DNA of 27,210 nucleotides, taken from Escherichia coli. Its GTDB lineage: Bacteria; Pseudomonadota; Gammaproteobacteria; Enterobacterales; Enterobacteriaceae. This document shows positions 1 through 27,210 of the stretch, piece by piece. The DNA lies in the NCBI GenBank assembly GCA_005388305.1, contig GCA_005388305.1_4327.1. One strand, 5' to 3'. A program made the translations under genes and the position numbers. The notes under the pieces are model-generated. The model ran no database searches, was not told the DNA's origin, and saw only the letters and a program-made list of their open reading frames with translations. Numbering within the stretch: the stretch's first letter is position 1; each line of letters opens with the position of its first letter.

Positions 1-120
1 TGGTTAGCCATTGCGAGCGTGCTTCTCGTCAGGTACGGCTTGACAGGCTGGCGGACCTCAGAGACACGTACACGGAGATTGAATTTTGGCGATAATCCTG
101 CACTACACGCGAAACGCTGA
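1..120 (+). CDS. 3' end of an upstream gene cut by the window edge (partial CDS, product unknown, probably tail-module)
   Basis: Frame 1 is open from nt 1 to TGA at 118-120 (…WLAIASVLLVRYGLTGWRTSETRTRRLNFGDNPALHAKR*). Same strand as the downstream tail genes. No start codon visible because the 5' end lies outside the window. Confidence 0.3.
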   Translation, partial: WLAIASVLLVRYGLTGWRTSETRTRRLNFGDNPALHAKR

Positions 121-2641
121 TGGCGCTTTCGACCGTACAAAACACGTCGGGACGCCGATGGAGTTTGTCGTTAACCGTATCCCGGACGGCGTGCCGGTGC
201 GCGTCTACCTGGGCGAGATTGGCGATGATACTGATGTCACCGACGACTTCGACGCGCTTAAAGATGAGGACGCTGTGTACCACATTATTGAGGGTGCGGG
301 TAGCGGGGCGCTCGGTGCCGTTAGTAAGGTGTTCGGTTTTATCCTTAAGCCAATCGCTAAGTTGTTTGGTCTGAACATGTCCGCAAACGCCAACTATACG
401 GCGACTAACAACCAGACAACATCACCAAATAACAGCCTCACAGACCGCTCAAACAAGCCGCGTCCTTACGAGCGCTCTTATGACATCTGCGGGACTGTAC
501 AGACAATCCCTAACGACCTTATGCAGACGTATAAGGCGTTCAACTCCACGGGTGCTTTGCTGGAGTATTCGTATTATGACGCTGGGCGCGGGCATCTGCA
601 TATCGAGGCTGATGGCGTCACAGAGGTCGACACCCTGATAAGCGACATCACAGGTTCCTCTGTTGCCATATACGCGCCGTATACGTCACCGAACAATACC
701 ACATCTCCGCAACTACAAATCGGCGACATCATTGACCAGAAACTCTATGTGACATACTCCAACGACGACGTTGACGGTATTGTACTAAAAGCGCCAAACG
801 ACATTGGGGCCAACCCAAGCGCTGATGGTACCGCAAAACGTATTTCAAACACCGGCTACATCTATGACCCGTCAGGGGACTCTGCTTTTTCTGAGTTTCT
901 TAGCGTCGGTGATGCGGCAGTGCTGAGCAACTTTGACGTTGCTGATGTCACTAACCTGAACGGCTCGTTTGAGGTTTTATACGTTGACGACTTCGAAGTA
1001 AGATTAGCCGTAAACGGTGCGTCTAACTGGGCCGCGTTGACCAGCGGACAGACGTACACACTAACAGAGCGTTCAGATACGTTTATTGGCCCTAGCAACA
1101 CATATGACGTATCTCTTACGGACTGGTATTACATGGTTCGCGGAGAGGTCGACCGGGTGCTCGCGAACGTCGCAGGGCAGAATGGCCTCTACAAATACGG
1201 CGGCGGCTATAACCGCACCAGCGTAACGGTAGAACTCCAGTACCAGATGATTGACTCTCGGCGCAACCCATTGAGCGATATTTACACAGTACAGGCTACA
1301 ATTACCGGTAATAGCACGGATTACGTCGGTACGTCTATCTACGGGCAATTGCCTACTGCATCGCGTTTCCGCGCCCGTATGCGCCGTATAACGAATTTTG
1401 ATAAGGACTACAACGGTACAGTAAGCGACGAGATAACCTTCATCAACCTGTACGGGCAGTCGCTGGACACAACCCCACACTACGGCAACCGAACTACCGT
1501 GCATTGCGCACGTAAACAGACGCCGCGTGCCGCCAGTATCAACAACCCAGAACTGCGCATGATTGCTACCGAGATGTGCCACAAATACTTAGGTAATGGG
1601 GTATTCGATACAGTAATGACACCGAACACGCAAGCCGTACAATCTCTAATTCGACTGGCGCGCGACCCCGCAGTAGGCAATCTGGAACTGACAACGGCAA
1701 ACATGGACAAGTTACTTGCTGTGCAGGAAGAAATTGAGTCCTATTTCGGAAGTGAATTAGCAGGGCAATTCTGCTACACGTTCGACGACTACGACACGAC
1801 GATGCAGGACATTGTTCAGGCCATAGCTGAAGCCGTGTTCTGTACTGCGTACCGTAAAGGCGCGGACATTATGCTGCGTTTCGACCGTCCGGTTGCAGGG
1901 CCTGAAATGGTGTTCACCCACCGTAGTAAGACGACCGGTACGGAGAAATGGACACGCACGTTCAACGATTCGACAACCTACGATAGCCTGTCGTTCTCAT
2001 ACATCGACCCGGATACTAACGTACAGGAAACGATTTACATCCCGGAAGAACTGGGTGCAAATACGGAGGAATACGAATCAAAGGGCGTGCGTAACTACCA
2101 ACAGGCATATTGGCTGGCGTGGCGTCGCTATCAGCGCAATGCGTTAAGTAAAGTTGTTGTAGAGTTCGAAGCTACGGAAGAAGGTGCGCTCGCTACGCCC
2201 GGTGGGGTAATCAGCGTAGTTAAAGGTTCACGTATCGCGCCACAGGACGGCTATGTTGTTGCCGTTAACGGGCTTACACTTACGCTATCCCAGCCTGTTA
2301 CGTTTACTCCTGGCGACGACCACTCCATCATTCTTAAGAAGCGCGATGGCTCAGTGCAGAGTATCTCTGTCATCAAAGGAAGACACGACCGCGAAGTGAT
2401 TATGCTATCGGCGCCGGAGGAAGCAATCTACACGGGGAATAGCGCGCTAAAAACTGAGTTTTCATTCGGCAACGAAGCAAGGCATAATGCACAGAAGATA
2501 GTTGTTTCTTCAATCGACCCGGGCGACGACCGCACGGTCAAGATTACGGGCTACAACTATGACGACGGATTCTATAAATACGACGGCGTCGCGCCTTTCG
2601 GTCGCGGTTTCTCCGACGGATTCAGCAACGGTTTTAATTAA
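86..2641 (+). CDS. phage tail protein, putative tail-tip / host-specificity (gpJ-like) protein, 851 aa
   Basis: Long ORF directly upstream of the tailspike on the same strand. ORF-track start is TTG at 86, preceded by GGAGA at 74-78; an in-frame ATG at 158 is an alternative start. Product is assigned from size and position in the tail module, not from a recognised catalytic motif. Confidence 0.5.
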   Translation: MAIILHYTRNADGAFDRTKHVGTPMEFVVNRIPDGVPVRVYLGEIGDDTDVTDDFDALKDEDAVYHIIEGAGSGALGAVSKVFGFILKPIAKLFGLNMSANANYTATNNQTTSPNNSLTDRSNKPRPYERSYDICGTVQTIPNDLMQTYKAFNSTGALLEYSYYDAGRGHLHIEADGVTEVDTLISDITGSSVAIYAPYTSPNNTTSPQLQIGDIIDQKLYVTYSNDDVDGIVLKAPNDIGANPSADGTAKRISNTGYIYDPSGDSAFSEFLSVGDAAVLSNFDVADVTNLNGSFEVLYVDDFEVRLAVNGASNWAALTSGQTYTLTERSDTFIGPSNTYDVSLTDWYYMVRGEVDRVLANVAGQNGLYKYGGGYNRTSVTVELQYQMIDSRRNPLSDIYTVQATITGNSTDYVGTSIYGQLPTASRFRARMRRITNFDKDYNGTVSDEITFINLYGQSLDTTPHYGNRTTVHCARKQTPRAASINNPELRMIATEMCHKYLGNGVFDTVMTPNTQAVQSLIRLARDPAVGNLELTTANMDKLLAVQEEIESYFGSELAGQFCYTFDDYDTTMQDIVQAIAEAVFCTAYRKGADIMLRFDRPVAGPEMVFTHRSKTTGTEKWTRTFNDSTTYDSLSFSYIDPDTNVQETIYIPEELGANTEEYESKGVRNYQQAYWLAWRRYQRNALSKVVVEFEATEEGALATPGGVISVVKGSRIAPQDGYVVAVNGLTLTLSQPVTFTPGDDHSIILKKRDGSVQSISVIKGRHDREVIMLSAPEEAIYTGNSALKTEFSFGNEARHNAQKIVVSSIDPGDDRTVKITGYNYDDGFYKYDGVAPFGRGFSDGFSNGFN

Positions 2642-2653
2642 AGAGGACTCTAT

Positions 2654-5608
2654 ATGTCAAGCGGATGCGGTGACGTTTTAAGCCTGGCGGATTTACAAAC
2701 CGCCAAGAAACATCAGATTTTCGAGGCCGAGGTTATCACTGGCAAATCCGGCGGTGTCGCCGGTGGTGCCGATATTGATTACGCGACAAATCGGGTTACT
2801 GGACAGACCCAGAAGACGTTACCTGCCGTGTTGCGTGATGCTGGTTTTAAACTGGCAGATTTTGATTTCACGTCAGGCGGTACACTATCCGCTAACGACC
2901 GAAACACCGCAGTTTTGTGGCCGTCGTCCTCTGGCGGTGACGGGGATTGGTACTATTGGTTGGGTGCTCTGCCAAAAATTATCCCGGCGTCATCTTCTCC
3001 GCAGTCCACCGGTGGCGTGGCAGATGGGGCATGGCAGCCCGTCGGGTCGGTCATACTGCGGCAGCAAATATCTGATGTAAACGGTGCAATTCTGTACCCA
3101 GATTTACATATGGCGCGATGGAAGGACGAATACGACCCACGTGCATGGGGCGCCGTGGGCGACGGTGTAACTGATGATACTCAATCTATTTTTAATGTAT
3201 TAGCGGCTTCTCCCAACAATTGGATTATAGACGGCAGGGGTTTGACTTATAAAGTTTCCCAATTACCTGACATTAGTAAATTTAAGAATGCTGCATTCGT
3301 TTACGAGCGCGTAGCCGGGCAACCGCTTACTTATGTAGCTGATGGCTTCTTTAACAGCTCACTAACTAAGGTGACGGACACCCCGTTCTACAACGCATGG
3401 ACGCAGGATAAAACTTTCGTCTACGACCATGTTATTTACGCCCCGTTTATGGCGGGCGAACGACATGGCGTTCAAAACTTACATGTAGCTTGGGTTCGCT
3501 CTGGTGACGACGGTCAGACTTGGTCAATGCCTGAGTGGTTGACTCCAATCCATGCTGACTATAATGCTAGTGTTTCTACGGACAGAGTTAACTACCACTG
3601 CATGAGCATGGGTACATGCGGCAACCGATTATATGCAGTTATAGAAACCCGCTACTTATCTGATATGCGGATGAAGAAGGCAGAACTTTGGTCACGCCCA
3701 ATGCCGTATTTTAGACACCCAACCGGCGGAATAACTATTAGTTCTGGCTCCACTACTGCTACCATTGTTATAGAAAATCATGGCCTAAAAGCAGGAGATG
3801 CGGTTAACTTCTCTAATACATCGGCAACTGGCGTATCGGGTAATATGACGGTTGCGTCTATAATTAACCGAAATACGTTCACTGTTACGCTCTCAAGCCC
3901 TGCGAGTTCCACCATAAACAATGCGGGGGTTACCTGGAACTTCGCAACGCGATTCTGGGACAGCCCATGGGAAATTACCGAATTGCCGGGGGTGGCATAC
4001 TCCACTAACGCTGATTTGTGTGTCACGGAGACACATAGTTTTGCGGTTATAGATGATGCTAACTACACTATCGCTGTCGGCTATCACAACGGCGATGTGT
4101 CCCCTCGGCGTCTCGGCGTCTTGTATTTTAGTAACGTGTATGACAATCCAGGCGTATTCGTTCGTCGCACTGTCGCTCAGGCATACGCTGATAACGCTTC
4201 TGAGCCGTGCGTGAAAAGTTATGGAGGTGCGCTCTACCTTACCACACGCGGCACATTACCTACTTCCCCTGGCTCTACACTGGCGATGAGCACCGATTCA
4301 GGGCAAAACTGGAGCTACTTGCGATTTCCGAACAATGTACATCACTCCAATCTTCCGTTCGCTAAAGTAGGTGACTATCTCTACATCTTTGGTACAGAAC
4401 GTGCCTTTGGCGAGTGGGAAGGAGGCGAGCCGGACAGCAGCTATGAAGGTTCGTATCCACGGACCTTTATGTGCAAAGTTAATGTGTCGTCATGGCCTTC
4501 ATCTTTAGATGATGTTCAGTGGTTTAATATTACCGACCAAATATACCAGGGCCATATTGTTAACTCTGCTGTCGGCGTCGGCTCTGTCTGTGTTAAAGAT
4601 GGCTGGTTGTACTATATCTTTGGTGGGGAAGACTTCTTCTCTCCCTGGAGCATAGGGGATAACAGTGCGAAGTTATGGTACAAACATGATGGGCATCCGG
4701 CTGACTTATATAGCTACCGGATAAAGATTGAAGACCACCCGTACGTATCACGTGATTTCAAATACGGAGCAACTCCTAACCGTACACTACCTGTCGCAAT
4801 GGGTGTAGATGGTGTCCGTCATGTAGAAGCACCTTTGACGTTTGACAATGATATAAGCGTGTACTCCCTGCGTGTAACGGGGTTGGAATACGATGGCACA
4901 CAACAGTCTGCCGTGCGTGCACGGTTTGATGGTGATTACGGGCTGATTTCAAAAACAGTCCCCACTAAAACCCCATCGGTTCAAAGACTTATTGTTAGCG
5001 GCGGTGACGGCGCATCCCGCTCCGATGGTGCGTTGCTGCAACTGTACGGGGCAAACCATGCAACGCCTAACAGGGCTATTATGTATGCGTCAGGAGGCTT
5101 CTACTCATACAACAATTTCCTTCCTTACTTAGACTCGCGAGTGTCTTTAGGTTCGGCAAGTAATAGGTGGACTACGGTGTACGCGGTCACCGGTACGATA
5201 AACACGTCTGATGGTACACTTAAGACGAACAAAGAGGAAATTGAGGGACAACTCCTTACCGCATGGGAGGATATACATGTAATATCTTTTAAGTGGCTTG
5301 AAAGCCTAGCAATCAAGGGTGACACTGCAAGGATACACTTCGGTGTGATAGCCCAAGATGTGCGAGACATCTTGGTCAACCATGGGCTTATGGAGAAAGA
5401 TTCTACCGATTGTAAATATGCTTTCTTGTGCTACGACTCAATTGAAGCTGCGTATGATATTGATGAAGATGGCCAGACTGTACAAGTATCCCCTCCCGGC
5501 GGCAGATGGGGGGTTAGGGCGGACCAGATGTTCTTCATAGAGATTGCCTATCAGCGTAAGAAGATGCGCGAGTTCGAGAAGAGGCTGGCAGCACTAGAAG
5601 ATAAATAA
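2654..5608 (+). CDS. tailspike: sialidase-like (putative endosialidase, capsule depolymerase) with C-terminal intramolecular chaperone (peptidase S74-type) domain, 984 aa
   Basis: RBS AAGAGGA 7 nt before ATG 2654. Two Asp-box motifs (SxDxGxTW): SGDDGQTW at nt ~3500-3523 and STDSGQNW at nt 4289-4312. C-terminal ~130 aa (…SDGTLKTNKEEIEG…GVIAQDVRDIL…FIEIAYQRKKMREFEKRLAALEDK) has the Ser-x4-Lys dyad and layout of autoproteolytic chaperone domains of endosialidases and T5-type tail fibres. The N-proximal segment GGDGDWYYWLGALPKIIPASSSPQSTGG resembles the corresponding endoNF region as recalled from memory. Confidence 0.75.
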   Translation: MSSGCGDVLSLADLQTAKKHQIFEAEVITGKSGGVAGGADIDYATNRVTGQTQKTLPAVLRDAGFKLADFDFTSGGTLSANDRNTAVLWPSSSGGDGDWYYWLGALPKIIPASSSPQSTGGVADGAWQPVGSVILRQQISDVNGAILYPDLHMARWKDEYDPRAWGAVGDGVTDDTQSIFNVLAASPNNWIIDGRGLTYKVSQLPDISKFKNAAFVYERVAGQPLTYVADGFFNSSLTKVTDTPFYNAWTQDKTFVYDHVIYAPFMAGERHGVQNLHVAWVRSGDDGQTWSMPEWLTPIHADYNASVSTDRVNYHCMSMGTCGNRLYAVIETRYLSDMRMKKAELWSRPMPYFRHPTGGITISSGSTTATIVIENHGLKAGDAVNFSNTSATGVSGNMTVASIINRNTFTVTLSSPASSTINNAGVTWNFATRFWDSPWEITELPGVAYSTNADLCVTETHSFAVIDDANYTIAVGYHNGDVSPRRLGVLYFSNVYDNPGVFVRRTVAQAYADNASEPCVKSYGGALYLTTRGTLPTSPGSTLAMSTDSGQNWSYLRFPNNVHHSNLPFAKVGDYLYIFGTERAFGEWEGGEPDSSYEGSYPRTFMCKVNVSSWPSSLDDVQWFNITDQIYQGHIVNSAVGVGSVCVKDGWLYYIFGGEDFFSPWSIGDNSAKLWYKHDGHPADLYSYRIKIEDHPYVSRDFKYGATPNRTLPVAMGVDGVRHVEAPLTFDNDISVYSLRVTGLEYDGTQQSAVRARFDGDYGLISKTVPTKTPSVQRLIVSGGDGASRSDGALLQLYGANHATPNRAIMYASGGFYSYNNFLPYLDSRVSLGSASNRWTTVYAVTGTINTSDGTLKTNKEEIEGQLLTAWEDIHVISFKWLESLAIKGDTARIHFGVIAQDVRDILVNHGLMEKDSTDCKYAFLCYDSIEAAYDIDEDGQTVQVSPPGGRWGVRADQMFFIEIAYQRKKMREFEKRLAALEDK

Positions 5609-5612
5609 AACT

Positions 5613-5634
5613 AAGGCCCCAAACGGGGCCTTTT
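5613..5634. terminator. bidirectional rho-independent terminator between convergent tailspike and helicase transcription units
   Basis: Hairpin AAGGCCCC-AAAC-GGGGCCTT followed by TTTT on the + strand and preceded by an A-rich tract (T-run on the - strand); lies just after the tailspike stop. Confidence 0.6.
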
Positions 5635-5637
5635 CTC

Positions 5638-5774
5638 TACTCTTCGGATAACTTTTCCAGTACAAACGCCAGTTGCGCATTAGCGGCGTCTCTTTGCTGC
5701 CGTAGTCGCAGAACCTCTTCTTCTAGTTCCTTGATACGTTTTTGCAATGCGGGAATCGGGGCTATGATGTTCAT
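5638..5774 (-). CDS. small coiled-coil protein, 45 aa (below ORF-track cutoff)
   Basis: ATG at 5774-5772 overlaps the helicase TGA stop in an ATGA arrangement, with GAGGT RBS-like sequence upstream. Translation MNIIAPIPALQKRIKELEEEVLRLRQQRDAANAQLAFVLEKLSEE. Ends just before the terminator. Confidence 0.3.
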
Positions 5775-7195
5775 TTCTTACCTCTTCTCTTCATATAATT
5801 AAGCAACTCTTCCTGTACCGATTTCTTCTCGTCCGTACGCGCGGCAACAACCTCGTCAAGAGTGTCTTTAGCGACTATGTGATAAAGGAACACCGGGCGC
5901 TCGTGGCCTGCCTGCTTCTGGCGTACTGGACCTATACGCTCGACGACCTGCAAATAGTGCTCAAGGTTCCAGCCTTGTGAAATGAATGCCAGATGATGCC
6001 CGCCGTCCTGTAAATTCAAACCATGCCCGGCTGACGCGGGATGCACGCACAAAATCTCGATTTCGCCTCGGTTCCACGCCTCCATCTGCTTATTACCCTT
6101 CGCGCCTTTAGAAAATGCCTGCGCCTGTGGGAACCGCTTAAGGATACGCTCAAGTTCGTGCTTAAACTGATAGGCCACAAGTAACGGTGCGCCCTGTAAC
6201 TCCTCGACAATGGACTCGAGCGCATCCAGTTTCGTATCGTGCACTTTCTCCCAGTCTTTCGTTGCCTCACCGTCCGGCCCTGACACATATACGGCGCCGG
6301 ATGCAATCTGCAAACACTTTGACGTCTTCGCTGCGGCGTTAGCCGCTTCTACTTCCCCGCTCTCCAGTTCCGCGAATAACTTCTCCTCCATATCGATGTA
6401 CGCCTGGCGTGCTTTCTTCGGCAGGTCTATTTCAACTGGTACGATAATCGGCGCTTCGCAACCGAACCACTCGGCAGCGTCAATCGTGAGACTAATGTCC
6501 TTCATCTTCTGATGAATCTCGGTATCCGCACCCGGGCGGGCGTGATACTCACGCGCCATCGCCGATTTGCCTTTCTGTACAGAGTTGAACCAGCGGTCGG
6601 TGAACGCAGTGTACGATGAGCCGAGGCGCTCGCCAGCGTCGATAAACCAGTTCTGGCCCCACAGGTCTTTGAGGCCGTTAGGCGACGGTGTGCCCGTCAG
6701 ATTGATGAAACGCTTAACTTTACCGAACGCCACTTTGCTGAGCGCCTTTGCCCGCTTGCTACCACCAGAACGGCTACGGAATGACTTCAGTTTCGTACTC
6801 TCATCTGCAACGATAACCGTAAAAGGCCAGTCGTCTTTGCCGTAGTAGTCAATCAGCCACTCGATAACTTCGTAGTTGGTACACACCACGTTAACATCTG
6901 ACTCCAGCGCCGCGATGCGGCGCTTTTCTGAACCAGTTGCATCGACGACGCTCAGACATGGGAATTGCCATTTCTCTTGTTCTGCGGGCCACGTACCCGA
7001 CGCAACGCGCAGCGGGGCGAGGATTAACACGCGGTCGTCATCATTAAGTTGACCGTTGCGGAACAGTCTGTTTAACGCCCACAGTACGCTGCCAGTCTTC
7101 CCGGCGCCCATGCTCGCCCATATGTTGCAGCGATGGTGCTGCAACATGAACGAAGTCATGAGCTTCTGGTATTCGCGCCTTTGAAACTTACTCAT
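5771..7195 (-). CDS. SNF2-family (superfamily 2) DNA helicase, 474 aa
   Basis: Walker A ASMGAGKTG, motif II VIVADEST, motif III LTGTP, C-terminal motif VI-like QVVERIGPVRQKQAG. Start overlaps the methyltransferase stop by 8 nt. Confidence 0.8.
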   Translation of the reverse strand: MSKFQRREYQKLMTSFMLQHHRCNIWASMGAGKTGSVLWALNRLFRNGQLNDDDRVLILAPLRVASGTWPAEQEKWQFPCLSVVDATGSEKRRIAALESDVNVVCTNYEVIEWLIDYYGKDDWPFTVIVADESTKLKSFRSRSGGSKRAKALSKVAFGKVKRFINLTGTPSPNGLKDLWGQNWFIDAGERLGSSYTAFTDRWFNSVQKGKSAMAREYHARPGADTEIHQKMKDISLTIDAAEWFGCEAPIIVPVEIDLPKKARQAYIDMEEKLFAELESGEVEAANAAAKTSKCLQIASGAVYVSGPDGEATKDWEKVHDTKLDALESIVEELQGAPLLVAYQFKHELERILKRFPQAQAFSKGAKGNKQMEAWNRGEIEILCVHPASAGHGLNLQDGGHHLAFISQGWNLEHYLQVVERIGPVRQKQAGHERPVFLYHIVAKDTLDEVVAARTDEKKSVQEELLNYMKRRGKK

Positions 7196-8111
7196 TTACG
7201 GCCCCCATAAACGCCTTTATAAATTCGGCGGCTACTTGCGGGACGATGGCATTGCCGTAACCGCGCAATCGTCCCACTCTTGCGGGTATCCCATTAGCCA
7301 GCGGGAATGTGCCGGGTTCAACTGGCCTGAATTTTCCATCCCGGCATCCGAGCCAGTCAGCATCTGACCAGTAGCCGTGATGCGGATTGGTTGATTCACC
7401 AAATATTGTGCGTGCGTCGCCAGATTGCAATTCGCATTCGGCCTGTTGAATCTCTTTTCCGCATATGCTTGCGGGTCTTTCGCTCGGCTGTTGTTGTCGT
7501 CTGCAACTGATGGCGCTGGCCATGCAGCTAAATGGCGGGCTTGTCCGGCAAGCGTCTGCAAACCGCGTTTCGTATCTGGTTGCGGATTGGTGTTCGCGGT
7601 CGGCGTGTACCATTCTTTTTGCACCAAAAAAGAGTCGCTCTCTTTTGTGCGGTGCGCCGACGCTACAAGCTGGGAGTACGGCAAACCCGACGGCGTAGTC
7701 TTCTCCTTCCAGGTGAGTTTGTAAATCGCACATCCACGATTTTGCAATTGCTGGCGCAACCTGCTCCCCAAAGAGGACTGGAGGTCGGCACTCGCTGATA
7801 AGGTCGAGGAACACAGGTGCGAGGTGTCTCGGGTCGAACTGTCCGAGTTGCTTTCCCGCCGCGCTAAACGGTTGGCAAGGCGGGCTTCCCGTCCAGAGAG
7901 GCGTATCCTCCGAAACTCCCGCAAGTCTGAGCGCGAGAGGCCAGCCGCCGATACCAGCGAAAAAATGACACTGGGTGAACCCGTCAAGGTCTTCTGGCTT
8001 AACTTCGGTAATGCTTCTTTCATCTACAACTCCAAAAGGTATGTGACCATGTTTTATTAATTCACGCAGCCACGCGGCTGCGCCTTTATCCCATTCGTTG
8101 TAATAGTTCAT
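7188..8111 (-). CDS. DNA (cytosine-5)-methyltransferase, 307 aa
   Basis: Motif I HFFAGIGG (FxGxGG), motif IV GSPPCQPFSAAGK (catalytic PCQ), motif VIII-like PHKRERLFF, motif X-like LRGYGNAIVPQVA. Confidence 0.8.
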   Translation of the reverse strand: MNYYNEWDKGAAAWLRELIKHGHIPFGVVDERSITEVKPEDLDGFTQCHFFAGIGGWPLALRLAGVSEDTPLWTGSPPCQPFSAAGKQLGQFDPRHLAPVFLDLISECRPPVLFGEQVAPAIAKSWMCDLQTHLEGEDYAVGFAVLPACSVGAPHKRERLFFGAKRMVHADREHQSATRYETRFADACRTSPPFSCMASAISCRRQQQPSERPASICGKEIQQAECELQSGDARTIFGESTNPHHGYWSDADWLGCRDGKFRPVEPGTFPLANGIPARVGRLRGYGNAIVPQVAAEFIKAFMGAVNE

Positions 8112-8299
8112 TTCGCCACCAGCACCAGCTCTTTACGCCCGAACGCCGTAACGTTACCCGTTACATCTTCGATAACCAGTTTACCGTTCGACTCGACGAA
8201 CACCGTATCAACGGCAACAGGTTGACGTGTCTTAACGTTGAAAATCATGTCACCCGGTACGATGTCACGTGCTGGTTTGCGGTCGTATTCGTGTTTCAT
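8108..8299 (-). CDS. hypothetical protein, 63 aa
   Basis: ORF overlapping the methyltransferase start by 4 nt (translational coupling); a sigma70-like promoter lies immediately upstream. No recognisable motif. Confidence 0.5.
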   Translation of the reverse strand: MKHEYDRKPARDIVPGDMIFNVKTRQPVAVDTVFVESNGKLVIEDVTGNVTAFGRKELVLVAK

Positions 8300-8329
8300 T
8301 TCTCAATTCCTTATATTGTTGGTGTATGA

Positions 8330-8617
8330 CTAACTATAATAGTTCGCTATTAGGTCGTCAACCTGTTTAAACGAACCAACGACAAAAACATTCGCACCAC
8401 GTTTACGCATACGCTCGTGCTCACGTAACTGGTGTGGGTCTGGCTTCGTGTTTTCGTCTTTCTTAACCTCGACGAACAAGACGATGCCGCCGGGTAGAAT
8501 TACCAGCAGGTCGGGAGCGCCGGAGCGCCCCTCATAGGAAAGTTTACGAACGAGGCCGCCGATAGCCTCGAATCGCTCTTTTGCGTATTTCTGCACGCGC
8601 CCCTCAGGCGTACTCAT
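8330..8617 (-). CDS. VRR-NUC domain nuclease, 95 aa
   Basis: Small PD-(D/E)xK-type protein with GAPDLLV…VEVKK acidic/Lys catalytic pattern typical of VRR-NUC; GGGAGGGG RBS upstream of the ATG at 8617. Confidence 0.7.
   Translation of the reverse strand: MSTPEGRVQKYAKERFEAIGGLVRKLSYEGRSGAPDLLVILPGGIVLFVEVKKDENTKPDPHQLREHERMRKRGANVFVVGSFKQVDDLIANYYS
8333..8361 (-). promoter_or_regulatory. sigma70-like promoter (TTGACG-17-TATAGT on the - strand) inside a copy of the conserved 30-bp element
   Basis: + strand reads AACTATAATAGTTCGCTATTAGGTCGTCAAC; reverse complement gives -35 TTGACG (8361-8356), 17-bp spacer, -10 TATAGT (8338-8333). Overlaps the 3' end of the VRR-NUC CDS and sits ~35 nt upstream of the 63-aa gene. 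Confidence 0.5.
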
Positions 8618-8698
8618 CTATACACCCCTCCCGTTTCGTATGCGCGATACCGCAGCGAGGGCAGATTCGACAGTCTTCTTCATATAACCAGTAAATTT

Positions 8699-8830
8699 TC
8701 ATTCCAGCACCCACAGATAAATTGCGATGAATATACCCAATACGGCAACCATCATGCCGTATTGGCCTTCGCGACAGTAGACACCGGCAGCAAATCCCGT
8801 CAGTACCGCGATAATCAGTTTACTTAGCAT
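8699..8830 (-). CDS. putative small hydrophobic membrane peptide, 43 aa (below ORF-track cutoff)
   Basis: ATG at 8830 overlaps the 3' end of the polymerase gene by 11 nt. Translation MLSKLIIAVLTGFAAGVYCREGQYGMMVAVLGIFIAIYLWVLE has two hydrophobic stretches. No independent support. Confidence 0.2.
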   Translation of the reverse strand: MLSKLIIAVLTGFAAGVYCREGQYGMMVAVLGIFIAIYLWVLE

Positions 8831-11099
8831 AACGGTGCACCTCTTCCCCGGCCCATGTTAGCGGGAATCCTTCAGCCCATTCAGGTAATGAGCATAACAG
8901 GTCACCCATCTCTTTAACCGTGTACTCCGGCGTGTCTGGCGTTTCGGCGACACATTCATCGTGTACGTGGAGTACAATTGGGTAGCCCGCTGCCTCGACC
9001 GTCAGGAGTCCGTTAACCAGTAAATCACGGCACAACGCCTGGATGATGTTTTCACACAATTTTCCGCCGTGTGTGTACAAAGTTGTCCACTGGCGGGTGG
9101 TCTGATTTTCGCCCTGGTATTTAATGCGAACGTTAGTTGTTACGCGCCCGTCCTCGTCAGTCTCTTTAGTGACGCTTAAACCTATACCAGGGTAGGACAT
9201 AATGCGCCCGGACGGCAACTCCACGCACAACCACCAACCCGGCACAAAGTTACCCTGTCTGTCTTTCTCTTTAGTACGCCATATGCGAATAGCTCTGTCG
9301 CCGTTAAGGCGGACTCTGGCCCCCGCCCAAAACTCTCGTCCCGGATTTCTGATTGCGGCAATTACCGAATCCTTAAGGTCGTTCCAGAATTTCACTGTTT
9401 CCGGATGGGCCTCCCGCCACATGCGCTTGATAGCATCGCAGGTGCGCCAGACTTCCTTTGGCAGCACATAGGAGGCCCGTTCGTCTTTTTTACCGGGTTT
9501 TGGGGGTCGCTTAGCCTCCTGAATCCGCGCCCATTCATAACCTCTGGCAGTAGCCGCCCATATATGATCAGGGAATGTCCCCCGCATTGTCTCCGTCATT
9601 TTAAANNNNNNNNNNNNNNNNNNNNNNNNNNNNNNNNNNNNNNNNNNNNNNNNNNNGCCGCCCTCATAGCCGAGGCCAAGCTCGCAACATTTCCCGACCT
9701 GTCGTAGGTCTTTACGGGTGGCTTTCAGTTCTATGGGGTCCATACCAAACATCTTACCAGCTGTGGCGCAATAAATATCAATCCCCGCGCGGAACGTATC
9801 AAGGGCGGACGTCTCCCCCGCCGTCCAGGCTAACCCACGCCCTTCCACGTTCGAGTAGTCGGCAACGAGCAACTTATTGCCTTTTTCCGGGATAATGCAA
9901 CTGCGGACAGTTGAGGCTGTTAGTTTAGATACGTCGAAACGGCGATGCGCCCGACCTTTTAACAGCAAATTGATGCCGAACGATAAGGGGTTAAGCCTGC
10001 GGTTCCAGTCTTCGTCGGACTCCCACGGCTGGCGTACAAGTTTCTTTTCCTCGTTAGTCGGGTCGTCATGGTAGTACCCGCGCGACAGGTTCTGCGGTTG
10101 GAACCCTTTACCCGCAAATCGTAAAGTGCGCTTTGCCCCACCGTACTGGATGCAACCGCGACGGCGTCCGTCTTTGGACCGTCCTAGCAGTAGCGGTTTG
10201 TATTTTGTTGACGCCGTGGAGGCCGCGCCGAGGCGCATCTCAATGATTGTGCGTGCATCGTCCGGTAAGTCGTCGTCCTCTAGCAAGCCTTCGAGCGTTG
10301 CTTTCTGCGCATTATAAATATTGTAGGCCGGTGCCAGTTCCCGGAGGATTGGCAGAAAATCTTTGCCAGTTAGTTTCCCTCCGAATTTCGCGCGGGCCTC
10401 GTTTTTTAGCTCTTGCTTGTGGCGTTCCACTGCCGCTACCGCCGCCTCAGCAAGAGCCGTGTCAACAAAGAAGCCTCGGTCGTTAATTAACTGGTCCAGT
10501 TCCAGTACACGGTCTTCGAACTCGGAGTTACCCCAACGCGGCAACTTATGGAACACTTCACGCATCGCGGTGATGTCGCTAACGGCGTACTTGATGAACA
10601 GCGCCCACTCATCCGGGTGCGTTTCAGCAGTGTAGCGGCGAATTTTGTAGTTCTTCGGCGTCGGTTTAGAGAAACGCTGAATAAGCGCTTTGCCTCGTTT
10701 GTCTTTCGCGTTGTCTGCAGACACGCCAAGCACTTCGCACAATGCGTCGAGTGAACCCGGCAGCGCGTGACGAAACGCCCAAATCATCGTATCAATGGTG
10801 TTGCTTACCGGAATATCAAAGCCCCAGCAGTGTTTCATGATGAGCCTGTCGAACATTGAGCCGTTGTGCCACACCATCTTGATGCGACTGTTTGGCTTAA
10901 CCAGGCGGCGCAGTGCGCGGTGCAAATCTCCCGGCATGTCGCTGCCGTCGGTGCAATCCCATACCTGTACAGGCTCGTCGTCAAAAGCGTATGTGCAGAT
11001 AAGCACTTCGGTAGTTGGATGTTCGGCGTAAGCGTAGGAGCCGACTTTCTTCAAATCGGCTTCGGAGAATGTTTCAAAGTCTAAGAACAGGTAACTCAT
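8820..11099 (-). CDS. family A DNA polymerase with 3'-5' exonuclease domain, 759 aa (interrupted by an assembly gap)
   Basis: Exo I LFLDFETFS, Exo II WHNGSMFDRL, Exo III YAVSDITAM, pol motif A LLVADYSNVEGRGLAW, motif B RKDLRQVGKCCELGLGYEGG, motif C VLHVHDECV. A run of 17 X residues in the translation corresponds to the N run. Confidence 0.9.
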   Translation of the reverse strand: MSYLFLDFETFSEADLKKVGSYAYAEHPTTEVLICTYAFDDEPVQVWDCTDGSDMPGDLHRALRRLVKPNSRIKMVWHNGSMFDRLIMKHCWGFDIPVSNTIDTMIWAFRHALPGSLDALCEVLGVSADNAKDKRGKALIQRFSKPTPKNYKIRRYTAETHPDEWALFIKYAVSDITAMREVFHKLPRWGNSEFEDRVLELDQLINDRGFFVDTALAEAAVAAVERHKQELKNEARAKFGGKLTGKDFLPILRELAPAYNIYNAQKATLEGLLEDDDLPDDARTIIEMRLGAASTASTKYKPLLLGRSKDGRRRGCIQYGGAKRTLRFAGKGFQPQNLSRGYYHDDPTNEEKKLVRQPWESDEDWNRRLNPLSFGINLLLKGRAHRRFDVSKLTASTVRSCIIPEKGNKLLVADYSNVEGRGLAWTAGETSALDTFRAGIDIYCATAGKMFGMDPIELKATRKDLRQVGKCCELGLGYEGGXXXXXXXXXXXXXXXXXFKMTETMRGTFPDHIWAATARGYEWARIQEAKRPPKPGKKDERASYVLPKEVWRTCDAIKRMWREAHPETVKFWNDLKDSVIAAIRNPGREFWAGARVRLNGDRAIRIWRTKEKDRQGNFVPGWWLCVELPSGRIMSYPGIGLSVTKETDEDGRVTTNVRIKYQGENQTTRQWTTLYTHGGKLCENIIQALCRDLLVNGLLTVEAAGYPIVLHVHDECVAETPDTPEYTVKEMGDLLCSLPEWAEGFPLTWAGEEVHRYAK
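9606..9656. other. assembly gap (51 consecutive N) inside the DNA polymerase gene
   Basis: Directly visible run of n characters; its length is a multiple of 3 so the frame is formally preserved, but the true length and sequence are unknown. Confidence 0.95.
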
Positions 11100-11119
11100 T
11101 ATTTTCGACCCTTAGTAAA

Positions 11120-11139
11120 AAGGCCCAATGAAGGGCCTT
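11120..11139 (-). terminator. intra-operon hairpin (putative partial terminator/attenuator) between the SSB-like gene and the polymerase
   Basis: AAGGCCC-AATGAA-GGGCCTT stem-loop in the 60-nt gap between the two genes; same stem sequence as the terminators at 5613 and 26948; only a short T-run follows on the - strand. Confidence 0.35.
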
Positions 11140-11158
11140 AGTTAAATTGATTCAGATA

Positions 11159-11785
11159 TTAGCGGCGACGACGCTCGCGGCGCGGTGCTTCATCTTCTTC
11201 GTCGTCTTCCAGGTCGTTGACGCTTGCAGCGACTTTAGAACCACCGAACGCTTTACCTTCGCCTACGTATTTAATCGCCAGCAGGTTAACCCCGAGAACT
11301 TTATATTTCTGGCTGAACCAGATTTCGACGCTTACGTTAGCGACGCAGCCGCTGTAAACCTGTTCACCTTCAATCTGTTCGCCGTCTACATTGAAGTCCT
11401 GTTCTACCTGAGTCTCGCCTTTTTTAGAGGTTACAATCAGTGGCTGTTTCTGTGCCTTCGCCTTGAAGTAGAAGCCTTCCGGGAAGTCTTCAAACGGATT
11501 GTCGCGCTCGGCAATGTCTTTAATCGCACATTTATCCATGTGCTTACCTTCGCCATAGTTGGACTTCATCCACTTCTCAGCGGCAGCTGCGCCCAACGCT
11601 TCTTCAACCACAGCGTAAACGGTGTCGTAGAGCGCGTCGATTTGTGCGTGGTCAGACGGCAGGATGATAGTCGCGCTGTACTGGCCTTTAGTGATTGAGC
11701 CATCATCGTTTTCACGGTCTTTTTCGCGTTCGAATACGTTAACCCATGCAGTGTTTACTTTACGCAGATTCAGTTTAATACCCAT
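11159..11785 (-). CDS. putative single-stranded DNA-binding protein (DUF2815-like), 208 aa
   Basis: Sits between the DUF2800 nuclease and the DNA polymerase, which is the conserved DUF2800-DUF2815-PolA gene order in phage replication modules; highly charged C-terminal tail (DLEDDEEDEAPRRERRRR); its own strong promoter immediately upstream. Confidence 0.45.
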   Translation of the reverse strand: MGIKLNLRKVNTAWVNVFEREKDRENDDGSITKGQYSATIILPSDHAQIDALYDTVYAVVEEALGAAAAEKWMKSNYGEGKHMDKCAIKDIAERDNPFEDFPEGFYFKAKAQKQPLIVTSKKGETQVEQDFNVDGEQIEGEQVYSGCVANVSVEIWFSQKYKVLGVNLLAIKYVGEGKAFGGSKVAASVNDLEDDEEDEAPRRERRRR

Positions 11786-11838
11786 CGTGATTTCTCGCTT
11801 TTCAGTTTACTCCGGGAACTGCCCGGCCAGTGATTAGA

Positions 11839-11867
11839 ACTATAATAGCTAACTATTCAGGTGTCAA
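11839..11867 (-). promoter_or_regulatory. sigma70-like promoter (TTGACA-17-TATAGT on the - strand) inside a copy of the conserved 30-bp element
   Basis: + strand GAACTATAATAGCTAACTATTCAGGTGTCAACAC; - strand -35 TTGACA (11867-11862), 17-bp spacer, -10 TATAGT (11844-11839); ~50 nt upstream of the SSB-like ATG. Confidence 0.55.
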
Positions 11868-11871
11868 CACT

Positions 11872-13122
11872 TTATTCCAAATCTTCTTCACTAACCTGAT
11901 TCCACTCAGGACGTTTGTCGTCTGCCGTTGCGACACATGGTGCGCCTGGCTTACGGGTAATAAACGGCTCAAGCGCCGCCATCTCATCCGCAGAAAGAAC
12001 TTTTGCTGCCTCCGTAGGGGACATCAATACCTCTTTTTTGAGAATGTCGCCGTGTGACACTTCAATCGCATCGGCATCTTTCCACGCACGATTACCCGGG
12101 CGGCCTTCTACCAGTTTGTACCCTGGCACTTTCTTACCGGAATGCAATGTGGCGGACATCGCTTTCTCAACCTTGTCGATGTGCTGGCGTAACAGCGGCA
12201 ACTTCTCATACTCAACTACGAGTTGCTCCGTCGTCAGTTCCAGCACAAAGTCGTCTTCAAGTTCTTCCGCCAGTACAGAATTAACCGTCTTTGTACGCGC
12301 GGCACACTGTTCAGAGAACCGGCACCACTGGCAACCATCGACCGACGGCCTGAAGTCAGACGCTTTCAGGTTCTTTTTACCACGGAAATACGCATCAAGA
12401 GCTAACAGTGCACGTTTCTGCGCAAACTTAGCGAACAGTTCCAGACCTTCAACCGAGATGTCCCACTCCGACGCACCGCCAGCATACGGCTGGAATATTA
12501 CCAGGCGAACAACAGTGATGTTATATCGTCTCTTGAGTCGGCGATAAACACCGAGAGCATAAAGCATAAGCTGCTTGTTTTCTTTCGCTTCGACGCGATG
12601 CCGTCCAGTTTTAAGGTCGCCAATAATGAGCATGTGCTCGTCGGTGTTCGCCAGTTCCTGAACGGCAACAATGTCGGCGGTTCCGAATGTCTCAACGCCT
12701 TCGTAGCCTGGATGCAATACCTCACTAAGATTGACACGCATCTCGAGTTTGGCGTAAGTCGCTACATCGATAACAGCTTTGCAGTGGTCGGTGTACTTGC
12801 GCACCTGCTCAATCATGTCAGCCGTAATCAGTACCGCGCCTTTCATCGGGCTGATTAGCGCCTTAATCTGGCCTTTACCCTCATCCAGCACGTAAGCACC
12901 TACTTCGCGCCCTAACGGCAACGCAGTGCCTTTGATGTACTGGTTTAAGTGCATCTCAGCTATGGTGTGCATAGCCGTTCCTAATACGGCGGCTTTACCT
13001 GACGTGTTAGGAATATCTTTTTCACAGGCCAGTGATGCACTGCACGCCAGCCACTTTTTAGCACCAGACGGCGACAGCAGGGCGTGTACGTCATTATTGC
13101 CACCACGTTCTTTTAGTTTCAT
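11872..13122 (-). CDS. PD-(D/E)xK exonuclease, DUF2800 / Cas4-RecB-like, probably with Fe-S cluster, ~416 aa
   Basis: N-terminal HALLSPSGAKKWLACSASLAC, nuclease core GTADIVAV…IIGDLKTG, C-terminal cysteine cluster CQWCRFSEQC (one N-terminal plus three C-terminal Cys, as in Cas4/AddB Fe-S nucleases). Start set at ATG 13122 (MKLKERGG…) because it forms an ATGA overlap with the upstream small ORF; the ORF-track start is 13143. Confidence 0.75.
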   Translation of the reverse strand: MKLKERGGNNDVHALLSPSGAKKWLACSASLACEKDIPNTSGKAAVLGTAMHTIAEMHLNQYIKGTALPLGREVGAYVLDEGKGQIKALISPMKGAVLITADMIEQVRKYTDHCKAVIDVATYAKLEMRVNLSEVLHPGYEGVETFGTADIVAVQELANTDEHMLIIGDLKTGRHRVEAKENKQLMLYALGVYRRLKRRYNITVVRLVIFQPYAGGASEWDISVEGLELFAKFAQKRALLALDAYFRGKKNLKASDFRPSVDGCQWCRFSEQCAARTKTVNSVLAEELEDDFVLELTTEQLVVEYEKLPLLRQHIDKVEKAMSATLHSGKKVPGYKLVEGRPGNRAWKDADAIEVSHGDILKKEVLMSPTEAAKVLSADEMAALEPFITRKPGAPCVATADDKRPEWNQVSEEDLE

Positions 13123-13277
13123 GCTCTTAACCCCACACCCCATTTAGCTTTACGCGTTTTACGTTTGCAGGCGCACGTGTCGCCACTACGGTTGAAGATG
13201 ACCAGCCAAGTTGAGTTACTCACTCGAAAAGGCTGGTGACGTCTAACAAATAGAAGTCGCGCTTTACGGTTCGTCAT
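13119..13277 (-). CDS. small basic protein, 52 aa (below ORF-track cutoff)
   Basis: ATG 13277-13275 overlaps the TGA of the 90-aa gene (ATGA), and its own TGA overlaps the ATG at 13122 of the nuclease (ATGA). Translation MTNRKARLLFVRRHQPFRVSNSTWLVIFNRSGDTCACKRKTRKAKWGVGLRA. Confidence 0.3.
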   Translation of the reverse strand: MTNRKARLLFVRRHQPFRVSNSTWLVIFNRSGDTCACKRKTRKAKWGVGLRA

Positions 13278-13546
13278 ACCCTGACCTCCCACTGGTCGAT
13301 TAAATGCCGCGTCTTATGGTCGCAATGCATAGCCCAGCTATACATCGACTCGAAGACATAAAAGTCACTTTTAACGAAAGTCGTGCGCTTAATCTGCGAC
13401 AGGTGACGGCCTATATCTTTCGGCTTCGGTATTTTTCCAAGGTAGGCCATCTCTTCCATCTGGTGTGCACCGGACGGCGCACGCAATAACCATAGCGCCT
13501 CTGTGTTATCCCGCCTGTCAACGGCGCGGTATAGTTGGTAAATCAT
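13274..13546 (-). CDS. hypothetical protein, 90 aa
   Basis: ORF with GAGGG RBS-like sequence upstream of ATG 13546; part of the leftward operon; no recognisable motif. Confidence 0.5.
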   Translation of the reverse strand: MIYQLYRAVDRRDNTEALWLLRAPSGAHQMEEMAYLGKIPKPKDIGRHLSQIKRTTFVKSDFYVFESMYSWAMHCDHKTRHLIDQWEVRV

Positions 13547-13566
13547 AATCCCGACCCTCAGTTAAA

Positions 13567-13582
13567 GCGGCCCGAAGGCCGC
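13567..13582 (-). other. GC-rich hairpin between the acidic-protein gene and the 90-aa gene
   Basis: GCGGCC-CGAA-GGCCGC stem-loop in the 43-nt intergenic gap; possible attenuator or RNA-stability element. Confidence 0.3.
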
Positions 13583-13589
13583 GGGATAG

Positions 13590-14111
13590 TTATTCTTCTT
13601 CGAAATACTTGTTCTTGATTGCTGTCAGGCGCTCCAGATACTCAGCCAGGTCTTCGTCTTTAATCGCTGCAATCTTCATCTTCTTACCGGTGAACTCTTC
13701 CAGCAGTTCGTCAGAATCGTCGCACGCGGCCTCGCTTGGGCCTTCGTTAATCGCATCGTCGATAGCCTGAATCTGGTCGCGCAGAGACTGGTAATCGACT
13801 TCTTCTTTCTCTTCTTCCGGCTCTGGCGTTGGTTCCTCTACTTTGTCCTTACGCGGCTTGCGCTTCGGCTTCTCTTCTTCTGCGGGTTTAGCGTCAACGG
13901 TGTCTTCACCTTCTACCGGGATTTCTTTCGCCTTCTCGACTTCTTCAAGTGCTTTAGCCAGCTCTTTTTTAACTGTTTCTACCCCCGTGACCGCGACGTC
14001 AACAGTCAATTCACCTACAGATTTGCTAGTCGGTTGTTTCACACTGTTTGCAGCAATCAGTTCGTGGGCGACTACGAAACGTTCCAGTAATACTAAGAAT
14101 TTCTCTAACAT
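13590..14111 (-). CDS. highly acidic hypothetical protein, 173 aa
   Basis: First gene downstream of the promoter at 14143-14171; GAGAGGAGA RBS; extremely D/E-rich with one Lys/Arg patch (KPKRKPRKDK). Confidence 0.6.
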   Translation of the reverse strand: MLEKFLVLLERFVVAHELIAANSVKQPTSKSVGELTVDVAVTGVETVKKELAKALEEVEKAKEIPVEGEDTVDAKPAEEEKPKRKPRKDKVEEPTPEPEEEKEEVDYQSLRDQIQAIDDAINEGPSEAACDDSDELLEEFTGKKMKIAAIKDEDLAEYLERLTAIKNKYFEEE

Positions 14112-14142
14112 TATTTATTCTCCTCTCGTTTGGTATGGGCTA

Positions 14143-14171
14143 ACTATAATAGTGAACTATTCACTTGTCAA
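14143..14171 (-). promoter_or_regulatory. sigma70-like promoter (TTGACA-17-TATAGT on the - strand) inside a copy of the conserved 30-bp element, in a divergent intergenic region
   Basis: + strand TAACTATAATAGTGAACTATTCACTTGTCAATGG; - strand -35 TTGACA (14171-14166), 17-bp spacer, -10 TATAGT (14148-14143). A second partial copy of the element (GGTACTATTCACATATCAA, 14197-14215) lies just before the rightward XRE gene. Confidence 0.55.
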
Positions 14172-14235
14172 TGGGCTTTTCTAAAATAATTAATATGGTA
14201 CTATTCACATATCAACTGACTAAGGAGTAATTGAC

Positions 14236-14451
14236 ATGCAACCATCTGAACTAGGCATCCGTGTAGAACAGCGCCGTAAAGAACTCAGTATTTCCCAGCG
14301 CCGTCTGGCTGTCCTGACCGGCGTTTCCCAGGGTGCAATTAACCAGCTTGCACTCGGGGTAACGCGGGACGTCCGCCCAGCAACGCTGTTTAAACTGGCG
14401 GAAGTGCTAGAGGTAGACGCCAAGTGGCTGGCGTTCGGTGAAGGGGCTTAA
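14236..14451 (+). CDS. XRE-family helix-turn-helix transcriptional regulator (Cro/CI-like), 71 aa
   Basis: HTH signature QRRLAVLTGVSQGAINQLALG; AAGGAG RBS before ATG 14236; followed immediately by a terminator; the only rightward gene inside the leftward operon. Confidence 0.8.
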   Translation: MQPSELGIRVEQRRKELSISQRRLAVLTGVSQGAINQLALGVTRDVRPATLFKLAEVLEVDAKWLAFGEGA

Positions 14452-14467
14452 CGCCCCTTTCTTTTTA
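14441..14467. terminator. rho-independent terminator after the XRE gene (between convergent genes)
   Basis: AAGGGGC-TTAAC-GCCCCTT hairpin containing the XRE stop codon, followed by TCTTTTTATT. Confidence 0.55.
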
Positions 14468-14662
14468 TTGCACCTTTATCGGGTATCTTTTGCGAAACTT
14501 ACCTAACCCGCAGTATACGCTGTAAGCCTCTGTGTAACTGTACACAACATGATACCCGCGCCCGTAAGGAACTACGTTAAGAACTTCCACTACTTCGCCT
14601 CTGTGGTTGGTGCATTTATTACCTTTAAGTTCGTCGCTTACTTCTTTAAATTTACCGCTCAT
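14465..14662 (-). CDS. hypothetical protein, 65 aa
   Basis: ATG at 14662 forms an ATGA overlap with the primase-helicase stop (14659-14661); no recognisable motif. Confidence 0.45.
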   Translation of the reverse strand: MSGKFKEVSDELKGNKCTNHRGEVVEVLNVVPYGRGYHVVYSYTEAYSVYCGLGKFRKRYPIKVQ

Positions 14663-16926
14663 TCCAAATCCTCCTCTGTCACTGTCAGCATCTCATTCGG
14701 TTCATATATTGTCTTCGGAATCTTGTTATCAGTTATCCGGGTGTTCAGCCTGTAACGGCAAGGGATTATCTGATTGTTTTCGTCAGTCCCCGGAACAAGA
14801 TACCCAGCCTCAACCATTTTCTTAATCTTCCCGCGTTCTATGGCTTCTTTGGAGTTAAACGCCTTTGCATTGGGGTCAGACTGTGCGAGCTTATTAGCGG
14901 CGGCGACTGTGATGCCTTCGTTGCCGTTGTAGGTTCCTTCCGCCAGTTCAAACGCCGCCAGTATCGTGGCTTCCGAACTGTTGACGGCGTTCTCCATGGT
15001 TCTACGTACGTTTTCTTTACCTTCCTTAGTCAGTCCTTCTTCCCGCTCTTTCTCCTCGTCAGTCTTGAACGGCTCGAAACCCCACGGCATTAACACAAGT
15101 GCCTTATGCGGCTCCGGCAGGTCGAGGTTTACGATTGTGCCGTATTCCTCCGTGCTACCGAGGAACTCAACCGCACGGTACTCTTTCGGCGGCGGCGCTT
15201 CACGGAACTGTACAGACTCCAGCACCATACCAACCGTCTTCTGTTGAGGCCCGTGCTTGAATTTCGAGTGGTATACATTTATCTGGCGGTCGGTAGCTCG
15301 TTCGATTGTCAGTTCCACGTCGACGCCAGCATACAGCGCCCCACTGCCACGGGCTTTCTTTCCGCCCTTCGGCGTATGGTGGACAACGCCTACCGCAGCT
15401 TTAGTCGCGTCACGTACTTCTTTCAGGATGGCGATAACCTTACCCATGCCGATTGCCGTTGATGAACTGTTCTCGTCGAACTTATCAATCGTCAGGGCTA
15501 GCGTCTGGTTGAGGGTGTCGAACGCAACCATGCCGATGGGTTCGTCACCCGCAGTTTCACGCATCAACTTAATCAGGCTTTTCAGTTTTCCGACTTCGCC
15601 CATGTCGATGACATGTACATAATCTTTACCTTCCTCGCCATATTTAGCCGCGAGCGCATCGATACGGGTGCGGGTAGCTGCGCCGCCTTCACCGTCGATA
15701 TAGAAATGGTGGCAACGCTGCGTATCTGCCCCCGCAAACCGGTATCCGGCGGCGCTCAGGTACGCCATCCCCAGCGTATAGAACGATTTGTACGTGCCGG
15801 ATTCCCCGACAATATCCCAGATACAATCTGACGGCATGTACCCTTCAACGACGAAATCCGCCTTTACCGGTTCCGGTAACTCGTCATCCTCTGAGTCCTC
15901 GTCATCTTCCAGGTCGTCGAGGCTGCATGAAACAGATTCACGTGCACCCCATCCGATGGCCTCTGCGACTTCACTGAACGGCAGCCCCGTCGCATCGCAC
16001 GCATACTTCCACACCTCTTTCGGTGACATGCCTTCGGTCGCCGTAATGTCGGTGTCGTGAATCATTGTTACGTTCGGCGCCTCATATCCCTCTCGCGGGA
16101 AGCACAGCAGGAAGTCATCCGGGCGCGGCGTCGGGTCGCTGTAGTTTTCTGCGTGTTCTGGCGTAGCTGGCATCTTAAGGCCTCGTGGCGTCATGATACC
16201 GCCATACTCGAACGCCAGTGCCTCGAACGCGTCGGTAAACGCGGTGCGCAGTTCTTCCGGTATCTGGTAATCCGATGCGCTGCTAACGTCAACGGCGGGG
16301 ATGCCTTCCAGTAACTCGTCCGGGTCAATCAGGTCGTTGCGGCGTGACCAGATAACGGTAGAGCCAACCGGAGGCAGGTACATCGGTTGCGAAAGAGTGA
16401 ACCCGCTGCGGTCAGCACCCATGCTTTTGAAGAAGTGTTCCAGCAATCCATGGCGAACACGGATGATGTCACCACCTTCGACCGGACGGGCCAGCGGCAT
16501 GACGACGCGAAAGCGCGGGGACTCGTCGGTATGTGATGCCGTGGTATAGAGGCACATGGCCTGGCGGCTACGCTTAACCAGGCGTACAGCTTCCTGATAC
16601 TCTTCCGGCGTTGCACTGTCGAAGTCCAGATACGCCAGCGACGATTTGCTTACAGACGCATCACAGCGATAGAAGAAACCCTTACGCGCTTGCTTAAAGT
16701 CGCCGGTTTTCGGGTCTTTTACAGTGCTGTGCGTCGAGTCGCACGCGGCGGTGATATAACCGGGCGCGGTCTTCGGGTTAATTCCGTCACGGACAGCATC
16801 AAGCGGCTGGATTAACTCTTTCAGGTCGTCCAGTGTTGCCGTGTGTGTGGTTCTGACGTTTATATCCTTTTTCTCTGCCCGCGCGTTGCGACGTGACCAC
16901 GAGTAGGATAAAATTACATCGGACAT
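14659..16926 (-). CDS. replicative primase-helicase (N-terminal primase-polymerase-like region plus C-terminal RecA/RepA-like AAA_25 ATPase), 755 aa
   Basis: Walker A GESGTYKS, Walker B MVAFDTL, VVHHTPKGG motif typical of RepA-like ATPases; N-terminal half has an acidic LAYLDFD motif reminiscent of prim-pol catalytic sites. Confidence 0.75.
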   Translation of the reverse strand: MSDVILSYSWSRRNARAEKKDINVRTTHTATLDDLKELIQPLDAVRDGINPKTAPGYITAACDSTHSTVKDPKTGDFKQARKGFFYRCDASVSKSSLAYLDFDSATPEEYQEAVRLVKRSRQAMCLYTTASHTDESPRFRVVMPLARPVEGGDIIRVRHGLLEHFFKSMGADRSGFTLSQPMYLPPVGSTVIWSRRNDLIDPDELLEGIPAVDVSSASDYQIPEELRTAFTDAFEALAFEYGGIMTPRGLKMPATPEHAENYSDPTPRPDDFLLCFPREGYEAPNVTMIHDTDITATEGMSPKEVWKYACDATGLPFSEVAEAIGWGARESVSCSLDDLEDDEDSEDDELPEPVKADFVVEGYMPSDCIWDIVGESGTYKSFYTLGMAYLSAAGYRFAGADTQRCHHFYIDGEGGAATRTRIDALAAKYGEEGKDYVHVIDMGEVGKLKSLIKLMRETAGDEPIGMVAFDTLNQTLALTIDKFDENSSSTAIGMGKVIAILKEVRDATKAAVGVVHHTPKGGKKARGSGALYAGVDVELTIERATDRQINVYHSKFKHGPQQKTVGMVLESVQFREAPPPKEYRAVEFLGSTEEYGTIVNLDLPEPHKALVLMPWGFEPFKTDEEKEREEGLTKEGKENVRRTMENAVNSSEATILAAFELAEGTYNGNEGITVAAANKLAQSDPNAKAFNSKEAIERGKIKKMVEAGYLVPGTDENNQIIPCRYRLNTRITDNKIPKTIYEPNEMLTVTEEDLE

Positions 16927-16984
16927 GTTGTATTTCCTTCAGCAAGTAATTTGGCCTCGGCGTTCACCGCGTCGGGGCTTTCTT

Positions 16985-17260
16985 TTATTCCAGGTCGCGG
17001 GAGATATTACCCTCGGGCACCAACACTTTTCCAATACTTCTCGCTTTCTCTGTAATCGGCGTTGCTCTTTTTGCCCGATAAAACTTTCCTTTATTAAGAA
17101 CCTCTCCGTGTTGCTCGAGAACATCCAAAGCATGTTTAATCGGATTTACACCGTAATTATCTAACCGGTATCTCCGAAGCCCGTCTACCGTAAAAGCGCC
17201 GTTCGCCTCGGTCAGTCTGCGTGCACACATTAATATGTGTTTCTGGAATTTAGTTAGCAT
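16985..17260 (-). CDS. hypothetical protein, 91 aa
   Basis: ORF overlapping the upstream HTH gene by 11 nt; second gene of the leftward operon; no confident motif. Confidence 0.5.
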   Translation of the reverse strand: MLTKFQKHILMCARRLTEANGAFTVDGLRRYRLDNYGVNPIKHALDVLEQHGEVLNKGKFYRAKRATPITEKARSIGKVLVPEGNISRDLE

Positions 17261-17429
17261 CTTTCACGTTCTCCTTAATCCACGCCTCCACGGTAGCTCG
17301 GTCAAACGTACCTGGCTGCCGGTAGCCGTTAATAACACGACAACACTCCGGGAACTTACCGGACCGAAGCCAGCGATTAAGAGTCATAGGGGAAACTCCG
17401 ATTAAGTCTGCTACTTCTTTCTGTGTCAT
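17250..17429 (-). CDS. AlpA/excisionase-like helix-turn-helix DNA-binding protein, ~59 aa
   Basis: MTQKEVADLIGVSPMTLNRWLRSGKFP is a typical HTH_17/AlpA-type motif. Start set at the internal ATG 17429 (AGAGGG RBS 7 nt upstream); the ORF-track start 17459 would lie inside the putative promoter. Confidence 0.6.
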   Translation of the reverse strand: MTQKEVADLIGVSPMTLNRWLRSGKFPECCRVINGYRQPGTFDRATVEAWIKENVKDAN

Positions 17430-17458
17430 TTTACGCACCCTCTTTACCAAGTGAAACA

Positions 17459-17487
17459 ACTATAACACCTACAATAACTAAACACAA
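17459..17487 (-). promoter_or_regulatory. putative sigma70-like promoter of the leftward operon (TTGTGT-17-TATAGT on the - strand) within a degenerate copy of the conserved element
   Basis: + strand CAACTATAACACCTACAATAACTAAACACAACC; - strand -10 TATAGT (17464-17459), -35 TTGTGT (17487-17482). Confidence 0.35.
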
Positions 17488-17492
17488 CCTAT

Positions 17493-17519
17493 TGACAAAA
17501 TAAAATGTAGCTGTAAAAT
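17493..17519 (+). promoter_or_regulatory. putative rightward sigma70-like promoter (TTGACA-15-TAAAAT), back-to-back with the leftward promoter
   Basis: TTGACA at 17493-17498, TAAAAT at 17514-17519; the 15-bp spacer is shorter than optimal. Confidence 0.35.
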
Positions 17520-17752
17520 CAACGTATCGAAGGACCTTAGTTCAGAATTACTTAGAAACATTATTCTTAAGTCTCGGGTACTTAAAGCCCCGCCTTAAAG
17601 CGGGGCGCTAAACAGTACTCTTGGTAACGTTAGTATCTAAGTTTCCTCAAAGTAACAGCAAGTGGCAAGAAAGCCCCCGTCTATTTAAATTTTACCCTCC
17701 TTCATAAGTACCTGATAATTAAAAGTTTCTATAGTTGCCGTGAGTGAGGTAG

Positions 17753-17811
17753 AGAGTACTTCACTCCGCTGGGGTGGGCTAACGCCCACCCACTGCGTTG
17801 CGTACTCTTTT
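17753..17811 (+). terminator. compound hairpin followed by a T-tract (putative terminator or structured RNA element) in the non-coding control region
   Basis: Outer stem AGAGTAC (17753-17759) / GTACTCT (17802-17808) enclosing inner stem GGGTGGGC-TAAC-GCCCACCC (17772-17791), followed by TTTT (17808-17811). Confidence 0.4.
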
Positions 17812-17850
17812 AAGAAACGAAAGAATCACAACGGCAACGTAACTATTTTC

Positions 17851-17879
17851 TTGCACACCCAAACATAATAGGGTACTAT
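17851..17879 (+). promoter_or_regulatory. sigma70-like promoter (TTGCAC-17-TACTAT) inside a copy of the conserved element, driving the rightward small-gene block
   Basis: -35 TTGCAC 17851-17856, spacer containing CATAATAG, -10 TACTAT 17874-17879, then AGGAG RBS and ATG 17914. Confidence 0.5.
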
Positions 17880-17913
17880 TCACTTATCGAAACGAGACAG
17901 AGGAGTGAGGGTT

Positions 17914-18102
17914 ATGTTTAAGAATGGTCAGTTGGTTAAAGCTGTAAATAGCTATTATTGTGTTGTTGAAAGAGAGTCTGTCGTTTTTCTCGGAACTTAT
18001 AGGGTGCGTTTTCTCGGGAAAAGATTAGGCGCGGTAGATTGGTTCCGTGAAGACGAGCTAACACTCATCGGCAACAATTTTAAATTCAAAGGGGCGAAGT
18101 GA
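17914..18102 (+). CDS. hypothetical protein, 62 aa
   Basis: ATG 17914 with AGGAG RBS (the ORF track begins at an upstream GTG); first gene after the promoter. Confidence 0.55.
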   Translation: MFKNGQLVKAVNSYYCVVERESVVFLGTYRVRFLGKRLGAVDWFREDELTLIGNNFKFKGAK

Positions 18103-18302
18103 TGGAAGAATTATTTGAAGAACTGAAACATCATGATTTCGAGGAAATATATTTCGTAGCTGAACGCTACGAGGTGCATTTATCGGACGGGATTACAATT
18201 ATTACGATGGATAGCCAGCAAATGCTAAATAGCTTACAGGCAATCAAAACGGCATCGAATCGTGATGCTTGTGCCGACGACTCTGAGGGAGGTTGCCGTT
18301 AA
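18102..18302 (+). CDS. hypothetical acidic protein, 66 aa
   Basis: ATG 18102 overlaps the upstream TGA by 1 nt (TGATG). Confidence 0.55.
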   Translation: MEELFEELKHHDFEEIYFVAERYEVHLSDGITIITMDSQQMLNSLQAIKTASNRDACADDSEGGCR

Positions 18303-18502
18303 TGCGAATCCGTATAACTGACCGCAGGCTTATAGATTTCGGTATCTCGGTAGGTGATGTTTTTCCGGCGTTCAGCAGCAACCATTATGGTTTTATGATT
18401 GAGTACAAAGGGTCGTTATTGTTCGTGTATCGGGATGAATGCGAGGTTCTGGTATGGGTCCCTATAACCGGTTTCGTCTGGAGCGTCTACGTCGCGGATT
18501 AA
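18302..18502 (+). CDS. hypothetical protein, 66 aa
   Basis: ATG 18302 overlaps the upstream TAA (TAATG). Confidence 0.55.
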   Translation: MRIRITDRRLIDFGISVGDVFPAFSSNHYGFMIEYKGSLLFVYRDECEVLVWVPITGFVWSVYVAD

Positions 18503-18648
18503 GTAACGCTAAATTAGCTCTCGATATATGGGAGAGTACGCCATATTCTTCCTCGAAGGCATGGTTTGTAGCCCGTGCTAAAGCGTCCGTACAGTATCGC
18601 GAGTACAAGTTAAATAGTTTCCTTAGACACCACGGGGTTGAGTTATGA
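18454..18648 (+). CDS. hypothetical basic protein, ~64 aa (start uncertain)
   Basis: ORF in another frame overlapping the previous gene by ~50 nt; candidate starts ATG 18439 or 18454; Arg-rich N-terminus. Confidence 0.3.
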   Translation: MGPYNRFRLERLRRGLSNAKLALDIWESTPYSSSKAWFVARAKASVQYREYKLNSFLRHHGVEL

Positions 18649-18788
18649 GAGAAGCATTCGAACGGTGGGCCTTCGTCGAGGGTCTGCCGGTTAATAAGGG
18701 TTCAAAGAAAGAGTACCTGAACGTAAAGACGCGTCTCGCATGGCGGGCGTGGAAAGCTGGTGTGTTGTTTATCGCGAATCAGAGGTGA
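18645..18788 (+). CDS. hypothetical protein, 47 aa (below ORF-track cutoff)
   Basis: ATG 18645 in ATGA overlap with the upstream stop; translation MREAFERWAFVEGLPVNKGSKKEYLNVKTRLAWRAWKAGVLFIANQR. Confidence 0.35.
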   Translation: MREAFERWAFVEGLPVNKGSKKEYLNVKTRLAWRAWKAGVLFIANQR

Positions 18789-18791
18789 TTT

Positions 18792-18992
18792 ATGGGTGAG
18801 TGGATTAAGTGTAGTGAGATGCTGCCGGGTAATGGGTATACGGATAAAGAGTTCCTGGTGTATGAAACGTTAAATAACGCAGTTCAGCACGATTATTACA
18901 TAGTTCCTGATGACGGGAGAAAGCCCTTCTGGAATCACTACGATAAGTACGTGACGCACTGGATGCCGTTACCAGAGCCGCCGGAAGTGTGA
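18792..18992 (+). CDS. DUF551-like phage protein, 66 aa
   Basis: C-terminal THWMPLPEPPE is the signature I recall for DUF551 proteins of enterobacterial phages; AGAGG RBS 6 nt before ATG. Confidence 0.55.
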   Translation: MGEWIKCSEMLPGNGYTDKEFLVYETLNNAVQHDYYIVPDDGRKPFWNHYDKYVTHWMPLPEPPEV

Positions 18993-19126
18993 TGTTCAAT
19001 AGTTTGGGATTTTACTGAGTGACTTACGCTGCTACACAGCAGCGTACAACTTTAACTTAGTGTCGTCAAAAGGCGACACTTTCATCAAACGCAACAATCG
19101 AAGCGACTATTGCAGGAGATGCAACA

Positions 19127-19300
19127 ATGATTACTAAAGAACAGGCTGAACGACTACTCACGTTAATCGACACGATGATTGACGTAAAAACCGATTTAGC
19201 AACGGCAACAGAGGAATCCGCTACCTGGTCGCTTGAAGAAAGAGAAGCAGAAGCGGAAAGGGAGTTACTGGCGTTCATCGGCTCTATAACACACCAATAA
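19127..19300 (+). CDS. hypothetical protein, 57 aa (below ORF-track cutoff)
   Basis: ATG 19127 with AGGAG RBS; same strand as neighbours; replaces the antisense ORF-track call 19066..19278 (-). Confidence 0.4.
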   Translation: MITKEQAERLLTLIDTMIDVKTDLATATEESATWSLEEREAEAERELLAFIGSITHQ

Positions 19301-19307
19301 AATTTAC

Positions 19308-19336
19308 TTGCACACTAAGATATAATAGGCTACTAT
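19308..19336 (+). promoter_or_regulatory. sigma70-like promoter (TTGCAC-17-TACTAT) inside a copy of the conserved element
   Basis: -35 TTGCAC 19308-19313, spacer containing TATAATAG, -10 TACTAT 19331-19336; RBS GAGAGGAGAG and ATG 19368 follow. Confidence 0.5.
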
Positions 19337-19367
19337 TCATTTACACGAGCGAGAGGAGAGACAGAAT

Positions 19368-19496
19368 ATGAAAGATTATAGCGAAGTAACTTTAGGTGAG
19401 TTGCAGGACGAGTACGAAGATATGCGCTACCCGTTCATCTGCGACGGGGACTACAACGGCGTCTATAACGGGGTGAGCGAAGAATATGAACACTAA
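19368..19496 (+). CDS. hypothetical acidic protein, 42 aa (below ORF-track cutoff)
   Basis: ATG 19368 with strong RBS directly after the promoter; overlaps the next gene by 11 nt. Confidence 0.4.
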   Translation: MKDYSEVTLGELQDEYEDMRYPFICDGDYNGVYNGVSEEYEH

Positions 19497-19965
19497 AAAC
19501 GAAATATTCGAGTACCTGATCGACCAGCTACGGCAGCAGGTAAATAACAGCCGGAGCGAAGACCTGGCGCATGAGGTGCAGTCACTTAAGAATCAGTTAC
19601 GTGATGCGTCGGCGCAGATTAAGGAGTTGCATAAGGCGTTGGCTACGGCTACAGGTGACATAGGTGCTTATATAGCAGCAGAGCAATCTGGTTGCCGTAA
19701 GGAAGATACTCAGTACAACGCCTGGAGGCCGCATTATGGTGCACGACAACCTGTGCCGGATGGGACTATGGTATTTATCCGGTATCGCAACGGGGTGGAG
19801 CCGAAACACAGTGTAGCAGCAGAAAAGCGGTCGTGGATTTGGGATGGAACATACGCAGACATAGTGGAATACAAGATTGACACACAGGAATGTGAACATG
19901 ACTATCGTTTGGTTCTGTGGTGTAGCGACTTACAGCAGTGCTCTAAATGCGGGGTGATCAAATGA
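19486..19965 (+). CDS. hypothetical protein with N-terminal coiled coil and C-terminal Cys/His cluster, 159 aa
   Basis: Largest gene of the early block; C-terminus CEHDYRLVLWCSDLQQCSKCG suggests a zinc-binding module. Confidence 0.6.
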   Translation: MNTKNEIFEYLIDQLRQQVNNSRSEDLAHEVQSLKNQLRDASAQIKELHKALATATGDIGAYIAAEQSGCRKEDTQYNAWRPHYGARQPVPDGTMVFIRYRNGVEPKHSVAAEKRSWIWDGTYADIVEYKIDTQECEHDYRLVLWCSDLQQCSKCGVIK

Positions 19966-20165
19966 CCAGCATATTATTTATCTGGGTACTGTCGGCGGGC
20001 CAGATGCAACTAGCGGCATCGGAAACGTTTTATTCGACGGAGGCGTGCCAGTCCGCGGCACGCGCCGCAGAGAACGCGCACTTCCTGTTTCAGGGCGACA
20101 AGCCCAACGATTCAGAGGTACGCGCTATCTGCTCACCTAAGCGACTTGGTAAACAGGAGAAATAA
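19962..20165 (+). CDS. small protein with N-terminal hydrophobic signal/anchor sequence, 67 aa
   Basis: ATG 19962 in ATGA overlap with the upstream stop; N-terminus MTSILFIWVLSAGQMQLAAS is signal-peptide-like. Confidence 0.5.
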   Translation: MTSILFIWVLSAGQMQLAASETFYSTEACQSAARAAENAHFLFQGDKPNDSEVRAICSPKRLGKQEK

Positions 20166-20166
20166 C

Positions 20167-20352
20167 ATGGTACAGAAACTATATGTTCCGTATACAGAAG
20201 AATCCGCGTCAGATTGGTCACCGAATTGTGTAGTTATGTATGAAGACTACGCGGAACTGGAACGCAAACTTCGTAACTTCGCCGACCAGGTATTGTATGT
20301 ACCTTGTTCGAAAGTTACCGAAGAAATGGCGATGGAGATTCTCGGCATATGA
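20167..20352 (+). CDS. hypothetical protein, 61 aa
   Basis: ATG 20167 with AGGAGA RBS. Confidence 0.5.
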   Translation: MVQKLYVPYTEESASDWSPNCVVMYEDYAELERKLRNFADQVLYVPCSKVTEEMAMEILGI

Positions 20353-20630
20353 GCCTTGCAACTGACATCCTGAAACGAAGCGGCCTTGCGCCGCTGTCAC
20401 CAAAAGTTAAGACGCGAGCGCGTAACGCAACTTACCGCGAACTGGCAGAACGGCGCAAAGCTATCCGCGCCTGTGGATTCCAGAACGGGAAGGCTGTTAA
20501 TCTCGGTGAGTTCAAGACAAAGGAACGCGCCGATATCGCTAATAGGCTATTTAATTACTGGAAATCGCTGGGGTACGATGATATTCCAACGAAACCGCAG
20601 AGACGACAATACATCTGGCGCCATAAATAA
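20349..20630 (+). CDS. hypothetical basic protein, possibly DNA-binding (AP2-like segment), 93 aa
   Basis: ATG 20349 in ATGA overlap; the segment NGKAVNLGEFKTKERADIANRLFNYW loosely resembles the second half of an AP2-type DNA-binding domain (weak). Confidence 0.45.
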   Translation: MSLATDILKRSGLAPLSPKVKTRARNATYRELAERRKAIRACGFQNGKAVNLGEFKTKERADIANRLFNYWKSLGYDDIPTKPQRRQYIWRHK

Positions 20631-20660
20631 ACCGTTATTAGGATAATTCCTACCCGTGGT

Positions 20661-20700
20661 ATCCTCCAGTTACTGCATACTTAATACGCACCTGGAGGAT
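20661..20700 (+). promoter_or_regulatory. stem-loop sequestering the holin ribosome-binding site
   Basis: 9-bp inverted repeat ATCCTCCAG (20661-20669) / CTGGAGGAT (20692-20700); the 3' arm contains the GGAGGA RBS of the holin (TTG start at 20706). Confidence 0.4.
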
Positions 20701-20705
20701 TCATC

Positions 20706-21014
20706 TTGGATAAATTTACTGAAACAGTGACAGGCTGGCTTCTGGCTGCCGCACTAGCTGGCGGGGTAATAGGCCTACGGCAACACAAAGCCACTATTAC
20801 TGGTCCTGTCGATGCTCTCTGTTTTCTCGCCACTGGATTTGCGTGCGCCGTATTCGGTGCACCTCTTGCCGCTCAATGGTTCGGTATCGCAGGTGAACGC
20901 GAAATAGCGGGCCTTGGGTTCATCATTGCTATTCTCTGGATGCCGATTTATTCCCGTCTCTCTGGCATTGTCGCCGGAGAATACATCGCACGTCGCGGAG
21001 GTGGCAATGAATGA
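20706..21014 (+). CDS. holin, 102 aa (TTG start)
   Basis: Small protein with three hydrophobic segments and a charged C-terminus (ARRGGGNE), directly upstream of and overlapping the other lysis genes; GGAGGA RBS 8 nt before TTG. Confidence 0.6.
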   Translation: MDKFTETVTGWLLAAALAGGVIGLRQHKATITGPVDALCFLATGFACAVFGAPLAAQWFGIAGEREIAGLGFIIAILWMPIYSRLSGIVAGEYIARRGGGNE

Positions 21015-21279
21015 GTTATTCTGGTTTGGCGGTATGCTGGCAATTGGGGGCACATCGCTGTTTAATGTGTATCACCTGAGTGTTGACGACGGGCTTTTCG
21101 GTCGGGTGCTCTATATCCTGACCGCTATCGTCTGCGCCGCTGGATGTATCCACCTGTTACAGGGCAGCATGTCACCGACGCTGCCTGAGACATTAATCAC
21201 ATTAGTTGCGCTGCGACAGATTCGCCAGTCGTGGCTGCTATACGGAGGATATAAGCGTGTCTCGAAATATTTCAGATAA
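21007..21279 (+). CDS. lysis-associated membrane protein (putative second holin/antiholin), 90 aa
   Basis: ATG 21007 overlaps the holin 3' end by 8 nt; two hydrophobic segments (FWFGGMLAIGGTSLF, VLYILTAIVCAAGCIHLL). Confidence 0.5.
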   Translation: MNELFWFGGMLAIGGTSLFNVYHLSVDDGLFGRVLYILTAIVCAAGCIHLLQGSMSPTLPETLITLVALRQIRQSWLLYGGYKRVSKYFR

Positions 21280-21745
21280 TGGATTGCATTTCACCGCCGC
21301 GTTCGAGGGATTCCGCGGAACTGCGTATCGCGCTACGCCGGACGAGAAGTACCTGACTATTGGGTACGGAAGTTATGGCACACACGTTAAAGCGGGGCAG
21401 ACCATCACGCCAGGGCAAGGCCTCCTGTTACTGAATCGCGATATGGCTAAGGCTGTAGCTGCTGTTGACGCAGCAGCACACCATTCGCTTACACAGGCAC
21501 AGTTCGATGCGGTGTGTGACCTGGTGTATAACGCAGGTGCTGGCGTGATTGCGTCTACTACGGGCACAGGCAAGGCACTGCGTTCTGGTGATACCGCAAC
21601 ACTGCGGGCTAAGCTGGCGCTGTTCATCAACCAGAACGGCAAACCACTACTTGGCCTGCGTCGCCGTACAGCCGGGCGTCTGGCGCTGTTCGATGGTAAA
21701 CCGTGGCAAGAGGCAGAGGCTATTGGGCGTGCGGTGAAAGGTTGA
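21257..21745 (+). CDS. endolysin, lysozyme (GH24-like), ~162 aa
   Basis: N-terminal catalytic region FEGFRGTAYRATPDEKYLTIGYG (Glu…Asp…Thr spacing as in T4/lambda-type lysozymes); GTG start at 21257 preceded by GGAGGA; a strong terminator follows. Confidence 0.75.
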   Translation: MSRNISDNGLHFTAAFEGFRGTAYRATPDEKYLTIGYGSYGTHVKAGQTITPGQGLLLLNRDMAKAVAAVDAAAHHSLTQAQFDAVCDLVYNAGAGVIASTTGTGKALRSGDTATLRAKLALFINQNGKPLLGLRRRTAGRLALFDGKPWQEAEAIGRAVKG

Positions 21746-21810
21746 CACCTAAGATTAATCCGACGATACTTAAATCACCTCCTGCTCCATCCCTCTGCTC
21801 TCCAGTTTTA

Positions 21811-21842
21811 TCCCGGCCCTGACCCAGCCGGGATTTTTTTTT
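21811..21842 (+). terminator. rho-independent terminator after the lysis cassette
   Basis: Stem TCCCGGC / GCCGGGA with 10-nt loop, followed by a run of 9 T. Confidence 0.75.
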
Positions 21843-21864
21843 ATCTATTTTCTGCAATGACTAG

Positions 21865-21893
21865 TTGACTATTACCATCGACCCTATTATATT
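21865..21893 (+). promoter_or_regulatory. sigma70-like promoter (TTGACT-17-TATATT) within a variant of the conserved element
   Basis: -35 TTGACT 21865-21870, -10 TATATT 21888-21893; flanked by duplicated CCATCGAC (21875-21882 and 21897-21904) and CTATTA motifs; RBS GGAG and ATG 21927 follow. Confidence 0.5.
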
Positions 21894-21926
21894 TACTCCA
21901 TCGACAACGAGAACGGAGTAGAGAAG

Positions 21927-22067
21927 ATGAAAATCACAGATATCGAGGCATTCAAAGACGCACAACTGATGGCACGCATCGCCGTTAGTAACCTGAGCAA
22001 CAGCATTCCAGCGGACGCGTTCTGGTTCGCTGCGATGCAGACACTTAAAGCAGCTTATGCAGGAGAG
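21927..22067 (+). CDS. hypothetical protein, 46 aa (below ORF-track cutoff)
   Basis: ATG 21927 after promoter and RBS; stop overlaps the next ATG (ATGA). Confidence 0.4.
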
Positions 22068-22231
22068 AAGAAATGAGCGAACAAGGTGAAGTAAGCCAAC
22101 CATTACGAGTAGGCCGTAAAGTCAGTCACACCCCGTTCCCGACACGCGAGGAACTGATGAAACGCAACAGTTTCCCGGGGCCGGACAAGAACAAGTATCT
22201 CAATCGCATGTGGGGAGAGCGTAAAGAATGA
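22064..22231 (+). CDS. hypothetical protein, 55 aa (below ORF-track cutoff)
   Basis: ATGA-coupled at both ends; translation MSEQGEVSQPLRVGRKVSHTPFPTREELMKRNSFPGPDKNKYLNRMWGERKE. Confidence 0.4.
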   Translation, partial: REEMSEQGEVSQPLRVGRKVSHTPFPTREELMKRNSFPGPDKNKYLNRMWGERKE

Positions 22232-22413
22232 CTGACCGTGAATACGAAAAGATGATGGTAGAGGCTGTTAACGGCGGCGTAGACATCGGTCACGTGATGC
22301 ACGTCCTGAATACTAAAATCGCAGTAGCTGAGCAGATGGTTGAGTCGCTTTACGAGACACGCCGTGAACTGATTAACCGCTTCAACCTGAACAAAGGTGA
22401 CAACAATGCCTAA
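22228..22413 (+). CDS. hypothetical protein, 61 aa
   Basis: ORF-track ORF; ATGA overlap with the upstream gene. Confidence 0.5.
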   Translation: MTDREYEKMMVEAVNGGVDIGHVMHVLNTKIAVAEQMVESLYETRRELINRFNLNKGDNNA

Positions 22414-22591
22414 AATCACAATAGCATCACTTGAGCGCCGTATTCTGGTGCTTGAGTCTGAGAAACAGACGCTAGGCGGGCAACTGTCGATTAACGGAGA
22501 GTTTCAACTGGAGGCGTTTAAGTTGTTACTCGAACGTATGAAGGATGAGGAAGATTGGGCGCATTCCTTGCAAGACCTATGGCAATACTAA
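22406..22591 (+). CDS. hypothetical protein, 61 aa
   Basis: ATG 22406 with AGGTGA RBS (the ORF track starts at an upstream GTG). Confidence 0.5.
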   Translation: MPKITIASLERRILVLESEKQTLGGQLSINGEFQLEAFKLLLERMKDEEDWAHSLQDLWQY

Positions 22592-22593
22592 AC

Positions 22594-22776
22594 ATGAAAG
22601 CGCCTGAGCCAGTAGTTATCGATGGCGTCCTGTGGAAACCTTACTCGGTTAACCATATCGACGCCGACGGGAAGAAGTTCAGCTTCTACATTTTTGCAAT
22701 TAGCCGTGAGCACGCCGCTTGTGTGGTAGATGATATACGAGAAACAGCGTGGCTCGGTGATGAGATAGTGGGGTGA
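22594..22776 (+). CDS. hypothetical protein, 60 aa
   Basis: ATG 22594 two nt after the upstream stop. Confidence 0.5.
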   Translation: MKAPEPVVIDGVLWKPYSVNHIDADGKKFSFYIFAISREHAACVVDDIRETAWLGDEIVG

Positions 22777-22780
22777 GAGT

Positions 22781-22864
22781 ATGAGTCTCGAGGTGGTTAG
22801 CGGTCTGGTGGGTCTTAGTTACTTCATTGGGGTGTTGGTTGGGTTTCTGTGGGGTAGATACTAA
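22781..22864 (+). CDS. putative hydrophobic micropeptide, 27 aa
   Basis: ATG 22781 with GGTGAG RBS; translation MSLEVVSGLVGLSYFIGVLVGFLWGRY (single TM-like helix); stop overlaps the next ATG (TAATG). Confidence 0.25.
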   Translation: MSLEVVSGLVGLSYFIGVLVGFLWGRY

Positions 22865-23034
22865 TGTTTAACGACATTAATGCAGCAATCGAAGAAGCAA
22901 TCTGGCGTCGTTACAACGGTGAGCAACAACGGCACTTCTGCCTCGTGCAACGCGGTAACATGATTGCCGTAGTGCAGGACCGCGATAATAAATATACGAA
23001 TGCGATGTGGACAACGAGGAATTTCTTAGGATGA
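22864..23034 (+). CDS. hypothetical protein, 56 aa (below ORF-track cutoff)
   Basis: ATG 22864; stop overlaps the next ATG (ATGA). Confidence 0.4.
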   Translation: MFNDINAAIEEAIWRRYNGEQQRHFCLVQRGNMIAVVQDRDNKYTNAMWTTRNFLG

Positions 23035-23267
23035 TTACCAGCATTCCGAACCTGATTAAAGAATTTGGCACGATGGCGGAGACATGCCGACAAACCGGCA
23101 TCAACGAAATGACGATTGCGAAGTACAGCAAAGACGTCGATTGTGAACGCCATGTAATTTATAACAATCGTCTGATGACGCACGTTAAGACAAGCCCGGT
23201 GTTATTCACGCGCCGGGGTATTACTAAAACAGAGCAACGTATTGCTAAAGAGGAGAGTGGGGAATGA
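23031..23267 (+). CDS. hypothetical protein with HTH-like segment, 78 aa
   Basis: ATG 23031 (ATGA overlap); the segment ETCRQTGINEMTIAKYSKD looks like a helix-turn-helix. Confidence 0.5.
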   Translation: MITSIPNLIKEFGTMAETCRQTGINEMTIAKYSKDVDCERHVIYNNRLMTHVKTSPVLFTRRGITKTEQRIAKEESGE

Positions 23268-23422
23268 TTAGTATTCTGGAGTTCATCAACAACCAAGTTT
23301 GGTACGAGCCAGAGTTAAATAAGTATTCAGTTAATGGGAAAATATTTCGGCGCAAAGGCCAGGCAGAGCGTTACGCAGCTAAACTATACCGCCAGCTTGT
23401 CAAGGATGGTTTCTTCAAATGA
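23264..23422 (+). CDS. hypothetical protein, 52 aa (below ORF-track cutoff)
   Basis: ATG 23264 (ATGA overlap); last gene before the terminator. Confidence 0.4.
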   Translation: MISILEFINNQVWYEPELNKYSVNGKIFRRKGQAERYAAKLYRQLVKDGFFK

Positions 23423-23524
23423 GACTACTAATCATCCCTAACGCCTGGGCCATTCCCGTAGCTAACGACCATTACGGCGGCGATGGTAAAAGAGCACCAC
23501 GACACGGCCTATACAACTGATACA

Positions 23525-23546
23525 AGCCCTCTACGGAGGGCTTTTC
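23525..23546 (+). terminator. rho-independent terminator upstream of the packaging genes
   Basis: AGCCCTC-TACG-GAGGGCT hairpin followed by TTTT. Confidence 0.6.
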
Positions 23547-23641
23547 TGTACATCCCGCCCAATCCCCTTATATAATCCCTTTAGACGCGTAGGGCGCGTC
23601 TGGTTCGCTCTGATGGTCAGACGCATATGCAAGGGGATTCT

Positions 23642-24190
23642 ATGAAGCTGAAACTCAAGCAGCCATCGCCAGAGGTGGTGCAAGCTGCACATGAAGAAGC
23701 TGTTAGCGCAAACCGCCGCCGCCGTAAACGACCGCGCGGTAAACAGAGCCTTTATCAATCGTCCCGTAATTCCGCAGCGTTGTGGGACCCGGACTATTGC
23801 GACGCGTTAATCGAGTTCTTCGACCGCACGTCGTGGGAACTCGTGCCTACGTCTAAGGGTGACGAACGCCCACTGATTCAGGATAAACCTCCGTCACTGG
23901 CCCGCTTCGCCCGGCACATAGGCGTCACTATCCCGATTATTAAGCTGTGGCTGCGCGAGATTCCCGCATTTGCAGAAGCATACGAGACAGCACAGGCACT
24001 GGAAGAGGCGTACTTCACTGAGACAGGGGCCGCTGGCATCTCTGCTACGTTTGCTGCCGCTAAGCTGGGCCTTAGCAAAGAGAAACCAGTTGAATCGACC
24101 GAAGAAACAGCACCTACCGAGATTATTTTCAGTGTTGCAGAGCCTGTAGGTAAAATCGTAACAACGAACATGGGCGAGGTAGAGGAATGA
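23642..24190 (+). CDS. terminase small subunit, ~182 aa
   Basis: Directly upstream of and ATGA-coupled to the large terminase subunit; basic N-terminal patch (RRRRKRPRGK) and HTH-like segment (SLARFARHIGVTIPIIKLWLRE). Start ATG 23642 with AAGGGGA RBS (the ORF track uses ATG 23627). Confidence 0.55.
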   Translation: MKLKLKQPSPEVVQAAHEEAVSANRRRRKRPRGKQSLYQSSRNSAALWDPDYCDALIEFFDRTSWELVPTSKGDERPLIQDKPPSLARFARHIGVTIPIIKLWLREIPAFAEAYETAQALEEAYFTETGAAGISATFAAAKLGLSKEKPVESTEETAPTEIIFSVAEPVGKIVTTNMGEVEE

Positions 24191-25437
24191 GTATTCAGCT
24201 ATCGGCCCCTCAGGCATTGTTTCTGAATTGCGATAACAAATACAAAGCCTATGTCGGCGGTTTCGGCAGCGGCAAGACATTTGTCGGCTGCCTTGACCTG
24301 CTTACGTTTATGCTCAAGCATCCAGGTACGCGCCTGGGTTACTTCGGCCCGACATACCCGGCTATCCGTGACATCTTCTACCCGACATTTGAGGAAGCCG
24401 CTAACCTGCTCGGCCTCGATGTGCTGGTTAAATCTGGCGACAAAGAAGTCGTGGTTACTCGCGGTAAGACGGTGCTCGGTACAGTTATCTGCCGTTCTAT
24501 GGATAACCCTGGTTCGATTGTGGGCTTCAAAATCGCCGCAGCGTGCGTGGATGAGCTCGATGTATTGAGCCGCGAGAAAGCTGAGCTGGCGTGGAACAAA
24601 ATTGTAGCCCGTATGCGACTTGTAATCCCCGGCGTAACTAACCACATCTCTGTCACCACGACGCCAGAAGGGTTCAAGTTCGTCTACGCCAAGTTCAAAG
24701 AGAACCCGACGCCGAGTTACTCGATGGTGCAGGCATCCACACACGAGAATGCGCGGTTCCTGCCGCCGGATTACATCAGCTCGCTGACCGAGACTTATCC
24801 GGCGCAGTTGATTAACGCGTATCTGAATGGTGAGTTCGTCAACCTTACCTCCGGCAGCGTGTATTACGCATATGACCGCCGTAAGCACCGCAGCAAAGAG
24901 GTAATTCAACCGGGCGACACGTTGTACATCGGGCAGGACTTCAACGTTACGAAGAACGCAAGCGCCGTGTATGTGCAACGTAAAGACGGCTGGCACGCGG
25001 TGGCAGAACTGAAAGGTCTGTTTGATACGCCGGACACCGTGCGTGTAATTACTGAGAAGTGGAAGTCGCAGGGCCACCGCATAGTCGTTTACCCGGACGC
25101 CAGCGGCAAGAACCGCAAGACCAACTCGGCGTCAATCTCAGATATTGCGTTACTCCAGCAGGCCGGTTTCGATGTTCGCGCTAAATCCGCCAACCCTCCG
25201 GTTAAAGACCGTGTTTTAGCCGTGAATACCGCACTAGAAAAAGGTAAGCTGTGGGTTAATGACCACTTATGCCCCGAGATAGCGAAGACGCTGGAGCAGC
25301 AGGCATACGATGATAACGGAGAGCCAGCTAAAGATGGCATCATTGACCATATGGCGGATGCTCTCGGCTATCCTGTAGTTTACGAGATGCCGGTGGTTAA
25401 ACCAGTAATCAACATCCCGGTGACTTTCGCACTTTAA
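24187..25437 (+). CDS. terminase large subunit (ATPase plus nuclease), 416 aa
   Basis: Walker A YVGGFGSGKT, Walker B-like AAACVDELD, C-terminal acidic nuclease-type residues (LYIGQDFN, IIDHMADALG). Confidence 0.85.
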   Translation: MSIQLSAPQALFLNCDNKYKAYVGGFGSGKTFVGCLDLLTFMLKHPGTRLGYFGPTYPAIRDIFYPTFEEAANLLGLDVLVKSGDKEVVVTRGKTVLGTVICRSMDNPGSIVGFKIAAACVDELDVLSREKAELAWNKIVARMRLVIPGVTNHISVTTTPEGFKFVYAKFKENPTPSYSMVQASTHENARFLPPDYISSLTETYPAQLINAYLNGEFVNLTSGSVYYAYDRRKHRSKEVIQPGDTLYIGQDFNVTKNASAVYVQRKDGWHAVAELKGLFDTPDTVRVITEKWKSQGHRIVVYPDASGKNRKTNSASISDIALLQQAGFDVRAKSANPPVKDRVLAVNTALEKGKLWVNDHLCPEIAKTLEQQAYDDNGEPAKDGIIDHMADALGYPVVYEMPVVKPVINIPVTFAL

Positions 25438-25448
25438 GAGGACAACAA

Positions 25449-26933
25449 ATGGTTTCCGCAAACATTAACGCAGGGCAAGGGCAGAACGTTAAAACCCGCC
25501 ACCGCCAGTACGAAGAGTATTTCCCTAAGTGGCAGAAGGTGCGACATGCGCTTTCTGGCGACCTGACATCGTATCTACGTGACGTCAGTAGGAACGAGCC
25601 GGACCCGGTTTACGGTCGCCAGCGTCAGGCTGAATACGAAGCGGGGGCAATTTGCTACAACTTCACCAAGCGAACGCTTTCAGGCATGGTCGGCAGCGTA
25701 ATGCGCAAAGACCCCGAGATGATTATTCCGTCTCAGATGGAATACCTGACCACTAACTGTGACGGGTCGGGCGTTGGCCTGTGGCAGCACGCACAGGATA
25801 CTCTGTATGAGATTGATGCTGTTGGTCGCGGTGGCTTGCTGGTTGACGCCCCCGCGGTAGAAGTAGCTACCATGGCAGAGCAAAACGAGGGTTTACTAAA
25901 CCCAACAATCGCTTTCTACACCGCAGAGAATATCATCAACTGGCGTCTCCAGCGCGTCGGGTCTGTTAATCGTGTGGTTATGGTTGTATTGCGTGAGGAA
26001 TACGAGTACACCGATGGCGCGGATGAGTTCAGCCCCAACTACGGCGAGCAATACCGCGTCCTTGATATTTTCGAAGGCCAGTATCGCCAGCGTCTGTACC
26101 GCTTTAACCAGAAAGGTGCACTGATGGAAGGTGGCTATATCGAAATATTCCCGAAACTCGGTAATATTCCGGTCGGGGTGATTCCGTTCACATTCATTGG
26201 TGCAGGGAATAACGACTCAACCCCTGACGATGCACCTTTGCTGCCGTTGGCTGAACTTAATATCGGGCATTTCCGTAACAGCGCGGACAATGAGGAGTCC
26301 AGCTTCGTTGTGGGCCAGCCAACCTTGTTCATTGCGCCGGGTGAGAACATGAGCATGGCTCAGTGGAAAGAAGCTAACCCTCACGGAGTGCGCATGGGGT
26401 CGCGTTCAGGCCATAACATCGGTTACGGCGGCAATGCGTTTCTGGTCCAGGCCGGTGAGAACAACCTAGCCAAGCAGAACATGTTGGATAAAGAGAACCA
26501 GGCAATCCAGATTGGTGCACAGCTTATTACCCCGACGCAGCAAATCACCGCGGAATCGGCACGCCTGCAACGCGGCGCTGATACGTCCGTTATGGCAACA
26601 ATCGCACGTAACGTAAGCATGGCGTATACCGATGCGTTGCGCTGGGTCGCGGGTATGCTTGGGATTAGCGACAGCACTGAAATTGAGTTCAAACTGAACA
26701 TGGAGTTCTTCCTGCAACCAATGACCGCCCAGGACCGCGCTCAGTGGATGGCGGACATTAACGCGGGCCTGTTACCGGCTACCGCTTACTATGCTGCGTT
26801 GCGTAAGGCGGGGGTAACTGACTGGACAGACGAGGACATTCAGAACGCTATCGAGGATGCGCCGCTGCCGTTAGATGCTGCCGCTCCGGTAGCAGGAGAG
26901 ATTCCGCAGTCGGCGCGGCAACAACAGGAGTAA
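25449..26933 (+). CDS. portal protein (putative), 494 aa
   Basis: Size and position immediately downstream of the large terminase subunit; AAGAGGA RBS identical to the tailspike's; no motif-level confirmation. Confidence 0.6.
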   Translation: MVSANINAGQGQNVKTRHRQYEEYFPKWQKVRHALSGDLTSYLRDVSRNEPDPVYGRQRQAEYEAGAICYNFTKRTLSGMVGSVMRKDPEMIIPSQMEYLTTNCDGSGVGLWQHAQDTLYEIDAVGRGGLLVDAPAVEVATMAEQNEGLLNPTIAFYTAENIINWRLQRVGSVNRVVMVVLREEYEYTDGADEFSPNYGEQYRVLDIFEGQYRQRLYRFNQKGALMEGGYIEIFPKLGNIPVGVIPFTFIGAGNNDSTPDDAPLLPLAELNIGHFRNSADNEESSFVVGQPTLFIAPGENMSMAQWKEANPHGVRMGSRSGHNIGYGGNAFLVQAGENNLAKQNMLDKENQAIQIGAQLITPTQQITAESARLQRGADTSVMATIARNVSMAYTDALRWVAGMLGISDSTEIEFKLNMEFFLQPMTAQDRAQWMADINAGLLPATAYYAALRKAGVTDWTDEDIQNAIEDAPLPLDAAAPVAGEIPQSARQQQE

Positions 26934-26947
26934 GTAAAAAAAAAACT

Positions 26948-26975
26948 AAGGCCCCATAACAGGGCCTTAGTTTTT
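26948..26975. terminator. bidirectional rho-independent terminator between the portal gene and the convergent small gene
   Basis: AAGGCCC-CATAACA-GGGCCTT hairpin with an A-run upstream and TTTTT downstream. Confidence 0.6.
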
Positions 26976-27165
26976 AGTTAAGGTACGCTGCTCGCCCCGC
27001 CATATACCCCGCGAGATACATTTTAAACCATTCGTTGCATTCACCGTTCTCATAGTACGCACCAATTTTCCACATTTCTTTTGTTTCACGATCAAAGCGG
27101 AAGCGCCCCTTGCAGTTCTTCTCAAATAATTCCATGATTTCATACCATTCTTTAGAATATAACAT
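26974..27165 (-). CDS. hypothetical protein, 63 aa, AT-rich leftward gene (moron-like)
   Basis: ORF on the strand opposite the packaging genes; GGAGA RBS; copy of the conserved promoter element upstream; terminator downstream; visibly more AT-rich than its neighbours. Confidence 0.5.
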   Translation of the reverse strand: MLYSKEWYEIMELFEKNCKGRFRFDRETKEMWKIGAYYENGECNEWFKMYLAGYMAGRAAYLN

Positions 27166-27181
27166 TTTTGTATCTCCTCGT

Positions 27182-27210
27182 TTCGATAACTGAATAGTAC
27201 ACTATTATAT
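27182..27210 (-). promoter_or_regulatory. copy of the conserved promoter element on the - strand (partial, cut by the window end)
   Basis: Reverse complement reads ATATAATAGTGTACTATTCAGTTATCGAAA, near-identical to the copy at 17864-17893; -10 TACTAT would be 27200-27195; the -35 lies beyond the window. Confidence 0.35.

Follow-up and report, generated by a model that had tools for sequence, protein, structure and literature searches.

In bacteriophage T4, the promoters of genes e, soc, 49, and I-TevI lie within the DNA of the 5' strand of a hairpin (PMC3014915, section 29), which is the geometry proposed below for a phage holin gene, and the translational control of gene e, which encodes lysozyme, was described by McPheeters et al. 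in 1986 (PMC311593). In phage lambda, the time of lysis is set by the rate of holin translation, and a stem-loop upstream of the holin gene S gates the Shine-Dalgarno sequence (SD) (bioRxiv 10.1101/2025.05.14.654169). The lambda stem-loop divides initiation between two starts that are two codons apart (S107 and S105), so that an antiholin and a holin are made from the same gene. A third described element, which is homologous to the one studied here, is found in the Jerseyvirus Ent1 (Salmonella phage vB_SenS-Ent1, NC_019539.1, positions 39696-39735), where it overlaps the holin start and is annotated as a terminator only, with neither SD sequestration nor an overlapping promoter.

The DNA analysed here (the window, 27,210 nucleotides) is that of a Kagunavirus-like Escherichia coli siphophage. 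Its lysis cassette is like T4 gene e in that a lysis gene follows a region that is presumably transcribed earlier, in that the SD and start region would be sequestered by a hairpin in long transcripts, and in that the arrangement is kept among related phages. The gated gene is the endolysin in T4 and the holin in the window, however, and in the window the gate is a prediction from sequence. In addition, T4 uses gp55-dependent late promoters (TATAAATA), whereas the motif in the window resembles a host sigma-70 extended -10, from which temporal control is not self-evident, and, unlike in T4, the hairpin doubles as an intrinsic terminator in two sister lineages. The window resembles lambda S in having a holin gene with an RNA stem-loop over its SD, through which translation rate may affect lysis timing; it differs in having a single start and in having a separate gene as the candidate antiholin partner. 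Compared with the Ent1 element, the version in the window, with its loop of 22 nt and its degenerate U-tract, falls outside the usual terminator criteria. The features of the locus are as follows.

17492-17519, + strand: strong sigma-70-type promoter-like site (TTGACA-16-TAAAAT, 11/12 match)
20349-20630, + strand: small gene of phrog_9632 (no assigned function), upstream and co-directional
20636-20745, + strand: ultra-conserved block of regulatory elements, at the 5' edge of the lysis module
20638-20643, + strand: weak -35-like hexamer TTAGGA (sequence only, 3-4/6 matches)
20657-20665, + strand: extended -10-like motif TGgTATCCT (TG at 20657-20658, hexamer TATCCT at 20660-20665)
20661-20669, + strand: 5' arm (anti-SD), ATCCTCCAG
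20670-20691, + strand: 22-nt loop, TTACTGCATACTTAATACGCAC, unique in the window
20692-20700, + strand: 3' arm, CTGGAGGAT, with the SD GGAGGA (20694-20699)
20701-20708, + strand: spacer TCATC and TTG start codon (20706-20708)
20706-21014, + strand: holin 1, 102 aa, phrog_2359 'holin', three hydrophobic segments
21007-21279, + strand: holin 2 or antiholin candidate, 90 aa, phrog_2508
21257-21745, + strand: endolysin, GH24 phage lysozyme (PF00959), GTG start, 23-nt overlap with holin 2

The two arms (ATCCTCCAG and CTGGAGGAT) are 100% complementary over 9 bp, with five G-C pairs, and GGAGGA ends 6 nt 5' of the TTG codon. The original prediction had placed the ribosome-binding site of the holin in the 3' arm of a perfect 9-bp inverted repeat; its coordinates and sequence proved exact, and the SD was paired in folding. 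The dG of the hairpin by itself was -14.2 kcal/mol. The SD-bearing helix dominated the folding ensemble of the mRNA in silico, and the probability of an unpaired SD was 0.002-0.01 when contexts of 40-301 nt were folded, of which the read-through contexts measured 155-301 nt. A single 9-bp repeat in 27 kb is within chance and is unremarkable alone. In the window, perfect 9-bp inverted repeats with a loop of at most 30 nt scored 14 k-mer hits at 6 loci, versus 3.1 ± 2.2 in dinucleotide shuffles, and the folding z of the 57-nt element was -2.37, with 7 of 200 shuffles folding equally well. The hairpin is significant because of its placement on the SD and its conservation, not because of the repeat itself. 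An Rfam scan of 20300-21300 with E up to 1 found no family. The 22-nt loop exceeds the short loop (about 3-8 nt) of an intrinsic terminator, and terminator prediction in the window did not call the hairpin. A small upstream hairpin (TAGGA/TCCTA, 20639-20652) was rejected, its helix being broken by the common variant G20641A. The stem is too stable for an RNA thermometer and too short for an RNase III site, and both readings were dropped.

Holin 1 matched phrog_2359 with an E of 3.7e-29, has a charged tail, and is encoded two genes upstream of the PF00959 lysozyme. No Pfam or NCBIfam model covers the protein, and annotation and context suggest that it functions as a holin. Its homologues are the product of the first lysis gene in Dhillonvirus, Jerseyvirus, Cornellvirus, and others. 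Its predicted start at the weak codon TTG was upheld by five observations: TTG is the first canonical start 3' of the in-frame stop; it is unchanged across 53 unique relatives; it aligns with the ATG or GTG of homologues (M-D-K against M-D-K or M-D-D-K); relatives differ synonymously at codons 5 and 7; and codon 8, GTG, is GTA in one relative. This GTG was rejected as the true or a second start, since it has no SD, is GTA in that relative, and lies within a protein whose homologues align from residue 1; it is also absent from the Dhillonvirus homologues. Two nearby in-frame starts, as in lambda, were not found in holin 1. In Bas72, a related annotated phage, the holin SD ranks third most sequestered among 82 genes, 3 of which start with TTG and 10 with a codon other than ATG. 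TTG or GTG starts are found in 7 of the 15 tabulated sequences of the holin family, or in 6 of 14 distinct lineages when the window and LSPA1, both Kagunavirus-type, are merged as one. Weak start codons are thus enriched in this family, which fits selection for low holin output.

The second membrane-protein gene overlaps the 3' end of the holin gene, again as predicted, by 8 nt (ATGAATGA). Since its ATG overlaps the stop codon of holin 1, the two genes are probably translationally coupled. phrog_2508 is a separate conserved family that is always paired with the first holin gene, and both membrane-protein genes are labelled 'putative holin/antiholin' in the Shemara record. The two products may form a holin/antiholin pair, as originally suggested. 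No N-terminal membrane segment was evident on reading the endolysin sequence. Upstream, the promoter-like site at 17492-17519 heads a rightward block of small genes that continues into the lysis cassette, and this site is the presumed source of read-through transcripts; no terminator-like site was predicted on the + strand between it and 20660. The start of the phrog_9632 gene, the last before the cassette, is uncertain: its reading frame is open from 20304 onwards, and residue 16 is the first in the PHROG match. This gene is not homologous to the Dhillonvirus gene at the equivalent position and is replaced by an HslV-like peptidase gene in some Kagunaviruses. A scan of bacterial and archaeal genomes for prophage copies gave no matches.

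Both promoter-like elements, -35-like and -10-like, lie in the block at 20636-20745, as do the SD-bearing hairpin and the holin gene from its start codon to about codon 13. Identity over the regulatory block (115 nt) was 95% or higher in 108 of 121 phage records, while the 1.5 kb around it was 80-90% identical in 120 of 125. Entropy was lowest at 20665-20724, and the hairpin-to-start block was ~15-80 times less diverse than the synonymous sites of the holin gene (53 unique relatives). Among 53 unique Kagunavirus-type sequences, nucleotide diversity (pi) was 0.004 for each arm and 0.023 for the loop, far below the 0.344 of the third codon positions of the holin, which points to purifying selection. 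The sole variant of the 5' arm, A20668G, retains a G.U pair, and the sole variant of the 3' arm, T20693C, found in one relative, leaves an A.C mismatch. No statistically meaningful covariation was found within Kagunavirus (in 10 of 13 pairs there is no variation, and shuffles score equally), because the element is almost invariant. Substitutions at the loop edge lengthen the stem in two lineages, to 11 bp in the L005 type and to 13-14 bp in the LSPA1 type, with dG values of -21.5 and -23.0 versus -17.3 and z values of -3.6 and -5.2.

The original prediction also held that the stem and the TTG codon throttle holin synthesis for lysis timing. Under a uniform throttle, all holin mRNA would carry both arms, initiation would occur only upon transient opening of the hairpin, perhaps aided by standby binding of ribosomes on the A/U-rich 22-nt loop, and the slow synthesis imposed by the hairpin and the TTG codon would set the lysis time. 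Part of this stands: occlusion of the SD and the start at TTG are both real and conserved, the family is enriched in non-ATG starts, holin translation behind an SD-gating stem-loop sets lysis time in lambda, and the conserved single-stranded loop could serve as a standby site. What is not well supported is a mild throttle acting uniformly, since stems of -14 to -24 kcal/mol would be expected to cut initiation by orders of magnitude and not to tune it. By the relation between hairpin stability and translation reportedly established by de Smit and van Duin in 1990, such stems would nearly abolish initiation. We consider a uniform throttle possible but rather doubtful, and further points against it come from the comparison of lineages.

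The cassette was homologous from residue 1 to the end (hhalign probability 97.7%, E 1.4e-12), and a hairpin of different sequence was found at the same place in Dhillonvirus, Jerseyvirus, Cornellvirus, Serratia phage Otaku, and seven metagenomic lineages, with SD pairing in every hairpin-bearing lineage. The hairpins of Dhillonvirus, the L092 type, Jerseyvirus, Cornellvirus, and Otaku had dG values of -9.6 to -21 kcal/mol and carried the SD purines in the 3' arm; loop length ranged from 3 to 22 nt across lineages. Because MAFFT misplaces the 3' arms across genera, we used an alignment of the arms that was core-anchored on each lineage's own hairpin and that is biased towards structure for that reason; in it, 83.9% of cells paired versus 64.2 ± 2.4 in shuffles (0/500), 10 of 12 pairs differed on both sides, and the covariation score was 0.568 versus 0.231. 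The SD and anti-SD co-vary as GGAGGA/UCCUCC, GGGA/UCCC, GGGG/CCCC, and GAGG/CCUC. CGTGnTAT is the exact point at which homology between Kagunavirus and Dhillonvirus begins; their upstream genes are unrelated. The relative L182, the only one with no co-directional upstream gene, has a divergent neighbouring gene, no hairpin, and an open SD (0.65). The architecture was not found in the more distant homologues examined, Pectobacterium phage Wc4-1 and L135-L137.

Such variation argues against the inverted repeat being a DNA-level operator through which a phage or host protein represses the lysis promoter, RNA folding being irrelevant. The overlap of the 5' arm with the -10-like motif would give a repressor a place to act, the entire block is conserved, loop included, and small transcriptional regulators are encoded by relatives. 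Loops of 3 to 22 nt are incompatible with the half-site geometry of one protein, however, and the arm sequences differ between lineages, yet always as SD/anti-SD pairs. Changes compatible with G.U pairing are tolerated (A20668G and several G.U pairs in relatives), and U-tracts lie 3' of the stem in two lineages, so that we judge an operator to be very improbable.

The U-tracts bear on a different alternative, in which the main role of the element is to close the upstream operon as a terminator or attenuator, the lysis genes being expressed via leaky or factor-dependent read-through (antitermination) and the SD overlap being a by-product of having a G+C-rich stem beside a start codon. The Dhillonvirus and Jerseyvirus versions form a canonical terminator whose end is 5-9 nt from the start codon, which leaves no space for a promoter further downstream. 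The homologous hairpin of HK578 is a canonical intrinsic terminator, with 12 bp, a short loop, and a T-run; the tail 3' of the stem is TTTTTT in Dhillonvirus and TTTTTTATT (T6ATT) in Jerseyvirus, and the annotation of Jerseyvirus Ent1 reads 'putative rho-independent terminator'. A partial U-tract is retained in the window, where T20700 together with the spacer and the start codon reads TTCATCTT, with T at 5 of 8 positions. This tract is degenerate and interrupted, however, and a U-tract is absent after the stem in Cornellvirus and Otaku, whereas SD pairing is found in all the hairpin-bearing lineages. The 22-nt loop of the window is outside the usual geometry and terminator prediction makes no call there, the SD and anti-SD co-vary across lineages, and a non-exhaustive search identified no Q-like antiterminator. 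A primary role in termination is thus unlikely in our view.

The extended -10-like motif TGgTATCCT shares 5 nt with the beginning of the 5' arm, and a -10-like motif overlaps the 5' arm in all lineages but one. G-14, T-12, A-11, and T-7 were invariant across 15 tabulated sequences, in which position -13 ('n') and hexamer positions 3-5 varied; L176 was left out of this table since its motif is unclear (TAATTT, with no G at -14). Position 20659, the 'n', was the sole common variable column, with G in 31 and C in 22. The -35-like TTAGGA, 16 nt 5' of the -10-like hexamer and TTAAGA in many relatives, is the least certain part. Lineages with TGn have poor -35 hexamers, and most lineages with no T at -15 have TATACT preceded by TTGCAx or TTGCCC at 17-18 nt, in what appears to be the classic trade-off between promoter elements; L175 has TGn plus a TTGCGG -35-like hexamer. 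The homologous site of L182 was called as a sigma-70 promoter (TTGCAA-18-TATACT). Across lineages, the last 4-12 nt of the 5' arm lie 3' of the hexamer, and a start site at +7 would therefore remove anti-SD bases.

From these sequence features we infer that TGgTATCCT is an active promoter. TATCCT is a 4/6 match with a weak -35, and the promoter scan makes no call. TGnTAnnnT is expected by chance about once per kb per strand, as estimated from its five specified bases, and its weight would come from conservation among sequences that are related and not independent. Instead of this, the invariant CGTG could pair weakly with the spacer or the start codon as an outer helix. A 'late promoter' motif recurring in the window was rejected, CGTGnTATnnT and the loop sequence having one copy each there, which is the chance level. 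The -10 candidates within the loop (CATACT, CTTAAT, and TAATAC) were rejected as poor matches with no suitable -35 or TG, and none was called by the promoter scan. A literature search found no paper on the hairpin element and one Kagunavirus transcriptome, the K1B4 time course (PMC12645636), which is at gene-level resolution without 5' ends.

The reading that we prefer, and whose chances we put at about even, is that the hairpin acts in cis, at the 5' border of the lysis module, as an RNA gate or insulator of the T4 gene e type, which probably silences stray early transcripts and does not merely slow all holin synthesis. Read-through RNA from the upstream small-gene block would carry both arms and fold, and the occluded SD would leave the holin untranslated; in the Dhillonvirus and Jerseyvirus versions, the U-tract after the hairpin would also terminate the read-through transcripts. 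The cassette would have its own sigma-70-type promoter, whose extended -10 TGgTATCCT overlaps the 5' arm. Transcription starting ~7 nt past the hexamer (~20671-20673; within CCCAGTGAG for the HK578 counterpart) would yield a translatable RNA with no anti-SD arm and with the loop as its 5' end, and the TTG codon would lower the output of this short mRNA further and help to set the lysis time. We infer the position of the start site, the occurrence of read-through, and the consequences for translation and the time of lysis.

Truncation of the RNA in silico was consistent with such a gate in most lineages. The probability of an unpaired SD was 0.18-0.40 with a 5' end at 20668-20674 versus 0.002-0.01 in read-through RNA; it rose from 0.002 to 0.18-0.59 in the Kagunavirus types and also rose in most lineages, while the SD stayed closed in L179 and L180 and opened weakly in L178 and Otaku. 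We favour the gate over the uniform throttle because of the conserved overlap with the -10-like motif, the terminator in Dhillonvirus and Jerseyvirus, and the loss of the hairpin in L182. A throttle leaves unexplained the G-14/T-12/A-11/T-7 motif and its fixed geometry, the full terminators that abut the Dhillonvirus and Jerseyvirus start codons, and the absence of a hairpin where there is no co-directional upstream gene.

A constitutive sigma-70 promoter alone does not account for late timing, and the gate leaves the strong conservation of the 22-nt loop without explanation. It is conceivable, and we think quite improbable, that the 75-nt near-invariant block is actively switched, the loop and flanking CG binding or sensing a phage or host factor or acting as a sigma-70 pause or antitermination site. 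The factor would then determine the moment at which the hairpin, terminator, or promoter configuration switches. If true, the block would be a dedicated lysis clock common to the Guernseyvirinae and Dhillonvirus phages.

Burst size and phage fitness depend on the timing of lysis, and phages of Kagunavirus, Dhillonvirus, and Jerseyvirus are widely isolated, with many papers proposing their use in therapy or biocontrol. For annotators, a 'terminator' located before these holins also hides a ribosome-binding site and probably a promoter. For engineers, cargo inserted 5' of the lysis cassette, or a deletion in the intergenic region, may alter lysis. If the RNA gate that we favour is true, one compact cis-element would keep a lethal membrane protein silent in the several hundred sequenced phages that carry the cassette, and the silencing of a holin gene located directly 3' of strongly transcribed early genes would need no dedicated late sigma factor.

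A three-gene lysis cassette carries the hairpin and the TTG codon at its 5' edge; it lies in a region whose closest sequenced phage is Bas72 and whose DNA identity to any Kagunavirus (Guernseyvirinae, E. coli siphophages) is at most about 90%.

Features of the lysis cassette in the window
20661-20669, 5' arm of the inverted repeat, ATCCTCCAG
20692-20700, 3' arm of the inverted repeat, CTGGAGGAT
20694-20699, GGAGGA, Shine-Dalgarno (SD) sequence of holin 1
20706-21014, holin 1, TTG start, 102 aa, phrog_2359
21007-21279, second small membrane protein (holin 2), ATG start, 90 aa, phrog_2508
21257-21745, endolysin, GH24 (PF00959), GTG start

The start codons differ across all three genes, which are annotated in relatives too, with identical offsets. 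No Pfam or NCBIfam model matched either holin, so the holin roles rest on PHROG annotation, position and hydropathy (three hydrophobic segments in holin 1 and two in the second protein). The second membrane protein gene overlaps the 3' end of holin 1 (overlap ATGAATGA), as had been proposed, and is its constant companion; this pairing and overlap suggest translational coupling at a fixed ratio. The Shemara record gives 'putative holin/antiholin' for both small genes, which may be a holin and an antiholin or may form a two-component holin. A lambda-type dual start for holin 1 was excluded. The most likely endolysin start is GTG 21257, which has the SD GGAGGA at 21246-21251 and gives a 23-nt overlap with holin 2, in agreement with the fTaEco phage annotation; the endolysin of Bas72 (locus L001, 1531-1923) is annotated shorter, from an internal ATG. 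A 39-aa ORF over the endolysin 3' end (21703-21822) is annotated as hypothetical and has no apparent membrane association, and in the whole Bas72 genome (L094) Rz-like spanin genes are found among head genes at 5487-5982, distant from the holin-endolysin cassette.

The inverted repeat is perfectly complementary around a 22-nt loop, and the SD is buried in its 3' arm, 6 nt 5' of the TTG, both as originally described. The isolated hairpin has a dG of -14.2 kcal/mol, and the probability that the SD is unpaired was 0.002-0.01 in read-through RNA contexts. As a bare statistic the repeat is unremarkable: perfect 9-bp short-loop inverted repeats, found at 6 loci of the window, amounted to 14 k-mer hits versus 3.1 +/- 2.2 in shuffles, and the folding z of the 57-nt element was -2.4. 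The holin SD of Bas72 ranked third among 82 genes for sequestration, and only 3 of these 82 genes start with TTG. The TTG start of the holin is well supported by sequence: no canonical start precedes it in the ORF, it is unchanged in relatives and aligns to residue 1 of homologues starting with ATG or GTG, and relatives carry synonymous changes at codons 5 and 7 and, in one case, GTG to GTA at codon 8. TTG or GTG starts were present in 7 of 15 tabulated sequences of the family, or 6 of 14 distinct lineages when the two Kagunavirus-type entries are taken as one.

Among 98 Kagunavirus-type loci (53 unique sequences), nucleotide diversity (pi) was 0.344 at holin third codon positions, 0.023 in the 22-nt loop, 0.005 in the spacer and start codon, and 0.004 in each arm. 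A 115-nt block was at least 95% identical in 108 of 121 cultured-phage records, the surrounding 1.5 kb being 80-90% identical in 120 of 125, and this block starts at about 20636 regardless of the upstream gene, which is an HslV-like peptidase in some relatives. No covariation was measurable within the genus because the stem is almost invariant (10 of 13 pairs). The A20668G variant retains pairing as G.U, T20693C disrupts one pair in one sequence, and loop-edge substitutions give two lineages a longer helix: that of the L005 type has 11 bp and a dG of -21.5 kcal/mol, that of the Salmonella phage LSPA1 type 13-14 bp and -23.0 kcal/mol, down from -17.3 kcal/mol. In phage vB_EcoS_fTaEco03 (L003, MT711528.1), a tandem duplication of about 299 bp (about 820-1130 and 1119-1430) covers the upstream gene 3' end, the whole hairpin and the first ~37 holin codons, so that the hairpin and promoter-like block are present twice in this phage; the first copy encodes only 43 aa, a truncated ORF that is annotated 'putative antiholin/holin class II protein'.

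Homologues of the first lysis gene were found in Dhillonvirus (47-50% identity), Jerseyvirus, Cornellvirus and a Serratia phage, Otaku (profile-profile probability 97.7%, E 1.4e-12, in an alignment that begins at residue 1 and reaches the end), and the second gene is likewise homologous between these groups. Each of these lineages has a stable hairpin directly 5' of the start codon, with the sole SD-like purines in the 3' arm.

Promoter-like motif, hairpin arms and sequence after the stem, by lineage
Kagunavirus: motif TGgTATCCT
Dhillonvirus: motif TGaTATAGT; arms AGTCCCAGTGAG / CTTACTGGGACT; TTTTTT-ATG
Jerseyvirus: motif TG(c/t)TAATCT; arms AATCTCCGAAGG / CTTTCGGAGATT; TTTTATT-GTG
Cornellvirus: motif TG(a/c/t)TAA(C/T)CT; arms CTCCGTAGTG / CATTACGGAG; 11 nt, then ATG
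Otaku: motif AGtTATACT; arms GCCTCGG / CTGAGGC; TTCAC-ATG

Changes in the SD are matched by changes in the anti-SD (GGAGGA/UCCUCC, GGGA/UCCC, GGGG/CCCC, GGAG/CUCC and GAGG/CCUC). In an arms-only alignment anchored on the SD core, which is biased towards structure as it was built around each lineage's own hairpin from related sequences, pairing cells reached 83.9% versus 64.2 +/- 2.4 in shuffles (0/500), two-sided changes were seen in 10 of 12 pairs and the covariation score was 0.568 versus 0.231. Independent folds of the relatives gave z values of -5 to -8. This covariation, and loops that range from 3 to 22 nt, are hard to reconcile with a DNA operator, which we consider highly improbable. 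A terminator or antitermination element would suit Dhillonvirus and Jerseyvirus, where a U-tract follows the stem and a terminator is predicted (and annotated in the record of the Jerseyvirus Ent1, NC_019539.1), but not the lineages lacking this tract (Cornellvirus and Otaku); in the window only a degenerate form, TTCATCTT, is seen. As a reading of the element, a terminator or antitermination is improbable. Since the U-tract is confined to two lineages, SD pairing is the common denominator and termination an add-on in some.

Cornellvirus-like contigs repeat the Kagunavirus pattern of a regulatory block better conserved than the gene: in a comparison of L172/L173 with L152, the 85-nt upstream segment was identical in L152 and L172, whose holins diverge, with 74% and 66% identity to that of SETP7. 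In an unrelated phage group, a metagenomic locus related to the holin of Pectobacterium phage Wc4-1 (L137, about 460-510) has a terminator-like hairpin AGGGTCT/AGACCCT followed by GGGTATAATACA-ATG, with a perfect TATAAT only 3 nt 5' of the start codon; the holin mRNA there may have no leader or a very short one.

The upstream homology between Kagunavirus and Dhillonvirus, whose upstream genes are unrelated, starts exactly at CGTGnTAT. In the motif found there, G -14, T -12, A -11 and T -7 are constant across the five lineages while the other positions vary; bases -14, -12, -11 and -7 matter most in extended -10 promoters. TATCCT itself is a 4/6 match on which the promoter scan made no call, and the invariant CGTG might be part of a weak outer helix instead of a promoter. 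The -10-like hexamer ends 4-12 nt short of the 5' arm end, so that a start ~7 nt downstream (about 20671-20673 in the window) would strip all anti-SD bases. In silico, a 5' end at the predicted start made the SD more accessible in Kagunavirus types (0.18-0.59, up from 0.002) and in most other lineages, the SD remaining closed in two relatives (L179 and L180).

In eight further metagenomic relatives used as an out-of-sample set (47-59% protein identity), the SD-like purines were paired by a hairpin or long imperfect helix in seven. Six of these have a TAnnnT hexamer, with a G at position -14, that overlaps the 5' strand or directly adjoins it. The motif of the seventh, L176, is ambiguous (TAATTT, no G at -14). 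The architecture of this lineage is rearranged: at 501-521 the gene caller's start prefixes MGYPPD to the conserved MDNKY, and the extension holds GGGGTATCCTCCC, a repeat of the Kagunavirus 5'-arm TATCCTCC, in or beside the coding start. In the wider set, most lineages without T at -15 have a better hexamer, TATACT, and a -35-like hexamer (TTGCAx/TTGCCC) at 17-18 nt, whereas the -35 region is poor in most TGn lineages (L175 combines TGn and a -35-like hexamer), which by sequence is the usual trade-off of promoter elements. In the relative L182 the neighbouring gene is divergent, the hairpin is absent, the SD is open (0.65) and the site homologous to the motif is called as a sigma-70 promoter (TTGCAA-18-TATACT); this locus is a natural control for the hairpin/promoter arrangement.

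Other promoter-like sites were predicted in the window. An 11/12 site (17492-17519, + strand, TTGACA-16-TAAAAT) is located ~3 kb 5' of the lysis cassette, with no terminator-like site predicted in between. It belongs to a divergent cluster (17428-17719) separating minus-strand replication genes from a plus-strand small-gene block, probably an early control region. Two strong sigma-70-type sites (21742-21770, TTGACA-17-GATACT, and 21865-21893, TTGACT-17-TATATT; both 10/12) directly follow the endolysin, before the small genes preceding terminase; the cassette is therefore bracketed by promoter-like regions. A 16-bp stem at 26941-26975 (AAAAACTAAGGCCC/GGGCCTTAGTTTTT), with A and T runs on either side and just past an ORF end at 26933, looks like a bidirectional intrinsic terminator, and 51 N (masked or unresolved) occupy 9606-9656 within a long minus-strand ORF (8820-11099).

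In T4 genes e, soc, 49 and I-TevI, folding hides the ribosome-binding site in long transcripts, and a promoter in the DNA of the 5' strand yields short, unfoldable, translated ones (PMC3014915, section 29; McPheeters et al. 1986). The most economical reading of the window element, on which we are evenly balanced, is an arrangement of this type: long read-through transcripts would fold and hide the holin ribosome-binding site, a promoter within the DNA for the 5' strand would give a short RNA unable to fold and hence translated, and how fast the cassette's own mRNA is translated would then depend on the TTG start. Unlike in T4 gene e, a holin is the gated gene, the putative promoter resembles one of the host (sigma-70 extended -10) and, in two sister lineages, the hairpin would double as a terminator; such a gate does not explain why the 22-nt loop is so strongly conserved. 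The original prediction, that hairpin and TTG slow all holin synthesis, is in line with the known tie of holin translation rate to lysis time in lambda (bioRxiv 10.1101/2025.05.14.654169), but with -14 to -24 kcal/mol the stems are too stable to allow tuning, and the promoter-like motif and L182 are left unexplained; we consider uniform slowing unlikely. Half of that proposal holds, as the weak start codon probably lowers holin output, while the hairpin looks like a gate and not a dial. Our literature search found no paper describing the element in these phages and a single Kagunavirus transcriptome, at gene-level resolution. By sequence comparison the hairpin element is real and ancient, and it looks like a phage control of the T4 gene e type.

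Follow-up and report, generated by a model that had tools for sequence, protein, structure and literature searches.

What does the segment directly upstream of terS, the gene for the small terminase subunit, contribute to the expression of the phage genes that follow it? The segment holds several inverted repeats around a TATAAT hexamer, which a first-pass annotation had read as two mutually exclusive RNA hairpins joined to a long-range pairing that hides the ribosome binding site, together forming a translational timing switch for the packaging genes, or alternatively as a protein operator or part of a pac/cos region. Comparison with related phages points instead to a compact expression cassette in which two hairpins fold next to each other where the late transcript begins.

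Genomic context of the terS leader

The window, a stretch of 27,210 nucleotides, derives from a Kagunavirus, a K1G-like virulent siphovirus, and terS is followed in it by terL and then by the portal gene, with a NinH-like protein encoded ahead of it (23007-23267); the TerS proteins of relatives match the PF16677 family (GP3_package). Alignment with relatives reveals mosaic sequence upstream and a conserved block that begins exactly at an intrinsic terminator, which is thus the first conserved element after the mosaic breakpoint. The coordinates of the features between this terminator and the end of terS are collected in Table 1.

Table 1. Sequence features of the terS leader region, numbered by position in the window
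Feature	Position	Strand	Description
Intrinsic terminator	23524..23549	+	AAGCCCUC-UACG-GAGGGCUU, then UUUUCUGU; closes the upstream small-gene unit
-35-like hexamer TGTACA	23547..23552	+	overlaps the terminator tail; 18 nt upstream of TATAAT; overlooked in the first-pass annotation
Anti-SD arm AATCCCCTT	23561..23569	+	in the promoter spacer; perfect complement of 23631-39
-10 hexamer TATAAT	23571..23576	+	from promoter scan; predicted transcript start ~23583/23584
Second anti-SD copy AATCCCTTT	23574..23582	+	spans the -10 and discriminator; would occur in read-through RNA only; overlooked in the first-pass annotation
HP1	23583..23601	+	AGACGCG(U)-AGG-(G)CGCGUCU; triloop AGG 23591-93; at the predicted 5' end
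HP2	23603..23626	+	lower stem 23603-07/23622-26, bulged C 23608, upper stem 23609-13/23617-21, loop UGG 23614-16
Translation initiation region	23631..23644	+	SD AAGGGGA, then terS ATG at 23642
terS, small terminase subunit	23642..24190	+	PHROG 3064 terminase, E 3e-73; stop overlaps the terL start (ATGA at 24187)

Two other ways of translating the leader were considered and rejected. A longer TerS, extended N-terminally to a start at 23603 or 23627, conflicts with the differences between genera upstream of 23642, all of which are non-synonymous when read directly from the alignment of relatives, those downstream being mostly synonymous; the ATG at 23627 is itself not conserved and is replaced by ACG or AAG in several phages. 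An upstream reading frame that would open at the HP2 loop AUG (23613) and close in the AUGA at terS is found in Kagunavirus only, stops early in Jersey and has CGG in the loop in the contigs L255 and L256.

Terminator and promoter

The terminator combines a GC-rich stem of 8 bp (23524-31/23536-43; -14.9 kcal/mol, z -4.55) with a U-tract on the transcribed strand. A simple scan misses it because its T run is interrupted, and the first-pass list of features, accurate as far as it went, had likewise passed over the hairpin at 23524-43 and the UUUUCUGU tract behind it. One pair of the stem is compensatory among relatives, occurring as UA, GC and GU, and other lineages have equivalent terminators upstream of terS.

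The promoter follows in the same stretch of sequence, with TGTACA-18-TATAAT (23547-23576) agreeing with the promoter consensus at 10 of 12 positions. Kagunavirus and Jerseyvirus leaders all carry TGTACA despite a diverging spacer, and a -10 (TATAAT, TACAAT or TATACT) is retained in all lineages examined. Dhillonvirus-like lineages carry it as an extended -10 of the form TGnTATAAT or TGnTATACT, and TS6, SE1 and Otaku place a -35 of TTGCCT at 17 nt, in keeping with a sigma-70 promoter, for which either a -35 at 16-18 nt or an extended -10 is expected. On this sequence conservation TATAAT very probably belongs to a real sigma-70 promoter, as had been proposed from the hexamer alone, and local transcripts would, as claimed alongside, lack the 5' anti-SD arm. 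The poor -35 (4 of 6 positions, with an 18-nt spacer) suggests that the promoter may need an activator. The promoter pattern was also considered as a repeated element and proved to be unique. Searches of the literature on these genera returned nothing specific on a mapped pac site, a transcription start site or a promoter study, and one Kagunavirus transcriptome paper gives timing at the level of genes only.

A hairpin and U-tract followed directly by, and partly overlapping, a -35 and -10 is the ordinary layout of phage terminator-promoter cassettes, and this part of the region conforms to it. Vibrio phage NF has the same arrangement without the two hairpins described below.

Two hairpins in the terS leader

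The motifs named in the first-pass annotation are all present, AATCCCCTT at 23561-69, GACGCG at 23584-89, GCGCGTCTG at 23594-602, CAGACGC at 23618-24 and AAGGGGATT at 23631-39, and a repeat search recovered the same inverted repeats. What had been overlooked is that CAGACGC has a better second 5' partner, the segments 23603-07 and 23609-13 pairing with 23617-26. Because CAGACGC pairs within HP2, HP1 and HP2 can form together. HP1 may be extended by two optional U.G pairs (23582/23602 and 23590/23594), and HP2 ends in the apex GAUGGUC (23612-18); a T at 23605 that is specific to the window, where relatives have G, leaves one mismatch in HP2.

The two hairpins together are the predicted minimum free energy structure of the 59-nt leader, with pair probabilities of 0.985 for HP1 and 0.80 for HP2, and are followed by about 15 unpaired nucleotides containing the SD and the terS AUG, so folding predicts an open SD in the local transcript. 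The folding z-scores of the whole leader are weak (-1.46 and -0.18). In Rfam 15 the window has no match at the gathering threshold, and the leader at E<=10 has only sub-threshold chance hits.

Conservation and covariation across genera

A leader with the same two hairpins stands in front of terS in Jerseyvirus, TS6/SE1, Dhillonvirus, Serratia phage Otaku, Edwardsiella phage eiAU-183 and several metagenomic lineages, and the order of -10, 5-9 nt, HP1, HP2, SD and ATG is kept where TerS proteins are only 26-60% identical. The distant lineages with this layout are SECphi4 and other Dhillonviruses, eiAU-183, Otaku, TS6/SE1 and the Logan contigs L255-L261, L264 and L265, the new lineages having been obtained by tblastn of GenBank phages and from a protein database. 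HP1 begins 5-9 nt, mostly 6-7 nt, after the -10 in every motif-bearing lineage, a spacing consistent with a hairpin at +1 of the predicted transcript. The element always lies between a -10 and terS and is present in a single copy per genome. Klebsiella KLB16, Vibrio NF and two P22-gp3-like contigs lack the motif ahead of terS, and in the contig L254 and in ChibiTotoro it is atypical. Exact-pattern scans of IMG/VR yielded Kagunavirus and Jerseyvirus copies and chance hits only, and a profile-based search for the locus added no lineage.

Within Kagunavirus and Jerseyvirus (39 distinct leaders), 99.2% of the positions in the terminator, HP1 and HP2 helices are paired, and each of the three helices has a double-change pair as well as G.U variants, with a covariation score that was reached in 0 of 500 shuffles. 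As the hairpin arms of the distant lineages came out misaligned in MAFFT, a covariance model and a loop-anchored alignment were used for these instead. The covariance model (R1), trained on Kagunavirus, Jerseyvirus and TS6-type leaders only and thus with the distant lineages left out, finds the Dhillonvirus leaders at the expected place with E values of 0.006-0.07 and one copy per genome. The loop-anchored alignment is gap-free and covers about a dozen lineages with 20 distinct sequences; it was built from predicted hairpins, which biases it towards pairing, and in it 98.8% of pair cells are canonical, both sides change in 10 of 12 pairs, and the covariation score is 0.896 compared with 0.247 in shuffles, slid controls pairing at 33-55%. 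G.U or U.G pairs account for 23 cells and only 3 cells are unpaired.

All seven pairs of HP1 in the loop-anchored alignment covary, each position showing 3-6 types of pair and 98.6% of cells being paired, so that structure rather than sequence is retained in this stem. In HP2 the apex GA-(U/C)GG-UC is retained in every motif-bearing lineage, and covariation is seen in the upper stem at its three outer pairs (UCU/AGA, UAU/AUA, GCC/GGC, GGU/ACC). All 11 representatives share the same two-hairpin minimum free energy structure, and each has its more stable fold on the + strand when this is compared with the - strand. Judged by this covariation, the hairpins are features beyond chance, and their canonical pairing, double-sided changes and G.U cells across genera favour a role as sense-strand RNA. 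Covariation by itself would maintain a palindrome in DNA just as it would a helix in RNA, and it is only through the G.U asymmetry and the fixed spacing to the -10 that RNA is favoured.

A probable cassette at the head of the late genes

The segment is probably a cassette that heads the packaging and morphogenesis genes and consists of a terminator, a promoter, HP1 and HP2 co-forming at the 5' end of the transcript and a free SD. In such a cassette the terminator would end the upstream small-gene unit, and the sigma-70 promoter overlapping its tail would start a new transcript at about 23583. The transcript would carry HP1 with its purine-rich triloop at the 5' end, followed by the bulged HP2 with its GAUGGUC apex, the two forming together, and the roughly 15 unpaired nucleotides behind them would present the free SD and the terS AUG for translation to start. 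HP1 may serve as a 5'-terminal stem-loop guarding the late mRNA from decay that depends on its 5' end (RppH/RNase E), and the HP2 apex may be the contact site of a partner, whether a protein, RNA polymerase or an RNA, that tunes the packaging operon.

Hairpins in the ompA 5' UTR and in the T7 phi10 leader are 5'-terminal stabilisers of mRNAs of E. coli and its phages. HP1 resembles them as a GC-rich hairpin near a predicted 5' end, variable in stem sequence as long as it pairs, at the head of a highly expressed late mRNA. The leader differs from them in that its transcription start site is a predicted one, in its second hairpin with a conserved apex and in the NGG triloops of both hairpins. 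As a pure stabiliser needs neither a conserved HP2 apex nor NGG triloops in both hairpins, stabilisation alone would not account for the whole function.

Possible pairing of the promoter region with the Shine-Dalgarno sequence

The best surviving alternative concerns RNA that reads through from upstream, in which the anti-SD sequences at 23561-69 and/or 23574-82 would pair with the SD and start codon of terS. Translation would then be limited to local transcripts, and the arrangement would act as a timing or insulation device. We regard this as a doubtful but serious candidate. The geometry is that of a fold-back, with the promoter -10 between the arms and a 3' arm (23631-43) that covers the SD and AUG, and the 9-bp complement is perfect, with a second copy (85%). 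In the minimum free energy structure of the read-through RNA, the SD is closed in a long-range helix around HP1 and HP2. The predicted probability that the SD is unpaired falls from 0.65 in the local transcript to 0.15 in the read-through transcript of the window, from about 0.6 to 0.22-0.27 in Dhillonvirus, from 0.88 to 0.20 in SE1 and from 0.73 to 0.34 in TS6. The duplex between the promoter segment and the translation initiation region beats 97.6% of shuffles in the window (p 0.024) and does still better in the Jersey-type representative L036 (p 0.006) and in SECphi4 (p <0.001), and SE1 has a perfect pair of its own lineage, AAUCUCCU/AGGAGAUU. Coupling of terS to terL through the ATGA at 24187 would extend the silencing to terL.

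Against these points stands the behaviour of the pairing among relatives. The helix originally proposed (23561-69/23631-39) is 89% paired in their alignment but has no double changes and many breaks: the AATCCCCTT arm occurs in four different uncompensated variants, among them AATCACCTT, AATCCACTT and AATACCCTT, and is missing from most Jersey-type promoters. The helix between the -10/discriminator and the SD (alignment columns 50-59 with 113-122) is also 89% paired and has two double-change pairs between genera, yet it is broken by polymorphisms within genera. SETP3 and ST521_1H4 combine a Kagunavirus-type promoter with a Jersey-type SD, and in an own-versus-cross duplex matrix the pairs of one lineage are not better than pairs across lineages. 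Occlusion is small in Jersey (0.50 compared with 0.62 in the local transcript), Otaku and eiAU, and in 6 of 10 representatives the duplex is no better than in shuffles. Both arms are under other constraints, as parts of the -10 and the SD, and the strong terminator already restricts read-through. Inverted repeats of 9 nt that match perfectly across a gap of <=80 nt number about 10 distinct cases in the window (19 raw overlapping hits compared with 8.6 +/- 3.8 in shuffles). About 9 such repeats are expected there by chance, and the 9-nt complement of the SD, taken alone, is marginal against chance.

Occlusion of the ribosome binding site in read-through RNA is thus favoured by the predicted accessibility of the SD in the window and weakened by its variation between lineages and the lack of clear co-evolution. 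The complementarity between promoter and SD varies with the lineage and is probably an accessory feature that could silence terS on RNA reading through the terminator. In IS10/Tn10 and IS50, fold-back inhibition protects the element against transcription from outside. The likeness to these lies in the element's own promoter placed between complementary segments, with read-through RNA that can hide the ribosome binding site and a native transcript that lacks the 5' arm; here, unlike in IS10/Tn10, the pairing is lineage-variable and does not clearly co-evolve, a terminator stands in front, and the gene belongs to a late operon and does not encode a transposase.

Comparison with antitermination and other RNA elements

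A second alternative retains the preferred cassette's hairpins and assigns them a specific task, that of a promoter-proximal cis antitermination element, HK022 put-like or like nut without boxB, with which nascent HP1 and HP2, with or without a phage or host factor, would let RNA polymerase read through the terminators of the late operon. HK022 put RNAs and lambda nut sites are such promoter-proximal antitermination RNAs, and the leader shares with them adjacent nascent-RNA hairpins just past a promoter that heads a long, terminator-containing operon. Ahead of the structural genes the + strand has a single good promoter, and the two hairpins lie directly behind it, in one copy per genome; the conserved apex suggests a specific contact. 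Strong terminator-like hairpins occur in the late region, after the portal gene (26941-75) in the window and at 5745, 6346, 8737 and 13537 in RP180, where no strong + strand promoter was scored downstream of the terS promoter. Internal terminators are, however, common attenuators in phage late operons and do not call for antitermination. The leader has no detectable sequence or model similarity to a known antiterminator RNA, Rfam being empty both at the gathering threshold and at E<=10, its hairpins are shorter than those of put, and its loops are triloops in place of the GNRA-like boxB pentaloop that accompanies boxA in a lambda-type nut site. The string CGCUCUGA (23606-13), a 7/8 match to the lambda boxA CGCUCUUA, is confined to Kagunavirus and not conserved in Jersey or Dhillonvirus. 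Antitermination by the leader is therefore quite unlikely. The motif of CsrA consists of GGA loops; the loops here read (A/U)GG followed by G or U, and a CsrA-type site was rejected.

A broader and similarly unlikely formulation is that HP1 and HP2 constitute an as yet undescribed, promoter-proximal RNA element shared by virulent siphoviruses of enterobacteria (Guernseyvirinae, Dhillonvirus, Eiauvirus and relatives), whose conserved apex and NGG triloops would be bound by RNA polymerase or by a phage or host factor, licensing the late operon through put-like antitermination or through factor-dependent control of translation or stability.

DNA-level alternatives and alternative folding

The two palindromes could also act in the DNA, as a pac recognition and cleavage site or as the operator of a DNA-binding protein, without a role in RNA. 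The genome has the element only once, next to terS, four AGACGC-like half-sites are spaced by about one helical turn, and symmetric changes of half-sites that follow a co-evolving binding protein could mimic compensatory changes. In duplex DNA, however, the 23 G.U or U.G cells would be asymmetries between half-sites, and it is invariably the + strand that folds more stably. Strand-symmetric, conserved half-sites as expected of a protein site on double-stranded DNA are not seen: the centre of HP2 is conserved and its arms are variable, the opposite of a typical dimer operator. The distance from HP1 to the -10 is fixed across otherwise different promoters, for which packaging has no need. The abundant operator-like palindrome of this phage has a different sequence, and a repeated operator was rejected, GACGC..GCGTC being unique in the window and having in RP180 one other chance match, inside a gene.

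Concerning packaging, SPP1 pacL overlaps the promoter of gene 1, P22 pac lies in gene 3 and P1 pac in pacA. The leader resembles these sites as a unique conserved element adjoining terS of a headful phage and differs from them in following RNA pairing rules (G.U tolerated, on the sense strand only), in its position tied to the -10 and in that no known physical end maps to it. Jerseyviruses package by a headful, P1-like mechanism with a pac site that is unmapped (PMC10783031), and PhageTerm analysis of a Kagunavirus found no obvious termini (PMC9825357). Many records, SETP3, Jersey, ZC10, TUMS_E4, UTI-CM001, SZH-1 and ZCSE9, begin or end at the equivalent of 23602/23603, where the window reads GTT. 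A physical end, pac or cos at this position was rejected: these record ends reflect annotation, ORF1 of SETP3 having been annotated from an upstream in-frame ATG and later records made colinear with it. The suggestion that the palindromes belong to a pac/cos region is accordingly without support, and a DNA-level site devoid of any RNA role is improbable.

The remaining reading, in which GCGCGTCTG alternates between HP1 and pairing with CAGACGC and gates expression as in an attenuator or riboswitch, is contradicted by the comparison with relatives and is extremely improbable: although this and other Kagunaviruses have a perfect 7-bp complement 23596-602/23618-24, all 11 Jersey-type leaders break its central pair and it shows no covariation, no such complementarity between the 3' arms of HP1 and HP2 can be read from the Dhillonvirus, Otaku and eiAU sequences, CAGACGC has its own covarying partner in HP2, the alternative is worth -10.7 kcal/mol compared with -18.0 kcal/mol for HP1+HP2 and is barely populated (probability 0.012 in the window, dropping to 0.000 when 23605 carries the consensus G), HP1 is transcribed before the downstream arm of the alternative, and there are neither comparable conserved alternatives nor one that forms a terminator or sequesters the SD, no U-tract following HP1 or HP2 and neither hairpin covering the SD.

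Significance

Two misreadings are corrected by this analysis, that of the palindromes as an either/or switch and that of database genome 'ends' inside them as physical ends. Among phages isolated for use against E. coli and Salmonella in therapy and biocontrol, Kagunaviruses, Jerseyviruses and Dhillonviruses rank with the most frequent, and they also serve as chassis in synthetic biology. For genome engineers, the element marks about 100 bp that should not be disturbed, many GenBank records cutting through it, and offers a compact promoter-leader module. Its position, its covariation and its absence from Rfam suggest that it may provide a handle on the timing and level of packaging and structural gene expression. 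If the broader proposal of a bound HP1+HP2 element were true, the element would be the late-gene switch of these phages.

Two coexisting hairpins in the small-terminase leader

Across the 901 bases around the leader of the small terminase gene (terS), identity is 92-97% to K1G/K1ind-like Escherichia phages (Kagunavirus, Guernseyvirinae) and 75-80% to Salmonella Jerseyviruses. Lysis genes and small ORFs, one of them NinH-like, lie upstream of terS, and the genes after it encode a Terminase_6 large subunit and a DUF4055 portal. The region 3′ of the portal gene (26941-27165), with a 63-aa ORF that had no match in a PHROG search, is probably a small moron between portal and head genes.

Features of the terS leader and its surroundings in the window
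Feature	Position	Description
AATAGTnnACTATT copies	8338, 11844, 14148, 14192, 17867, 19324, 21860, 27193	14 nt each
N run	9606-9656	masked or unknown bases, within minus-strand ORF 8820-11099
Terminator hairpin	23524-23549	8-bp, GC-rich, with U-tract; -14.9 kcal/mol, z -4.55
-35-like TGTACA	18 nt upstream of TATAAT	10/12 promoter match
First anti-SD 9-mer	23561-23569	complementary to the terS ribosome-binding site (SD)
Second anti-SD copy	23574-23582	AATCCCTTT; overlaps -10 and discriminator
HP1	23583-23601	RNA hairpin
HP2	23603-23626	bulged; 23603-23607 and 23609-23613 pair with 23617-23626
uORF	23613-23645	10 codons; AUG in HP2 loop, UGA overlapping terS AUG (AUGA)
terS ORF	23642-24190	PHROG 3064, E 3e-73
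3′ hairpin	26941-26975	strong, bidirectional, terminator-like; directly 3′ of portal stop
63-aa ORF	26974-27165	minus strand, after 3′ hairpin; good SD, -10-like TATAAT

The motifs reported in the first-pass annotation are all present at the coordinates given there, and a repeat search recovers the same inverted repeats. Its proposal of mutually exclusive hairpins, in one of which 23594-23602 would pair with CAGACGC (23618-23624), overlooked the most important feature, a further 5′ partner of CAGACGC, with which HP2 forms together with the upstream HP1 in the minimum free energy (MFE) structure of the folded leader. What chiefly separates the two readings is a change in HP2, from UCUGA/UCAGA in Kagunavirus to UAUGA/UCAUA in Jerseyvirus, which retains HP2 pairing and leaves the alternative hairpin with a central C-U mismatch in 11/11 Jersey-type sequences. 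In the window the alternative hairpin reaches -10.7 kcal/mol versus -18.0 kcal/mol for HP1 plus HP2, with an ensemble probability of 0.012 (0.000 with the consensus G at 23605). Because the mismatch, the energies and the ensemble probability all disfavour the alternative hairpin, alternation is unsupported. The uORF that begins in the HP2 loop is limited to Kagunavirus and lacks an SD, and is for these reasons probably meaningless.

Conservation within and beyond the two genera

A set of about 100 homologous leaders, drawn from IMG/VR and GenBank, comprised 39 distinct Kagunavirus and Jerseyvirus sequences, in which pairing across the terminator, HP1 and HP2 is 99.2%. Each of these three stems has a pair altered on both sides, G.U variants are frequent (e.g., GCGUCU/GUGUCU, AUGCG/GUGCG), and the observed covariation was equalled in 0/500 shuffles.

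Relatives of TerS collected by tblastn and profile search gave access to upstream regions of phages whose TerS identity is only 26-60%, namely Dhillonvirus (SECphi4, WF5505, IMG/VR loci), Edwardsiella eiAU-183, Serratia Otaku, Salmonella TS6/SE1 and twelve Logan metagenomic contigs. Most share a cassette in the order terminator, -10, 5-9 nt, HP1, HP2, SD and ATG, with a -10 of TATAAT, TACAAT or TATACT, often an extended -10 TG or a TTGCCT -35, and a -10-to-HP1 distance that is mostly 6-7 nt in motif-bearing lineages. Distant HP1 stems of 7-11 bp differ considerably in sequence and end in a purine-rich triloop, AGG or UGG and in rare cases GGG or AGA, and in HP2 an internal loop or bulge separates a lower stem from the upper stem NNNGA-(U/C)GG-UCNNN. 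The same two-hairpin MFE is found in 11/11 representatives. A covariance model trained on Kaguna, Jersey and TS6-type leaders only finds Dhillonvirus leaders at the right place (E 0.006-0.07) and one copy per genome. In a gap-free loop-anchored alignment of 20 distinct sequences, whose anchoring on predicted hairpins leans towards pairing, 98.8% of cells are canonical, with 23 G.U or U.G and only 3 non-canonical cells, compared to 33-55% pairing in slid controls. Both sides change in 10/12 pairs, every one of the seven HP1 pairs covaries (3-6 pair types at each), and the covariation score is 0.896 versus 0.247 ± 0.033 for shuffled alignments. No such motif precedes terS in Klebsiella KLB16, Vibrio NF or two P22-gp3-like contigs, and contig L254 and Serratia phage ChibiTotoro carry an atypical form. 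ChibiTotoro has a pair of HP1-like hairpins, one of which shares its apex (CGCUCAGGGGGCG) with Jerseyvirus HP1, and no GAUGGUC hairpin; this arrangement may be a variant form of the leader.

The terminator-promoter junction

The reading of TATAAT as a promoter element stands, as both hexamers are retained among the 39 leaders while the intervening spacer diverges, the signature of a real promoter. The -35-like hexamer and the terminator were overlooked in the first pass. Kagunavirus/Jerseyvirus homology starts exactly at the terminator hairpin, with mosaic DNA upstream, and the junction is an ordinary arrangement. In most lineages the -10 is followed by a C-rich discriminator (CCCTTT, CCCCCTT, CCCCTAA; 23577-23582 in the window). 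Such discriminators confer short-lived open complexes and growth-state sensitivity on rrn-type promoters, and by analogy would do so at terS. In SETP3 (two loci) and ST521_1H4, a Kagunavirus-type promoter spacer (…AATCCCCTTATATAATCCC…) is fused to Jersey-type HP1, HP2 and SD, which points to a recombination junction between -10 and HP1. Separately, the palindrome AATAGTnnACTATT occurs eight times in the window versus 0.86 expected, overlaps its strongest sigma-70-like promoters (TTGACA-17-TATAGT and similar) and looks like an operator/promoter regulon; the motif is the PHIRE-reported "phage promoter" of Kagunavirus fBC-Eco01 (PMC9825357). The terS promoter lacks it.

Complementarity to the ribosome-binding site

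The first-pass annotation also proposed that read-through transcripts occlude the SD. Closure is indeed predicted in this phage, with a probability of an unpaired SD of 0.15 in read-through RNA versus 0.65 in RNA initiated at HP1. Speaking against selection for the pairing, four variants of the 9-mer without compensation occur within Kagunavirus, most Jersey-type promoters lack it, and in SETP3 and ST521_1H4 the Kaguna-type promoter is coupled with a Jersey-type SD. In favour of selection, the second copy, overlooked in the first pass, shows two double-change pairs between genera in its pairing with the SD and spacer, though within-genus polymorphisms break it. SE1 has its own perfect pair (AAUCUCCU/AGGAGAUU), and in Dhillonvirus the terminator tail is predicted to occlude the SD. 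Only 3-4/10 representatives exceed the shuffled controls, pairs from the same lineage do no better than cross-lineage ones, and chance alone would give about nine perfect 9-nt inverted repeats (gap ≤80 nt) in a window this size. The pairing is a candidate accessory insulation device, a plausible one, that would be mechanistically similar to IS10 fold-back inhibition. The first-pass interpretation is supported in part: its promoter and a possible RBS occlusion hold up, and its alternating hairpins fall.

RNA element or DNA site

The sense strand folds more stably than the antisense strand in 11/11 representatives. Comparison of the sequences favours RNA structure on the mRNA-sense strand, as G.U pairs are tolerated and their A-C counterparts are not, the HP2 apex is conserved while its arms vary, the reverse of a dimer operator, and the HP1 to -10 distance is fixed despite otherwise differing promoters. 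A DNA-level role for the palindromes is improbable. The suggested pac/cos region has no evidence in its favour. Published work describes headful packaging with an unmapped pac site (PMC10783031) and no obvious termini in a Kagunavirus (PMC9825357), and record starts reflect annotation convention.

A physical genome end at the 23603 equivalent was considered and rejected, as the records that start there (SETP3, Jersey and others) do so only because the annotated SETP3 ORF1 begins at an upstream in-frame ATG; the window has GTT at that position, and the stretch from there to the terS ATG is non-coding by substitution pattern. Many deposited GenBank/IMG genomes are linearised within the leader, at the in-frame ATG, at TATAAT, or a few bases short of terS (SETP3, Jersey, EP23-like Dhillonviruses, HK578; six loci), so that the conserved element is split across both record ends and easily overlooked.

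Possible function

The two-hairpin leader has no Rfam counterpart and no description was found in the searchable literature. The features tested place it outside the attenuator, riboswitch, nut and pac classes, and it is most naturally classed as a cis-acting structured 5′ leader with a conserved apex. A less likely role, worth testing, would be put-like antitermination by the leader, given strong terminator-like hairpins in the late region (the 3′ hairpin in the window; 5745, 6346, 8737 and 13537 in RP180) and no strong plus-strand promoter scored downstream of the terS promoter. Hairpins at the 5′ terminus have an established role in E. coli in protection from 5′-end-dependent decay. Transcription would start at ~23583, making HP1 such a 5′-terminal stem-loop, and the leader would leave the SD free and present the HP2 apex as a putative recognition site for a partner.

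Follow-up and report, generated by a model that had tools for sequence, protein, structure and literature searches.

Small accessory genes inserted among the core genes of bacteriophages have been described in several forms. Morons of lambdoid phages, for example gene 15 of HK97 (PMC3594210), are horizontally transferred stretches of extra DNA relative to close relatives, with a deviant GC content, placed inside the late structural operon between a promoter-like element and a terminator; their rationale is expression from the repressed prophage for the benefit of the lysogen. In T4-type phages, PeSL cassettes (Arbiol et al. 2010, PMC2839356) consist of small variable ORFs without known function, placed between terminators and repeated motifs of early promoters; the promoter makes up one composite motif with a GC-rich stem-loop, and about 50 copies are present. 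Homology ends where these motifs lie, which fits a shuffling of cassettes through recombination from motif to motif, and some of the cassettes lie inside virion modules. The accessory regions of enterobacteriophages (Silas et al., bioRxiv 10.1101/2023.04.06.535777) are hotspots where unrelated, non-essential genes are swapped between core genes, and many of these genes act in counter-defence. Finally, the exo-xis and nin regions of lambda encode non-essential proteins of about 60 aa that are expressed early (Orf60a, Orf61, Orf63, Ea8.5).

The window analysed here, a stretch of 27,210 nucleotides taken as a whole, is 97-98% identical at the DNA level to K1H-type Kagunavirus siphophages (Guernseyvirinae), a group reported to be without lysogeny genes. 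An earlier note on this DNA had described, at its right end, a small gene with the anatomy of a moron. The features of this end (last 3.6 kb of the window) are as follows.

23627 to 24190: small terminase subunit gene.
24187 to 25437: large terminase subunit (TerL) gene.
25449 to 26933: portal protein gene (DUF4055/phrog_145).
26917 to 26933, plus strand: left junction of the exchanged segment, that is, the last portal codons and stop (...SARQQQE*), from megablast and reading of the sequence.
26936 to 26975, both strands: bidirectional intrinsic terminator, from scan and folding.
26974 to 27165, minus strand: ORF63, a 63-aa accessory gene with an ATG start, whose soluble, aromatic-rich product belongs to an uncharacterised family.
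27174 to 27179, minus strand: Shine-Dalgarno sequence GAGGAG, 8 nt before the ATG of ORF63, read from the sequence.
27182 to 27210, minus strand: promoter/operator-like element and 5' UTR, cut by the end of the window, from repeat statistics.

ORF63 lies after the portal gene and runs against the packaging operon, as the earlier note had stated. Its GC content is 41.1%, compared to a mean of 50.8% for the window (sd 4.8%, 192-nt windows) and 53.9% for the adjacent packaging genes; only 3.8% of the 192-nt windows are as AT-rich, so that the compositional deviation announced from inspection of the letters holds quantitatively. A short frame that has no database family could be a chance product of an AT-rich regulatory spacer. 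Between ORF63 and its homolog in phage SHAK7693, however, 23 codons differ, 21 of them synonymously and 2 non-synonymously, and the comparison with the copy in L009 gives 31 synonymous and 7 non-synonymous codon differences. This excess of synonymous changes, together with 208 homologous clusters, a Shine-Dalgarno sequence at ideal spacing and a structural model with a pLDDT of 97, shows that ORF63 is a real gene under purifying selection. To a fortuitous reading frame we give a negligible probability, the conservation pattern already refuting it. An overlapping ORF in another frame (26967 to 27143, 58 aa) had no support and was disregarded.

The hairpin below ORF63 is made of A10 (26936-26945), a stem CTAAGGCCC / GGGCCTTAG (26946-26954 and 26962-26970) and T5 (26971-26975), and the stop codon of ORF63 (26974-26976) overlaps its base. 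The terminator scan extends the stem to 16 pairs at 26941 to 26975, and the computed folding energy is -21.0 kcal/mol on the plus strand and -22.2 kcal/mol on the minus strand. Because the hairpin folds on both strands and is flanked by A10 and T5, it qualifies as the bidirectional terminator that the earlier note had proposed. On the ORF63 strand the hairpin is followed by U10, and termination is predicted to be stronger for ORF63's own transcript than for the portal transcript. The motif AAGGCCC-N6-GGGCCTT is found three times in the window, for 0.03 copies expected. The two other copies are at 5613-5632 and 11120-11139; one of them separates the genes for DNA polymerase and SSB, and the other coincides with a change of sign in the GC skew.

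In the 15 closest phages (K1H and 14 others, with portal DNA 95-99% identical), ORF63 is absent and the portal leads straight to the head-morphogenesis gene; a single one of 157 related phage records contains ORF63, at a different locus. Megablast homology to the K1H-type phages (97% identity) stops around 26921-26925, a few codons (about 10 nt) before the portal stop. Read from the sequences, the portal tail in the window resembles those of SHAK7693 and of L004, a Kagunavirus-like metagenomic contig, and not that of K1H (...SAQQKDPTQQ*), which places the left junction of the non-K1H segment inside the final portal codons. The claim of a moron-like insertion thus stands: relatives with a 98%-identical portal are without the gene, and the site holds unrelated genes or none, as detailed below. 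The position between the portal and Mu-F-like genes is the one argument for ORF63 being a core morphogenesis or packaging factor that works with the portal and head genes, and the earlier note had named conservation in all relatives, together with a matching composition, as the sign of such a factor. The opposite pattern is clearly observed. ORF63 is missing from the closest relatives, it is on the opposite strand with a deviant GC content, its site is occupied elsewhere by unrelated genes, and other phages encode the same protein among their early, immunity and recombination genes. A core role is extremely improbable and in our view effectively refuted; ORF63 is an accessory gene, which would be dispensable for virion assembly.

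To define the site of insertion, ten loci from Kagunavirus and Jerseyvirus were compared. Their order is conserved: the portal stop codon, a terminator AAGGCCCC-loop-GGGGCCTTAGTTTT, one antisense cargo gene, a promoter block of roughly 100 nt on the Mu-F side, in which the repeated element is in backward orientation, and the Mu F start codon. The cargos are the following.

This phage and L004, antisense: ORF63, 63 aa.
SHAK7693, antisense: 173 aa, annotated as RusA-like.
VSt10, antisense: 67 aa.
STP03, antisense: a different protein of 67 aa.
EF2-1, antisense: 94 aa.
ST20, antisense: 55 aa.
K1H, K1ind3 and Bas74: empty slot, in which a terminator and some 70 nt separate the portal gene from Mu F.

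By blastp the cargos are mutually unrelated, so that besides ORF63 the ten loci contain five others, or none. These others are sporadic too, and shared with unrelated phages. Whatever the cargo, VSt10, STP03, EF2-1, ST20, SHAK7693 and L004 all have the AAGGCCCC...GGGGCCTTAGTTTT motif behind the portal gene. On the Mu-F side, homology between phages begins at the Mu F start codon, includes TTGC..-N17-TACTAT, reaches the Shine-Dalgarno region and is lost immediately ahead of the start codon of each cargo. Since the breaks fall at the cargo start codons and the flanking elements are kept whatever the cargo, promoter-like element and terminator belong to the slot and were not brought by ORF63. This refines the moron-like view, as the regulatory elements are constant features of a swappable slot.

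A second antisense slot with the same promoter and terminator motifs is found in Kagunaviruses between a Hoc-like gene and the Rz spanin gene (L002 4400-4740 in SHAK7693, L043 2480-2850 in Bas74, and about 4330-4838 of L001 in K1H). A homolog of the VSt10 cargo sits in this Hoc|Rz slot in Bas74, next to the same motifs, and the portal|Mu F and Hoc|Rz slots therefore exchange cargo. In K1H, the Hoc|Rz gap of 500 nt is unannotated and contains a core of the repeated element (L001 4502, minus strand); a small gene has likely been overlooked there.

The comparisons thus establish the architecture of the slot and the turnover of its cargo, and the region studied would be one occupied state of a Guernseyvirinae accessory slot between the portal and Mu-F-like genes. 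That ORF63 is an accessory cassette in this conserved slot, expressed early and independently, is the explanation we consider probable. The expression part of this proposal depends on the element at 27182 to 27210. It contains a candidate -10 box, TACTAT (27194-27199), with TATAAT (27204-27209) as an alternative, and a palindrome, AATAG-N4-CTATT (27193-27206); the -35 box is expected around 27217-27222, beyond the end of the window. As a 29-mer, it recurs at 17863 to 17891 on the other strand with 3 mismatches (0 occurrences expected), and its 18-nt core, ATAATAGNGTACTATTCA, is present in six copies in the window, at 11842-11859, 14146-14163, 14190-14207, 17865-17882, 19322-19339 and 27191-27208, for 0.06 expected. 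The contexts of the other copies are given here.

17851 to 17891, plus strand: closest paralogous copy, heading a plus-strand cluster of small early ORFs from 17905, with a 5' UTR (TTATCGAAACGAG) common to the ORF63 copy.
19308 to 19339, plus strand: TTGCAC-17-TACTAT, before a small ORF at 19368.
14146 to 14207: two tandem copies; the copy at 14190 (plus strand) heads the 71-aa Xre-like HTH gene (14236 to 14451), whereas for the copy at 14146 the minus strand gives the better reading (TTGACA-17-TATAGT), in front of the gene at 13590 to 14111 (phrog_3127).
11842 to 11859: minus-strand TTGACA-17-TATAGT, upstream of the genes for a gp2.5-like SSB/annealase and for DNA polymerase.

In complete copies (L004, SHAK7693, Bas74, and 17851 and 19308 in the window), TTGCAG, TTTACA or TTGCAC is separated by 17-18 nt from TACTAT, after which come a leader of about 20 nt, a Shine-Dalgarno sequence and the ATG. 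The same consensus was predicted by PHIRE as a phage promoter, tgAATAGTa-ccTATTat-T, in Kagunavirus fBC-Eco01 (PMC9825357). The hexamers match 7-8 of the 12 sigma-70 consensus positions. The earlier note had called this stretch a copy of a conserved promoter element. The repeat is genuine; as for promoter activity, we infer it from position and conservation, since the -35 box is off the window and a strict sigma-70 consensus scan makes no call, including in relatives where the whole region is visible. Rfam searches of the region returned sub-threshold noise only.

With this reservation, the element looks like an early lytic promoter. Host RNA polymerase would start at TTGC..-17-TACTAT and, as the element heads replication and early gene clusters, ORF63 would be made early and independently of the late packaging and head operon around it. 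The terminator would end the ORF63 transcript before this could extend, in antisense, into the portal gene.

The palindrome, for its part, looks like an operator. The copies fall into two reading classes, TTGC..-17-TACTAT pointing at the downstream gene, and TTGACA-17-TATAGT, which is read from the opposite strand and whose spacer contains the palindrome, an arrangement that suggests a common operator for one repressor over early and replication promoters. The Xre/Cro-like gene at 14236-14451 lies on the plus strand, antisense among minus-strand replication genes, and its two tandem element copies are 44 bp apart; its 71-aa product is a candidate for an autoregulated repressor acting on the palindrome.

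The slot itself might be the functional unit, with incidental cargo. The terminator would then insulate the terminase-portal transcript, the promoter block, with its palindrome as an operator, would re-initiate or regulate the transcription of Mu F and of the head genes downstream of it, and ORF63 would ride on a divergent promoter. Terminator and promoter block are indeed conserved whatever the cargo, within 100 nt of the Mu F start; empty slots still hold the terminator and a remnant of the palindrome; and a plus-strand TCGATA-17-TATAT. matches the register of the copies read on the minus strand at 11842 and 14146. The promoter block could also, or equally, fire rightwards into Mu F. However, purifying selection on ORF63 is strong, and unrelated phages that do not have this slot have retained the gene; the cargo therefore has a function of its own. 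We find an incidental cargo somewhat unlikely; a regulatory role of the slot is compatible with the accessory-cassette reading and does not exclude it.

The distribution of ORF63 demonstrates its mobility. A tblastn search of 50,697 phage records found it in one only, SHAK7693 (97% aa identity), where it is antisense in the second slot, between the Hoc-like and Rz spanin genes. In the metagenomic contig L004 it occupies the same portal|Mu F slot (95% aa), and it is found at 84% aa identity in metagenomic contigs of another lineage (L005-L008), whose TerL is only 23% identical. For L004, SHAK7693 and this lineage, identity is 95%, 97% and 84% for ORF63 but 81%, 82% and 66% for the flanking portal; in every comparison the small gene is more conserved than the flanking core genes. 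Such a pattern reads as the signature of a recent horizontal spread under purifying selection. In IMG/VR, copies at 87-89% identity are found in unrelated backbones, one converging on a Terminase_3-type TerL, one following RdgC, and another antisense between tail-tube and tape-measure genes, while a 67% identical copy follows a CI-type repressor. The cargo has thus travelled horizontally between unrelated phages. A search of 5,426 complete E. coli genomes gave no DNA match to ORF63, which is therefore not a common prophage gene there; a scan of genome contigs returned two distant relatives only.

What could the protein do? It is soluble and near-neutral (pI 6.2, gravy -0.74), with 22% aromatic residues, and its sequence contains neither a signal peptide nor a membrane segment. 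The neutral charge argues against a DNA mimic. An exhaustive HMMER search collected the 208 representative clusters (E<=1e-3), mostly stand-alone proteins of 60-70 aa, with the consensus TKE.Y..M..FEK...R.DRE.K..W..G..YQ.G..N..F..F..GY..GK. With the family alignment, AlphaFold2 produced a model with a pLDDT of 97.1 and a pTM of 0.83, in which a predicted helix (5-17) is connected by a small bridge with a short helix (29-32) to a second long helix (41-62). ORF63 has no match in Pfam, PHROGs, NCBIfam, PADLOC, PDB or BFVD. The several cysteines mentioned in the earlier note are in fact two (C18 and C43), neither of which is conserved in the family, and the motif of Cys and aromatic residues is not a family feature; a cysteine-based metal site was rejected on this ground. 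Searches of the literature for the sequence or its accessions returned nothing, and the protein sequence is not in the supplementary files of Silas et al. (bioRxiv 10.1101/2023.04.06.535777).

Distant homologs in temperate phages and prophages are encoded in early operons, after CI-like repressors or a cro-like gene, between ERF/YqaJ/SSB and xis/int, after primases, or beside DNA methylases. The common theme is that of early, accessory, recombination or immunity regions; in the neighbourhood analysis no partner gene was recurrent. A few relatives have C-terminal extensions (one HTH_31, one weak DUF551, others unannotated), and these fusions were set aside as a clue to function, giving no coherent hint. 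A 123-aa relative from a Castellaniella prophage (P0167, L036 6001-6372) is labelled 'CdiI immunity protein domain-containing' in UniRef. This label, which may refer to the C-terminal extension, is without Pfam support even at E<=10 and was kept as a lead only. Another relative, P0024 (264 aa), contains the domain twice in tandem and ends in a hydrophobic segment (WLVWLGLVGLGIFIV), which suggests a membrane-anchored variant.

Three functions are considered: binding of a host or competitor protein, auxiliary replication, and exclusion or defence. Because the element heads early genes and the distant homologs are in early operons, we infer an early, non-essential cytoplasmic binder: ORF63 would be a compact helical protein that serves anti-defence or host takeover by binding and modulating a conserved protein of the host or of a competitor. 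This assignment is tentative, its chances being a little under even. A broader version, in which ORF63 founds a small early phage protein family (at least 208 clusters) whose fold is confidently predicted but resembles no other structure, neutralising a conserved host factor such as a defence effector, and in which the two Guernseyvirinae slots are a dedicated cassette exchange between virulent and temperate phages, we hold to be doubtful.

An auxiliary factor of phage DNA replication or recombination, not directed at the host, would fit with homologs adjoining RdgC, ERF, YqaJ, SSB, RecT, a Prim-Pol helicase and a D5-type primase, and with the promoter class common to the SSB, polymerase and primase genes of the window. 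No single one of these neighbours recurs, however, the neutral protein has no nucleic-acid-binding fold match, and it is dispensable in close relatives with identical replication modules; we judge such a role unlikely.

Superinfection exclusion, which the earlier note had mentioned, or another defence activity would agree with the moron-like anatomy and with the homologs located directly downstream of CI-type repressors, a situation analogous to rexAB. The lack of a membrane segment or signal peptide and of a PADLOC family match, the absence of the gene from the E. coli genomes searched and the reported lack of lysogeny genes in the phage group all run against this suggestion, which has found no support and which we rate as very unlikely.

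Compared to the morons of lambdoid phages, ORF63 is likewise extra DNA of deviant GC content, horizontally transferred, inside a late structural operon and with a terminator on its distal side; at the right distance upstream is the PHIRE-type element with its partial sigma-70 match. Three differences appear. The phage group is virulent, and because it is reported without lysogeny genes, the rationale of prophage expression probably does not apply; the putative promoter is a repeated early-type element that belongs to the phage itself; and promoter-like element and terminator are fixed in the slot instead of being carried by the gene. The 'classic moron' of the earlier note therefore holds for the extra DNA, the composition, the terminator and the promoter-like element, but not for the ownership of the regulatory elements and probably not for prophage expression, and ORF63 is probably best called moron-like, not a moron in the strict sense.

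The resemblance to PeSL cassettes lies in the repeated sigma-70-like early motif and terminators around small variable ORFs, the homology breaks at the motifs and the location in a virion module; here, the motif, weaker than the sigma-70 consensus, is found at both variable slots in relatives. In contrast to PeSL, the GC-rich terminator is separate from the promoter motif, beyond the opposite end of the cargo, the only palindrome in the motif is a short (5-bp), AT-rich and more operator-like one, and the genome has a handful of copies. With the accessory regions of enterobacteriophages, the slot shares its unrelated variable genes between the same two core genes, observed here in ten loci, and differs in receiving one gene at a time, always antisense. 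Finally, ORF63 is similar to the lambda exo-xis and nin proteins in its size, non-essentiality and presumed early expression, and in temperate relatives its family occupies an equivalent position between recombination genes and xis/int. Homology was rejected: the best hit of the family profile in six-frame translated lambda (hmmsearch) has an E-value of 4.9, and ORF63 has no match to Pfam DUF1382 or DUF1317.

Accessory hotspots and morons are well known, and nothing here is surprising in kind; the interest is mainly in an uncharacterised family of proteins predicted to be well folded, and in a cleanly delimited insertion slot. Kagunaviruses are under development as therapeutic and synthetic-biology chassis phages, and a naturally tolerated slot with built-in promoter and terminator is a ready site for payload insertion. 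Determinants of host range or counter-defence that distinguish near-identical phages could also be sought there. The high conservation of ORF63 across unrelated enteric phages suggests a conserved target, and the gene is therefore a reasonable candidate for anti-defence or host-takeover screens.

Some minor observations were made along the way. The record of SHAK7693 (OR594180.1) is named vB_EcoM and filed under Autographiviridae/Kayfunavirus; its genes from terminase through portal to head are collinear with those of Kagunavirus siphophages, at about 82% identity, and the taxonomy line looks wrong. In K1H (L001 2793-2828) and K1ind3 (L033 2782), the head-morphogenesis start is annotated 33 nt upstream of MSLLTS, the conserved N-terminus used for this gene in other phages, and overlaps the remnant palindrome (ATAGTATGCTATTA); the annotated genes are probably over-extended. 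At 17460-17860 of the window, about 400 nt between divergent early genes contain no convincing ORF, have a GC content of 38-41%, and include several promoter-like matches and two GC-rich hairpins (GCCCCGC..GCGGGGC near 17589-17608 and GGGTGGGC..GCCCACCC near 17771-17791). This may be a control or origin region.
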